In this document: positions 1 through 64,000 of the stretch, one piece after another
Layout: each line of letters starts with the position of its first letter
Numbering within the stretch: position 1 is the first letter of the stretch
Source: Caldilineaceae bacterium
GTDB taxonomy: Bacteria; Chloroflexota; Anaerolineae; Caldilineales; Caldilineaceae
NCBI GenBank assembly: GCA_965213535.1
Contig: OZ243888.1
Coordinates: forward strand, 1,105,876 to 1,169,875
Reading direction: 5' to 3'
DNA: 64,000 nucleotides
The notes under the pieces: model-generated
Told to the model about the DNA's origin: nothing
Seen by the model: the letters and a program-made list of their open reading frames with translations, nothing else
The model's database searches: none
Translations under genes and position numbers: made by a program

Positions 1-1
1 G

Positions 2-79
2 GGTGCGAAGACGACCGTGATGTATATCCACGTCATGAACAAAGGACCGCTTGGCATGCGAAGTCTGCTGGATCAGTAG
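2..79 (+). CDS. C-terminal end of a tyrosine recombinase (integron-integrase/XerC-like); 5' part lies outside the window
   Basis: Frame from nt 2 reads GAKTTVMYIHVMNKGPLGMRSLLDQ-stop. This resembles the box II end of tyrosine recombinases (TTMIYTHV..G..GVRSPLD, with the catalytic Tyr). Confidence 0.5.
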   Translation, partial: GAKTTVMYIHVMNKGPLGMRSLLDQ

Positions 80-172
80 CGGGTCAGCAGCCAATACTTG
101 CACTTGTGGCTTGTCATCTCCGGCCTGGCCCGTTGCTCGCAACTCTATTTGCCACATGTGAAACGATCCAAA

Positions 173-292
173 TCACTGCCCACTCACCTCGTTGATCAGC
201 GCCTTGGCCTCGCGCACGGCGACCTCCGCCGTGGCGTCGTCGTTGAGCACGCGCAGGATCACGTCGCTGACGTAGCTCCTGAAGTTGGCGTT
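173..292 (-). pseudogene. Remnant 3' end of a sugar-binding SBP gene (copy of the end of 1865-3190)
   Basis: Encodes ..[31 protein letters not shown]-stop. 184-292 aligns gap-free with 1876-1984 (95 of 109 identical, hand count). No SBP body lies upstream. Confidence 0.65.
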
Positions 293-342
293 ATTTTCGG
301 TTGCTGGCAATTTTGCTGGTTTTTGCTGCCGAGATAGGTAGG

Positions 343-1809
343 TCAATTGGGTGTTGTATATCTCTCGCACAAGGCGGCGCATACGGGCTGTTCTATGGGT
401 AGATTGGCAGCGAGCTGCCCCATCAACCCAGCCCCAAATGGTTCACAACTGCGTGCGGGCAATCGCTGCACGGATTCGCCCTGCTTGTTATTTTTGGCAA
501 TACTGCACAGACAGCCGTCGATGCTTAGGTGATTAACGAGCCCATCCCAGCAGAGCCACGCAGAGTTGGCCGCGGTTTGAGCGTCAACAAGGCCTAGTTC
601 ACGGAATTCCATCAGCGCCGTGGCAATACCGGCGGAGCCCGATGTATCGGGTGGCAGCGCTGGCTGATCAAAGAAATTCGGCCACAACCCGTGATCACCC
701 TGGTGCTTTATTACCCAAGCCGCCCGCTCACGCACGTGCTTGAGGAAATCAGGTGTGAAGTGATCAAGACCCGCCAGCCGGATACACTTCGAAATGCCGA
801 GAAGATACCACGCGATGCCGCGTGCCCAATTCGGGTAGCTGAGTTTCCCCTGCCGATTGCGCAGGTATATTGTTCCGTCTTTGAACAGCTTTTCATGGCG
901 GTCGTAGAGGATATTTGTCGCCCCGGCAAGCAGCGCTTCGTCCTCGCGGAGCACGGCGATTTGCGCTAGTGGATAGGCAGCGGTGTAGCAACCTTCACAA
1001 GAGAAATTGTCGTCCCGTACAGCTGTCAAAAATTGAAGAGCCATGTCCACAGAGGGGTGGCTTGAGTCTCGCCTTGCGATGGAGGCAAAGGGTAGCCCCG
1101 CTTCGATGGTGGAAAGGGTATCGACTAATACCTGGCCACGGGGGCCTTGAAAGCGCAGGTGCGTGTCGTCCAAAAATCGTCCCAGCCATTGTTCACGCGC
1201 ATTTGTCCAACGGCTGTTGACATCCCTTTGCGCCAGGGCATCAAATGCTTCCAAAACGCAGCCGCCCATCCAGCCAAATTGAGCCATGCTGCCGTGTTCG
1301 AGCCGTTGAAAAAAGCGGGTCAATCGATTCGCGTCGGCCATCTCCGGCCACAGAGATGGATACGCATCGGCTAACTCCTCGCGGTCTGCCAGAACCCAGA
1401 GTGGTTGATTGCCATCTAGCTGCTTAACGGAAACGCTGCTAATGCCAGCCGGAATTGGAACATGAAAACGCTGCGCATGGCTGGCGAAACCGTAGTCCAG
1501 TTCATGCCGCCAACCAGATTCGCTCGTCAGCAAGAGGCTACCCGCGTCCCGCTTATCAAAAGCCGACGCAAGCACTACCGTTCCTGTAACATCCAGCGCG
1601 TCAAACTGGAATATGGTTCCACTGATGAGCGGTACGCTGCAAAGGCCAGCAAGTGATTCCTGATCTGGCGGAGTAGACGGGGTGGCGTCGGGCGTCGTGA
1701 TTTGAACGAGGTTCTGCATATTCTCCAACTTCGGCCCCCACAAAATATCGTCCGGATAGGATACCGCATCTGCCTCTTGGCGGACCCTTTGTGTCGCTAC
1801 ACGCTCCAC
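343..1809 (-). CDS. Glycoside hydrolase, GH88/GH105-like (unsaturated glucuronyl/rhamnogalacturonyl hydrolase family)
   Basis: 488-aa ORF. The C-terminal half carries (alpha/alpha)6-type motifs NWARGIAWYLLG and PDTSGSAGIATAL. Visibly AT-richer than its neighbours. Confidence 0.5.
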   Translation of the reverse strand: MERVATQRVRQEADAVSYPDDILWGPKLENMQNLVQITTPDATPSTPPDQESLAGLCSVPLISGTIFQFDALDVTGTVVLASAFDKRDAGSLLLTSESGWRHELDYGFASHAQRFHVPIPAGISSVSVKQLDGNQPLWVLADREELADAYPSLWPEMADANRLTRFFQRLEHGSMAQFGWMGGCVLEAFDALAQRDVNSRWTNAREQWLGRFLDDTHLRFQGPRGQVLVDTLSTIEAGLPFASIARRDSSHPSVDMALQFLTAVRDDNFSCEGCYTAAYPLAQIAVLREDEALLAGATNILYDRHEKLFKDGTIYLRNRQGKLSYPNWARGIAWYLLGISKCIRLAGLDHFTPDFLKHVRERAAWVIKHQGDHGLWPNFFDQPALPPDTSGSAGIATALMEFRELGLVDAQTAANSAWLCWDGLVNHLSIDGCLCSIAKNNKQGESVQRLPARSCEPFGAGLMGQLAANLPIEQPVCAALCERYTTPN

Positions 1810-1864
1810 CGTTGTTCCCCACGCCTTGGTCGATCAACCTGTTTTATACCCAAGATAAATTGAG

Positions 1865-3190
1865 CTATCGACTGTTCACCTCGTTGATCAGCGCCTCGGC
1901 CTCGCGCACGGCGACTTCGGGCGTGGCGTCGTCGTTGAGCACGCGCAGCAGCATGTCGCCGGCGTAGGCCCAGAAGTCGGCGTCGGCTTCGAGGGCGGGC
2001 GGCATGGCTTGGGCGTTGGCGCTCTGCTGAAGGAAGCCGTTGAGAATGGCGTCGCCGCTGACTTCGGCCCGTTGGTGGGCGGGCAGCCGATTGGCGACCT
2101 CGGCAAGGAGCGCGCCCGCTTCCGCGCCCGTGGCAAATTGGGCAAAGCGCAGGGCCCGCGCCTGCTGATCGGGCGACGCGACGGCGCTGATAAAGAGGCC
2201 GTCGGCGCTGAGCCAGGGCTGGGCGGGGCCCGCCGGGCCAGCGGGCAGCGGGGCGACGGCGAGATCATCGCCCAGTGCGTCGCGCAGTTCCGCCGTGGCC
2301 CAGGGGCCGTCGACGAAGAAGGCGAACTCGCCCTTCTTGAAGCGATCCTTGAGCATCCCGTAGTCGATGTCGACGTAGCTGCCCTCGGTTTCGTTCAGCG
2401 CAGCCAGCCACGCCAGGAACTCCGCCGTTCCACCGTTCCCCGTCATCACCACTGCGCCGCCGGTGTCTATGAGCGTGCCGCCGTAAGCCGGAACCCCCCA
2501 GTAAACGTGGTAGAGACTGGCGTAGAGGCCCGTGCCCTGCTCGGCCGCTGTGCGCGCCTGAACCAGCCATTCGTCCATGGTCGACGGCGGCTCGACGTCC
2601 CCCAGCAGCGACTGATTGTAGAAGAGCGCCACGGTCTCCACGCTGAGCGGCAGGCCGTAGAGCGTGCCGCCCGCACTTAGATTATCGAGCGCGGCGGGGG
2701 CGTAATCGGCTAGCGCTTCTGCATCGACAAGCTCGCCGAGCGGCAGGAAGACATCAAGCGCGGCCAGGTCGTCGACCCACCAGTTGGGCGCGAGCAGCAG
2801 ATCGGGGCCACCACCCGCGGCCACGGCGTCGGCATAGGCCTGGGGCAAATCGTCGGGGGCGACGAAGAGCGTCTCGACCGTGAGATTGGGGTATTCGCGC
2901 CGGGCCGCGTCGAGGATGGCGGCGAGGGCGTCGCCGTCGGCCTGTGCCCAGGCGTGCCAGAGCACAAGCTCCCCGCTGGTGGCGTCGGCGGTGGGCGTGG
3001 GCGCAGCGGTGGGCAGCACGGGGTCGCGCACGGGGTCGCGGGCGACAGGCGTGCCGTCGGGCGCTGCGCTGGCCTCTGCGCTGGCCTCTGCCACGGGCGT
3101 TGGCGTCGGCTGGTTGCGACAGGCGACCAGCATTAGCCCGACAGCCAAAGCGAGTAGAACCGTTAAAGTCAACGAAACATTACGCATCAC
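1865..3190 (-). CDS. ABC transporter substrate-binding lipoprotein (family 1, sugar type)
   Basis: 441-aa ORF. Lipoprotein-like signal [12 protein letters not shown], Ala/Pro-rich linker, and an extracellular solute-binding family 1 pattern. Confidence 0.85.
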
Positions 3191-3227
3191 GTTTTATCTA
3201 TCACTTTCCAATTTTCAGTACGCGCCT

Positions 3228-3677
3228 TCACACATTATCTTCCAAACAACCCAGCAGCGCCCGCAATCCCAACTCGTAGCTCCGCCAGCCAAAGCCCGCA
3301 ATCTGCCCCACGCAGACCGGCGCGATCACCGATGTGTGGCGAAAAGCTTCGCGCTGGTGAATGTTGCTCAGGTGGACTTCGATCGTTGGCAGCGCGACGC
3401 CTGCAATCGCATCGCGCAGGGCGTAGGAGTAGTGGGTAAAGGCACCGGGGTTGATCACGATGCCGTCCGCCCAGTGGCGTGCCTCGTGGATGTGGTCGAG
3501 CAGCGCGCCTTCGTGGTTGCTCTGGAAGGGGTGCAGCGCGTGTTCGCCCGGCTGCTCGTCGAGCCACTTGATGAGCCGCTCGTTGACATCATCGAGCGTG
3601 AGCGCGCCGTAAACGTCCGGCTCGCGCGTGCCGAGCAGGTTGAGGTTGGGGCCGTGAATCAGGGCGATAGTGGACAC
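3228..3677 (-). CDS. aroQ: Type II 3-dehydroquinate dehydratase
   Basis: 149 aa. [22 protein letters not shown]-terminus and HLSNIHQRE motif, both typical of AroQ. Confidence 0.95.
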
Positions 3678-3698
3678 AGGTTGAAAAGTGAATAGTGG

Positions 3699-4280
3699 TT
3701 AGCGGTTGAAGTCAATGCGGGCGTAGATTTCGGCGAGCGGGAGGTCGCAGTCGAGGCTGTCGATGTGCGCGGTGGCGTCGGGGCCACGATGGGATTTGAG
3801 CAGCCAAACGTTGTCGCCTTCGCGGGCGTAATGCTCAATGCGCGCTTCGTCTTGCGAGACGATGAGATAGTCGGTAAGAGACTCAATGTCGCGGTAGAGA
3901 TCGAGCTTGGGGCCGCGATCGTAGTCGCTGGTGGAGGGCGAGAGAATTTCGACGAGCAGCGTTGGGTTGAGCAGCGTGTCGAATTGGTCGTCGAGAAATT
4001 TCGCCTCATCTCCCACAATCACGATATCGGGATAAACACACGCTTTCCCATTCTGAATCCATATGCGCATCTGACTGACCAGCACATCGTAATCCGGCAG
4101 TTGTCTACCGAACAATACGATGAGTTCGGTAGTAATCAAATTGTGGTACAAGCTCGATGGCGGCGCTTCACGCGCTTCTCCGCCAATGTACTCGCTCTTG
4201 CGTTCCTGCGCCCGTTCGGGGTCGCGCTCCCACGCCAGATATTCTTCGGGCGTCATGCGGAGTTCAAGGACGGTCGCCAT
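3699..4280 (-). CDS. Uma2 (DUF820) restriction-endonuclease-like protein
   Basis: 193 aa. EYLAWE..KSEYIGGE, PDIVIV and EILSPS motifs characteristic of the Uma2 family. Confidence 0.75.
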   Translation of the reverse strand: MATVLELRMTPEEYLAWERDPERAQERKSEYIGGEAREAPPSSLYHNLITTELIVLFGRQLPDYDVLVSQMRIWIQNGKACVYPDIVIVGDEAKFLDDQFDTLLNPTLLVEILSPSTSDYDRGPKLDLYRDIESLTDYLIVSQDEARIEHYAREGDNVWLLKSHRGPDATAHIDSLDCDLPLAEIYARIDFNR

Positions 4281-4289
4281 AATCTTTCT

Positions 4290-5945
4290 CTACTCCAACA
4301 CCTGCGACAGCGCGTCGCGCACAAAACTTTCGCCCGGATTGTCAATCACCACCACGTCGCCCACATCTTGCGCGATGAGGAAGCGCAGGGTTTTGCCCCG
4401 GCGCTTTTTGTCGTGCCACATGGCCTGCATCACCTCATCAATATTTAGGTCGAGGTCGTAGCCGCCCACGCAGGTCGGCAGGCCCATTCGGTCGACCACG
4501 TTGCGCGTGCGCTCGACGAGCGACGCGTCGCAGCGGCCAATTGCGTGGGCCATGTGCGCGGCAGCGACCAGCCCCAGCGCGACGCCCTCGCCGTGGCGTA
4601 CTCGGTAGCCGCTGACGTGCTCGATGGCATGGCCAAAGGTGTGGCCGAGATTGAGCGTGGCGCGCCGCCCCTGCTCAAACGGGTCTTCTTCGACCACCTC
4701 GACCTTGACGCGCACGGCGTCGGCGACGAGGTGGGCCATGCAAGTGGGGCCGTACTCTTCGAGCTGGGCAAACAAATCGGGCGCGCCGATCAGCCCGTGC
4801 TTGATGATTTCGGCCAGCCCGGCGCGAAATTCAGCGCTCGGCAAGGTCGATAGCGTGGCCGTGTCGATGATAACGACTTCGGGCTGCTTAAAGGCGCCGA
4901 CGAGATTCTTGCCCTGCGGCAGGTCGACGCCCGTTTTGCCGCCCACCGAGGCGTCGACCATCGAGAGCAGCGAGGTCGGCATCTGTACGTAGGGCACGCC
5001 GCGCAGAAAGCTGGCCGCGGCAAAGCCCGCCATGTCGCCGACGACGCCGCCGCCCAGCGAGAGGACGGCGCTGCTCCGATCCAATCCCGCGTCTAGAAAT
5101 TGGTCGTAGAGCGAGGCGACGGTCGCCAGCGTTTTGTGCTGCTCGCCCTCGGGCACGAGGCAGAGCGTGGGCTCATAGCCCGCGCTGCGCAGCGAGTCGA
5201 GCAGAATTTCGCCGTGGTGCGCGGCGACCTCTTGGTTGCTGACAACGGCCACCGTGCCCGGCCGCAAATCACGCGCGCGCAGCAGGTCGCCCGCGTGGGC
5301 CAGCAGCCCCTCGCCCAGGCAGATGTCGTAGGAGCCCGCTGGGTGCTGGACGGGAATGCGCGTCATGCCGCGGACTTCCGCATCGCCAGCGACCACGTCT
5401 AGAATTCGCTCGACGATCTGCTCCGGCGTGCGGCCCGTGGTGTCGACCTGGTGCGGGATGGCGGCGTAGGCCTGGCGGCGCTCGTGGAGCAGGTCGCGCA
5501 CGCGCTGCTGGCGCTCGGCCAGCGTACCGTCCAGCAGCGGGCGATCGGCAAATTGTTCGAGCCGGCGCAGAATTTCGTCGATGCTGGCGGTGAGGCAGAT
5601 CAGCACGCCGGACTGCGCCAGCTCGTGGCGGCTGCTCGGGTTCACCAGCGCGCCGCCGCCGGTGGCGATCACGAGCGACTGCTGCTGAGCCAGCTGCTGG
5701 CAGAGGCGAATTTCGGCCAGCCGAAAGGCCGGCTCGCCCTCCTCGGCAAAGACAGCGGCGATGGGTTTGCCAAAGTGCGCTTCGAGCTGCGCGTCCATGT
5801 CGACAAAATCACGCCCTAGCCGCTGGGCGAGCCGCTGGCCAATGGTGCTCTTGCCCGTGCCCATAAAGCCGGTGAGGACGATGTTTTGGGTAGAGAAATT
5901 AGGTTTTAATAAATTAGAAACTGAGTGGTTCTTGTGCATCGTCAT
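4290..5945 (-). CDS. aroK-aroB: Bifunctional shikimate kinase / 3-dehydroquinate synthase
   Basis: 551 aa. N-terminal Walker A GFMGTGKSTIG (AroK) is fused to the AroB core GGGVVGDMAGFAAASFLRGVPYVQMPTSLLSMVDASVGGKTG. Confidence 0.92.
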   Translation of the reverse strand: MTMHKNHSVSNLLKPNFSTQNIVLTGFMGTGKSTIGQRLAQRLGRDFVDMDAQLEAHFGKPIAAVFAEEGEPAFRLAEIRLCQQLAQQQSLVIATGGGALVNPSSRHELAQSGVLICLTASIDEILRRLEQFADRPLLDGTLAERQQRVRDLLHERRQAYAAIPHQVDTTGRTPEQIVERILDVVAGDAEVRGMTRIPVQHPAGSYDICLGEGLLAHAGDLLRARDLRPGTVAVVSNQEVAAHHGEILLDSLRSAGYEPTLCLVPEGEQHKTLATVASLYDQFLDAGLDRSSAVLSLGGGVVGDMAGFAAASFLRGVPYVQMPTSLLSMVDASVGGKTGVDLPQGKNLVGAFKQPEVVIIDTATLSTLPSAEFRAGLAEIIKHGLIGAPDLFAQLEEYGPTCMAHLVADAVRVKVEVVEEDPFEQGRRATLNLGHTFGHAIEHVSGYRVRHGEGVALGLVAAAHMAHAIGRCDASLVERTRNVVDRMGLPTCVGGYDLDLNIDEVMQAMWHDKKRRGKTLRFLIAQDVGDVVVIDNPGESFVRDALSQVLE

Positions 5946-6345
5946 CTGCGTTTTGGGCTGTGTTCAAATGTCGCTGAACTTCTTGAAACGTTTCGCGCGC
6001 CATCGATAAGGCTTTTTCCGCCTCTGCTTTGCTGGGTAGACCTTCGGGTAGTGAACCGGGCAGCGCATCGGGGTAACGAGTCGGAATGTAGAAGTCATCA
6101 AACAGAGGCAGGTCGTCGTTGAATCTGTCTGCCCACTCTGGAGGTAGCAGCGTTAGCAGTTTATTGATGGAGTGAATTTTTGGTGGCGTAACCCCATTCA
6201 AGACCAAAATTGCTTTGAGCGTTTTTTCTGTACACTGCTGACCATGAAAGCAGACCAGATAGTAAATCTCATCCTCCAGCAGAAGCTCGGCGGCACGCAA
6301 GTCGTTTCGGGCAAATTCAAGCCATTGCTCAACTGTGCCGCTCAT
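5914..6345 (-). CDS. HEPN domain protein (toxin partner of the MNT)
   Basis: From the internal Met: MSGTVEQWLEFARNDLRAAELLL..QQCTEKTLKAIL, a HEPN-like helical pattern. Overlaps the upstream MNT gene by 17 nt. Confidence 0.7.
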   Translation of the reverse strand: MSGTVEQWLEFARNDLRAAELLLEDEIYYLVCFHGQQCTEKTLKAILVLNGVTPPKIHSINKLLTLLPPEWADRFNDDLPLFDDFYIPTRYPDALPGSLPEGLPSKAEAEKALSMARETFQEVQRHLNTAQNADDDAQEPLSF

Positions 6346-6676
6346 AAAGCGTTCTTCCTTTCTGGATGATTTCGTCCTGAACAAACAGGCGTTCTTTAGA
6401 CAGCGTCGCAAATTCTTCGGGTGTGTAGTACAAAATGTCGACCGCCTCGCGCGGCTGAATCAAGCGCCGTGCTTTGTGCAGCCGCTTCATAAAGGGCAGC
6501 TTCGTCTCATTGACGATCACCAAATCGATATCCGACCATTCGTGGACGTCACCCGTTGCCAGCGAGCCGAAGACGATGATCTGCTGTGGATTCTCGTGCT
6601 CGACGAGCGCATCGACGTAGCGGGCCAGCTCGCGCTCCAGCTCGGCACGGCGGGCGTCGACTTTGTTTTCGGCCAT
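6329..6676 (-). CDS. Minimal nucleotidyltransferase (MNT) antitoxin-type protein
   Basis: 115 aa. Carries the GSLATGDVHEWSDIDLVIV polymerase-beta nucleotidyltransferase motif. Confidence 0.8.
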   Translation of the reverse strand: MAENKVDARRAELERELARYVDALVEHENPQQIIVFGSLATGDVHEWSDIDLVIVNETKLPFMKRLHKARRLIQPREAVDILYYTPEEFATLSKERLFVQDEIIQKGRTLYERHS

Positions 6677-6808
6677 AATTAAACCCCCTTAGCGAGCGTT
6701 AGCATAACTGACTCAGGATTTTGACCCGCAGATAAACGCGGATGAATGCAGATAAAAAACCGTCTCTTCATCTGCGTGTCTCTGCGTCCATCTGCAGTTC
6801 ACCTTCTG

Positions 6809-7321
6809 CTAAAAATTTCCAGCCAAGCGCGCCACCACCTGCGCTACGCAATCATCCAGCGGCTGTGCCGTATCGACCACAATGTGGTGGGCCGGATCGA
6901 TGGGGTATTGCCAACTGCCATTATAGCGCACAAGCTGCGCCTGCATCTCATCCCAGCTGTTGGGCGTGTGCGGGCGCGAGCGGGTGGGCGAGCGGGCGTC
7001 GAGCCGCTGCCGCCACGTGGCCTCATCCAGTCACGTTTCGACGATGAAAAGCCGTCTGTCGTAGCGCTTTGCCAGTGACTGCCCTAATTCGTATAGCCAC
7101 AGGTGGGCCAGCGGTGATTCCACAATCACGTCCAGGCCTATTTGGAGCTGCGTCTCGACCACCTGCCAGAGGATGTCGTAGGCTAACTGATTGTCGCCCG
7201 GCAGGCCGTCGGTGTGATCCTTGGCGTCGTCCTTGTCGATCACGGGCCAGCGCAGACGGCGACCGAGCGCCCGCGCGAGCGTCGACTTGCCGGTGGCGGG
7301 GTGGCCTTTCATGAGAATCAT
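6809..7321 (-). pseudogene. P-loop kinase (AAA_33-like) interrupted by one in-frame TGA
   Basis: N-terminal part is MILMKGHPATGKSTLA..LFIVET, then TGA at 7031-7033. The same frame continues LDEATWRQRLDARS..AQVVARLAGNF-stop at 6809. Total is 171 codons. Confidence 0.6.
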
Positions 7322-7349
7322 AAATGGGGATTCTTTGTATGCTCCCAGA

Positions 7350-7449
7350 ATTGCTAGCGGATTGAGCGGATCATGCGGATAACAGCGGATTTTCTGATCC
7401 GTCTTCGTCCGCCGGGGACCCTCTGGGTGCCGCCTAATCCGCTAGCAAT
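7350..7449. repeat. Imperfect 100-bp palindrome (GCGGAT/ATCCGC family)
   Basis: Arms ATTGCTAGCGGATTGAGCGG (7350-7369) and CCGCCTAATCCGCTAGCAAT (7430-7449). The aroC stop codon lies inside the right arm. Confidence 0.6.
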
Positions 7450-8705
7450 TCTTTTCCAAACAGCTCAAAATTCGCCCGCTCGACACGCCTTGCCTGCGCC
7501 ATCAGCACCCCGTTCAGCAGCTCAATCGCCAGCCGCGATTCAAGCGTGACGCCTGCCCGCACGCCGACGCAGGGGTCGTGGCGACCCTTATCGAGCTGGA
7601 AATCGATCTCCGCGAAATCCTTCTGGATCGACTGCTGCGCCTTGTTGATCGTCGACGTGGGCTTGAAGCTGACTCTCGCCACCAGCGGCATCCCGGTGGT
7701 GATGCCGCCGAGCAGCCCGCCGTGATGATTGGAGGTGTAGCGCTGCGAGCGAGCCGGGTCGTTGTTCTCGCTGCCCCGCCGCGCCACGACGGCCGTGCCC
7801 GCGCCAATTTCCACGGCCTCCGCCGCGTGTAGCCCGCCGAGCGCGCCCATCAGCCGCAGCTTGAGCGAGTGGTAGAGCGGCTCGCCCACCAGCGCCGGCA
7901 CGTTGACCGCGACGACCTCCACCGCCGCGCCAATCGAATCGCCATCGATGCGCGTCTGCTTGATCAGCTCGGCGGCGTCGCGCGCAAAGTCGGCGTCCAG
8001 CGTGTGGATTTCCGCGTCGAGCAGCGCCTGCTCAACCTTCGTAATTTTGTCGGCATCGACGCGCGTGCTGTCCGCGCTCGCGACAAGGTCATTAAAATGT
8101 TGGGCCAGCGAGCGCGACGTTTGCAGCGGCCCAACCTGGCTGATCGACGACAGAATCACCGTGCCAAACTTCTCGCGCAGAAAAATTCGCGCAATCGAGC
8201 CCCCAACTACGTCCGAGACGGTGGAGCGGTAGCTGGAGCGCCCGCCGCCGCGCGGGTCGACAAAGCCCTGGGACTGGTGATGCTTGACCAGGTCCGTGTG
8301 GCCGGGGCGGACGGCGCCCGTCGGCCCCGTGAACTGCGCGTAGTGGGCCGACTTTTTCGCCGCCGAGAGCACGAGCGCCGCAATTGGCTCGCCCGTGGTA
8401 AAGCCGCACTCGTAGGCCGCTGTCGCCGTTTCCGCACCCTCGACTGTCGCCACAAGTGACGGCCCGGCGGTCAGCGCCTCGTGGTCGTCCTGGTAGACGC
8501 CGGAGAGCAGCAGGACCTTGTCCTGCTCGTTGCGCGGCGTGCCGTGCTTATTGCCGCCGGGTCGCCGCCTGTCCAGAAAGTGCTGAATGTCCGCCCGGTT
8601 GAGCCATAGCCCTGGCGGGCAGCCAAAGACGATGGTCGTGATGCCGGGGCCGTGCGATTCACCCGCGCCGGCAATGGCAAAGAGGGGGCCGCTTAGGAGT
8701 TCCAT
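7434..8705 (-). CDS. aroC: Chorismate synthase
   Basis: 423 aa. AGESHGPGITTIVFGCPPGL N-terminus and RHDPCVGVRA motif. Confidence 0.93.
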   Translation of the reverse strand: MELLSGPLFAIAGAGESHGPGITTIVFGCPPGLWLNRADIQHFLDRRRPGGNKHGTPRNEQDKVLLLSGVYQDDHEALTAGPSLVATVEGAETATAAYECGFTTGEPIAALVLSAAKKSAHYAQFTGPTGAVRPGHTDLVKHHQSQGFVDPRGGGRSSYRSTVSDVVGGSIARIFLREKFGTVILSSISQVGPLQTSRSLAQHFNDLVASADSTRVDADKITKVEQALLDAEIHTLDADFARDAAELIKQTRIDGDSIGAAVEVVAVNVPALVGEPLYHSLKLRLMGALGGLHAAEAVEIGAGTAVVARRGSENNDPARSQRYTSNHHGGLLGGITTGMPLVARVSFKPTSTINKAQQSIQKDFAEIDFQLDKGRHDPCVGVRAGVTLESRLAIELLNGVLMAQARRVERANFELFGKELLAD

Positions 8706-8797
8706 GGTTGATGTTTGTTTGAACGAGTTGATTTGTGTTCAGTATAGCGCAAAGCCAGGCAGAAACGAAGTGGCGTTTCCAGGTAAAAATTGGGGGA

Positions 8798-8826
8798 TTG
8801 ACAACCGCTCATTTTAGGCGTATCAT
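8798..8826 (+). promoter_or_regulatory. Sigma-70-like promoter upstream of the rhs gene
   Basis: TTGACA (8798-8803), 17-nt spacer, TATCAT (8821-8826). An AAGGA RBS lies about 10 nt before the ATG at 8890. Confidence 0.4.
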
Positions 8827-8889
8827 CCGCACATTACTCCCCTACACCGACGCAATTCCATCAACTCCGCCTCCTCAAGGAATTGTAAA

Positions 8890-11800
8890 ATGATTTTGCG
8901 CCTGCTTCCAAGTGCTCGACTGCTTCACATTGCCATTGCTTGCCTATTTATTACCCAAGCTGCTTTCGCACCGCTCGACGCGCTCGCGCGCACGCAGCCA
9001 ACTGCCTCCGGTTTTCCCCGACAGCAGGAGCCGCCGGTCGATGCGCCGGTCGATGCGCCGATCGATGCACCCGTCCACAATTCCGTAGACGAGCTGCCCC
9101 CGAAAGTGCCCGGCGCCGGCGAGCCAGTGGCTGCACCGGAGACCGAGCCCTCGCCCGAAATTCCCGACCCCCTGGTTCCCGTCGAATTGAGCCTCTCTAC
9201 CGATGACGATTTGCTGCGCCCCAGCAAAGTGGTGCGCTTTGAAGTAAAGCTCTGGCGCTACGCCGATGCAACGTCTGACTTGACCGTGCGCGTCCAACTT
9301 CCCGAACAGCTGGAGATGGACGAGAATGAACCGCTGACGTGGACGCTGCCCGCTAGCGTGGGCGAGCAGCCGGAAATTGTGCGCGAGTTCAAGGTTAAGT
9401 GGCGCAACAAGCTGACGGATACGTCGGGCGCGGTAGTGGGGATTGGCGTCCAGGTGGAGGGCGCGGGTTACAGCGCCGTTGAGCAGCGCCTGTCGCTGGG
9501 CAGCACCGAGACGAGCGTTGAAGAAGCGGAAAGTATCGTCGGCACGCCGGAAGCCGTGCAGGACGCCAACGGCCTGGTGCTGGAAGGCACGGGCGGCGAC
9601 GTGATCGTGCTGGCCGAGCCGGATGCGGTGGAAGCGGGCACGGTCTTTCGCTACACGGATTTATGGCGGGCCGATGGGGCGAGCGAAGCAGTCGTCGTTC
9701 CCGTTGAGGTTGTGCCTGCTCAGGAGGTGGCCGAGCCGGTGGACGACCCGCAGCCGGTCGAGGCGGCCGCTCAAGCCGACGCGTCTACTTTCCTGCCGCT
9801 GGTAGGGACGGGCGCGGCGGGCGACGGGGGCGTGCAGGCGGCGGTGAGCGAGCCCAGTGCAGAGCAAAAGATTGAGCCACAGTGGGTAGATGATGTGCTG
9901 GTGTACCACACGTGGCAGCTGGACGCCATTCCGCCTGGGCAGACAGCGGGGGGCGAGCACGTTCAATTCAAAAAGAAGGTCAAGCTTCAGGTTAATGTGC
10001 AGTGGCTGCTGGAGGCAGGCGTCGACCCCAGCACGCTGGATTTGTGGACGCGCCCGGACGAGTCGCAGCCGTGGGAGCGGGTGGAGACGCAGTACAACGA
10101 AAAGCAGAATGTGCTTACGGCCAAAGTAGATCACTTTAGCGAATGGGGGCTGGGCGGCGGAATTACCGCGCGCCGCGAGGTGCTGCCCAGCGTTTCGCAC
10201 TTGAGCAGCGACCTGCAGACGGGCGCGGCGATGGCGAGCGTTCCGATTGAAGCGCCGGCGGGTTTGGGCGGGATGTCGCCGGGGTTGAGCCTCAACTACT
10301 CCAGCGGTACGGTCGATGATATTGATTTAGATAATGATGAGAATAACTACAAGGCACAGGCGGGCACGGCGGGGTTGGGCTGGGGATTGGGCGGCATCAG
10401 CTATATTGCGCTCACCGATTACAGCGTCCGCACCGGTTTTGAGGGACACGGATATCAGCTTGTTTTGAATGGTGCCAGCACACAACTGCGTGGGAATCAG
10501 GCCTATCCCGAAACGTTTGCCAAGATTCAGAAGAATCTAGCCCATGAGCTTCCGGACAACAATAAAGGCAAAATCTACTTTTCTGGCGAGTGGATCATCA
10601 CCACGCCGGACGGCACCAAGCACTACTTTGGCTCCACCGAAGACCCCCGCACACTGGACGGCAATCAGCGACTGAATGGATTTAAGTATCAAAGCTTGAT
10701 TGCTGGCGTGAACTATTGGGTGGTGACCAAATGGTATCTGCGCAAATCTGTAGACCCGCTGGGCAACCAGATCAACTACAACTACGCCTGGGACATGGGG
10801 CGGATTGGGGAAGACCCAAATCCAACAGATCAGGACCATGTTCCTCCCTGCTCCAACGGTGGAATTGCTCCCGGTGGCGGTCTCTTTGGCCGACAAAGCT
10901 ATCACCGCGATGTGCGGCTGCAGGAAGTGCTGTGGAGCAGCAACGCGACTTATGATGGCAACAGCCGCATGCGCGTATTGCTGGACTACCAGCCGCGCGA
11001 TGATTACGAGATCGAAGGCTGGGAAAGCAAGGATTGCAAGCAAGTTTTGTACAGCACGCAGCGGCTTAAGAACGTGCGCGTGCAGGTGAAGGATACGAGC
11101 AATACATGGCAGCTGCTGCGACAGTACGATTTGGGGTATCGCTACTCATGGGGAATCTCATGCAGTAGATCCTTTGACTGCTTTCATTCGCTGTTGGAAA
11201 CCATCACGGAGCGCGGAATGGATGGGGGCGCGCTCAACACGCAGCGCTTCGACTACAATCGCAACGGCACGGATCACGGCCAAATTCACCTGGATCACGT
11301 CGAGAACGGCTGGGGCGGCACGGTGGAGTATGGCTACCAACAAGTCTCCATGAGACGTTGCCAGTTAAATAGTGATTACACGATCAAGTCCAGTTGCTCC
11401 AGCAACGTTTTGAAGCGCTGGAAGGTTTCAAGCATAGCGGTTTACGACGGATTGGGTAACCGGTCCGAACGAGCCTACAGCTACACGGGCGCGCTGGAAA
11501 TCGACCGCGGGGGCGTCGACCACTACCTGGGGCACAGCTATGCCAAGGTAACCTACCGCACGCTCAACAGCTCGAGCAGCGTGCAGAAGGTGGAAGAGAC
11601 GTGGTTCTACCAGGGCAATATCGGCAGCACGGTGGGCCAAAGCGGCAAGCCCGATCCGCGGGTGGGACGCACGCAGTGGTTCAAAGTGCATCGGCCCAAG
11701 GGCAGCGGCTGCTCGACGGCACAGCCGGAGCAGCTGACGGGCTACTGCCGCATGTCGCAGACGAACACAGAGTGGACGGCGTGGCGCAAAGACGGCAGCA

Positions 11801-14800
11801 GCTGGGTTTCGACCAGCGACTACGCCGCGCGCCCGCTGTGGGTGCGGCAGGAGAGCGAAGTGGTAACGACGGACGGCGCGGCGGATGAGCGCTACTTCTA
11901 TTACGAGACCAGCCGCCAGAACAATCAGCAGTTTGGCAACGTGACCAAAATTGAGGAGGGGGGCAGCGCCGGCAGCCGGCTGCGCGCCACGACGGTTGAA
12001 TTCTTCCCCAATGTGGGTGCGTACATCGTGGGCCTGCCCGCGCGCACGCGCATTTACGGCAGCGGCGGCGACTGCTACGCGGAGAGCCGCACCATTTACG
12101 GGCGCGGCAACTACGCTGGCAACTACAACACGCAGCCGGGCTCGGGGCTGGTGGCTAAAACGGAGCAGGCGCTGACGGGCTGCTCGGACACAGCCGCCAT
12201 TGGCACTTACGACGGCAACTGGGCAACTACGCACTTTGATTACGACGTGTACGGCAACGTCATCACCGAGCACAGCCTCGGCACGGACAGCGACCGCAAC
12301 CTCATGATCAAGACGGTCTACGATGGGACTTATCACCTCTTCCCCGTGGAGCAGTATAACGAGCACCGCCCGGAGTTCAAGGAGACGGCCAAATACTGGG
12401 GCGTCAATCTGGGGGGCTGGACGGATGACCGCCTCTTTTGGGGCGCCATGGGCGAACACTGCGGCGTCAACGGAGCCTGCACGCGCCAGGCCTACGACGA
12501 GTTCGGCCGCGCGACCTACCAGTGGGCTCGCATTCCGACGGGCACGTCGTGGAGCGACGCCATCAACGCCAGCGCCCAGGCCAACACGCGCTGGGTCTAC
12601 ACGATGCACGGCCAAAGCGGCTCCAACCGCAACGTGATCACCGAATGGCATTCGCCGCGCTGCACCGGCAATTTCGTGCGCCACCACTACAACGGCATCG
12701 GCCAACTCGTGCAGGAGCAGACGCCCGACCAGGATTGGACGGGCAATACCGATGGCTGCAATCCCGGCAACAACTATAAAGAAATTGACGTCAGCTACCA
12801 GTATGATGCGCTGGGCCACCAGACGCGCGCCTCGGTGCCCAGCCGCACGAGCGCGGGCTGGGTGAATCGCGCGTTGAGTTGGAGCGCGGGCTATACGAGC
12901 ACGAGCTATGATGTGCTGGGCCGGCCCGTGCAGACCGTGGCGCCCAATGGGGAAACCACAAAATACAGCTACAGCGGACGCATTTCGCAGGCCGTTGCCT
13001 ATGGCGATAGCACGCGGAAGAGCCTCTCGTGGCAAGATTATGATGAATTGGGTCGCCTTCAAGCCGTCCGCGACTACAGCTACCGCAGCAGCGACAACAA
13101 GTGGCTGTATGGGGGTGTGCAGGTGTCACTCTCCTACGACAAGCTGGACAACCTGACGCGCGTCGACCACATTGAAGGTGGCTCTACCACCATGACCTAC
13201 GACGCCGCCGGGCGCAAACGGAGCATGAACGACCCGGATCTCGGCGCGTGGAGCTATCTCTACGACCGTCAAGGTCACCTCGTGCGCCAGACCGACGCGC
13301 GCGGCAAGTCGACCTGTCTTTTCTATGAAGCGCGCACGGGGCGGTTGGAAGGCAAGTTTTTGCGAGATGCCACCACCTGTCCCTCGACCCAAAGTTCTTA
13401 CCACATCGAATACAGCTACGACAGCGGCCACTCCGCCAGCAACCGCAGCCGTGGGCAGCTGACGCGCGTGCGCAAGCGCAACAGCATTCAGTCCAGCACT
13501 TACTACTATGACAAGCAACTGACCTACGACGGCCGTGGACGGCTGGCGAGCGAATCGGTGGCGATTGAAGGCGCAGCGACGACGACGACGCAGCACGTCT
13601 ACGATCCCTATCACCGTCCTTACGTGTTCGTCTACCCAGACGGCAGCATGGCCAAGACCTTCTTTAACAGCCTGGGGCTGCCCAGCCAGCTTTGCGAGGC
13701 GTATTTGGACAGCGGTGAATACCGCTGCCGATCTGGCAAGACGATTGTGGACGATGTGCGCTACAATGAAGCCGGTCAATTGGAGCGGATGCGGATGCCC
13801 GCGGGTGGCAACCTTTACCGCCACCAGCTCTACCACACGTGGACCGGCACGTCCGGCAACGGCAGCACGGGCAACGGTAATCGACGGTTGGCCGAAACTC
13901 GCGTGGGCACGAGCAGCGATCTCAACAACAGCGCCTCACACAATCGCCTGCGACTGCGCTACTGGTACGATGGCTACGGCAACGTGGCCAGCGCCCACGA
14001 GCAGTACAGCGGCGGCGGCACGGGGCAGTACACCTTTGCCTACGATGCCCAAAATCGCCTGACCAACGGCTACGGTCAGAGCTTTGCCTACCACATCGAC
14101 GGGCGCTTTACGCGCTTCGAGGGCGTGGACCGCACGCTCTCCAACAATTTCCCGCTGCACGCCACCTACAAGACGGCCAGCTTTGCCTACGACGCCAACG
14201 GCAACATGACGGCGCGGCCCAACCTGAACATGGAGTGGGACTACGAGAACCACCTGGCGCGCGCTTACGGCGGCGGCCTCGACGAGCGCTACCTCTACGA
14301 CGCCGACGGCCAGCGCGTGCGCAAGCAGGGCAGCGGCTACAGCGTCTACTACCCCTTTCCCCACTACGAGACGTCGACGGGCAGCGTGGTCACGGCGGCG
14401 CAGGCGCCGGGCGATCTGGCCCAGCAGATGCTGGACGAGGAGCCGGCGGATGGCGTAGACTGGGAGGCGGCGCAGGCCGAGACGCCAGCCGCTGAAACCT
14501 TGACGAGCCGCGTGCATCTGCCGCTGGTGGGCAACGGCGGCGCAAGCGACGCGGTGGGCGCGGCGGCGGTGCAGGCGGTGAGCACGACGCGCTACTACTT
14601 CTTCAACGGCCAGCCCGTGGCCATGTGGAAGGACGGCGCGCTGAGCTACCTGCACGCCAACCACCTGGGAAGCGTGGTCGAGACGACCGACGCCAGCGGC
14701 AACCCCACGGCGGGCTATAGCTACTACGGCTACGGGCGCAAGCGCAGCGGGCAGACCTTGCCGACCGACCACCGCTTCACCGGCCAAAAGCTGGACGGCA

Positions 14801-15588
14801 CGGGGTTGTACTACTACAACGCCCGCTACTACGACCCGGCGCTGGGCCAGTTTGTGTCGCCGGATACGCTTGTGCCGGATGCGAGTCGGGTGCTTGCGTA
14901 CAATCGGTACATGTACTCGGTCGGGAATCCGCTCAGATACAATGATCCCACTGGACACGTTTACGAAGATTCAGGGGATGGGGGCGGTGAGCTTACAGCG
15001 CTGATCCAGTTGCGGAGCTGTGGCGGCAGCGTCATGTGTGAAACCACGAATGTTGGTCAGTGGTTGCGCAAGCATCCGGAGTACGATCCGTTTGTCGACC
15101 CCAATTACGGTCAGCACGAGGGGTACGCCACCGTGCTGCTTATGCTAACGCAAATCAATCTTGACGACGGCAATCAAGAGCTGGCTTGGACCTACTTCTA
15201 CGCGCTGCACGAGAATACAGCCGCTCAAGCACCCGTTGACGCTGGGCTGTCACTGCCAGAAACGGCGGCTACTTTAGCTTCGGCTGGAATGTTTGGCCCC
15301 TTCTTTCGCCTAAAATCTCCAACCCAGACATTCGATGTCGCCAAGTTGCAAGAGGAGTCAGGCGAAATCTGGGGTAGGACTCCACGCAATGGTCACACTC
15401 CCACCGTTCAGGCGTATAATGGGCCTCTGCCAGAAGGAGTAGAAGGCATTGAATTCTACACAGATGTTGCGCCTAACTCTGGCCAACCACCAAGCCGTTC
15501 TAATTGGTCAGGCCCCCGATCCGGAGTACGTGTCGAAGGGGAATATGCAAAAATATGTTGTGTTGTCACACAGAATACACAGAGGTGA
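8890..15588 (+). CDS. rhs: Rhs/YD-repeat polymorphic toxin with signal-peptide-like N-terminus and variable C-terminal toxin tip
   Basis: 2232 aa. SpvB/TcB-like GGMSPGLSLNYSSG..GLGWGLGG segment, many YD repeats (YDALGHQT, YDVLGRPV, YDAAGRKR...). Core end is YYYNARYYDPALGQFVSPDTLVPD..GNPLRYNDPTGH, followed by an AT-richer tip. Confidence 0.95.
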   Translation: MILRLLPSARLLHIAIACLFITQAAFAPLDALARTQPTASGFPRQQEPPVDAPVDAPIDAPVHNSVDELPPKVPGAGEPVAAPETEPSPEIPDPLVPVELSLSTDDDLLRPSKVVRFEVKLWRYADATSDLTVRVQLPEQLEMDENEPLTWTLPASVGEQPEIVREFKVKWRNKLTDTSGAVVGIGVQVEGAGYSAVEQRLSLGSTETSVEEAESIVGTPEAVQDANGLVLEGTGGDVIVLAEPDAVEAGTVFRYTDLWRADGASEAVVVPVEVVPAQEVAEPVDDPQPVEAAAQADASTFLPLVGTGAAGDGGVQAAVSEPSAEQKIEPQWVDDVLVYHTWQLDAIPPGQTAGGEHVQFKKKVKLQVNVQWLLEAGVDPSTLDLWTRPDESQPWERVETQYNEKQNVLTAKVDHFSEWGLGGGITARREVLPSVSHLSSDLQTGAAMASVPIEAPAGLGGMSPGLSLNYSSGTVDDIDLDNDENNYKAQAGTAGLGWGLGGISYIALTDYSVRTGFEGHGYQLVLNGASTQLRGNQAYPETFAKIQKNLAHELPDNNKGKIYFSGEWIITTPDGTKHYFGSTEDPRTLDGNQRLNGFKYQSLIAGVNYWVVTKWYLRKSVDPLGNQINYNYAWDMGRIGEDPNPTDQDHVPPCSNGGIAPGGGLFGRQSYHRDVRLQEVLWSSNATYDGNSRMRVLLDYQPRDDYEIEGWESKDCKQVLYSTQRLKNVRVQVKDTSNTWQLLRQYDLGYRYSWGISCSRSFDCFHSLLETITERGMDGGALNTQRFDYNRNGTDHGQIHLDHVENGWGGTVEYGYQQVSMRRCQLNSDYTIKSSCSSNVLKRWKVSSIAVYDGLGNRSERAYSYTGALEIDRGGVDHYLGHSYAKVTYRTLNSSSSVQKVEETWFYQGNIGSTVGQSGKPDPRVGRTQWFKVHRPKGSGCSTAQPEQLTGYCRMSQTNTEWTAWRKDGSSWVSTSDYAARPLWVRQESEVVTTDGAADERYFYYETSRQNNQQFGNVTKIEEGGSAGSRLRATTVEFFPNVGAYIVGLPARTRIYGSGGDCYAESRTIYGRGNYAGNYNTQPGSGLVAKTEQALTGCSDTAAIGTYDGNWATTHFDYDVYGNVITEHSLGTDSDRNLMIKTVYDGTYHLFPVEQYNEHRPEFKETAKYWGVNLGGWTDDRLFWGAMGEHCGVNGACTRQAYDEFGRATYQWARIPTGTSWSDAINASAQANTRWVYTMHGQSGSNRNVITEWHSPRCTGNFVRHHYNGIGQLVQEQTPDQDWTGNTDGCNPGNNYKEIDVSYQYDALGHQTRASVPSRTSAGWVNRALSWSAGYTSTSYDVLGRPVQTVAPNGETTKYSYSGRISQAVAYGDSTRKSLSWQDYDELGRLQAVRDYSYRSSDNKWLYGGVQVSLSYDKLDNLTRVDHIEGGSTTMTYDAAGRKRSMNDPDLGAWSYLYDRQGHLVRQTDARGKSTCLFYEARTGRLEGKFLRDATTCPSTQSSYHIEYSYDSGHSASNRSRGQLTRVRKRNSIQSSTYYYDKQLTYDGRGRLASESVAIEGAATTTTQHVYDPYHRPYVFVYPDGSMAKTFFNSLGLPSQLCEAYLDSGEYRCRSGKTIVDDVRYNEAGQLERMRMPAGGNLYRHQLYHTWTGTSGNGSTGNGNRRLAETRVGTSSDLNNSASHNRLRLRYWYDGYGNVASAHEQYSGGGTGQYTFAYDAQNRLTNGYGQSFAYHIDGRFTRFEGVDRTLSNNFPLHATYKTASFAYDANGNMTARPNLNMEWDYENHLARAYGGGLDERYLYDADGQRVRKQGSGYSVYYPFPHYETSTGSVVTAAQAPGDLAQQMLDEEPADGVDWEAAQAETPAAETLTSRVHLPLVGNGGASDAVGAAAVQAVSTTRYYFFNGQPVAMWKDGALSYLHANHLGSVVETTDASGNPTAGYSYYGYGRKRSGQTLPTDHRFTGQKLDGTGLYYYNARYYDPALGQFVSPDTLVPDASRVLAYNRYMYSVGNPLRYNDPTGHVYEDSGDGGGELTALIQLRSCGGSVMCETTNVGQWLRKHPEYDPFVDPNYGQHEGYATVLLMLTQINLDDGNQELAWTYFYALHENTAAQAPVDAGLSLPETAATLASAGMFGPFFRLKSPTQTFDVAKLQEESGEIWGRTPRNGHTPTVQAYNGPLPEGVEGIEFYTDVAPNSGQPPSRSNWSGPRSGVRVEGEYAKICCVVTQNTQR

Positions 15589-15594
15589 TCTACG

Positions 15595-15918
15595 GTGTCC
15601 ACATTACAAGTTGTCTCACCTGACCGCTGGCCAAGTGGAGATGACAAGCCAATAGCGGTTCTTGATTTTACGCCTGATGAATTATCGTACCATTACCACA
15701 TTTCATTCAAATGGGATAGTGATGACTTCGACGAGTATCAGTTTGTAGCTATCAAGGATGAAACACTGGGGCAGATATGGCTGTTCAGGTACGAACATAG
15801 CCCAGACCCAGGCACTGAAGTGCTTGTCGATTCTGACATTAGTGTAGATACGGCTATTAAAGCTGTCATGAGTCTATTAAACATAGATAAGACTCACTTT
15901 ACCTGGGAAGCACCATAA
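15595..15918 (+). CDS. Putative cognate immunity protein of the main Rhs tip
   Basis: 107-aa acidic ORF starting 7 nt after the rhs stop. Called from position only; no family recognised. Confidence 0.45.
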   Translation: MSTLQVVSPDRWPSGDDKPIAVLDFTPDELSYHYHISFKWDSDDFDEYQFVAIKDETLGQIWLFRYEHSPDPGTEVLVDSDISVDTAIKAVMSLLNIDKTHFTWEAP

Positions 15919-15980
15919 GGTGTTCCCTTCTCATACTCGTTTGCATAAGAGTGTCAACATTGGCGCTCCATCTAGCGTAA

Positions 15981-16322
15981 GTGACCGCTGGGACTAGGCT
16001 AGATAGCGTTGCGTCCTGCTGCTCACCCATACCAACAAACGAAGTGAATGCGGCAGCGGAACAAGCCATAGACGTGACCCGCTACTACTTCTTCACCGGC
16101 CAGCCCGTGGCGATGAAGAAGGACACGGTGCTAGAAACCGACAGCAGGGGCAACGTGACGGTAGACGAAAAGTATTGGGCTTATAACAAACAGTGCGTCG
16201 AGTTTCATCAAATTGGCCGCCAAACTCAAAATGGTAGGCCAATCGCTCACGAACGATATGCTATCGAGGATATTCAGGCGGCAACGGGTACTAAGGTTAC
16301 GTTCTACCCTGATAATCGGTAA
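15981..16322 (+). pseudogene. Orphan Rhs fragment 1 (partial core, no DPxGH cleavage motif)
   Basis: AAEQAIDVTRYYFFTGQPVAMKKD..LETDSRGN matches main-gene 14560-14700. It then diverges without the YYYNARYYDP..DPTGH end. Confidence 0.5.
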
Positions 16323-16331
16323 GGGCATAAC

Positions 16332-16826
16332 ATGGGCAAGCAAGTCAATTTTTATGCCAACAACGACGATCTTCGTGAAGTGCAAGCTAAGTTAGAAGCT
16401 GAAGATGTCGTGTTTGTGGAGTCAAGATTCCCCAAGCAACAAATTGAGACAGTTGGTACGCTTCTTGTTCCTGTAATGGAAGAATCAGCACTCAGACTCA
16501 ACTTGATGAGAGGGCAAGATTTCCCATTGGTTCAATTCAACAAGAGGCAAGACTTCTTTGAGATAGACACCCTGCGCTCACCCGTCATTGAGTTTGATAG
16601 GTGCTATTACAACGACAGGCTGATGCGCAGGGGACGAGCCTTTTTTGAGACCGGGTTTTATGACAGCGCCGGGGATTGGACAAGTAAGCCCACTGATTTC
16701 AACCAATGGGGTGACCAATTCTTACGGTGGCTTCGTCGCTATTTCATAAGAGACGAAGCCACGAAGTTCTACATGGGTCCGCTTACGCAGGAGTGGGTAG
16801 CCGCTGAGAAAATTGCACTTGTCTGA
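16332..16826 (+). CDS. Hypothetical protein (possible partner of orphan 1)
   Basis: 164-aa ORF 10 nt after orphan 1. AT-rich, with no recognisable domain. Confidence 0.4.
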   Translation: MGKQVNFYANNDDLREVQAKLEAEDVVFVESRFPKQQIETVGTLLVPVMEESALRLNLMRGQDFPLVQFNKRQDFFEIDTLRSPVIEFDRCYYNDRLMRRGRAFFETGFYDSAGDWTSKPTDFNQWGDQFLRWLRRYFIRDEATKFYMGPLTQEWVAAEKIALV

Positions 16827-16852
16827 TGGAGCAGCACAACGAACTCCAACAA

Positions 16853-17840
16853 CACTACTTCTTTGGTAGCCGGAGGTGACAAAAAAGCGGTGCAGCAGCT
16901 TCTACATACACCCCGACCACCTGGGCAGCATGATGCTGGAGACGGACGACAGCGGCAACCGCCACGCCCCCAAAGCTACTTTGCCTTTGTCGCCAGACGC
17001 GGCGGCACGGCGTTGACGCCCGCCACCGAAAACCAGTTCACCGGCCAAAAGCTGGACGGCACGGGCCTGTACTACGACAACGCCCGCTACTACGACCCGG
17101 CGCTGGGCCAGTTCGTGTCGCCGGATACGCTTGTACCGGATGCGAGCCGGGTGGGGGATTATAATCGGTATTTGTATGCGCGCGGGAATCCCCTGCGGTA
17201 TAATGATCCGAGTGGGCACACACCAGGCGGGCCGCAGATTGATGGCGGCATCTGCGTTGTGATGGGGTGCAATGTTGACCAATGGAGCAGTCGAGACCAG
17301 ATGGAAGTATCTGCTCCGACGCGTCAGCAGATTCACGTTGCTCTCGATACCACCGGGTTTGTCGATCCAACACCGCTATCCGATGGAACTAATGCAATCC
17401 TTTACGCGTCTTAAAGAAAATGGACAGATGTTGGTCTGTCGCTTCTCGGACTCGTGTTCCTTGACCTTCTGAAAGGCGCACGCTATGCCGATGAGGCTGT
17501 AGAGATCGTCCAAGGCGCTGATAACTTCGCCGACGAAATCCCACTCTTTCGAGCTGTTAGCCCTGATGAGCTTTCAGATATCGAAGCTACAGGCGCATTC
17601 AGAAATCCTCCTGGCATCGAGAAAAAATATTTCTCAACCACTGAAGACGGTGCTCGACAATATGCTAGAATGGCAGAAGAAGCATTCGATGATCCTGCTT
17701 ATGCTTTCGTCAGTACAAGCATTCGCCGCAACGGCATTGAAGCGGATTTGTTAGCCGAAGTAGACATGGGCATCTCCACAGTTTTAGTGCCCACAGCTCA
17801 GTTGGATGAGCTAGCTACGCCCATTATCCTCGGTGATTAA
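16853..17840 (+). pseudogene. Orphan Rhs module 2: degraded core + PT-TG-like linker + unknown toxin tip
   Basis: Core is spread over three frames: HYFFG, then DHLGSMMLETDDSGNRHAP, then SYFAFVARRGG..YDNARYYDPALGQFVSPD..NDPSGH. An in-frame TAA at 17412-17414 splits the LDTTGFVDP..NAILYAS / RKWTDVGLSLLGL linker. Confidence 0.65.
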
Positions 17841-17872
17841 ACGTCAAGCTGCTGGGCAAGAAGGGAAATAAA

Positions 17873-18172
17873 ATGTCACCTGATGTTATGGCTAAGTTGA
17901 GCCTCTACCCAACGGAATTGAATGGACGTGAATCCCCCACGCCAAGCTCTAGGTTTTCGTTCATTATCGACTTGAACGATAATTTTCACGACGCGCGGGC
18001 CTACCTTGAAGGGTGCGGCTCAATCTCGCCAGGGCAGCAGGCGGAAGTTCCAATCAAGTTCCTTGATCCGGATACTGTTTTGCCCAAACTACAAGTGGGC
18101 GATCAAATTCCCATTTGGGAGGGAAGAGAAATAGGTCAACTCCAGATAATCCAAATTCCTTCCAGGAATTGA
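17873..18172 (+). CDS. Small partner ORF of orphan 2, EF-Tu domain III-like by motif pattern
   Basis: 99 aa. NGRESPTPSSRFSFII, SPGQQAEVPIKFLDP and IWEGREIGQLQII parallel EF-Tu GGRHTPFFKGYRPQFYF, MPGDNIKMVVTLIHP and IREGGRTVGAGVV. Confidence 0.45.
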   Translation: MSPDVMAKLSLYPTELNGRESPTPSSRFSFIIDLNDNFHDARAYLEGCGSISPGQQAEVPIKFLDPDTVLPKLQVGDQIPIWEGREIGQLQIIQIPSRN

Positions 18173-18184
18173 TAGGTTGTCGGC

Positions 18185-18228
18185 AAACGCTCGCAGCAAG
18201 ATTGATTGCTGCGAGCGTTTGATTTAGT
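18185..18228 (+). terminator. Hairpin terminator after orphan-2 partner ORF
   Basis: Perfect 15-bp stem AAACGCTCGCAGCAA / TTGCTGCGAGCGTTT with a 6-nt loop, followed by GATTTAGTT. Confidence 0.55.
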
Positions 18229-18237
18229 TGCGATAAT

Positions 18238-19131
18238 GTGAGACTGAGACACTGCCACACTAACCAAAAGGCCGACGGCACGGGCCTGTACTACTACAAC
18301 GCCCGCTACTACGACCCGTCGATTGGCCAGTTCGTGTCGCCGGATACGCTGATGCCGGATGCGTCGCGGGTTAGCGATTGGAATCGGTACGCTTATGTCC
18401 GCGGCAATCCTCTCAAGTTCAATGATCCGACGGGGCACTTCAGCGAAGAACAGTTAATAGGCTGGTACGGTGAAAACTGGCGGGACAACTTCTCGCAGGC
18501 ATGGATCGACATTCTGCTTGACAGGCCGGGCAGCGAAATCCTGGGTGCGCAGCTGGGTGACATCGTGCTCATGGGCGGAGGGACCGACGCAGAGCGGAGA
18601 GCGGCGTTTGTGCTAGATGAAACGGGCGGTCAACTCACGCTGTGGGACATCGATAACAAGATGGGGCTTCCCTTTCTGCGCGGCGGCGATCAGTCGGTTG
18701 GCTTGTATCGACCGATTGGGCATGAGACAGGACAACCCAAACCGTTGTTGAACTCGGACGCACTGCCCGCCACGAATGGCGGCACGCCATATGATACCTT
18801 ACATGTAAAGATTGCTGGCTCAGGACCAAATGATACTGTTGTTGCGGCAAACTGGTTCACTGGTCAGGTCGGCGGTCATTACATCCATAGTTCAGCTGAT
18901 CTTGCACGATTTTCGGCTGGAGATGCAATGGAGAACGTTTTCTATGGTACTGCTACGGCAGGACTTGGATGGCAAATTGCAACGCGCACTGCCCTGAAGT
19001 CTGCTGGGCCACTCGGTACTGCATATGGAATCTATCAAGCTGCTTACGGCGCCTACAAAGCGACGAAATTCCGCAACACGTATCAAATGACGCCATGCAC
19101 TCCCGGTGTGCATCACTGTAGTGGATGGTGA
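18238..19131 (+). CDS. Orphan Rhs module 3 (core end + Gly/Ala-rich, probably membrane-active tip)
   Basis: QKADGTGLYYYNARYYDPSIGQFVSPDTLMPD..GNPLKFNDPTGH, then a new tip ending GTATAGLGWQIATRTALKSAGPLGTAYGIYQAAYGAY. No credible own start or RBS. Confidence 0.7.
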   Translation: MRLRHCHTNQKADGTGLYYYNARYYDPSIGQFVSPDTLMPDASRVSDWNRYAYVRGNPLKFNDPTGHFSEEQLIGWYGENWRDNFSQAWIDILLDRPGSEILGAQLGDIVLMGGGTDAERRAAFVLDETGGQLTLWDIDNKMGLPFLRGGDQSVGLYRPIGHETGQPKPLLNSDALPATNGGTPYDTLHVKIAGSGPNDTVVAANWFTGQVGGHYIHSSADLARFSAGDAMENVFYGTATAGLGWQIATRTALKSAGPLGTAYGIYQAAYGAYKATKFRNTYQMTPCTPGVHHCSGW

Positions 19132-19385
19132 GGTTGATGATAAACAAGTATATCTTTTCCAATCGCGAATTCTATGTTTGGTGCATCGCGGTATTTGTGA
19201 TGCGAGCGATCAGTTTGTGGCAAAGGGATTGGTTTATGTTCCTTAATGTTCTGGTCCTAATTTGTGGTGTTGGATGGCTTGCCTATGTTACGTCTCCTGT
19301 TCCCGACTGGCGGATACGAGTGGGAACGCATGTTCTTGGAATTGCAGCTGTCGTCTACTTAATCAAATTACAGTTCTTGAACTGA
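19125..19385 (+). CDS. Small membrane protein, putative immunity for orphan 3
   Basis: 86 aa with about three hydrophobic helices. Overlaps the orphan-3 stop by 7 nt. Confidence 0.5.
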   Translation: MVRLMINKYIFSNREFYVWCIAVFVMRAISLWQRDWFMFLNVLVLICGVGWLAYVTSPVPDWRIRVGTHVLGIAAVVYLIKLQFLN

Positions 19386-19395
19386 ATGTGATCAG

Positions 19396-20589
19396 GTGCA
19401 GATATCTAATCCGGCCAGTTTTCGAGCGCAAACCAGCTATGGAAGTTGCGGTTTCGGCACTAAGGACGGGTCAAGGGTAAGCGGAGCAAATGCCGCTTGC
19501 CCTCGACCCGTTTTTGTGTCATCAAGTCCAGCGGCCGCGCAAGCGGTAAGCACGACGCGCTACTACTTCTTCAACGGCCAGCGCATCATGATGGACAATG
19601 GCGACGTCTACTACCTGCACGGCGACCACCTGGGCAGCACCGTGCTGGAGACGGACGACAGCGGCAACCGCCACGCCACCCAAAACTACTTCGCCTTTGG
19701 GGCGCGGCGCGGCGGTACGGGCACGCCCCCCGCCACCGAAAACCAGTTCACCAGCCAAAAGCAGGACGCCACGGGCTTGTACTACTACAACGCCCGCTAC
19801 TACGACCCGGCGATTGGCCAGTTCGTGTCGCCGGATACGCTGGTGCCGGATGCGTCAAGGGTTAGCGACTGGAATCGGTACGCTTATGCGCGCGGGAATC
19901 CGTTGAAGTACTCAGACCCATCAGGGCATCTGTCACAGGACGAAATCAGTGACTACTTTGGCTATAGTGGGGAGTCGCTTGACCAGGTTCGGCAGATGAT
20001 GACAGATGACGGTTGGGCGTCAAGCCTAGTCAACTGGCTATCCGATGCAGATACCCAGTTTGGCGACGTATTCTCCTTCTTCGATGCAGGCAGTGAGCAT
20101 CTAGGTGAGGCAATGCTGGCGCTGTTCGAGACGGAGGGGTCATGGCGACGGACGTACCGAGGCGGATTCTACGGTGTCACCGGAGAAGGTCGAGGGGTGG
20201 AAGTATACCGTTCACAGATTGCTACAATCGATGGAAACCACCCTGCTGCTGCGGATTGGGAGAAGGACTTTGGTGGTAATTATGCCCTCCTTCCCAAAAA
20301 GACGGGTAGCGATTACCGAAACTACTATGACACGCAGGAATATCGGCAGTTGAGCAGTAAACGGGTAGCGGGTGAAGTGCTCACGGTGTATGGAATCGCT
20401 AGTCCTGCCGCTGCAAAATTAGCTAATAAGGCAATTGCTTTGGTTGATGTTGTGGCTGCGGTTGCGGGTGTGTACTCCATTTCAGAAGGCTCTCACAAAT
20501 CATATCCAGTTATTCCATTACCACGTCCAGTGAGTGGTAATTCGCCCTTGCTCGAAAGATTTGATACACCAAGAGGGCATTATCAATAG
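19396..20589 (+). CDS. Orphan Rhs module 4 (longest retained core + hydrophobic tip)
   Basis: From about 19528: AAAQAVSTTRYYFFNGQ..LHGDHLGSTVLETDDSGN..YYYNARYYDPAIGQFVSPDTLVPD..GNPLKYSDPSGH. The ORF 5' extension covers the upstream terminator and is probably not coding. Confidence 0.7.
   Translation: MQISNPASFRAQTSYGSCGFGTKDGSRVSGANAACPRPVFVSSSPAAAQAVSTTRYYFFNGQRIMMDNGDVYYLHGDHLGSTVLETDDSGNRHATQNYFAFGARRGGTGTPPATENQFTSQKQDATGLYYYNARYYDPAIGQFVSPDTLVPDASRVSDWNRYAYARGNPLKYSDPSGHLSQDEISDYFGYSGESLDQVRQMMTDDGWASSLVNWLSDADTQFGDVFSFFDAGSEHLGEAMLALFETEGSWRRTYRGGFYGVTGEGRGVEVYRSQIATIDGNHPAAADWEKDFGGNYALLPKKTGSDYRNYYDTQEYRQLSSKRVAGEVLTVYGIASPAAAKLANKAIALVDVVAAVAGVYSISEGSHKSYPVIPLPRPVSGNSPLLERFDTPRGHYQ
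19468..19515 (+). terminator. Hairpin plus T-run after orphan-3 immunity ORF
   Basis: GGGTCAAGGGTAAGCGG / CCGCTTGCCCTCGACCC stem (one mismatch, one G-T), followed by G-TTTTT. Confidence 0.55.
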
Positions 20590-20602
20590 GAGTTATACCC
20601 TT

Positions 20603-20923
20603 ATGTGTAGAGAAAGTATTGGTTCAGTTCTCATTGAGCCAACTACGCTTGCTTTGGTCATCGGTTTTACCGCCATTGCTTACGGTATGGCTCGAAACTA
20701 TGAAAAGCATCTAGGTATCGGCGATGGTACAAGCCGCCCAAAAGCAAAGACGGTTTTCATTTTGTCCATTGTCCTGGTTGTCCCGCTCGTGCTCTTCATG
20801 CTGTGGGGAGAGTGTAGTTCTGACTTCTTCGAACTTCTGGCGCTTATTGGAATACCCATTTGGTTCATCGGGTGGTTAATTTGGTTTGGTCGGCGGTATA
20901 GGCGGTACCTATCGAGGCATTGA
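20603..20923 (+). CDS. Small membrane protein, putative immunity for orphan 4
   Basis: Internal ATG at 20603. About three hydrophobic helices (LALVIGFTAIAYG, VFILSIVLVVPLVLFMLW, LALIGIPIWFIGWLIWF). Confidence 0.5.
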   Translation: MCRESIGSVLIEPTTLALVIGFTAIAYGMARNYEKHLGIGDGTSRPKAKTVFILSIVLVVPLVLFMLWGECSSDFFELLALIGIPIWFIGWLIWFGRRYRRYLSRH

Positions 20924-20979
20924 TTTCTTTCGTCCCAAGCAGTAATTTCTTCCGCCTGGAAGTATCCACCATAAAACAA

Positions 20980-21019
20980 GGAGGTAGCAACACGTTGCTA
21001 CCTCCTTGTTGTTTGTGTT
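20980..21019 (+). terminator. Hairpin terminator
   Basis: GGAGGTAGCAAC / GTTGCTACCTCC perfect stem followed by TTGTTGTTTGTGTT. Rhs homology of orphan 5 starts directly after it. Confidence 0.6.
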
Positions 21020-22016
21020 CGCCCACCTGGGCAGCACGGTACTGGAGACGGACGACAGCGACAATCGCCACGCCACCCAAATCCACTTTGCCTTTGGCGC
21101 CAGACGCGGCGGCACGGCGTTGACGCCCGCCACCGAAAACCAGTACACCGGCCAAAAGCTGGACGGCACGGGCTTGTACTATTACAACGCCCGCTACTAC
21201 GACCCGGCGATTGGCCAGTTCGTGTCGCCGGATACGATTGTGCCGGATGCGTCGCGGGTGATGGATTATAATCGGTATATGTACGGATATGGCAATCCGA
21301 TCCGTAATGCTGATCCCAGTGGGCATACGCCGTGGGATGTAATTGATGTCGGTTTCTGGGTATGGAGCGCGAAAGACTTTGCACAGAACCCCTCTTGGGG
21401 CAATGCTGGCTGGCTTGCAGCGGATACCGTCAGTCTGCTGCCAATTATTCCTTCATCCGGTTACGCTACCCGTGGGGCAAGAATGCTACGACGCGGCGAC
21501 CAAGCCGCAGATACAGCAAGAAGAACGGCTAATGTCGCTCAGGGTGCCGACGAAATCGCAGGGGCTGGTATCGGCAGATGGACAAGGCATAATGAAGTCG
21601 TTGACCAATCAGTAATCCAGCAGGTTGAAGGCAACTGGTGTGTACTTGCTTGTGCCGAAATGTTGACAAACGGCGGAGCAACCCAGCGTCAGCTCAGTGG
21701 ACTTGTCGATATCGTATCAGCTGGGACTGATCCAGAGGCTGTTGCCGCAGTGCTGAATAGGTTAGATCCCAACGCTGTAAAAACATGGACTGCTGGCAAT
21801 GTGTTGCATCTGCCTGATCCCTTCGGTGCGGTAAGCAGTACAGGTTCATGGGGAGCAATGATGAAAATAGACGGGGGACATCACATGATTATTGTGGACG
21901 GAATAGATGAAGCGGGCATGGTAATGGTTCGTGACCCCTATGCGGCATCGCGGTATAATACGACCCTTGATGAATTCCACGCCTTTTGGACTGAGAATGT
22001 TCTCTTCAGTCAATGA
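21006..22016 (+). CDS. Orphan Rhs module 5 with papain-like cysteine-peptidase tip
   Basis: HLGSTVLETDDSDN..YYYNARYYDPAIGQFVSPDTIVPD..GNPIRNADPSGH. The tip has EGNWCVLACAEML (Cys), GGHHMIIVDG (His) and VRDP. Confidence 0.65.
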   Translation: MLFVFAHLGSTVLETDDSDNRHATQIHFAFGARRGGTALTPATENQYTGQKLDGTGLYYYNARYYDPAIGQFVSPDTIVPDASRVMDYNRYMYGYGNPIRNADPSGHTPWDVIDVGFWVWSAKDFAQNPSWGNAGWLAADTVSLLPIIPSSGYATRGARMLRRGDQAADTARRTANVAQGADEIAGAGIGRWTRHNEVVDQSVIQQVEGNWCVLACAEMLTNGGATQRQLSGLVDIVSAGTDPEAVAAVLNRLDPNAVKTWTAGNVLHLPDPFGAVSSTGSWGAMMKIDGGHHMIIVDGIDEAGMVMVRDPYAASRYNTTLDEFHAFWTENVLFSQ

Positions 22017-22318
22017 GGAAAGATAGAATGAATAGTTCAATTTCTGTGTTGTATGCAATCGAACCCGTAATAGATAAGGGAACTTATCTTGCAAAGGTTC
22101 AAATCGGAACTGAAAACTATGCATTCCTAATGACGGTAGATGAAAGCGGAAAGATTTCTGTCGTCAAGGATAGCAGTGAGGGGCGGCTCTTTTCATCTCT
22201 TGGGCACGATATTGATAGTTATACCAATGTTTTCAAAGCGGTTGGTCGAAAACATCAAGGCGAAGAGCTGTCTCTTCCTATCTATCTGAATGAGGAGTTT
22301 GACGCAGAAGGTGCGTAG
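22013..22318 (+). CDS. Putative immunity protein for orphan 5
   Basis: 101-aa ORF overlapping the orphan-5 stop by 4 nt. No family recognised. Confidence 0.45.
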   Translation: MRKDRMNSSISVLYAIEPVIDKGTYLAKVQIGTENYAFLMTVDESGKISVVKDSSEGRLFSSLGHDIDSYTNVFKAVGRKHQGEELSLPIYLNEEFDAEGA

Positions 22319-22378
22319 ACTCATAGCTGTTTTCGGGCGCGGGGCAGCGACGGGGGTTGTAGTTCCGGCGCGGAGGGC

Positions 22379-22420
22379 GGGTCAAGGGTGAGCGCAGCGA
22401 ACGTAGCTTGCCCTTGACGC
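22379..22420. repeat. Second copy of the 19468 hairpin (no T-run)
   Basis: GGGTCAAGGGTGAGCGC...GCTTGCCCTTGACGC. The first 16 to 17 nt nearly match 19468-19484. Confidence 0.5.
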
Positions 22421-22523
22421 GACCGAGCACCGGAGTAAGCTGGCTCCCCCGCTGCAACGGGCTATGTGGTTGTTGTTGACCTTGTTTCGTGCCTAGTCAG
22501 TTACCCTGCGGCTTTGCCTTCAT

Positions 22524-23792
22524 CTACGGCTCGGCAAGGCTCGACGGCGGCAGCTCGAAGGTGCGCGTGCCCCAAGGTAGGTGAGTCAACTCCCGACCAA
22601 TGCCCAGCCGGTCAAGCTGTTCGCGGGTGAAGCGCAGCGCCGTCGTGCCTTGGGGCAGGTGGCGGACGCCCGCGCGGTAGGCAAAGCGGAACATGGAACG
22701 CGCCACGTCTGTCGGCTCGGCGTGGCGGTCGACCTGCTCCCCGTTGAGCACGTGCCAGACCGTCACCAGCAGCTTGCGCGCCACGGCCACGATGGCCTTG
22801 CTGCGCCCAATGCGCTTTTCCAGCCGCCGGAACTCGCGCTTCCAGTGGGGATGGTGGCGCACGGCGTTGTGGGCCGCCTGCACCAGCACCCAGCGCAGGT
22901 CTCTCCGCCCGCTCTTGGTGATGCGCCCGCGCCACTGGCTCTGCCCGCTCTCGTGCACCTTCGCCCCCAACCCGGCATAGCCCACCAGCTGCTTGGCGCT
23001 GGGAAAGCGCGCAATATCGCCAATGGCCGCCAGCACCGTCATGGTGGTGATGACGCCAAAGCCGGGCAGTTGGGCTAGCAACGGCGCACGCTCGTCCTCG
23101 GCGGCCAGCGCGCCCAGGCAGTCGTTGAGGCTTTTGAGCTGACTGTTGGCGAAGTCGAGCGTGTCCAGGTCGGAGCCGATGCGGAAGCGCTCCAGCGTGG
23201 AAAGAGGTAACGACAGCCACCACTCCTTGGCCTCTTGACTATAGAGGTCGAGTTCGTCGGGCGGCACGATGTGCTCGCGGTGCAGCACGTTCTGCAGGCG
23301 ACACTTGGCGACCGCGCCCAGCTTGCTCATCTTGCGTCGCTGCGCCACCAGCGCCCGCAGGTCGCGCACGGCTTTGGGCGGCACCCAGACGCCGGGCAGC
23401 AGCCCCGCCGCGTGCAGCTTGGCCAGCGCCAGCGCCGCTTTCTTGTCGGTCATCACCTGGGCGCGGGTGATGAGCTTGACGTGGGGCGGATGCACCACCG
23501 TCACGGAATGGACGTAGGGTTCGAGCGCGTCGACCATGTGCCACGTGTTGGTGGTCATTTCCAGCACCACCGCATCGTCGGGCGTCAGCACTTTGGCTAT
23601 CCACGCTTCGAGCTGGCTGTTGGACACTTTCTTGGGGCTGTAGACCTGATTTTGCTTGGCGTCGACGGCGGTCGCGACGAAGTAGTGTTTGTGGATGTCC
23701 AGCCCCATGAAGCGGGTCGGCTCGCGGGGGACGGGGGCGGGCGTGTCGCTCCTTTTCTTTTCAACAGCTTGCGTCTCAATCGCTTGTGTCAT
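22524..23792 (-). CDS. IS110-family transposase
   Basis: MGLDIHKHYFVA N-terminal DEDD domain. C-terminal GFGVITTMTVLAAIGDIARFPSAKQLVGYAGLG..ITKSGRRDLR (Transposase_20-type). Confidence 0.9.
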   Translation of the reverse strand: MTQAIETQAVEKKRSDTPAPVPREPTRFMGLDIHKHYFVATAVDAKQNQVYSPKKVSNSQLEAWIAKVLTPDDAVVLEMTTNTWHMVDALEPYVHSVTVVHPPHVKLITRAQVMTDKKAALALAKLHAAGLLPGVWVPPKAVRDLRALVAQRRKMSKLGAVAKCRLQNVLHREHIVPPDELDLYSQEAKEWWLSLPLSTLERFRIGSDLDTLDFANSQLKSLNDCLGALAAEDERAPLLAQLPGFGVITTMTVLAAIGDIARFPSAKQLVGYAGLGAKVHESGQSQWRGRITKSGRRDLRWVLVQAAHNAVRHHPHWKREFRRLEKRIGRSKAIVAVARKLLVTVWHVLNGEQVDRHAEPTDVARSMFRFAYRAGVRHLPQGTTALRFTREQLDRLGIGRELTHLPWGTRTFELPPSSLAEP

Positions 23793-24200
23793 CGAGGACC
23801 TCCTTGTAGGATAGGCGGCAGTCTCTACCCGGGCTGCCCTGTTCGCAGGTGCGCCTACCACGGCGGCTGACGCCTGCCGGGATGCGCAACCCACTGTGGG
23901 CCAGGGGCAGCGGTTGGAGGAAGCACAACTTCACACACGGATACGAGTTCGCTGCGCTGGTCAATTCTCACGTCTCCCAGCCAGCCTCTCACAGAATCGG
24001 GTGCGAGCGGGCAGCCAAACACGTGCGCGGGCTGGCGCCATGGTCACAAGACCTTCGCGCTTCCCATACATGAAACCGGCTGTCCCTCACGTTCTGCCTC
24101 TGGGGCAACGCTCCCGCTCGGTCTGAGCCAAAGCATACCCCCGCGGCCCCTGTCCCGCAACCCCGCACGGCGTCCCCTACGACGTTGCCTTATCATTCAA
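23793..24200 (-). ncRNA. Candidate IS110 bridge/guide RNA region (5' non-coding end of the IS)
   Basis: About 400 nt of non-coding sequence upstream of the transposase, inside the element. By analogy with IS110/IS621 elements only; no structure was computed. Confidence 0.25.
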
Positions 24201-24206
24201 CACACG

Positions 24207-24881
24207 TACGGAAATCCATTGCGCTACAGTGACCCGACGGGGCATACACCACGTGGACCGTACATCAATCCAGGGAGCAACCGTAGGTTTTGGTGTGGCG
24301 GTGCGCCGTCAATGGATCCATACCGCGTTACAAATCAACAGATAGAGGAAGCCGCAGAACGCCGTCAAGAGCTAGCTGATTTTGCGCTCGGCACAACAAG
24401 CGAACTTGCAAGCTGGTCACCAGCAGGCGATGTGCAAGATGCAAGTTCCTTTGTTTTTGGCAAAGATGTGATTACAGGCGAAAAATTTGGAATTGGTAAC
24501 CGTATCGCAACTGGGTTAGGCGCAGCACCTATACCTTTGGTCACAGGAAAACGATTGAGGCAGCTACGTCGTTTCGTCATGAATTTGGCACCGCAAACCC
24601 ATCATGTGCTCTCGAACAAGCATAGATCTAGATGGACGCCGTTGTTTAGGGAGATCACAGATGATTACGATTTGAGCCTTGATGGAAGCTGGAATAAAAT
24701 TGAAATTCCCCACCGAGGTCGTCATCCTAATGAGTACCATGAGTGGGTGCATGAAAGAATACAAGCTATTGACAGAATCGCTCAGGGAGACCGAGACACA
24801 TTTCTCAGATTGTTCGACGAGGAAGTTGTGCAAGTAGTACAAGATACGCCCGAAATGCTTCGAAGAGAGTACTGGAGGTGA
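24207..24881 (+). CDS. Orphan Rhs module 6, 5'-truncated by IS110; AHH-type HNH/EndoVII-fold nuclease tip
   Basis: YGNPLRYSDPTGH, then QTHHVLSNKH...NKIEIPHRGRHPNEYHEWVHERI (xHH ... H..YH pattern of AHH-like nucleases). Confidence 0.6.
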   Translation, partial: YGNPLRYSDPTGHTPRGPYINPGSNRRFWCGGAPSMDPYRVTNQQIEEAAERRQELADFALGTTSELASWSPAGDVQDASSFVFGKDVITGEKFGIGNRIATGLGAAPIPLVTGKRLRQLRRFVMNLAPQTHHVLSNKHRSRWTPLFREITDDYDLSLDGSWNKIEIPHRGRHPNEYHEWVHERIQAIDRIAQGDRDTFLRLFDEEVVQVVQDTPEMLRREYWR

Positions 24882-25477
24882 TGGCGATGCACTCAGGCAT
24901 GTTCTATAAGTTGTGGCCTGATGATACAAATAAGAACAGTGCTATTTGTATCAAAAAGAAAGTGAAGCCATTTAATCGGCATCGCTTAAATAGCGGCCAT
25001 CATATCGGGAATGATGAGTGGCCTCACAATGCAACTTTTTACATGAGTGACGGACTTTTAGATGATTATCTCATTGGGGGGATGAGCTATTTCCCAATGT
25101 CTGATCGTTTAAAGGGTGCGATTGAAAGCCTAGTGGGAGACGGCGCGCAGTTTCTCCCAGTACAAATCAAACAGGGCGCAGACAATCCCACTCAGAAGCA
25201 GTACTGGATAATGAATGTGCTTCAAGTTGTTGATGCATTGGATTGGAAGCGAACGAAGTGGGTAAATCCCCAAAAAGTTTTAACCGATCCGCATCCTGTG
25301 CTAAACATTGCAATCCCCGTGCTTGAGGCCGCTTCCCTACAGGGGATTAGCGTCTTCAACCTGAAAATTAAAGACGATATTAGTCCTCAAGTGTACGTAT
25401 CCGAACGAGTTATGAAGAGCATAAGAAACCGAGGAGTGGATGTTGGTTTGAAGCTTAGGCCAATTAGCGCCTACTAA
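24878..25477 (+). CDS. Putative immunity protein, DUF1629/Imm11-like
   Basis: 199 aa overlapping the toxin stop by 4 nt. MFYKLWPDD.., MSDRLKGAIESLVGDGAQFLPVQI and YWIMNVLQVVDALD resemble DUF1629 immunity proteins found with AHH nucleases. Confidence 0.5.
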   Translation: MMAMHSGMFYKLWPDDTNKNSAICIKKKVKPFNRHRLNSGHHIGNDEWPHNATFYMSDGLLDDYLIGGMSYFPMSDRLKGAIESLVGDGAQFLPVQIKQGADNPTQKQYWIMNVLQVVDALDWKRTKWVNPQKVLTDPHPVLNIAIPVLEAASLQGISVFNLKIKDDISPQVYVSERVMKSIRNRGVDVGLKLRPISAY

Positions 25478-25490
25478 TCACTTGCTAATC

Positions 25491-25526
25491 AGAGAAGCGG
25501 AGCCAATGATTTGGCTCCGCTTCTCT
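25491..25526 (+). terminator. Perfect 16-bp hairpin after the immunity ORF
   Basis: AGAGAAGCGGAGCCAA-TGAT-TTGGCTCCGCTTCTCT. The T-tract is weak. Confidence 0.4.
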
Positions 25527-26359
25527 ATTACTACACCGGCCAAAAAGCCGATCCCACCGGCCTCTACTACGACAACGCCCGCGACGACGACCCGTCGCTG
25601 GGCCAGTTCGTGTCGTCGGATACGATTGTGCCGGATGCGAGTCGGGTGGGGGATTATAATCGGTACATGTATGGGCGCGGGAATCCACTGAAGTTCAATG
25701 ATCCAAGTGGGCATCAGACCAACTGCATGTACAATGACAATAGCATAGATTGCTCAGGCAGTCCTATCACCGGCGGTGAAACGTTGGAACTGAACCTCGA
25801 CGTTGAGTTGGTCGAAATTGAATCTTCGGACGCAAATAGTGAGGTAAGTTACAACAGAGTTCAAGAAGTAGGGGGCCACGTGCTCGATGCGCTGTTGTTG
25901 CCGGGAGCTTATTCTGTCGGCCCGACGATAAGTGCAGGTCTCGGAGTAGACGTCACGGCAAGCATTCCTCTTATCTCCATGGATGAGCATGGAAATGTGG
26001 TAGTGGGTGGACTTGAAATTGGTGGTGGTGGTACCACAGGAATCAACATTGATCGCGGTGTCTATTTCCAGCATATGCCAACTGCGTCAAACGTGGAAGC
26101 ACTGGAAGCATGGACGACATATGCTGGGCTAGCGTTTGGAGAAGGGGCATACATTTCCGGTGAAGTCAACGTTGCAAACGATCCTGTGACAGGAGAGCCA
26201 ATCTTCGGGTATGTGGTCAGTGGTGGGGGCCCTGCGGTGAAAGCAAATTATCCGGTGCTGCCGCTTGAGTTTTATGGTGGTGAAACCTATACTTGGCATA
26301 CCCCGTTCAGATTCAATCTCTACAAATTCTTCAATCTGCCTGCGCCTGAAGGAGAGTGA
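25511..26359 (+). CDS. Orphan Rhs module 7 (mutated core, Gly-rich tip)
   Basis: YYYTGQKADPTGLYYDNARDDDPSLGQFVSSDTIVPD..GNPLKFNDPSGH, then a Gly-rich tip (VVGGLEIGGGGTTGINIDRG..VVSGGGPAVKAN). Confidence 0.6.
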   Translation: MAPLLYYYTGQKADPTGLYYDNARDDDPSLGQFVSSDTIVPDASRVGDYNRYMYGRGNPLKFNDPSGHQTNCMYNDNSIDCSGSPITGGETLELNLDVELVEIESSDANSEVSYNRVQEVGGHVLDALLLPGAYSVGPTISAGLGVDVTASIPLISMDEHGNVVVGGLEIGGGGTTGINIDRGVYFQHMPTASNVEALEAWTTYAGLAFGEGAYISGEVNVANDPVTGEPIFGYVVSGGGPAVKANYPVLPLEFYGGETYTWHTPFRFNLYKFFNLPAPEGE

Positions 26360-26362
26360 AGC

Positions 26363-26725
26363 ATGAATTTCACTATGCAAAACGTCTTTTGGCTCATTGT
26401 TACTTTTGTTGTCCCTGGAGTGTTTGTCTTTAATCTGCTTTTTCGACCTCATCGGTTTGTTAAGTGGCAAGGCAGAACGTACAAAGCCATTTATAAAGAC
26501 GCACTTCATATGTCGGATCAAGAAATTGATCGCCGTTACCAGCTACCGACGGATCGTTTTCTGATGGGGATGCGTAGCGACTTTGTTCGCAACGCTTCGG
26601 AGAATCCACAAAGTTATACTCGACTTATCTTCATCTACCGAGTAACCGGTTCCATTTTGGCCTTTTTCCTGGTGCTTGCTTTTGGTCTAGTTCTGCTTGG
26701 CATCACGCGAGGTGCATTCCTATAG
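26363..26725 (+). CDS. Small membrane protein, putative immunity for orphan 7
   Basis: 120 aa starting 4 nt after the toxin stop. Two hydrophobic helices, at the N- and C-termini. Confidence 0.5.
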   Translation: MNFTMQNVFWLIVTFVVPGVFVFNLLFRPHRFVKWQGRTYKAIYKDALHMSDQEIDRRYQLPTDRFLMGMRSDFVRNASENPQSYTRLIFIYRVTGSILAFFLVLAFGLVLLGITRGAFL

Positions 26726-26754
26726 GCTAACACCGAGGAAATTGAAGAAGGTGT

Positions 26755-35003: not shown

Positions 35004-36419
35004 CTTTAGTTTCCGGTAAAAAGGTGCTGGTTTTAAGGGGTCTGGCGACGGTGAGCGTCAACGCCCTTGGGTAGATGGTCAGAAAGCGAGTTCTTTTTAC
35101 GAAGTTGCGGGTCAAACTCGACTAAGTTTGGAAAAACAGCTTGACCGAGCAAGCGTCGCAAACGACCGGGCGTGGCTTGTGGGGAGCGGTCCCAAAAGCC
35201 AGTGGGGACAGGCGGAAGAATGGCCGCACAATGGGTGAGGACATTCCCCGCCAGCAAGGCGAGTTCGGGCAACCGAAAGCAAGAGTCATGCGCAGAGACA
35301 AATTGGCGGTGCAGCCCAATCATCTGCTTGGCTGCCAACGGCGGATGTTCGACTGACCAGCGGTCGCGGTAGATGCGGTAGAGTGTCTGCGCATCAAGCG
35401 AGAGGTCAGTGGCTAAAATCATTGGTTTCTTATAGTGCGGGTCATGAAAGACAAAAAGGGCAAAGATTGAATTGCCTGGGTCGACCTTGCTCTTTGCGGC
35501 AACCAGATTGTGCCAGGATTCGTAGCAAATTGTGCGTCCTTGCTCGACAAATTCGCCACGCTGCTCGGCAGGCGTGGCGGCAATCTGCTTGTTGCCACGC
35601 CTGCGCGCCAATGGACGAATCCGTTCGCCATATTCAGGCCGTCTGCCTCGGCCTTTGTAGGGCGGCAAGCGATTTTTGCGCGCCGTGCAGTTACTTGCTT
35701 GGCGCAATACGAACTGCTCAAGTTTGGCCTCAGCTATGTCAGCGAGGCTGAAGCCTGCATCCAGCACCACCACTTCATCGAGACGAGATGACTTGGCTGC
35801 TTCCTGCAGGACGCTCACCTGAGAGGTTGCTTCCCCTGCCTTCGCTTCGCAACGCACAATCTGCTCAAGTCGCGGCACGCGCTTGCCTTTGATTTCGCCG
35901 GAGAGTACAACGATGCCAAAGACCATCGCTGGTAAGGCGCGATTCGCAATCGCCGCATAGTGCTTGTTGACTTCCCCTTGCAGATGGGGCCGCCAGAATG
36001 CGGTCAAATCTACGCTTTTGACTCGATACCCGCCGTACCGACTCGCTTCCCATTCGTTCATCCTGCCAATCTGTATGTGCCAGCAGTCGAGCAAATCAGC
36101 TATCGACCACGACCCATAGCGCAGGGCGGCCCAGCTTCGTCTCACCTCTGCATCGCTCAACCCATTGCTTGCCAAGGCCGGGTGAATTGCCCCTCGACTC
36201 TCCAAAAAAGAGCCGTTTACCATGACCCACAAAATGTGGACCACGCTGACATTTGTCCCAATTGGCACAACTTGGACGATAAAGACCAACGCTGCTATAG
36301 TTGTCTCGACGGCGGCTGACATAGTTCTCCCCTTTCGGCTTAGGCACCCTTAGGATGAACTATTCACCGCCGTTTGTCATTTCTGCCTCTACCTCTCTCA
36401 ACTTTTACCGGAAACTAAA
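35004..36419 (-). mobile_element. IS4-family insertion sequence nested in element A
   Basis: 17-bp perfect terminal inverted repeats TTTAGTTTCCGGTAAAA (35005-35021) / TTTTACCGGAAACTAAA (36403-36419). GTTGTA lies on both flanks. Confidence 0.7.
35033..36322 (-). CDS. IS4-family DDE transposase
   Basis: 429 aa. The C-terminal LYRIYRDRWSVEHPPLAAK fits the Y-2-R-3-E-6-K signature. Confidence 0.75.
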   Translation of the reverse strand: MSAAVETTIAALVFIVQVVPIGTNVSVVHILWVMVNGSFLESRGAIHPALASNGLSDAEVRRSWAALRYGSWSIADLLDCWHIQIGRMNEWEASRYGGYRVKSVDLTAFWRPHLQGEVNKHYAAIANRALPAMVFGIVVLSGEIKGKRVPRLEQIVRCEAKAGEATSQVSVLQEAAKSSRLDEVVVLDAGFSLADIAEAKLEQFVLRQASNCTARKNRLPPYKGRGRRPEYGERIRPLARRRGNKQIAATPAEQRGEFVEQGRTICYESWHNLVAAKSKVDPGNSIFALFVFHDPHYKKPMILATDLSLDAQTLYRIYRDRWSVEHPPLAAKQMIGLHRQFVSAHDSCFRLPELALLAGNVLTHCAAILPPVPTGFWDRSPQATPGRLRRLLGQAVFPNLVEFDPQLRKKNSLSDHLPKGVDAHRRQTP

Positions 36420-37416
36420 GTTGTAAGTCCAGCCTCTCCGGTTCATCTTGCAGTCGATAAGCGCGAGCTGAATGAACGGCCTGCGGATAAGCGACAAGCG
36501 GGGGCTGATCCGCCAAAGAACGACAGGGCAAATGCTGATTGAGCAAGGTACGACGCGTTTGCAGGGCGTCGTAGAGCGCTTGCCAATTGTCAAAGGTGTG
36601 ACCCTGAATCACTTGCCTGTGCCAAAGTTGATGACTGCGTTCGGTCATGGCCTGGTCTTTGGGTTGGCCGACGCGGATAAAGGTCAACGAAATGCCCAAA
36701 GCCACCAACCAAAGGTGAAAGCGCGACGGAAAGGGCGAACGACTGCGATTCTCGTAAAAGACGCTTTCGTGGTCAACTTGCAAGGCTTGTGGCAGCCCCC
36801 ACTGCCTAAACGCCGTGCGCAGGGCGGCTTGGTAATCTTCCGTTTTGGCATGGCGCTGCACGCGATGCTGACCCAGACAGCAAGGATAACTCAGCAGACG
36901 CGCACGGGAAACGCGGTCATTCAGATGAATCAGCGTGACAAAGCCGACATCGGGAATCCGTTCGTAGCCGCGAGCATCCATTTCCCAGACGGCGTGTGCG
37001 AGACCCGCTTGCTTGCGCTCACTCGCAGGCAGCGCAACGACTGGCTCTTTGGCGGCAATTAGTCCCTCTTCGCTGAGAAAGCGGCTAATTGTGGCGCGAC
37101 TGGGCAGCACGCGCTCGGCAAAAGCAGGGTGCAATTCTAATTCAGCGAGCAAGGTGGTTGCGCCCCAGCCGGGATTCGCTTGCCGCCAGCGACGAAGCGT
37201 CTCCCCGATTTCCGGGGCAAAGCCACTCAACGCACCCTTTGCTGGACGACCCATCTGTGAGACGAGGCCCGCCCGACCTGCTTGACGACCACGTTGCCGC
37301 CACTTGCGAATCGTTCTGCCTTGCCAGCCCGTTCGACGTCTGATGCGCCAGACCGCTTCGCCCCGCTCGCTCGACTCGTGCATGTCGAGCCGTTCTTCGA
37401 TTGTTGTGGTGACCAT
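36415..37416 (-). pseudogene. N-terminal part of element-A transposase (HTH + rve integrase core)
   Basis: WEMDARGY.., LQVDHESVF.. and MTERSH DDE residues. The frame runs 5 nt into the nested IS and stops there. Confidence 0.7.
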
Positions 37417-37509
37417 TTCTTCTCCCTAGTTTTCCAACGCGGAAATTCAGGAAGAATTGTAGCTCGAAAAAGCGGCACGACTTTATGAGACTGATTCTGT
37501 ACTCGACTT

Positions 37510-39014
37510 AATACTACAACGAGACTTTGAGAAAGGGAGGCGAGGGTGGAGAATTTTCCGTAAGGGGGAATTCCAATGAGCCAAGTCATCGCCACAGCAC
37601 CCAGGCTAGAGTTAACGGTCGCAGAAATCGAGGCAGAGCTTCTACCAGAGTTAGAAGCGTATCACGCAAAGTACAGCCCACTATTCAGACGCAGAGAACA
37701 GCGAGAAGAAAGCGAGAAATATTTAAAAGGGCTGCTATCCGATATAGAGAACAAATCGGTCGAATCCATGGTTTTACATTTTGAAGGCGATAATCCAAAT
37801 GCCGTACGGTCAGGTCAACAGTTTCTCAGCAAAGGTGCGTGGTCGGATGAAGCTATCCTACAGCAGCACTGGCGGGAAGTCGACAAAGATCTAGGCGAAG
37901 AGAATGGTGTTCTCATCATAGACGGCAGTGACTTTCCCAAACAGGGCGAAGAGTCGGTCGGCGTGAAACGGCAGATGTGTGGTCAGTTAGGCAAAGTGGC
38001 CAACTGCCAGGCGGGTGTCTTTCTCAGCTATGCCAGCGTCAAAGGGTATACCCTGCTCAATCGTCGTCTCTATCTACCAAAAGAATGGGTAGAGGACGAA
38101 GCCTATGCCGAACGGCGCCAGAAGTGTGGTGTGCCAACGGGCACCACTTTTCAGACCAAGCCACAGTTAGCGGCCGAGATGCTTCAAGCTGTCCATGAAG
38201 CAGACAGCTTATCCTTTCGTTGGCTCACCTGTGATGCCGCCTTCGGTCGGGATACCCACTTTTTGGATAGCGTTGGTCAATTCGTTTCCTATTTTGCCGA
38301 AGTCGATTTTGATACGCGCGTCTGGGTGAGCCGCCCAGCCACTGCCGTGCCTGACTGGTCAGGCAAAGGGCGACCACCGACGCGTCAGCGCCTCGTCAAA
38401 GGCGAAGCTGAGGCGCTAACCGTTGCGCAAGTGGCACAGTCGCTTCCCGCCGATGGCTGGCAACAACTGACGATTAAAGAAGGCAGCAAAGGCCCTCTCA
38501 TTGCTGACTTTGCTTGTCTACGAGTCGTTGCCGTGCGCCAAGCCCTCCCTGGTCCGGATGTCTGGCTTATCTTGCGCCGCCATCGCACTACGGGTGAGAT
38601 CAACTATTATCTCTCCAACGCGCCACTTGAAACCACCATTCAGACCTTTGCCTGGTTAAGTGGAATGCGATGGCCCGTTGAAAGCTGTTTTGAAGAGAGC
38701 AAGCAAGAACTCGGTATGGGCGACTATCAAGTCCGTTCCTGGAGCGGATGGCATCATCACATGACACTCGTCATCCTCGCTCACTTCTTTCTCGTTCGAC
38801 TCAAACTTCGCCTCAGAGAGAAAGCGCCTGCCCTCACCTTGCCACAAACTGTTCTTTTACTGCAATCCGTCTTGCCCAAACCTGAACTCGATGCCCAACT
38901 CGCCCTTGATATTGTAACCTATCGGCAACGTCGCAATCAGGAGGCTTATCTCGCTCATCGCAAAGCAAAATTGCGCAAACTTTTTCCCGTCCCCAAAGTC
39001 TCGTTGTAGTATTA
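37510..39014 (+). mobile_element. IS701-like insertion sequence
   Basis: Terminal inverted repeats TAATACTACAACGAGACTTT (37510-37529) / AAAGTCTCGTTGTAGTATTA (38995-39014). Inserted in the right IR of element A. Confidence 0.75.
37576..39009 (+). CDS. IS701-family DDE transposase
   Basis: 477 aa. VLIIDGSDFPKQG.., WLTCDAAFG.. and MRWPVESCFEESKQELGMGDYQVRSWSGWHHHMTLVILAHFFL. Confidence 0.85.
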   Translation: MSQVIATAPRLELTVAEIEAELLPELEAYHAKYSPLFRRREQREESEKYLKGLLSDIENKSVESMVLHFEGDNPNAVRSGQQFLSKGAWSDEAILQQHWREVDKDLGEENGVLIIDGSDFPKQGEESVGVKRQMCGQLGKVANCQAGVFLSYASVKGYTLLNRRLYLPKEWVEDEAYAERRQKCGVPTGTTFQTKPQLAAEMLQAVHEADSLSFRWLTCDAAFGRDTHFLDSVGQFVSYFAEVDFDTRVWVSRPATAVPDWSGKGRPPTRQRLVKGEAEALTVAQVAQSLPADGWQQLTIKEGSKGPLIADFACLRVVAVRQALPGPDVWLILRRHRTTGEINYYLSNAPLETTIQTFAWLSGMRWPVESCFEESKQELGMGDYQVRSWSGWHHHMTLVILAHFFLVRLKLRLREKAPALTLPQTVLLLQSVLPKPELDAQLALDIVTYRQRRNQEAYLAHRKAKLRKLFPVPKVSL

Positions 39015-39089
39015 GGGTCTGTCCAGAAATAACCTACCTAAGTTTAGCGAAAGCAGAGATGAGATGATAAGCTCTCTGGCAAGGAGAGA

Positions 39090-40534
39090 ATGAATCAGAT
39101 GACAGCGACCAAAAGCAAAGAAGCGCGGAAAAAAGCTGAGGCAGAAATCCGCACCCGCTACGAAAGTCTCCGCGGCACCCTGACCGAACGGAGCCGACGC
39201 TTGTTCGCCGGCAGTGAAGCACACGCCTTCGGGTACGGCGGTGTCGAAGCAGTCAGTCGAGCGACAGGTTTGTCGAGAAAGACAGTCCGCCGCGGACGCG
39301 ATGAGTGCCAGGCGATTGAAGCGGGAGAGCAACCGGGCTTGCCTCCCCAGCGCAGTCGACAAGCGGGCGGTGGTCGAAAACAGGCGACAGAAACATATCC
39401 AGCGCTGCTTCCTCTGCTCCAGAAGTTGGTCGAGTCCACCACACGGGGCGACCCGGAATCACCCTTGCTCTGGACGGCCCGCAGCCAACGGAATCTAGTG
39501 CAAGCTCTGGAGGAGCAAGGGTATCGGGTGAGCAAGCACACTCTTGCTAAGCTTTTACAAAAGCTGGGCTATAGCCTCCAAGGCAATCACAAGAAACAAG
39601 AAGGGACTCAACATCCGGACCGCAATGCTCAGTTTGAGCATATCAACGAACAAGTCCGTCAGCAACTCGCTGCTGGCGAACCGGCTATCTCTGTCGATAC
39701 CAAGAAGAAAGAGCTGGTTGGTTCTTTCAAAAATAGTGGCCGCGAGCTGCGTCCTCAAGGGGACCCTGAATGGGTCAACGCCCATGATTTTCCCTCCCAA
39801 AGCGAGGGGAAAGCCATTCCCTATGGCGTCTACGATTTAGCCGAAAATGAAGCCTGGGTCAGTGTCGGCATCAGCCACGATACGGCTGAATTTGCTGTCG
39901 CCACCATCCGTACCTGGTATGAGGAGCTGGGCCGACGACTCTATCCCCGAGCGACCTCGCTGCTGGTCACAGCGGATGGCGGCGGGAGCAACGGCTATCG
40001 GACGCGTCTTTGGAAAGTCGAACTCCAAGAACTCGCCAACGCGCTTGACCTATCCATCTCCGTTTGTCATCTACCACCAGGCACGAGCAAGTGGAACCAG
40101 ATTGAGCATCGCCTCTTTTCCTTTATTACTCAAAACTGGCGCGGTAAACCGCTGATTACTCATCAGGTCATTGTTGAACTCATCTCCGCCACCAAGACCA
40201 GTAAAGGGCTGCAAGTCCATAGCTAGGGTGATTTCACCATCGGATCAATCTTACATTAAGTGGGTACATTATCCCGTCAAAAACAGCAGAAAGCGCCATT
40301 CCAACTTTTAGACTTCCAAAGTTTGGACAGAATCAAGTGAAATGGGCGCTTTTTCGCCACGCTTGTGTAAGATCACCCCCATGGTGAAATCACCCTAGTC
40401 CATAGCCGACTGGATGAACGCCATTATCCAACTAAGCGTCGAGTCTCTGACCAGCAGCTTTCTACCGTCAATCTAGCGCCCGACAAATGGCATGGCGAGT
40501 GGAACTACACCATTCATCCAAACCCTGTCCTTTA
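39090..40534 (+). pseudogene. ISAzo13-family transposase split by a MITE
   Basis: ISVDTKKKELVGSFKNSG.., PYGVYDL and VCHLPPGTSKWNQIEHRLFSF. The frame ends ..GLQVHS at 40223 and resumes VHSRLDERHYPTKRRVSD..WHGEWNYTIHP at 40398. Confidence 0.8.
40224..40397. mobile_element. 174-bp MITE with 17-bp perfect TIRs and 9-bp target duplication
   Basis: TAGGGTGATTTCACCAT (40224-40240) / ATGGTGAAATCACCCTA (40381-40397). GTCCATAGC is duplicated at 40215-40223 and 40398-40406. Confidence 0.85.
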
Positions 40535-40602
40535 GCCATACTCGAATACTTTATTTCTGGACAGACCCTTAGTGAGACTCAACAGTGAGGAAGATTGGAA
40601 AA

Positions 40603-40820
40603 AATGACCACTGGTACTAACCCAACCTATGCGCAGCTAATGCAAACGTTTACACCTCGTCCCATCGCCGATGACGAACAGTATTGAGCGACCCAAGCCG
40701 TGACCGAGGAGCTGCTGTCGAAACAGAGCTTGTCGAGCGGTGAAGGGCCAACCCAGAGAAGTCGTTTGCCACGACGAACGCCAACGGAGCAGACAGAAAG
40801 CGTTTCCAAAATCGACTAGT
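40603..40820 (+). pseudogene. Decayed HigA/XRE-antitoxin-like gene start
   Basis: MTTGTNPTYAQLMQTFTPRPIADDEQY-TGA-ATQAVTEELLSKQSLSSGE.. resembles HigA-type N-termini (..PRPI..eeY..a...eLL). In-frame stop, then loss of similarity. Confidence 0.3.
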
Positions 40821-40838
40821 CTCGCCTACCATAGCGCC

Positions 40839-41183
40839 ATGAACAAGACTCAGCTGACCCCAACCGAGCCCCAGCAGCGCCCGCCCTGGGTGTGGGACTA
40901 CAACATTACGTGGGCGCAATTTCAGGCCATGCTGGACGGCACGTTCCGCCTTGGTCGGCTCGACCGCGATTGGGCGGCCGTGCGCTTAATCGAATACGCG
41001 CCCTACGAGGAGATGATCCGGCTGCTTGGCTACGGCGGCCTCGTGGAGGGGTGGCCGCGCTGGCGGGAGCGGCTGCGGGCACACGATCAGCAAGAGGCGC
41101 TCGACTTTGTGGTAGAATGGACCCAAACCCACCATCCTGAGCTACTTCGCCATGAACGAACCGCCCTCAGCAGCAAACGATAG
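40839..41183 (+). CDS. Small protein upstream of AbiEii-like gene (putative antitoxin partner)
   Basis: 114 aa from the ATG at 40839. VWDYNITWAQF..AAVRLIEYAPYEEMIRLLGY. Called mainly from position; no family name is certain. Confidence 0.45.
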   Translation: MNKTQLTPTEPQQRPPWVWDYNITWAQFQAMLDGTFRLGRLDRDWAAVRLIEYAPYEEMIRLLGYGGLVEGWPRWRERLRAHDQQEALDFVVEWTQTHHPELLRHERTALSSKR

Positions 41184-41222
41184 CGAATTTTTTATAGGCT
41201 GCTTTATCCACTTCAAGATCGC

Positions 41223-41837
41223 GTGCTGGCGGTATTGAACCAGACGAATATGGGTCTCTATCTGACAGGGGAAACGGCCCTCGCGCGCGGCTATCTCCAC
41301 CATCGTTTTTCAGATGATCTGGATCTCTTTGCCAATCTCGATCAGCGCTTTGCCATCTGGTGTGAACAATTTGTCACAGCGCTGGAGGCGAACAGTATGT
41401 GGGAAACCACCGTTGCTCTACGCCAGCAATACTTTGTGCGAATCTTTGTCACACGGGAGAACGTAACGCTCAAAATTGAGTGCGTCAACGATGTGCCTTC
41501 ACACATCGGCGAGATTCAGCAACATCCTGTTTTAGGTCGGCTGAATAGCCCCGAGAATATTCTCGCAAACAAGCTTACGGCCCTGCTGGGTCGCGATGAA
41601 CCCAAAGATGTGGCCGACGTCTGGATGCTGACGGGCAAGATGGGGCTCTCCATCAAGGAGGCCATCACCGGGGCGCGCAGCAAGGCGGCGGGTCTCTACC
41701 CGCCCGCGCTCGCCCGCCGCCTCTTCACCGTTACCCGCGCCGATTGGGAAGCCGTGCGCTGGACCACCCCGCCCGACCCCGATCACTTCATCCGCGAGGT
41801 CAAGGCCCTGGCCGAGAGCCTGATCCTCGTGGAGTAG
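41223..41837 (+). CDS. Nucleotidyltransferase AbiEii/AbiGii (DUF1814) toxin family protein; start uncertain
   Basis: LYLTGETALARGYLHHRFSDDLDLFAN motif. The same frame stays open back to the upstream gene's TAG (41181-41183) without an ATG. Confidence 0.75.
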   Translation: MLAVLNQTNMGLYLTGETALARGYLHHRFSDDLDLFANLDQRFAIWCEQFVTALEANSMWETTVALRQQYFVRIFVTRENVTLKIECVNDVPSHIGEIQQHPVLGRLNSPENILANKLTALLGRDEPKDVADVWMLTGKMGLSIKEAITGARSKAAGLYPPALARRLFTVTRADWEAVRWTTPPDPDHFIREVKALAESLILVE

Positions 41838-41941
41838 GCGATGAGCTCTTCGCTTTCTCACTAGAAATTCCTCTCTTTCCCTCTCCATCCGTGGCGTAAT
41901 ACCGCAACACAGAATCATTGAACTTTTACGCATCGCGCCTA

Positions 41942-42187
41942 CTACAACCGCCTCTCACTCCCCTCGACCTCGGCAATATGCGCCTCCAAGATCGCGCTTA
42001 ACTGCGAACGAAAACCGGGCCCGCGATGGCGCACGTAAGCCGCCGCGTGCGGCGTCAATTCAAGGGTAACCGGTTCCTTGGGCGGGAAGTCGACCCGCTT
42101 AGCGTTGGTCAAGAATTCCTCACTCATTTCAGAAATATCCCCGTAGTATTCATTGATGTCGACCGCACTATGGACCGGTGCGAGCAC
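41942..42187 (-). CDS. BrnA/DUF4415-like antitoxin-type small protein
   Basis: ..KEPVTLELTPHAAAYVRHRGPGFRSQLSAILEAHI resembles the DUF4415 pattern (K..vtlrld.dvl.wf...G.gyqtrin..Lr). No BrnT-like partner was seen. Confidence 0.4.
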   Translation of the reverse strand: MLAPVHSAVDINEYYGDISEMSEEFLTNAKRVDFPPKEPVTLELTPHAAAYVRHRGPGFRSQLSAILEAHIAEVEGSERRL

Positions 42188-42955
42188 TCAGCCAGCAACC
42201 TTCCGGCAAATTGAGATGATTTCCGGCTGTTCGGTGCTAACGGGTACTTTTGACCAGTCGCCGTACTGCGACAGCACCTCGAATCCGCTTGCGTGTAGAA
42301 GCTGGTTTAGCTGATCGAGTTGGTTGTAGCGCAGGTGCGTCTCCGAAAAATGTGCTTCGCCAGTGGCCTGCACAACGCGCTTGATTCTCACCATATCAAT
42401 CATCGAATTCGCATCGAATTGGGAGGCGGTTAACGTCTCCGTCCACCGGCCACGCTCGTCTTGAAACGAATGCCAGTAGCGGTAATCTTCGGAATCACCG
42501 TAGTTCTTTGCGGCGAGATTCCGCGTTTCAAAGGCAAAGATGCCGTCGTTTTCGAGATGCCGATTGACAGTTGCCAAGAAGGTCTGTTGGTCCGCATCCG
42601 TCAGCAGATGTTGGAAGGCGTGACCGCTCATGATGGCCAGCCGGAATTGCTTGCCCAGCGCCATCGTTCGGCAATCGGAAAGCACCCACTCAACGGCTTC
42701 CTCGCCCGTCAACTGCCGTGCCCGCTCAAGCATTCCCCCCACAATATCGACACCCGTGACGTTCAACCCCTCGTTTGCAATGGCGCGGGCCAAGCTCCCA
42801 GTGCCGCAGGCGACATCAAGCACTGGGCCACCAACGTCCAGGGCAAGCGTGAGGTAGAAATCATCGCCGTCGCCCCAGCGATTTTCCGCATCGTATGCCG
42901 CTGGGTTGTTGTACTCTTCTAGGGTATTTTGATTTGTGTTCAAGGTGATTTCCAT
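42188..42955 (-). CDS. Class I SAM-dependent methyltransferase
   Basis: VLDVACGTGSLARA motif I, 255 aa. Confidence 0.85.
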   Translation of the reverse strand: MEITLNTNQNTLEEYNNPAAYDAENRWGDGDDFYLTLALDVGGPVLDVACGTGSLARAIANEGLNVTGVDIVGGMLERARQLTGEEAVEWVLSDCRTMALGKQFRLAIMSGHAFQHLLTDADQQTFLATVNRHLENDGIFAFETRNLAAKNYGDSEDYRYWHSFQDERGRWTETLTASQFDANSMIDMVRIKRVVQATGEAHFSETHLRYNQLDQLNQLLHASGFEVLSQYGDWSKVPVSTEQPEIISICRKVAG

Positions 42956-42985
42956 CGGGCAGTAAGCGCGAAGCAGCGCTTCGGG

Positions 42986-43828
42986 TTACGGTTTGTACAC
43001 CTCGCGCGTGACTTCGCGCGCGGCCTCTTCCTTGCGCTGACACCAGCCTCCGTCGATCATGCCGTCAACGACGAGGTCGCGCGTCTGCTCCGGTGAATCG
43101 GCGATGACCATGAGGTCGAGGTCGGCAGCGGAGATGTTGCCAGCGGCGAGCATGGTGTCGCGCAGCCAGCCGAGCAGGCCGCTCCAAAAGTCGCTGCCGT
43201 AGAGGACAATGGGGAAGTTGTGGATTTTGCCCGTCTGAATCAACGTCAGCGACTCGAAGAGTTCGTCCATCGTGCCAAAGCCGCCGGGGAAAATCACAAA
43301 GGCTTGGGCGTACTTGACGAACATCGTCTTGCGTGCAAAAAAGTAGTGGAAGTTGATCGGCACGTCCACGTAGGCGTTGACGCCCTGCTCAAAGGGCAGC
43401 TCGATCCCCAGCCCTACCGACACGCCCTCGCCCTGCTGCGCCCCCTTGTTGCCCGCTTCCATGATGCCCGGCCCGCCGCCGGTAATCACGGCCAGCCCGG
43501 CTTGAGCCAGCAGCCGCGCCGTCTCGACCGCGGCCTCGTATATGGGCGAGCCCGGCTTGGTGCGCGCCGAGCCAAAGAGGGTGACGGCGGGGCCGAGATC
43601 GGCCAGCGTGTCAAAGCCCTCGACAAATTCGCCCTGGATGCGCAGGACGCGCCACGGGTCGCCGTCGAGCAGGCTGCGCGAGGGCGCGCGCGAGGGGGTG
43701 AGCAGCAGTTCGTCCTGCGTGGCCTGCTGCCGGCGGGCGGCGCGGTTGAGCGTCGCGTCGTCGCGGCGGGGTGGCTGGGCGTACTGACCGTTGGTTTGGT
43801 CGTTCATCGAAGCTCCTTTGTAGGACAA
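42986..43828 (-). CDS. LOG family protein (TIGR00730-type nucleotide phosphoribohydrolase)
   Basis: TGGGPGIMEAGNKGA and PGGFGTMDELFE motifs. Confidence 0.88.
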   Translation of the reverse strand: MSYKGASMNDQTNGQYAQPPRRDDATLNRAARRQQATQDELLLTPSRAPSRSLLDGDPWRVLRIQGEFVEGFDTLADLGPAVTLFGSARTKPGSPIYEAAVETARLLAQAGLAVITGGGPGIMEAGNKGAQQGEGVSVGLGIELPFEQGVNAYVDVPINFHYFFARKTMFVKYAQAFVIFPGGFGTMDELFESLTLIQTGKIHNFPIVLYGSDFWSGLLGWLRDTMLAAGNISAADLDLMVIADSPEQTRDLVVDGMIDGGWCQRKEEAAREVTREVYKP

Positions 43829-43868
43829 TTTAGCAATTCCAAATGTTGACAGCTATATCTCACCTGCG

Positions 43869-44861
43869 CTACCGCAGCGACACGGCCCGCCCCGTTCGCG
43901 CCGACTCATACGCCGCCAGCGCCACCTCCAGCGCGCGCAGCCCGTCCTCGCCCGTGATCGAGGGCGCGCGATCTTGATCGATCATCTCGACAAAGTCGGC
44001 GATTAGCGCCGCATCCATGTTGCTGCCCCAGTTGAGCCACTGCGCCTTCTCCGCCCCATTCGCATAGACAGCGAGCTGCTGTGCAAAGGCATCTACCCAG
44101 ACCGCCCCCCGCTCGCCAACCAATTCCAGCTTGACGTCGCCCCACGTGGGGTAGCTTTTGGGGCGCGACCAGCTCGTGTCGAGCGTGCCGTAGACGCCGT
44201 TGGCGAGCTGGAAAGAGAGCAGCCCGGCGTCGTCGATGCCAAGATCGGGGTGCAGCAGCGACTCGCCGACCTCGGCATACACTTCGGTGACTTCGGTCTG
44301 CCAGAACCAGCGCAGCAGGTCGATCACGTGGACGGTGTGGTCGATCACCGCGCCGCCGCCCGCCAGCTCGCGGTCGACGAACCAACTGCCGGGCATCGAG
44401 CCGTGGTTGGTGCATTTGGCGGCGTAGACCTGCCCCAGCGCCTCTTCGTCGAGCAGGGCTTTGAGCTGCTGCACGGTGGGGGCAAAGCGCACGGGGAAGG
44501 CAATTTGCAGCTTCGTGCCCGCCGCGGCGCAAGCGTCGATCATCGCCCGACCGTCGTCGAGGGTGCTGGCAATCGGCTTTTCGCATAGAATTGCGTCCAC
44601 GCGCCCCGCCGCTGCCTCGACCAGCGCGCGATGGTTGGCATTTTCCGAACAGATGATGACGCCGTCCAACTCTTCGTCGAGCAGGGCACCGGTTGACCCA
44701 AAGGCGACGGTGCTGAACTGCGCGGCTTTCTCCTTGGCGCGCGAGGCGTCGCCATCGTAAAGGCCAACAATCTCAACGTTGGGCATCTCGTGCAAGGCAG
44801 CCGCGTAGCTGTCAGCGTGGCCGTGGGCAAAGCTGAGTAGACCGATTCGTGTGTGAGTCAT
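43869..44861 (-). CDS. Gfo/Idh/MocA family oxidoreductase
   Basis: 330 aa. N-terminal Rossmann fold (IGLLSFAHGHA), EKP motif (CEKPIAST). Confidence 0.85.
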   Translation of the reverse strand: MTHTRIGLLSFAHGHADSYAAALHEMPNVEIVGLYDGDASRAKEKAAQFSTVAFGSTGALLDEELDGVIICSENANHRALVEAAAGRVDAILCEKPIASTLDDGRAMIDACAAAGTKLQIAFPVRFAPTVQQLKALLDEEALGQVYAAKCTNHGSMPGSWFVDRELAGGGAVIDHTVHVIDLLRWFWQTEVTEVYAEVGESLLHPDLGIDDAGLLSFQLANGVYGTLDTSWSRPKSYPTWGDVKLELVGERGAVWVDAFAQQLAVYANGAEKAQWLNWGSNMDAALIADFVEMIDQDRAPSITGEDGLRALEVALAAYESARTGRAVSLR

Positions 44862-45883
44862 GCGGCCACCTCCTCGACATTTTCGACAAAATCGGCGATG
44901 GTAACGGGCTGGCCCGTGCGTACGGATTCAATCGCGGCCAGCGAGACCTTGACGGCCATTAGCGCGTCGTGCGGCGACACGCGCAGCGGCTCACCGTTTT
45001 CCAGGCAGTGCAAAAAGTGGGCCAGCTCCGCGTAGTAAGGGTTGTCGACCGGCGCGGTGGGGCTGAACGCCTGCGCCACAAACGGCGGCTCCCCCGTTTC
45101 CGTCTGCAGCAGCGTGATCGCCGAGCGATCCATCGTATCCCACTCGACGAGCCCCGCCGTGCCCGCAATTTCGATGCGGTTGCGCCAGTGGCCCGGCGGG
45201 TGCGCCCAGCCGGTTTCGATGTGGCCGATGGCGCCGTTGGTGAAGCGCAGCGTGATCAGCGCGTGGTCGCGGCGCAGGTCGCCCGCAAAGGCACGCCCGT
45301 GGGCAAAGACGCGCTCCACCTCGCCACAGCACCAGCGCTGAAAGTCGATGTCGTGGATGGCCACATCCAGAATCGCACCGCCGCTGAGGGCGAAGTTGCT
45401 GTAGTAAGCGGCGTTGGGGAAGCTGCGTGGAAAGCTGCCCGCGCGAATCGTGCGGATCATGCGCGCGTCGCCAATCTGGCCGCTCTCGATCACCGCCTTG
45501 GCGCGCGCATACTGCGGGAAAAAGCGCACCACGTGGGCAACGAAGAGCGGCACGCCCGCCTGCGCCACGGCGTCGACAATCGCTTCGCAATCGGCCACGT
45601 GGCGGGCCAGCGGCTTTTCGCAGGCGATGGCCTTGCCCGCCGCCGCCGCCGCCAGCACGTTCGCGCGGTGCGCGTGGGCGGGCGTACAGATGTCGACAAT
45701 GTCGACGGCGTCGAAGAAGGCGTCCAGCGTGTTGAAGACCGTGCCGCCAAACTCCTGCTGGAAGTGCTCGGCTGCCCCCCGATCTAAATCAAAGTAGCCG
45801 ACCAGGTCGACCGGCAGCGCCTGCCAGCCCACGGCGTGCAGCCGCGCAATTGCGCCCGCGCCCAAAATGCCTACTCGCTTCAT
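44858..45883 (-). CDS. Gfo/Idh/MocA family oxidoreductase
   Basis: 341 aa. VGILGAGAIA Rossmann motif, CEKPLA. 4-nt overlap with the downstream paralogue. Confidence 0.85.
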   Translation of the reverse strand: MKRVGILGAGAIARLHAVGWQALPVDLVGYFDLDRGAAEHFQQEFGGTVFNTLDAFFDAVDIVDICTPAHAHRANVLAAAAAGKAIACEKPLARHVADCEAIVDAVAQAGVPLFVAHVVRFFPQYARAKAVIESGQIGDARMIRTIRAGSFPRSFPNAAYYSNFALSGGAILDVAIHDIDFQRWCCGEVERVFAHGRAFAGDLRRDHALITLRFTNGAIGHIETGWAHPPGHWRNRIEIAGTAGLVEWDTMDRSAITLLQTETGEPPFVAQAFSPTAPVDNPYYAELAHFLHCLENGEPLRVSPHDALMAVKVSLAAIESVRTGQPVTIADFVENVEEVAA

Positions 45884-46007
45884 GGGGCTCCTTACAGGTG
45901 TGGTAAAGAAAAAATGTTTAATAGAAATGAGAGGTAAGTATTTGATGCGTGAGGGTTTGTCGGCAATGAGCCGTGGTTTTTGATCACCAACCAGCGAAAA
46001 TTACAGT

Positions 46008-46077
46008 TCACGCATCACGCATCACGCATCACGCATCACGCATCACGCATCACGCATCACGCATCACGCATCACGCC
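46008..46077. repeat. Heptanucleotide tandem repeat (TCACGCA)x9 plus one TCACGCC
   Basis: Counted directly from the sequence. Lies between the MFS stop (46071-46073, inside the last unit) and the oxidoreductase start (45883). Confidence 0.95.
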
Positions 46078-47285
46078 GCGGACGCAACCGGCTTCGCCGC
46101 CCGCGTCCGCATGGCGAGAAAGCAGACGGCGCTGGCCGCGGCCAGCAGCGCACACAGCGCAAAGAGCGGGCCAAAGCCCAACCACTGGACGAGCGTGCCG
46201 CCCATCAACATGCCGACGAGCTGACCGCCGCTGCTGGCGACGAAGAACTCGCTGCTGGTGCGCCCGCGGCTGGAGCCGTCGCCCTGCTCGGCGGTAAAGG
46301 TCATCGCGGTGGCGGTGTAGCTGCCGTAGCTGACGCCGCGCACGATCTGCACGCCGAGCAGCGCGGGGAAAAGCTGCGCCACCGTCAAATAGCCCAGCAT
46401 CACCAGCGACCAGGTCGCGCCGCCCGCGGCCAGCAGCGCGGGACGACCAATCACATCCGAGAGCACGCCCGCGCCGACCATCGTCGGCATTTCGACGAGC
46501 GCCGCCACGGCCCAGAGGCTGCTGATGGCCGTGTTGCTGTAGCCAAGCGTGCCCATAAAGTTGGGCCACATCGAGGCCGATGCCGTGTGGCCCGCCATCC
46601 ACAGCACCACGCCCGCCGTAAAGAGCACGGGCAGCTGGCGCGCGCGCTTGCGTGCTGCAAGCGGAATTGCGGCCGGGGAGGCGACCCGCTGCCCAGTCGT
46701 GGGCTCTCGCCGCTCGCGCAGCCCCAGCGCCACCCCAGCCGCCAGCGCGTTGACGCCAGCGCTGGCGAGAAAGACCGCCCGCAGCGAGATCGCATCGGCG
46801 AGGCGGCCACCCCCCAGCGCGGCCCCGGCAAAGGCCAGCGAGCCGACCCCGCGAAAGAGCCCCATGCGTCGCCCGCTTTTGGTGGTTGCTCCCGCGCCAA
46901 CGTGGGTCGCCGCTTCTTGACGCGCCAGGGCGTCGCCGATCAGCGTCAGCCCCAGCGTTTGAAAGGCGGCGATGCCCAGCGCCTCCAGGGTGCGCACGAG
47001 CCAGGCCCAGCTGGAATCGCTCGCCCCGCTCAACAAAAGCTGGGCCATTACCAGCAGCAGCAGCCCCGCCACAAAGAAGGGCTTGCGCCGCCCGAAGCGG
47101 TCGGACAGGCGACCCCACGCGTGGTTGGCCAGCAGCACAATCGCCACGCTGCTCGTTAAAATCAGCGAGATGCGTCCATAGCTCGCGCCCAGCCACTCAA
47201 GATAGAGCGTGAGCAGCGGCGAGGTGAGGCCGAGGCTCGCGTAGAAGAGCGCATTGATGATGATGAGCAGCCGGTAATTGGTCAT
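46071..47285 (-). CDS. MFS transporter
   Basis: 404 aa, about 12 hydrophobic helices. GRLSDRFGRRKPF loop motif. Confidence 0.85.
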   Translation of the reverse strand: MTNYRLLIIINALFYASLGLTSPLLTLYLEWLGASYGRISLILTSSVAIVLLANHAWGRLSDRFGRRKPFFVAGLLLLVMAQLLLSGASDSSWAWLVRTLEALGIAAFQTLGLTLIGDALARQEAATHVGAGATTKSGRRMGLFRGVGSLAFAGAALGGGRLADAISLRAVFLASAGVNALAAGVALGLRERREPTTGQRVASPAAIPLAARKRARQLPVLFTAGVVLWMAGHTASASMWPNFMGTLGYSNTAISSLWAVAALVEMPTMVGAGVLSDVIGRPALLAAGGATWSLVMLGYLTVAQLFPALLGVQIVRGVSYGSYTATAMTFTAEQGDGSSRGRTSSEFFVASSGGQLVGMLMGGTLVQWLGFGPLFALCALLAAASAVCFLAMRTRAAKPVASAA

Positions 47286-47293
47286 GGCGAACG

Positions 47294-48097
47294 CTAGCGC
47301 AGCGTCTCATCGAGGAAGGCCACGAATTCGGCCCAGGCCGCGCCCTGCTCCGGGTCGGTCTGAATTGTCTGCGCGTTCTCGACAAAGCCGTGCCCTTCGT
47401 TGGGGTAGAGAGTCACTTGGTTGGGTACGTCAGCAGCGGCCAGTGCATTCTCAAATGTGGCGACTTCCTCCGGCGAGGGCATCGTGTCCTCCTCGCCAAA
47501 GATGCCGAGCACGGGCGCTGTCAGCGCCTCCAGCACGGCGGGATCGTCGATCAGCGAGCCGTAGAAGACGGCGGTCGCGGCGAGGCCGGGATTGGTGAGG
47601 CTGTAGCGCAGCGCCTTGCCGCCGCCGTAGCAAAAGCCCTGCACGGCAATGCGATCGCGATCGACATCAAAATCGGTCTGCCCGGCCAGCCAGTTGAAAA
47701 CAACGTCCAAATCCTCGTTCACGCGCTCGGTCGGCGTGGTGATGGTGAGGTAGAGCGAGCGCGGAAACCAGCGGCTCACCGCCCCGCGGTAGGTGTCCGG
47801 CGCGACCACGACGTAACCTTCCGCCGCCAGCAGATCGGCCTTGCTGTTGACATCTTCGGACATGCCGCGAAAATCGTGGATCATGATGACGGCGGGATGT
47901 GGGCCGTCGCCTTCGGGGCGGGCGATGTAGACGCTTACCGGCTCGCCGTCATCGCTACTAAAGATGATCGAGTTCGTTAGCTCGCCAACGCGCCCGCCGT
48001 CGATCAGATCGTCAAACAGAATGGAGCCGACGAGCAGCAACAGCAGCGCCCCCGCCCCCGCCACCAGCCAGAGCACCAGCCGCAAAAGAAACCGCAA
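47294..48097 (-). CDS. Dienelactone hydrolase family protein with N-terminal membrane anchor
   Basis: VQGFCYGGG nucleophile motif and C-terminal GHGF His. One TM helix at the N-terminus. Confidence 0.82.
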   Translation of the reverse strand: MRFLLRLVLWLVAGAGALLLLLVGSILFDDLIDGGRVGELTNSIIFSSDDGEPVSVYIARPEGDGPHPAVIMIHDFRGMSEDVNSKADLLAAEGYVVVAPDTYRGAVSRWFPRSLYLTITTPTERVNEDLDVVFNWLAGQTDFDVDRDRIAVQGFCYGGGKALRYSLTNPGLAATAVFYGSLIDDPAVLEALTAPVLGIFGEEDTMPSPEEVATFENALAAADVPNQVTLYPNEGHGFVENAQTIQTDPEQGAAWAEFVAFLDETLR

Positions 48098-48198
48098 AGT
48101 GATTTTCGCTTCCTAGAAATTGAGTTAAAGTGAGGTCAGATTGAGAGCGGGAGTTTGCACCGTCCCTTCTGCACAGCCAAGCGCTTGACCCCACCCCA

Positions 48199-48273
48199 GC
48201 CCTCCCCATCATGGGGAGGGAGCCGATCCGTCGTTTGTCCAGTCGTGGCTCCTCCCCCAGGATGGGGGAAGGT
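48199..48273. repeat. CCC..GGG short hairpin pair (CCCCAGGATGGGG family)
   Basis: CCCTCCCCATCATGGGGAGGG and CTCCTCCCCCAGGATGGGGGAAGG. Related copies lie at 54336-54397. Confidence 0.5.
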
Positions 48274-48448
48274 GAAACGCCGGTTTTTCTCGTCTACTTG
48301 GGCCTAGCCGGAATTCTTGTTCCCATCTTGACTTTACTTTAGATGGGGAATTGTCGCACACAACGCCAATTGTCAGAAAAACAGGGCCAGCGCCGTCGCG
48401 CTGACCCTGTTCGTCAAACCCGTGATCTCACCGACATTCTACGCTCGG

Positions 48449-50236
48449 CTACTGCACGGGCGCCAGCTCCCCGCGCAGCATCAGCACAATCGAGAAGGGG
48501 TCGGCGTATGTGCCGTTGAGGTAGACGTCATCGCCGTCGGCGGGCCAGCCGGTGACGCGCAAGCCCTCGACCGCCGGGTTGTTACCGTAACGCTCCCAGA
48601 GCGGAATCTGCGGCAACTGCTCGTTGTAGAGCAGCGCCAGTTCGTTGATCAACGCGGCCTGCGCCTCGCGGTCGGAGCCCTGGCCGCTGTCGATGATCAT
48701 CTCCCCAATGTCCATGCCGTCCTGCTCCAGCGGGAAGTTCATGCCGGGGCCCGCATCGGTGACATCCACGTCGCCACCGCTGTAGTTGTAGGTGTTGAAG
48801 TCGACATCGTAGGCAAAGTGCGGATGCGGATTGCCCGCGCCCCAGTCCCGAATCGCCAACTCGAAATTGCCTTGGCGCACGAGCGCCGGGTGCTCGCTAA
48901 AGGTCACGCCGCGGAAGGTCGTCTCGATGCCGAAATCGGTGAGCTGCTGCGCCAGATTTTCGGCGGCGGCGGACCAGTCCGCAAACTCCGAGGGCGCGGT
49001 TAGCTCGAAGCTGAGACGGTTGCCCTGGTCGTCGATCCAGATGCTGTCATCGCCCTTGGTAAAGCCCAAATCTTCCAGCATCGTCGTCGCTTGGTCTCGG
49101 TTAAATTCGTAGGCGTTGAGCTCGCTCAGCGTCTCGTCCGTCAGCCACAGCGAGGTCAAATTGTCCGAAAAGCCGGTGATATTCTGCATGGCCACGCCCG
49201 ATTCGGACATGGAGACAACGCCGTTCTCGGCGCGGTCGATGGCGTAGGCGACGGCCTGGCGGAATTCGGGCACGTTAAAGGGGTAGATGTCGTGGTTGAA
49301 GTAGAGCGCTGGCCCGTTGTAGTTGGGGCCGCGAATCACGCGAATGTCCTCGGTCTGGAACTGCTGGTCGGTGGCGGGCGGGAAGCCGTGAGTGGCGTAG
49401 TCCGCTTCCTTGGAGAGCATGAGCGGCGTGGCGTCGGGTGTTTCGCCGTTGAAGATCAGCAGCCGATCAAAGTTCGTGCGGTCGGCCAGGAAGGAAGTCT
49501 CGTTCTTGGGCAGCGTGATCTGCGATTCGGTGATGCTGTCCACGTCCATCACATACGGCCCCAGCGAGACAATGCCGTCGGGGCGGAATTCGTTGAGCGT
49601 TTGCAGCAGCGTCTGCCACTCGGCGGATTCGCTGTCGGCCCCGCTAGCGACCAGATCGGCCACCTGGCTGGCAATTTCACCGTAGACGGACGACGCACGA
49701 ATATTCGTCTCGCGGAAGATGCGGCGCAGCACGGTGTTGGAGGGCTCGCTGAGCAGAAAGTCAACGGTGTGATCGTCGACGGCGACCACGTCCTCCAGGA
49801 ATTCCCAGACGGTGATGCCCTGTAAGCGCTGGATGTAGAAGGTGTCGACCACGTCCTGTGCGGTGTAGTCGCTACCGTCGCTCCAAACGGCCCCCTGCGG
49901 CAGCGTCACGCGCACGGTGGTGTCGTCCGCCCACTCCCAGGATTCGCCAGCCACGGGCATCCAATCGTCCTCGGCCCAGAGGTAGAAGAACAAGGGCGGC
50001 TCCATCAGGTGGTGGTAGATACCGAGCTCAATGCGGTTGGTGCTGACAAAGGTGTTGAAGTGGCCAGCGGGCGGCACAACATAGGGCCAAATGCCGCGGA
50101 ATTCCGCCTCGCCCGCGGCGACTTCGCTGCTGTCCGTTGCCGCGCCTTCTTCGGCGGGTGTAACGGCGGGCGCGGCACAGGCGGCCACGGCCATCGTCAG
50201 CACAAGCAGGACGGCTAACCAGATGCGTTTGTTCAT
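48449..50236 (-). CDS. ABC transporter substrate-binding protein, family 5 (peptide/nickel type)
   Basis: 595 aa. Lipoprotein-like signal LTMAVAAC and an SBP_bac_5-like pattern. Lies downstream in the opp-like operon. Confidence 0.85.
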   Translation of the reverse strand: MNKRIWLAVLLVLTMAVAACAAPAVTPAEEGAATDSSEVAAGEAEFRGIWPYVVPPAGHFNTFVSTNRIELGIYHHLMEPPLFFYLWAEDDWMPVAGESWEWADDTTVRVTLPQGAVWSDGSDYTAQDVVDTFYIQRLQGITVWEFLEDVVAVDDHTVDFLLSEPSNTVLRRIFRETNIRASSVYGEIASQVADLVASGADSESAEWQTLLQTLNEFRPDGIVSLGPYVMDVDSITESQITLPKNETSFLADRTNFDRLLIFNGETPDATPLMLSKEADYATHGFPPATDQQFQTEDIRVIRGPNYNGPALYFNHDIYPFNVPEFRQAVAYAIDRAENGVVSMSESGVAMQNITGFSDNLTSLWLTDETLSELNAYEFNRDQATTMLEDLGFTKGDDSIWIDDQGNRLSFELTAPSEFADWSAAAENLAQQLTDFGIETTFRGVTFSEHPALVRQGNFELAIRDWGAGNPHPHFAYDVDFNTYNYSGGDVDVTDAGPGMNFPLEQDGMDIGEMIIDSGQGSDREAQAALINELALLYNEQLPQIPLWERYGNNPAVEGLRVTGWPADGDDVYLNGTYADPFSIVLMLRGELAPVQ

Positions 50237-50316
50237 GGGGTTGCTCCTTTGAAAGAATGAAAAAGTTGGGTTGGTTGAGTTGAACTGGTATTGGTTAAGC
50301 TGATGATTTTGGAAAA

Positions 50317-50378
50317 GTGACGGTCACGGCCCAGACGTTGGTCGATTTGTGTGCCGCTTCTTGGGCCGTGACCGTCAC
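50317..50378. repeat. GTGACGGTCAC-family hairpin
   Basis: GTGACGGTCACGGCCCAG ... TTGGGCCGTGACCGTCAC (17 of 18 pairs). A half-copy lies at 50455-50474. Confidence 0.65.
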
Positions 50379-50536
50379 CTTGACTGGCTTGGCCGCGCGG
50401 TGACTCTCTTGGCAGGCCAGAAAAGCGTGTCGATAACGAGCGTTGACAGTCAAAGTGACCGTCACTGTCCCAGGCTGTAAAATTTGCCCCGTCGCGGTTG
50501 GACAGTGGCTGTTACTTTTCTTCTCCGCGCCACACC

Positions 50537-50725
50537 TCAGCGCCGCCGCTGGCTCCACTTCACCCACAGCGCGACCGATCCCGTAAACAGCAGGCCGACC
50601 ACAAACATAAAGGCCATCAGCACAAACTCCGCCGTGTCGCGGTCGAGCACCAGCAGCAGGAGGCCGGAGGTAAGCAGGATGAAGGCGCCGATGCGAAAGC
50701 CAGCTTGGCCGAGGGTGGGGTGCAT
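50537..50725 (-). CDS. Possible small two-helix membrane protein
   Basis: 62-aa ORF with two hydrophobic segments, flanked by hairpin repeats. No other support. Confidence 0.25.
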   Translation of the reverse strand: MHPTLGQAGFRIGAFILLTSGLLLLVLDRDTAEFVLMAFMFVVGLLFTGSVALWVKWSQRRR

Positions 50726-50742
50726 AAAATAACTTTGATCCC

Positions 50743-50805
50743 GGTGACAATCACTGCCCGGACGTTGGTGGGCAGATTGCGTTTCGGTGGGCAGTGACGG
50801 TCACC
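50743..50805. repeat. GTGACGGTCAC-family hairpin
   Basis: GGTGACAATCACTGCCCGGACGTTGGT ... GGGCAGTGACGGTCACC. The loop start (GACGTTGGT) is shared with the 50317 copy. Confidence 0.65.
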
Positions 50806-51803
50806 TACCCCACAATCAACTCCACCGACTCGTCCTTGCGCGGCGGGCAGGCGACGTGCCCACCCGCGGCAATCGCCTCCAGCGGCGGCACATCAACATC
50901 GCACTGGCCGGGCACGCAGTAGGGACAGCGCGGGTGGAAGGAACAGCCTGTCGGCAGGTTGAGCAGGCTAGGAATTTCCGCGCCGCGCAGCTCGACTTGC
51001 CGCTTGCGGCGCGCAATTTCCGGATCGGCTTCGGGCACGGCGGCTAGCAGCGCCTGCGTATACGGATGGCGCGCATCGGTGATGAGGCGCGACGTTGGCC
51101 CTTCCTCCGCAATGCTGCCCAGATACATGACGGCGATGCGCCCCTGCCAGGCAAAATACTTGGCCAGCGCCAGATCGTGGGTGATAAAGAGAAAGGTAAC
51201 GTCAAACTCGTTCTGCAGCCGCGAAAGCATGTTGAGCAGGCTGACGCGGATCGAGACGTCCACCATCGAGACGGCCTCATCCGCCACGATAAAGCGCGGC
51301 TCGACCGTGAGCGCCCTGGCGACGGAGACGCGCTGGCGTTGGCCGCCGCTGAGCTGGTGGGGAAATTTGTCCAGAAAATCGCGCGCAGGCGTCAGGTCGA
51401 CGATCTCCAGCAGCTCAACGGCACGCGCTTCAGCCGCACGTCGCCCGCGCGCCTTTTTGTGTCGCAGCAGCGGCGTGACCACAATTTGGCGCACGGTCTG
51501 CGTCGGATTGAGCGAGGCGTAGGGGTCCTGGTGAACGATCTGCACGTTGAGCCGATAGTCGCGGTATTCGTCCGCGCTCATCTGGGTGATGTCTCTCCCC
51601 TCGTAGAGCACCTCGCCCGCCGTCGGCGGCAGCAGCCCGGCGACCATGCGCCCGGTCGTGCTCTTGCCGCAGCCGCTCTCGCCCACGAGGCAGAGAATAT
51701 CGCCGCGATCGACGTGCAGCGAAATCGAATCGACGGCGGTAACTTCCGCCTCGCCGCTGCCAAAATTTTTGGTAATGTTGCGCAGTTCGATCAGTGGAGC
51801 CAT
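50805..51803 (-). CDS. Oligopeptide/dipeptide ABC transporter ATP-binding protein (OppF-like)
   Basis: GESGCGKST Walker A, LSGGQRQR signature, and a C-terminal oligopeptide-type extension with Cys residues. Confidence 0.9.
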   Translation of the reverse strand: MAPLIELRNITKNFGSGEAEVTAVDSISLHVDRGDILCLVGESGCGKSTTGRMVAGLLPPTAGEVLYEGRDITQMSADEYRDYRLNVQIVHQDPYASLNPTQTVRQIVVTPLLRHKKARGRRAAEARAVELLEIVDLTPARDFLDKFPHQLSGGQRQRVSVARALTVEPRFIVADEAVSMVDVSIRVSLLNMLSRLQNEFDVTFLFITHDLALAKYFAWQGRIAVMYLGSIAEEGPTSRLITDARHPYTQALLAAVPEADPEIARRKRQVELRGAEIPSLLNLPTGCSFHPRCPYCVPGQCDVDVPPLEAIAAGGHVACPPRKDESVELIVG

Positions 51804-52010
51804 GGGTTGGATCGGTGTCGGTTATGTCGTAGGTACGTCTATCAAGAAACGCTCTGTGGTCGCGCAGGTCAAGGAGCCGTCAAATTTTGTCATGCTCGCG
51901 AACGTGGAAATCCAGGCGACCAACAAATGGATTCCCGCCTCCGCGGGAATGACAAGACTATCTGGCCTACGGTTTGACTGTCTTTGACAGGAAGGCACGA
52001 AAAAGTTCGT

Positions 52011-53108
<1,098 letters not shown>

Positions 53109-53197
53109 GGTGATGTAGATCGTTTACCCAGCCTCGCTTCGAGTTCGGTGGTCATTTGGGCAAGACGAAGATTGCCACATAGAGGGGCAAAGGTGAC

Positions 53198-54073
53198 CTA
53201 CGCGTCGGCGCGCAGGCGCGGGTTGAAAATCAGCTCAAGCGAGCGCGTCATGGTGATGATGGCGAGCTGGAGCAGCACAATCGCCAGCACGGGCATCATG
53301 ATCGTCCAAATGCTCTGTGGATTGAAGTGGGCGCCGCGGCTGTAGGCGAGGCTGAGCATCACGCCCCAGTTGCTGCCGGAGAAGGGCACGACGCCAAAGA
53401 GCACCAGCGCCACCTGGAGGTAAATTGCCGCCGTCATCGCCAGGGCGAAGCTGACGATGATGTAGGTCATCATGTTGGGCACGATTTCGCGGAAGACGAT
53501 GTGCCACGTGCCCAGATCGAGCGAGCGGGCGGCCTCGACAAAGTCGCGCTCTTTGAGCGAGAGGGCCTGCGAGCGCACGGCGCGCAGCAGCGCGGGCCAG
53601 CCCAGCAGCCCCAGCAGCACGCCCAGCAGCGAGATATCGTCCAGCTTGATCACCGAGGCCAGCACCAGCAGCAGCGGCAGCCCCGGAATCGTCAGGAAAA
53701 TGTCCGTGATCGCGGTGACGACGCCGTCGATCCAGCCGCCGCGAAAGCCCGCCAGCGTCCCAAAGCTAACGGCGATAATCGTGCTCAACGCACCCGCAAT
53801 CAGCGCCACCTCGATCACGTCGCGCCCGCCGTGGATAATTTGCGAGAAGATGTCGCGCCCCTGGTGGTCCGTGCCAAACCAGAATTCAGCGGTCGGCGAT
53901 TGGAAAATTTTATCCACTTTGGTCGTGCGGTCAAGCTCGATAAAGTGCGGCCCCACGTACGAAATCAGCACCATGGCCACCACGACCAAAAAGCCCGCGA
54001 AGCCGACGCGGTTGAAGGCCATGATGCGCAGCGTTTTGCCTAGCGCGGTGAAGGATTGGGTGACGAAGTCCAT
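53198..54073 (-). CDS. ABC transporter permease (OppC-like)
   Basis: 291 aa, six hydrophobic helices, EAA-like loop (..FVEAARSLDLG..). Confidence 0.87.
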   Translation of the reverse strand: MDFVTQSFTALGKTLRIMAFNRVGFAGFLVVVAMVLISYVGPHFIELDRTTKVDKIFQSPTAEFWFGTDHQGRDIFSQIIHGGRDVIEVALIAGALSTIIAVSFGTLAGFRGGWIDGVVTAITDIFLTIPGLPLLLVLASVIKLDDISLLGVLLGLLGWPALLRAVRSQALSLKERDFVEAARSLDLGTWHIVFREIVPNMMTYIIVSFALAMTAAIYLQVALVLFGVVPFSGSNWGVMLSLAYSRGAHFNPQSIWTIMMPVLAIVLLQLAIITMTRSLELIFNPRLRADA

Positions 54074-54156
54074 GGTAGGTTACGACTCAGCTCAGCCTTT
54101 AGATTTCTGGATATGGATGACGCGGATAAAGACGGATTTTTAGAATTACGCTTAGG

Positions 54157-54266
54157 AATACAACGAGACTTCGAGAAATTGAGCAAATTAACGCGGAGGC
54201 GCAGAGGCGCAAAGCGTTGTTCGTCAACGGTATTTTCTCCGCGTCCCCGCGTTAAAGTCTCGTTGT
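54157..54266. mobile_element. MITE-like element with ends resembling the IS701-like TIRs, enclosing a GCGCAAAGG-type hairpin
   Basis: ATACAACGAGACTT (54157-54170) / AAGTCTCGTTGT (54255-54266); compare TACAACGAGACTTT at 37514. Flanks are CGCTTAGG / CGCGTTAGG. Confidence 0.5.
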
Positions 54267-54335
54267 CGCGTTAGGTTCCGTTGACATTTCGCTGATGGCC
54301 CAAATTTGGGTGGTGTGGAGCGCCCCCGTCCCTAA

Positions 54336-54397
54336 CCCTTCCCCCACGCGTGGGGAAAAGGGGCTTGAAACTCCCCTTTCCCAGGATGGGAGAGGGG
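54336..54397. repeat. CCC..GGG short hairpin pair
   Basis: CCCTTCCCCCACGCGTGGGGAAAAGGG and CTCCCCTTTCCCAGGATGGGAGAGGGG. Confidence 0.5.
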
Positions 54398-54547
54398 CCG
54401 GGGGTGAGGGCCAATTCCCAAATGTCAACGGTCCCAAATGTCAACGGAAAGGGCTTTCCACCGAATCTAATTGAAATCCGTGTGCATAGCCCGTGTTTAT
54501 CCGTGTCCGCTATCTTCTTCGAGTTCCGGCGAGAAGCAGTTGGATGC

Positions 54548-55627
54548 TTACTCCCCCATGCGGATGCGCGGGTCGAGCCAGCTGTAGAGAATGTCGGCGA
54601 AGAAGTTGGCGAAAATCACCGCGAGCGTGATGATCAGAAAGACGCCCTGCATCACGGTGTAGTCGCGCTTGTTGACGCTTTGCAGCAGAATGTAGCCGAT
54701 GCCCTGGTAGGTAAAGACCGTCTCGATCAGCACCGAGCCGCCGACGACAAAACCAATCGAAATCGCCAGCAGCGTAAAGAGCGGCAGCGCCGCGTTGCGC
54801 CCCACGTAGGCCGTGGTGATGCGGCTTTCCTTTAGCCCCTTGGCGCGCGCCACGGTTACGTAATCCTCCTCTAATACGCTGATCGTGCTGCTCTTCATCG
54901 TCAACATCCAGCTGCCGACGGTGGTGAGCACGTAGGTGAGGACGGGCAGGGCGGCGTGGCGCAGTGCGTCGAAGAAGAAGATAAAGGTGAAGCCCGGCTG
55001 CACGCCGGGCGAAAGCGAGCCGCGCATCTGCGAGACGGGAATCAGCCGCCACTGCACGCCGAGCCAGATGATCAGCATAATGCCGAGCAGGTAGTTGGGG
55101 ATTGAGCTGAGGATCGAGGCCGCAATCGTCAGCACGTGGTCGAGCGGGCTGTTGCGCTTGTAGGCCATCAGCAGGCCGAGCAGGATGCCCAGCGTAAAGC
55201 TGATGATCAGCCCCAGCCCCACGCTAAAGACCGTCCACGGTAGAAAGCGTTTGATAAAGTCCATCACCGGCGTGCCGGGCGAGAGAATCGACGTGCCCAA
55301 GTCGCCGCGCAGCAGCGCCTTTAGATAATCAACGTATTGCAGGAGCACCGGTTGATTCAGGTCAATCGCAAAGAGGGCCGCGGCCTGGTCGCGCGCCTCG
55401 TGGTAGGGCATGCTGTACTGCACCATCAGCTGCTGAATAAAGAGCTCGATGGGGTTGCTGGGCAGCAGCCGAATCAGAAAGAAGGTGAGCGAGATGGCGA
55501 CAAAGGCCGTCAGCAGTGCCTTGAGCGCTTTGCGCAGCAGGTAGGATTGCGCCAGCCCGCGCAGCCAGGCCGTCGACTGGACGGATTTGGCAGCTTGTTT
55601 GGGAACGGCGTCAAAGGTGGTGGCCAT
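54548..55627 (-). CDS. ABC transporter permease (OppB-like)
   Basis: 359 aa, six hydrophobic helices. ..YVTVARAKGL.. EAA loop. Confidence 0.87.
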   Translation of the reverse strand: MATTFDAVPKQAAKSVQSTAWLRGLAQSYLLRKALKALLTAFVAISLTFFLIRLLPSNPIELFIQQLMVQYSMPYHEARDQAAALFAIDLNQPVLLQYVDYLKALLRGDLGTSILSPGTPVMDFIKRFLPWTVFSVGLGLIISFTLGILLGLLMAYKRNSPLDHVLTIAASILSSIPNYLLGIMLIIWLGVQWRLIPVSQMRGSLSPGVQPGFTFIFFFDALRHAALPVLTYVLTTVGSWMLTMKSSTISVLEEDYVTVARAKGLKESRITTAYVGRNAALPLFTLLAISIGFVVGGSVLIETVFTYQGIGYILLQSVNKRDYTVMQGVFLIITLAVIFANFFADILYSWLDPRIRMGE

Positions 55628-55832
55628 GAAATAGGCGGCACTTGGCGTGTGGCGGACGCGGTGAGAGGAAAGTGGAACGTAGGATACTATGTTCGGACGC
55701 TGTCGTCAAGTCGGTAAAATTTGAGGGGTGCTTTTCAGTTTGGGAGGCATTCAACCCCAGCGCCTAAACGCTGGTTTGTTATCAACGAAGTCTCGCAAGC
55801 GCCCTAAACGGACTGGGAGCGGGGCTGAATAG

Positions 55833-56023
55833 TTCGACAACGTTAAATTAGAATGTCTCAGAGCGATTCTGTTAAAAATTTGTCACAGCGCATCGGCAGT
55901 TTTGCACCATTTTTGAGACAATTCATCCTGCTGCGTTGCCGGTCATTTGTGTGCTTCAGCTACGTGCATTGAACCGTCGAAATCCTGACTTTTCTCAGAG
56001 GTAGGTAATTTAACGTTGTCGAA
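55833..56023. mobile_element. 191-bp MITE-like element with 18-bp perfect terminal inverted repeats
   Basis: TTCGACAACGTTAAATTA (55833-55850) / TAATTTAACGTTGTCGAA (56006-56023). ATAG lies on both flanks. AT-rich interior with no ORF. Confidence 0.7.
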
Positions 56024-56040
56024 ATAGTTACCTTTAATCT

Positions 56041-56592
56041 TCAATCTTTCTCGCTGACGTAGATGGAAGGAACATGGTCGACGAGCCAAACGCCGTTGTT
56101 GGAGCAGTAAAAAACGTATCCATCCGTCTGCATCCGACCCGCCGCCACAGTCAACACCACCGGCTCGCCCCGTCGCTTGCCCACGCGGGACGCCGTCTCG
56201 CGGTCGGCGGAGAGGTGGACGTGGTGGCGCTGGCCGCGGTGCAAGCCCTCGCGGCAGATGCTGGGCAGGAAGCGGGCGACCGTGCCGTGGTAGAGCACGT
56301 CCGGCGGCGCAACGGGTTCCAGCGCGAGATCGACGGGAATCGAGTGGCCCTGGTTGGCGCGGATGTGCGTGCCGCTATGGATCTCATCAGTGCTAATAGC
56401 AAAGCGCTGCTTGTCGCTCGTGCGCACGATCTCGTGCAGCTCCTCGCGTGTGAGCGGCACGCTCGCTGCGTTCGCCTTTTGCAGCAAATCATCGACATCG
56501 GCCCAGCCCTGCGCATCCAGCGTGAGGCCGATGCGCGCCGGGTCGTGGCGCAGGACGAGGCTGAGGAATTTGCTGGCGCGGGTGCGGTTCAT
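56041..56592 (-). CDS. kptA: RNA 2'-phosphotransferase (Tpt1/KptA family)
   Basis: SKFLSLVLRHDPARIGLTLDAQGWADVDDLL and HGT..HLS motifs. Confidence 0.88.
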   Translation of the reverse strand: MNRTRASKFLSLVLRHDPARIGLTLDAQGWADVDDLLQKANAASVPLTREELHEIVRTSDKQRFAISTDEIHSGTHIRANQGHSIPVDLALEPVAPPDVLYHGTVARFLPSICREGLHRGQRHHVHLSADRETASRVGKRRGEPVVLTVAAGRMQTDGYVFYCSNNGVWLVDHVPSIYVSEKD

Positions 56593-56607
56593 TGGTGAAA
56601 GGAGGTG

Positions 56608-56931
56608 TTAAAGTTCGCCTCGATAGAGATCGGCAACGGGAAAACACAAATTATAATCGTCCCAAACCAAGTCGCCATGTTCGAGGTAAAATCCTTGAAA
56701 TTTCCCCATCTCTAGATATTGACGAATCAGAGGATGACTGGACTGACTCAAGAACGGCTCGAAGTCAAACGTTCGTTCAAAGCCGTTGCTAAATCTCAAA
56801 TGAATTTTGTAACCATCGACATAATCTGCCTGTTCAATGCCCACATATACTCCGGGTGCAAGCGCTAGCGAATCCGCTTCGTAACTTTTTGTGTCTTCCG
56901 ATGTTTTCGATAAACGAAGTAGTCTATCCAT
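56608..56931 (-). CDS. DUF2442 domain protein (start probably internal)
   Basis: ..DYVDGYKIHLRFSNGFERTFDFEPFL.. fits the DUF2442 pattern. The 5' part overlaps the upstream DUF4160 ORF. Confidence 0.55.
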   Translation of the reverse strand: MDRLLRLSKTSEDTKSYEADSLALAPGVYVGIEQADYVDGYKIHLRFSNGFERTFDFEPFLSQSSHPLIRQYLEMGKFQGFYLEHGDLVWDDYNLCFPVADLYRGEL

Positions 56932-57173
56932 GCTTGAACAATCTCCTCTGCAAAATGATTGACAGCCTCTTGGAAGTATCGATAGTGCCGCGCGCTCAAA
57001 GGTGACTTACCAGGCACTTCGCGAATGAAATGAATTGCGACAATGCGCCCCTCTTCAATTTCAAATTCTGCGCGGCTCTCCGAGTTACCATGTTTCCCAT
57101 GAACATGGATCGGTAAATGCTCGTTAGCATAAAACAAAATGCTAATCCCAAAGTATTCGTAAAGTTTCGGCAT
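56865..57173 (-). CDS. DUF4160 domain protein
   Basis: MPKLYEYFGISILFYANEHLPIHVHGKHGNSE.. matches the DUF4160 N-terminal pattern. Confidence 0.6.
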   Translation of the reverse strand: MPKLYEYFGISILFYANEHLPIHVHGKHGNSESRAEFEIEEGRIVAIHFIREVPGKSPLSARHYRYFQEAVNHFAEEIVQAWIDYFVYRKHRKTQKVTKRIR

Positions 57174-57177
57174 CGCT

Positions 57178-58320
57178 CTACCGACCCATGTACTCTTCCA
57201 GCGCCCCAAACAACCGACCCATGTCCTCGTCCGTCACCTCACCCATGTGGGCCAGGCGGAACGACTTGCCCTTGTAGTCGCCGTAGCCGTTGGAAATTTG
57301 CATGTCGTGCTCGGCCAGAAACTGGTTTACGGCCTTGATGTCGAGCCCGCGCGTGTTCTCGACGTGCGTCACCGTCTGCGAGCGGGAGCCCTCCGCGGCC
57401 ATGAGCGCGAAGCCGTGGTCGAGCGCCCACTGCTGCGCTTGATTCGCCAGCCGTGCGTGGCGAGCAAAGCGCTCCTCGACGCCCTCCTCAAAGATAATGT
57501 CGAGCTGCACCGAGAGCGCGCGCATGAGCGAGATGGCGGGCGTGGCGGGCGTGGTGCTGCGCTGCAGATATTTTTCCAGGTTAAGAAAATCAAAGTACCA
57601 GCCGCGACCCTTCACGCCTTCCGCCCGCGCCAGCACGCGTTCGCTGACGGCAGCAAAGGACAACCCCGGCGGCAGCGCCAGCGCCTTTTGCGACGACGTG
57701 AGCAGCACGTCCAATCCCCACTCGTCCGTGGGGATTTTGACGCCGCCAAAGGACGACACGGCATCGACCAGCACCAGCGTCTGCGGGCTGATCTCGCGCA
57801 CGGCGGCGGCGATCTCGCCCACGGGCTGCATCACGCCGGTGGAGGTTTCGTTGTGGACGACGGTGATCGCGTCGACCGGCACGTCGCTCTCGTTCATGGC
57901 GTTTTCGAGCGCGCGCGTCACGTCCTCGGGCTGCACCGCCGTACACCAATCCACGTCGACGCGAATCGCCTCCTTGTCGCAGCCGAGCGCCGTCTGGCTC
58001 CAGCGCTGACCAAACGCGCCGCTCACAAAGTTGATCACCCGCCCCTCGCCGCGCCCGCGCACGCAGTTGCGCATCGTCGCCTCGTGCAGGCCAGAGCCGG
58101 AGGCAACGATGATGTAGACGCGGTTGGTCGTGTAGAACAAGCACTGCAGCTGCTCCTCGCATTTGGCAAAGAGCGCCTCGAATTCCGGCGAACGGTGCGC
58201 GATCATCGGCTCCGCCTGCGCCGCCAGCACCTCCGGCCGCACGTCGACGGGGCCGGGGACGAAGAGGCGGTTGGCGGGCTTGGGTCGGGTGGTGGGGGTC
58301 GGTGGGGCGAGGGTGGCCAT
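57178..58320 (-). CDS. Class V aminotransferase (serine/alanine-glyoxylate aminotransferase family)
   Basis: 380 aa. DAVSSFGG and SSQKALALPPGLS (PLP lysine) motifs. Confidence 0.87.
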   Translation of the reverse strand: MATLAPPTPTTRPKPANRLFVPGPVDVRPEVLAAQAEPMIAHRSPEFEALFAKCEEQLQCLFYTTNRVYIIVASGSGLHEATMRNCVRGRGEGRVINFVSGAFGQRWSQTALGCDKEAIRVDVDWCTAVQPEDVTRALENAMNESDVPVDAITVVHNETSTGVMQPVGEIAAAVREISPQTLVLVDAVSSFGGVKIPTDEWGLDVLLTSSQKALALPPGLSFAAVSERVLARAEGVKGRGWYFDFLNLEKYLQRSTTPATPAISLMRALSVQLDIIFEEGVEERFARHARLANQAQQWALDHGFALMAAEGSRSQTVTHVENTRGLDIKAVNQFLAEHDMQISNGYGDYKGKSFRLAHMGEVTDEDMGRLFGALEEYMGR

Positions 58321-58347
58321 TTATGGGTTGCTTTCTGATTTTGATTT

Positions 58348-58641
58348 CTAATTTACTGGCGCAAGTTTTTCGGTTTCTGCTACGGTTGGGTGCTTCGTAA
58401 TTTCTGCGATCTCCCACAGATATTCCGGCGCAAAATCAGCGCCGTTGGGCCACTCAATCGTTCTACTGGTCAGCATAAACGCTTGAAATTTTTCAACATC
58501 CGTCAACGGCTCAAAAACTTCACCATAAAGTTCTTGTTCGAGGTCTACTATTCCTTCAGCGCCGTTATTAAATCTCAGTTTTAATTTGTAATTGCCCATA
58601 TACTTAGCATCAATGACGTGTAAGAACATGGCTTTCTCCAC
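58348..58641 (-). CDS. DUF2442 domain protein
   Basis: ..HVIDAKYMGNYKLKLRFNNGAEGIVDLEQEL.., 97 aa. Confidence 0.6.
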   Translation of the reverse strand: MEKAMFLHVIDAKYMGNYKLKLRFNNGAEGIVDLEQELYGEVFEPLTDVEKFQAFMLTSRTIEWPNGADFAPEYLWEIAEITKHPTVAETEKLAPVN

Positions 58642-58898
58642 TATCTCAACGGCTCGATATCCAACAGCGCTCGTCGATTCCGCGCTCGCGACCAGTTTTG
58701 CTCTAATTCCGGCTGATGCTCGTCCAGCCAGTCCCAGATCAACTTTAATGCTCGACGGGGCATCTTCCCCGTTACGCTTCCACTGTCGATCTCGATTGTG
58801 ACTTCGTAGCCTTGATATTCGGCGTGAAAGTGCGGCGGCAAGTGATCATTGTAGTTCATTGTGATCCGAATGCCGTAGAATCGGGAAATTTCTGGCAT
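58641..58898 (-). CDS. DUF4160 domain protein
   Basis: MPEISRFYGIRITMNYNDHLPPHFHAEYQGYE.., 85 aa. Its stop overlaps the DUF2442 start. Confidence 0.68.
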   Translation of the reverse strand: MPEISRFYGIRITMNYNDHLPPHFHAEYQGYEVTIEIDSGSVTGKMPRRALKLIWDWLDEHQPELEQNWSRARNRRALLDIEPLR

Positions 58899-58936
58899 CG
58901 TGTGTTCTCAGTTCCGTGCAAATTCGTTTGCATACA

Positions 58937-59413
58937 CTACCCGACATCGACATGCTCTCGAATCAGTTGGATTCGCTCGGCATATTCCTCCGCCAAAAGA
59001 TACACTTCTTTCACGCCGGGATCAATCGGTCGCCGCGGCGCATCGTCCGTGAAGTACCGAGGCAAGATGTGTGCGTGCAGATGTGGCACGACATTGCCCA
59101 ACAGGTTGTAGTTCATTTTGTCCGCGCTGAAAGCCGCTTGCAACCCTTTGCCCACGGCGGCTAAGTCGCCGAAGAACATGGCGCGCTCATCGGCGCTCAA
59201 GTCATAAGGTTCGATTACGTGTCTGCGACACATCAAAACGCAGTAGCCCCGAACGTATTGGTTTTTCGCTAAAAACAGCCTGCTAAACCGCAGGTCGGCG
59301 ACGGCAATGCCGTGGTCATCTTCCGCTTGCTCGGTTTCGATCAAATCGCAAACAGGACAGCTTTCGCCGCTGATCAGCGCATCCCAGCTGTGGGGCTTCC
59401 AGTTCTCGGCCAT
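58937..59413 (-). CDS. HIT family hydrolase
   Basis: 158 aa from MAENWK. Histidine triad VVPHLHAHILPR. The longer 250-aa ORF extension is Arg/Ala-rich and unsupported. Confidence 0.78.
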   Translation of the reverse strand: MAENWKPHSWDALISGESCPVCDLIETEQAEDDHGIAVADLRFSRLFLAKNQYVRGYCVLMCRRHVIEPYDLSADERAMFFGDLAAVGKGLQAAFSADKMNYNLLGNVVPHLHAHILPRYFTDDAPRRPIDPGVKEVYLLAEEYAERIQLIREHVDVG

Positions 59414-59849
59414 GTGTCGCTCCTTTGGGCTCTTGAATCGCCGAATGTCTATTGTGCCACCGATTGCGACGTAGCGCCAAGCGCTGCTTGGCGCGGGGCG
59501 AAGCGGCGCTTCGTCCTCGAGATGCACTTCGGGGCAGGCTGTCATTTCGAGCGGATGAACGTGAAAACGCAGGCAACGAAACCATGCCAGCGAGAAATCT
59601 GGAGCTGGCAGACGCTCTCTTCGGTGTCTCAATGCAGCCGGTCGATCAGCTGCCTCCGGATTTCTCGCTGGGCTGGCGCTCCACGCCAAATCAGCTCGTT
59701 GACCCGCTCGAAATGACAGCTTGGCTTCCGTACAACCTGCACCTTCGTCCTACAACTTTGTCGACCACGCAACAAAATTGTGATACAATTTAGCCCCCCA
59801 AATCAAGACGACGTGACCCGATTTTGTACAAAACCCACAAGGAGACTCC

Positions 59850-61238
59850 ATGCTGCCACCCGACGATATCAAAACCGTGCTGGCCGCGGCGCTGCGCAAC
59901 GGCGGCGATTTGGCCGAAGTCTACATTGAGGATCGGCGCTCGCTGACGCTGGCGCTGGACGATGGGCGGCTGGAGACGGCCACGCGCGGCGACGACACGG
60001 GCGGCGGCGTGCGCGTCTTCTACGGCAACACGGCGGCCTACGCCTACACCGACGACCTCAGCATCGACGCGCTGACGCAGGCGGCGCAAGCGGCATCGGC
60101 GGCGGCGCGCGGCAGCAGCGAAGCGCGCGTCGCCGTGGATTTGACCAAGCGCGAGAGCAGCGTCGTCTCGCCAATTGAGCGGCCCTACGACGGAATGAGC
60201 GTGCAGCAGAAAGCGGATTTACTGCGCGAGATGGACGCCGCGGCGCGCGATGTCGACCCGGCGATTGTGCAGGTGGCGGCGGGCTACAGCGAGATGCAGC
60301 GGCGGGTGTGGATTTACAACTCGGATGGCGTCTGGGCCGAGGACGAGCGCTCGATGTTGGAGTTTCGGATGCGGGCCGTCGCCGAACGCAACGGCGAGCG
60401 TCAGCGCGCGAGCAGCGGGGTTGGCGGCCAAGTTGGCCTCGAACTCATCGACCAGCAAAGCCCGCTCGACCTCGCCCGCCGCAAGGCGCAATCCGCGCTG
60501 ACGCTGCTGGACGCCAAGTCCGCGCCCGCCGGCGAGATGACGGTCGTCATCAGCAACGGCTGGGGCGGCGTGCTCTTTCACGAGGCGTGCGGCCACGCCA
60601 TGGAGGCCGACTTCGTGACCAAGGGCGCGTCGGCCTACACGGGGCTGGTCGGCGAGCGGGTGGCGAACCCCATCATCAGCGCGCTCGACGACGGCACGAT
60701 TCCCGGTCGGCGCGGCACGCTAAAGTTTGACGACGAAGGCACGCCGACCCAGCGCACGGTGCTGATCGAGGAGGGCATCCTGCGCGAGTACATGTGGGAT
60801 TTGACCGAGGCACGCCGCGAAAATCGCGCCTCCACCGGCAACGGGCGGCGCCAGTCCTTTCGCCACATGCCCATGCCGCGCATGACCAACACCTTTATCG
60901 ACGCCGGCCCCCACGACCCGCGGGAGATCATCGAATCCGTGGAGTACGGCCTGTACTGCAAGGAGATGGGCGGCGGTCAAGCCGACATCGCGCGCGGTGA
61001 CTTTGTCTTCCAGGTAAGCGAGGGCTGGCTCATCGAAAAGGGCAAGTTGACCACGCCCGTGCGCGGCGCGACCTTGGTCGGCAACGGGCCCGCGGTGCTC
61101 AAGCAGATCGACATGGTCGGCCACGATTTGGCGCTCGACCCGGGCATGGGGATGTGCGGCAAGATGCAGTCCGCCCGCGTCAGCGTCGGCCAGCCCACGG
61201 TGCGCGTGCCGCGGTTGACGGTGGGTGGAACCGAATAG
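59850..61238 (+). CDS. tldD: TldD family metalloprotease
   Basis: 462 aa. HEACGHAMEAD zinc motif and a TldD/PmbA fold pattern. Confidence 0.9.
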   Translation: MLPPDDIKTVLAAALRNGGDLAEVYIEDRRSLTLALDDGRLETATRGDDTGGGVRVFYGNTAAYAYTDDLSIDALTQAAQAASAAARGSSEARVAVDLTKRESSVVSPIERPYDGMSVQQKADLLREMDAAARDVDPAIVQVAAGYSEMQRRVWIYNSDGVWAEDERSMLEFRMRAVAERNGERQRASSGVGGQVGLELIDQQSPLDLARRKAQSALTLLDAKSAPAGEMTVVISNGWGGVLFHEACGHAMEADFVTKGASAYTGLVGERVANPIISALDDGTIPGRRGTLKFDDEGTPTQRTVLIEEGILREYMWDLTEARRENRASTGNGRRQSFRHMPMPRMTNTFIDAGPHDPREIIESVEYGLYCKEMGGGQADIARGDFVFQVSEGWLIEKGKLTTPVRGATLVGNGPAVLKQIDMVGHDLALDPGMGMCGKMQSARVSVGQPTVRVPRLTVGGTE

Positions 61239-61247
61239 ATCAAGAAA

Positions 61248-61405
61248 CTTAGCGCAAAGGCGCAAAGGCGCAAAGGCGCAAAAGCGTATCGGGGAGGACG
61301 TAACGGTGGGACAAATGATTGTTGACTCGTAAACGACATCATTGTTCGACCAATATAACCTGCGGGAAACCCTTCGCGTCTTTGTGCCTTTGCGTTAAAA
61401 CTAAG
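61248..61405. repeat. GCGCAAAGG-family palindrome, copy c
   Basis: CTTAGCGCAAAGGCGCAAAGGCGCAAAGGCGCAAAAGCG ... CGCGTCTTTGTGCCTTTGCGTTAAAACTAAG. Confidence 0.7.
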
Positions 61406-61428
61406 TGATTAACGCTACGGAGATCGAT

Positions 61429-62793
61429 ATGAGCTATTTAGATTTGGCGAAGAGCGTTGCCCGGCGTGCAGCCACCAACGGCGCAGAGGCCGAAGTCTAC
61501 ATTCAGACGGGGCAGGAGACCGAAATTCTCGTCGACCGCGGGGCTGTGGAAAAATTGTCCAGCGCGGGAAGCAAGGGGCTGGGGCTGCGCGTGCTGCGCG
61601 ACGGGCAGATGGGCTATGCCTACACCTCGAATTTTGGCGACGATGCCGTCGCGCAGACAATTGACGCGGCGCTGGCGCTGATGGAAGCGTCCGACCCGGA
61701 CGAGTATCGCTCGCTGCCGCAGGTGGCGGGCATCGACGAGGCGACGCTGAACGACAACCTGGAAATCTACGACGAGAGCGTCGCCAGCACGAGCATCGAC
61801 GACAAGGTGGACTTTGCGCTGCGCGTCGAGCAGGCCTGCCTGGGCTACAGCGAGCGCGTTGCGATGGCGAATCGCTGCACCTACCAGGACGGGGTGCAGA
61901 CCGTCTACCTCGCCAATTCGCGCGGCTTTGCGGACAGCTATCGCAGCAGCTTTGCCGGTGCGTTCCTCATCGCCATTGGCCGCGACGGCGACGAGCAGAC
62001 GCAGGCCTTTGGGCTGGACTTCAAGCCCTCGCTGGCCCAGCTTGATCCGGCGCGGATTGGGGCAATGGGCGGCGAGCGGGCCGTGCGCCTGCTCGGCGGC
62101 CAGCCCGTGCCCACCCAGCGCGTCCCCGTCGTCTTCGACCCCATCGTCTGCGCCGGGCTGCTGGCCGCGCTCTCGCGGGCACTCAGCGCCGACAACATGC
62201 AGCGCGGCTACTCGTTTTTGGCGGGCAAGGCGGGCCAGGAGGTCGCCTGCGACATGGTCACGCTGCTGGACAACGGGCGGCTACCCGGCGGGCTTGGCTC
62301 GCGCCCCTTCGACGACGAGGGCGTGCCCACCCGCGCCACCCGGCTGATCGACGAGGGCGTGCTGCAGGGCGCAGTCTACGACACCTACAGCGCCAATCGT
62401 GCGGGCACGCGGAGCACGGGCAACGCGCAGCGCTCGTCGCACCGCACGCCGCCCGGCGTGGGCACGAGCAACTTTTACCTCCAACCCGGGCAGCAGTCGC
62501 AGGCGGAAATTATTGCGGGCGTGGAGAACGGCTTCTACGTGATCAACGCCATGAACACCGGCGGTATCGATCCCATTGCGGGCGAGTACTCTTCGGCGGC
62601 GTCCGGCCTGTGGATCGAGAATGGGGAACTGACCCACGCCGTCAGCGAAGTCACCATCGCCGCCACGCTGCCCGAAATCCTGCACGGCATCACCGCCGTC
62701 GGCAACGACCTGACCTTTGTGCCCATGTTTGGCTCCGTTGGCGCGCCGAGCGTGCGAATTGACACAATGATGGTCGGCGGGCAGGGGGCGTAG
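61429..62793 (+). CDS. pmbA: PmbA/TldE family protein (TldD partner)
   Basis: Starts at MSYLDLAKSV. TldD/PmbA family pattern without the HExxxH motif. Adjacent to tldD. Confidence 0.88.
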   Translation: MSYLDLAKSVARRAATNGAEAEVYIQTGQETEILVDRGAVEKLSSAGSKGLGLRVLRDGQMGYAYTSNFGDDAVAQTIDAALALMEASDPDEYRSLPQVAGIDEATLNDNLEIYDESVASTSIDDKVDFALRVEQACLGYSERVAMANRCTYQDGVQTVYLANSRGFADSYRSSFAGAFLIAIGRDGDEQTQAFGLDFKPSLAQLDPARIGAMGGERAVRLLGGQPVPTQRVPVVFDPIVCAGLLAALSRALSADNMQRGYSFLAGKAGQEVACDMVTLLDNGRLPGGLGSRPFDDEGVPTRATRLIDEGVLQGAVYDTYSANRAGTRSTGNAQRSSHRTPPGVGTSNFYLQPGQQSQAEIIAGVENGFYVINAMNTGGIDPIAGEYSSAASGLWIENGELTHAVSEVTIAATLPEILHGITAVGNDLTFVPMFGSVGAPSVRIDTMMVGGQGA

Positions 62794-62959
62794 GGATCGG
62801 AGATTGGTAGTTGGTAATTGGAGATTGAGCGGTTCGTCAAATTTGCCAAGCTTTCATCTCCACTCTTGATTCGCTTACACAACCGCGCCGCTTACTTACA
62901 GCCCGCGCCACGCTCGCTACGATAGTTTCCCCGAACGAATTCAGCAGAGAGGGAATCCC

Positions 62960-63304
62960 ATGGCAGACAATTACAGCAGCGATGAGATCAAGGAGATGTA
63001 CGACGAGTTCAAGGAGCGCGTCAACATGACGGGTAAGGAGCTGGAGGAGTGGCTAGAAACAGATGAGTCGAAATCCGTCGGTGATTCCGACAGCGGCGAA
63101 TCGACGGGCCACAAACTGGGTGGAGAAATTCTCAAAATCAAGGACAAGAAGCAGGACGACCTGGATGATGACGACTACGAAACCATGCGCAAGGTCGTCA
63201 ACTACCAGAAGCGCCACCTCGCCCAGGGGCCGGACGATGACGTGGAGCACAGCGACTGGCGCTATTCGCTGATGAACTGGGGGCATGATCCGCTAAAGGA
63301 TTAG
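62960..63304 (+). CDS. DUF3140 domain protein
   Basis: ..FKERVNMTGKELEEWL..ESTGHKLG..KVVNYQKRHLAQ..SDWRYSLMNWGHDP matches the DUF3140 pattern. Confidence 0.65.
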   Translation: MADNYSSDEIKEMYDEFKERVNMTGKELEEWLETDESKSVGDSDSGESTGHKLGGEILKIKDKKQDDLDDDDYETMRKVVNYQKRHLAQGPDDDVEHSDWRYSLMNWGHDPLKD

Positions 63305-63321
63305 CGGCGCTCGAAAACCAC

Positions 63322-63483
63322 AAGATTTAACGCGAAGGCGCAAAGGCGCAAAGGGTTTATTTGTAGGTGGCGTTGGTGGCCCGAATTGATGTCTTCGAGC
63401 GTTGAGCCTCCTTGTTCAACCAAGTGCACAAACCAAACATCTCCCTGCGCCCTTGCGCCTTTGCGCCTTTGTATTAAAATCTT
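63322..63483. repeat. GCGCAAAGG-family palindrome, copy d
   Basis: AAGATTTAACGCGAAGGCGCAAAGGCGCAAAGGG ... CCCTGCGCCCTTGCGCCTTTGCGCCTTTGTATTAAAATCTT. Confidence 0.7.

Positions 63484-64000: not shown

What the first reader, a model, noticed from the sequence alone, without database searches (positions are those of the whole stretch)
17873..18172. Partner ORF of orphan 2 looks like a stand-alone EF-Tu domain III
Seen: the 99-aa protein contains ELNGRESPTPSSRFSFII, SISPGQQAEVPIKFLDPDTV and QVGDQIPIWEGREIGQLQII in the same order and spacing as motifs of EF-Tu domain III. The E. coli counterparts, recalled from memory, are DEGGRHTPFFKGYRPQFYF, VMPGDNIKMVVTLIHPIAM and GLRFAIREGGRTVGAGVV.

Established: several contact-dependent toxins need or modify EF-Tu.

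Inference: an immunity protein that mimics the toxin's EF-Tu docking or target surface (a decoy) would be an unusual neutralisation mode. It would also point to EF-Tu as the target or cofactor of the orphan-2 tip.
Basis: partly seen in the sequence, partly recalled or inferred. Interest (0 to 1): 0.6.

Follow-up and report, generated by a model that had tools for sequence, protein, structure and literature searches.

The report
EF-Tu domain III-like immunity protein
The small gene after a broken Rhs toxin tip encodes a free-standing, diverged copy of domain III of translation factor EF-Tu, and because this copy follows the same uncharacterised toxin domain in several genomes it is probably that toxin's antidote, which may imitate the toxin's cellular partner (not shown).

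Summary
ORF 17873-18172 (+, 99 aa) gives no hit alone in Pfam, NCBIfam or PDB. It belongs to a family of about 100-aa proteins (328 representatives). The family profile matches only EF-Tu domain III in the PDB (best E 4e-8). hhalign against EF-Tu D3 gives probability 98%, E 2.5e-13. An AlphaFold model (pLDDT 96.7) superposes on EF-Tu D3 (TM 0.75-0.80, about 1.7 A), and the top 50 Foldseek hits are all EF-Tu.

The gene lies 32 nt after orphan-2 of an Rhs array. That tip is cut by an in-frame TAA. The gene has an SD-like motif and a 16-bp terminator hairpin. The roughly 100-aa tip domain is unannotated. Homologues in five other loci (four clear, one weak) are each followed directly by a D3-like ORF. 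A relative with about 95% nucleotide identity carries an uninterrupted tip plus a near-identical D3-like gene. Other family members are orphans in arrays of small genes.

Best reading: it is the cognate immunity protein of a new toxin domain, descended from EF-Tu D3 (confidence about 0.8). The decoy idea, and EF-Tu as target, are neither supported nor refuted (about 0.3). I found no published description. The tip could not be folded and matches neither Tox-ART-HYD1 nor any PDB chain by sequence.

The parts
8890..15588 (+). Main Rhs/YD-repeat toxin gene (2232 aa, N-terminal signal-like sequence). It heads the array of orphan tip and immunity cassettes.
   Evidence: ORF list. The orphans share its Rhs-associated core, TIGR03696.
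16863..17414 (+). Orphan-2 Rhs core remnant with the DPSGH motif and a linker. It ends at an in-frame TAA (17412-17414).
   Evidence: TIGR03696 Rhs_assc_core E 7.8e-19. Translation shows the same frame continuing after the stop.
17415..17840 (+). Rest of the orphan-2 tip. It comprises a hydrophobic linker and a roughly 100-aa unannotated toxin domain (17526-17837). The domain motif is L[FY]RAV-x3-E-x2-DI-x3-G-x-[FY]R ... K[YF]F[ST]T ... VD-x-G.
   Evidence: No hit in Pfam, NCBIfam, PHROGs, PADLOC or PDB. Homologues are in L044, G131, G199, G261, G272 and P0197. L058 carries an uninterrupted, amino-acid-identical copy.
17860..17866 (+). Shine-Dalgarno-like GAAGGGA, 6 nt before the ATG of the D3-like gene.
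   Evidence: Read directly from the sequence.
17873..18172 (+). D3-like gene: a 99-aa stand-alone homologue of EF-Tu domain III and the inferred cognate immunity protein of the orphan-2 tip.
   Evidence: for homology and fold. for pairing with the toxin.
18184..18221 (+). Intrinsic-terminator-like hairpin (16-bp stem, 9 GC pairs, T-rich tail) that closes the cassette.

Best explanation
ORF 17873-18172 encodes the cognate immunity protein of the toxin domain at the end of Rhs orphan-2. The protein is a free-standing beta-barrel descended from bacterial EF-Tu domain III. It keeps the GGR, PG and (W/R)EG-R-x-[IV]G loop motifs. It has a four-residue insertion (a short helix at residues 66-72 in the model), and Trp aligns with the Arg of EF-Tu's IREGGR motif. 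By analogy with other polymorphic-toxin immunity proteins, it most likely binds the roughly 100-aa tip domain 1:1 in the producer's cytoplasm and blocks its activity; this step is inferred. In this genome the tip is dead (in-frame stop, orphan position), while the immunity gene is intact with its own ribosome-binding site and terminator. It therefore probably protects against the same toxin delivered by relatives that carry an uninterrupted copy. Shown here: the homology and fold, the gene order, and the recurrent toxin-immunity adjacency. Inferred: binding and neutralisation. Open: whether the barrel imitates EF-Tu towards the toxin.
For: Homology and fold:
- Profile against PDB: only EF-Tu D3, best E 4e-8.
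- hhalign: probability 98%, E 2.5e-13.
- AF2 pLDDT 96.7 and Foldseek TM 0.75-0.80 to EF-Tu.
- The profile also finds the tuf genes of 269 of 401 genomes of the phylum.

Position: the gene starts 32 nt after the tip's stop codon on the same strand, has an SD-like motif, and is followed by a terminator hairpin.

Pairing: tip-domain homologues are each followed at once by a D3-like ORF.
- L044, 4-nt gap.
- G131 L012/L051.
- G199 L049, overlapping the end of a >=607-aa YD protein.
- G261 L052.
- G272 L050, a weak D3-like match of 9.7 bits.

Co-occurrence: in 401 genomes of the phylum the toxin occurs in about 5 (plus one marginal hit). Stand-alone D3-like ORFs occur in about 5, and 4 of those lie next to the toxin.

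Intact relative: L058 has an uninterrupted >=380-aa Rhs C-end with an amino-acid-identical tip, followed by the D3-like gene. Differences are 2 nt in 300 (one synonymous, one N99S) in the D3-like gene and 2 synonymous changes in 426 nt of the tip.

Orphan copies: some lie in same-strand arrays of small genes, one beside an Imm1 gene. Some are fused to other small domains. Both are habits of immunity genes.
Against: There is no experimental or predicted complex, so binding is inferred from gene order only. About two thirds of the family contexts examined have no recognisable toxin nearby. A toxin-independent role for part of the family is therefore not excluded. The window protein departs from the family consensus at several positions: N17 for G, and F30 and A41 where most members have Cys. 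The toxin it would neutralise is non-functional in this genome.
Confidence: 0.8

Rival explanations
1. Target or partner mimicry. The tip docks on, or modifies, EF-Tu domain III in the victim. The immunity protein is a captured copy of that domain and out-competes EF-Tu for the toxin's recognition surface or active site. This refines the best explanation rather than excluding it.
For: The immunity family derives specifically from bacterial EF-Tu D3: no other translation GTPase appears above E 0.3. It keeps the GGR loop Arg (95% of members; it aligns with E. coli R318, a tRNA T-loop contact according to PMC9071432) and the (R/W)EG-R-x-[IV]G hairpin. From my own knowledge, that hairpin holds T382, the site phosphorylated by the Doc toxin. 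EF-Tu is a recurrent partner or target of Rhs, CDI and T6SS toxins (PMC9825190, PMC9071432, bioRxiv 10.1101/2025.10.28.685041, bioRxiv 10.64898/2026.05.10.723254). The tip has an R-x5-E spacing (LFRAVSPDE; E invariant, R replaced by H in one of seven sequences), like R6/E12 of the EF-Tu-modifying mini-ART TreTu.
Against: The conserved motifs are Gly/Pro turn elements that may persist for folding reasons alone. Trp aligns with the Arg of EF-Tu's IREGGR motif, and the residue aligned with T382 is variable. In the papers read, EF-Tu-binding toxins use domain II or the G domain, not D3. The tip shows no sequence match to TreTu or any other PDB chain at E<=10. No complex model was made.
Confidence: 0.3
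2. Generic scaffold. The EF-Tu D3 barrel was recruited only as a stable small binding fold. It occludes the toxin's active site like any other immunity protein, and the toxin's target has nothing to do with EF-Tu.
For: Immunity proteins are built on many unrelated folds (Zhang 2012, PMC3482391). TriTu, the immunity protein of the EF-Tu-modifying TreTu, is a plain beta-sheet lid with no EF-Tu likeness. Identity to EF-Tu D3 is only about 15-26%. Family-specific features dominate the conserved positions: the FL-x-P motif, the DCR motif and the extra helix.
Against: It does not explain why this particular housekeeping domain was captured, nor why the D3 loop motifs remain among the most conserved positions of the family.
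Confidence: 0.45
3. Not an immunity protein. The small D3-like protein acts on translation itself, for example by binding tRNA, EF-Ts or EF-Tu, or it is a helper or activator of the toxin, and it merely travels with the cassette.
For: R19 aligns with the tRNA-contacting R318. Many family members occur without a visible toxin. Some toxins need EF-Tu as a cofactor (PMC9071432).
Against: The window protein is acidic (net charge -5) and family charges scatter around -1, which does not suit an RNA binder. The position directly downstream of the toxin and the presence in small-gene arrays are typical of immunity genes. The toxin-side association is 5-6 of 6.
Confidence: 0.08

Closest known systems
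EF-Tu domain III (Pfam PF03143 GTP_EFTU_D3; E. coli TufA residues about 300-393)
   Same: The beta-barrel fold is the same (TM 0.75-0.80, about 1.7 A). Profile homology is significant. The GGR, PG and EG-R-x-[VI]G-x-G motifs occur in the same order.
   Different: The protein stands alone at 99 aa, with no G domain or domain II. By itself it falls below Pfam's threshold. It has a 4-residue insertion forming a short helix. Trp aligns with the Arg of IREGGR, and the aligned His319 position is not conserved. It is encoded in a toxin cassette, not in a translation operon.
TreTu-TriTu, the Salmonella Typhimurium Rhs-main tip and its immunity protein (PMC9825190; PDB 7ZHL/7ZHM)
   Same: It is a small Rhs C-terminal toxin followed by a small immunity gene, with EF-Tu involved. 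The tip here shares the R-x5-E spacing of TreTu R6/E12 at motif level.
   Different: TriTu is a flat five-stranded sheet with two helices, not a D3 barrel. TreTu is modelled to dock on G-domain helix D and modifies D21 of the P-loop. The tip profiles found no PDB chain at all at E<=10. The ART fold of this tip was not tested here.
CdiA-CT/CdiI EC869 and NC101 with EF-Tu (PMC9071432; PDB 7VMC, 5I4Q)
   Same: These are contact-delivered toxins whose action depends on binding EF-Tu, with a cognate immunity gene directly downstream.
   Different: Those toxins are BECR-fold tRNases that bind EF-Tu domain II. Their CdiI proteins mask the catalytic site and are not described as EF-Tu-like.
Doc/Phd (Fic-type toxin that phosphorylates EF-Tu Thr382 in domain III; from my own knowledge)
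   Same: It shows that the GGRTVGAG hairpin of D3 is a toxin target site. The same hairpin is one of the motifs kept in the D3-like family.
   Different: It is a type II toxin-antitoxin pair. Phd is an unrelated antitoxin, and nothing indicates that this tip is a Fic kinase.
Tox-ART-HYD1 / Imm-My6CBD (Zhang et al. 2012, PMC3482391; Pfam PF15633)
   Same: It is a roughly 100-aa Rhs-borne toxin domain with an H,[RK],[FY],[DE] signature. The tip has [RH], R, F, [DE] in a similar order.
   Different: hmmscan gives no hit and hhalign gives probability 0.5%. The partner immunity family is different.

Membership tests
EF-Tu domain III superfamily (PF03143) | Significant profile-level sequence similarity across the whole domain | tested here: met
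   The family profile against PDB finds EF-Tu residues about 300-394, E 4e-8. hhalign gives probability 98%, E 2.5e-13. 32 of 122 members hit PF03143.
EF-Tu domain III superfamily (PF03143) | The protein itself scores above Pfam's gathering cut-off (27 bits) | tested here: not met
   No Pfam family at E<=10 for the window protein. The PF03143 scan of the whole genome finds only the two tuf genes.
EF-Tu domain III superfamily (PF03143) | Six- to seven-stranded beta-barrel that superposes on D3 | tested here: met
   AF2 pLDDT 96.7 and pTM 0.86. Foldseek TMq 0.75-0.80, with the top 50 hits all EF-Tu.
Translational GTPase (EF-Tu proper) | G domain and domain II precede domain III | tested here: not met
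   The ORF is 99 aa and is preceded by a toxin tip.
Translational GTPase (EF-Tu proper) | tRNA T-arm contact residues of D3 (R318 and H319 according to PMC9071432) | tested here: inconclusive
   The R318 equivalent is kept (R19, 95% of the family). The residue aligned with H319 is E20 in the window protein and is not conserved in the family.
Polymorphic-toxin immunity protein | Encoded directly downstream of the toxin tip on the same strand | tested here: met
   32-nt gap after the tip's stop codon, an SD-like motif, and a terminator after the gene.
Polymorphic-toxin immunity protein | Conserved pairing with one toxin domain across unrelated loci | tested here: met
   L044, G131, G199, G261 and L058, plus a weak case in G272.
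Polymorphic-toxin immunity protein | Also occurs as orphan copies in polyimmunity-type arrays | tested here: met
   L005 is an array of small same-strand genes that includes Imm1, and L042 is a similar array.
Polymorphic-toxin immunity protein | Binds and neutralises the cognate toxin | not testable with these tools
This needs co-expression and pull-down.
TreTu-like mini ADP-ribosyltransferase (for the tip) | ART split-sheet fold with an NAD+ pocket | not tested
The tip profiles found no PDB chain at E<=10. Only the R-x5-E motif resembles TreTu R6/E12.
Tox-ART-HYD1 (PF15633) (for the tip) | Profile match to PF15633 or to its members | tested here: not met
   No hmmscan hit. The PF15633 scan of the genome hits another locus, not the window. 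hhalign A4 against A6 gives probability 0.5%.

The most novel reading that the evidence does not exclude
The D3-like family is a true molecular mimic born from the toxin's own cellular partner. On this reading the roughly 100-aa tip is a new class of interbacterial toxin, possibly a minimal ADP-ribosyltransferase, that recognises or modifies EF-Tu through domain III. A duplicated domain III was captured next to it and evolved into a tight-binding decoy. The fold of an immunity protein would then directly report the toxin's target.
Probability: 0.3. Interest if true: 0.85.

Novelty: new variant of a known kind. Interest (0 to 1): 0.65.

Why it matters
Toxin-immunity cassettes are well known. 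An immunity family that is recognisably a copy of a domain of an essential translation factor is not described in the literature I could search. If the likeness is functional, it would be a clear case of immunity by target or partner mimicry. It would also give a direct, testable prediction of the target of an otherwise unannotated toxin domain: EF-Tu, via domain III. More generally, immunity-protein folds could then be used to infer toxin targets. If the likeness is only ancestral, the result still defines a new immunity family of at least 328 sequence clusters and a new roughly 100-aa toxin domain spread on Rhs and other carriers.

Tried and rejected
- Single-sequence searches of the 99-aa protein in Pfam, NCBIfam, PDB, PHROGs and PADLOC found nothing. 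The word-indexed homologue search found only a 99% identical copy. The exhaustive phmmer search was needed to find the family.
- Single-sequence AF2 gave a poor model (pLDDT 64). It was replaced by the alignment-based model.
- Tip domain: no hit in Pfam, NCBIfam, PHROGs or PADLOC, and none in PDB with profiles of 3 or 7 sequences. The Tox-ART-HYD1 idea was tested by hhalign against members fetched from this phylum and rejected on present evidence (probability 0.5%).
- Net charge as a clue to RNA or protein binding was uninformative. Immunity proteins range from -6 to +6 and toxin domains from -10 to +7.
- Fusion partners and neighbours of family members gave only DUFs (DUF7079, DUF6794, DUF6928) with no functional hint.
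- The two long proteins with 10-15 partial matches (P0002, P0060) are repeat proteins that match only residues 38-73. I set them aside as non-homologous.

Full report
**The locus.** The window holds a 2232-aa Rhs/YD protein (8890-15588, +). A string of orphan cassettes follows, and several carry the Rhs-associated core TIGR03696. Orphan-2 starts at 16863 and has the DPSGH motif. An in-frame TAA at 17412-17414 interrupts it, and the same frame then runs on to 17840. ORF 17873-18172 starts 32 nt after that stop. A GAAGGGA motif lies 6 nt before its ATG. A 16-bp-stem terminator-like hairpin follows at 18184-18221.

**Is it EF-Tu domain III?** Taken alone, the 99-aa protein hits nothing in Pfam, NCBIfam or PDB even at E<=10. 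A PF03143 scan of the whole genome finds only the two tuf genes. BLASTP against the genome's own EF-Tu D3 gives 26% identity over 92 residues, E 8e-4 for that one comparison.

An exhaustive phmmer search found 328 cluster representatives at E<=1e-3, nearly all about 100 aa. A 122-sequence alignment (A1) has this consensus: PDI.A...L..T..GGR..PTP...F.C.........DCRL.L...G...PG....VPI.FL.P......L..G..F.LWEGR.IG.G.V. Four results with that alignment establish the homology:
- Its profile matches only EF-Tu in the PDB, over residues about 300-394, best E 4e-8. The next non-EF-Tu protein is at E 0.34.
- 32 of 122 members hit PF03143 on their own at E<=1, best 4e-7.
- hhalign of A1 against nine EF-Tu D3 sequences from this phylum gives probability 98%, E 2.5e-13 over 89 columns.
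- AlphaFold2 with A1 gives pLDDT 96.7 and pTM 0.86. The model is a barrel of six strands plus one short helix at residues 66-72. The top 50 Foldseek PDB hits are all EF-Tu, TMq 0.75-0.80 and mostly 1.5-2.5 A.

The same profile also picks up the tuf genes of 269 of 401 genomes of the phylum.

**What the protein keeps and what it changes.** It keeps the GGR loop: G18 in 99% and R19 in 95% of members. R19 aligns with E. coli R318, which together with H319 contacts the tRNA T-loop according to PMC9071432. It also keeps the PG turn (P53, G54) and the EG-R-x-[IV]G-x-G hairpin.

The changes are these:
- No G domain or domain II.
- Four extra residues (the helix in the model).
- Trp aligned with the Arg of IREGGR.
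- A variable residue at the position aligned with T382.
- Family-specific FL-x-P and D-C-R motifs.

The window protein itself has N17, F30 and A41 where most members have G, C and C.

**Is it an immunity protein?** The tip domain (17526-17837, about 100 aa) is unannotated in every library searched. Its few homologues each have a D3-like ORF immediately downstream:
- L044: a metagenome contig where the toxin ORF ends 4 nt before a 101-aa D3-like ORF.
- G131 (L012/L051): an Rhs orphan tip, also interrupted, followed by a 101-aa D3-like ORF.
- G199 (L049): the C-end of a >=607-aa YD-repeat protein overlaps a D3-like ORF.
- G261 (L052): the same arrangement.
- G272 (L050): a variant with His and Tyr in place of Arg and Ser, followed by an ORF that matches the D3-like profile only weakly, 9.7 bits over positions 32-98.

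In the 401-genome sample, the toxin domain occurs in about 5 genomes, plus one marginal hit in G120 (E 0.007). Stand-alone D3-like ORFs occur in about 5. Four of those lie beside the toxin and the fifth (G231) is an orphan.

A metagenome contig with about 95% nucleotide identity (L058) carries an uninterrupted >=380-aa Rhs C-end. Its tip is identical in amino-acid sequence, and the D3-like gene follows. That gene differs at 2 of 300 nt (one synonymous, one N99S). The tip differs at 2 synonymous sites of 426 nt. Intact copies of the toxin therefore exist in close relatives, and the stop in this genome is recent.

Seen from the immunity side, about two thirds of the contexts examined lack the toxin. 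Some are same-strand arrays of small genes, one with an Imm1 gene. Others are solitary or lie near mobile-element genes. Several members are fused to other small domains. This mix of cognate pairs and many orphans is what immunity genes typically show. I reached the pairing result before reading other agents' notes. Those notes report the same family and pairing in other genomes. They are leads, not evidence.

**How it probably works.**
- Shown: the fold and descent from EF-Tu D3, the gene order, and the recurrent adjacency.
- Inferred with fair confidence: the protein binds the tip domain and neutralises it. Here it is kept as protection against the uninterrupted toxin of relatives.
- Open: why the fold is a D3 copy.

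The decoy reading is attractive for three reasons. EF-Tu is a recurrent partner or target of Rhs, CDI and T6SS toxins (PMC9825190, PMC9071432, bioRxiv 10.1101/2025.10.28.685041, bioRxiv 10.64898/2026.05.10.723254). The D3 hairpin is a known toxin site (Doc phosphorylates T382; from my own knowledge). The tip has the R-x5-E spacing of TreTu's R6/E12.

Four points weigh against it. The toxins described in those papers use domain II or the G domain. TriTu is not EF-Tu-like. The shared motifs are turn elements that may be structural. The tip has no detectable sequence link to TreTu, to Tox-ART-HYD1 (hhalign probability 0.5%) or to any PDB chain.

I put mimicry at about 0.3, a target-unrelated scaffold at about 0.45, and a non-immunity role below 0.1.

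**Novelty.** Full-text searches found no description of an EF-Tu D3-like immunity protein. The 2012 census of polymorphic toxin systems does not mention EF-Tu at all. I rate this a new variant of a known kind: a new immunity family and a new toxin domain within the familiar Rhs cassette logic.

**Limits.**
- The genome survey covers one phylum only.
- I used only the uninterrupted pieces of the broken tip and natural intact homologues.

Noticed in passing
window 17412-17414: A single in-frame TAA splits the orphan-2 tip. The frame is otherwise continuous from 16863 to 17840. A relative with about 95% nucleotide identity (L058) has an uninterrupted ORF across the same place.
   Followed up: partly
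L058 (ENA ERZ25070591 contig), 1-4478: The cassette order differs from the window. After the D3-like gene comes the orphan-3-like module. Further on, sequence matches window 16200-17150. This points to recent rearrangement of the array between close relatives.
   Followed up: no
G000:C1:5139603-5139905 (outside the window; locus L054): The same genome carries a bona fide Tox-ART-HYD1 domain (87 bits, 111-aa open frame) at another locus. It is unrelated to the orphan-2 tip.
   Followed up: no
L050 (G272:C67), 453-1073 (-): A tip homologue has LIHTAV and KYFYPT where the others have L[FY]RAV and KYFSTT. This Arg/Ser to His/Tyr swap recalls the R-S-E versus H-Y-E classes of ADP-ribosyltransferases, but it rests on one sequence and on motifs only.
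   Followed up: partly
family alignment A1, window residues 30 and 41: Most family members have two conserved Cys (81% and 66%) on neighbouring strands. The window protein has Phe and Ala there. The meaning is unknown.
   Followed up: no
P0002 (1813 aa) and P0060 (2212 aa): Two long repeat-rich proteins match residues 38-73 of the query 10-15 times (repeat unit like DVRAYVEGRGNLSESQQEQIRLIL). This is probably chance or low-complexity similarity, not homology.
   Followed up: no
L013 (G231:C1:4894152-4894433): An orphan D3-like ORF of 111 aa lies next to an IS-type transposase fragment and a 102-aa acidic ORF. No toxin is in view.
   Followed up: no
window 17454-17840: After the stop, a GTG at 17454 could in principle start a 128-aa free toxin-domain protein, but no SD-like motif precedes it. 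If it were translated, the pair would behave like a toxin-antitoxin module.
   Followed up: no
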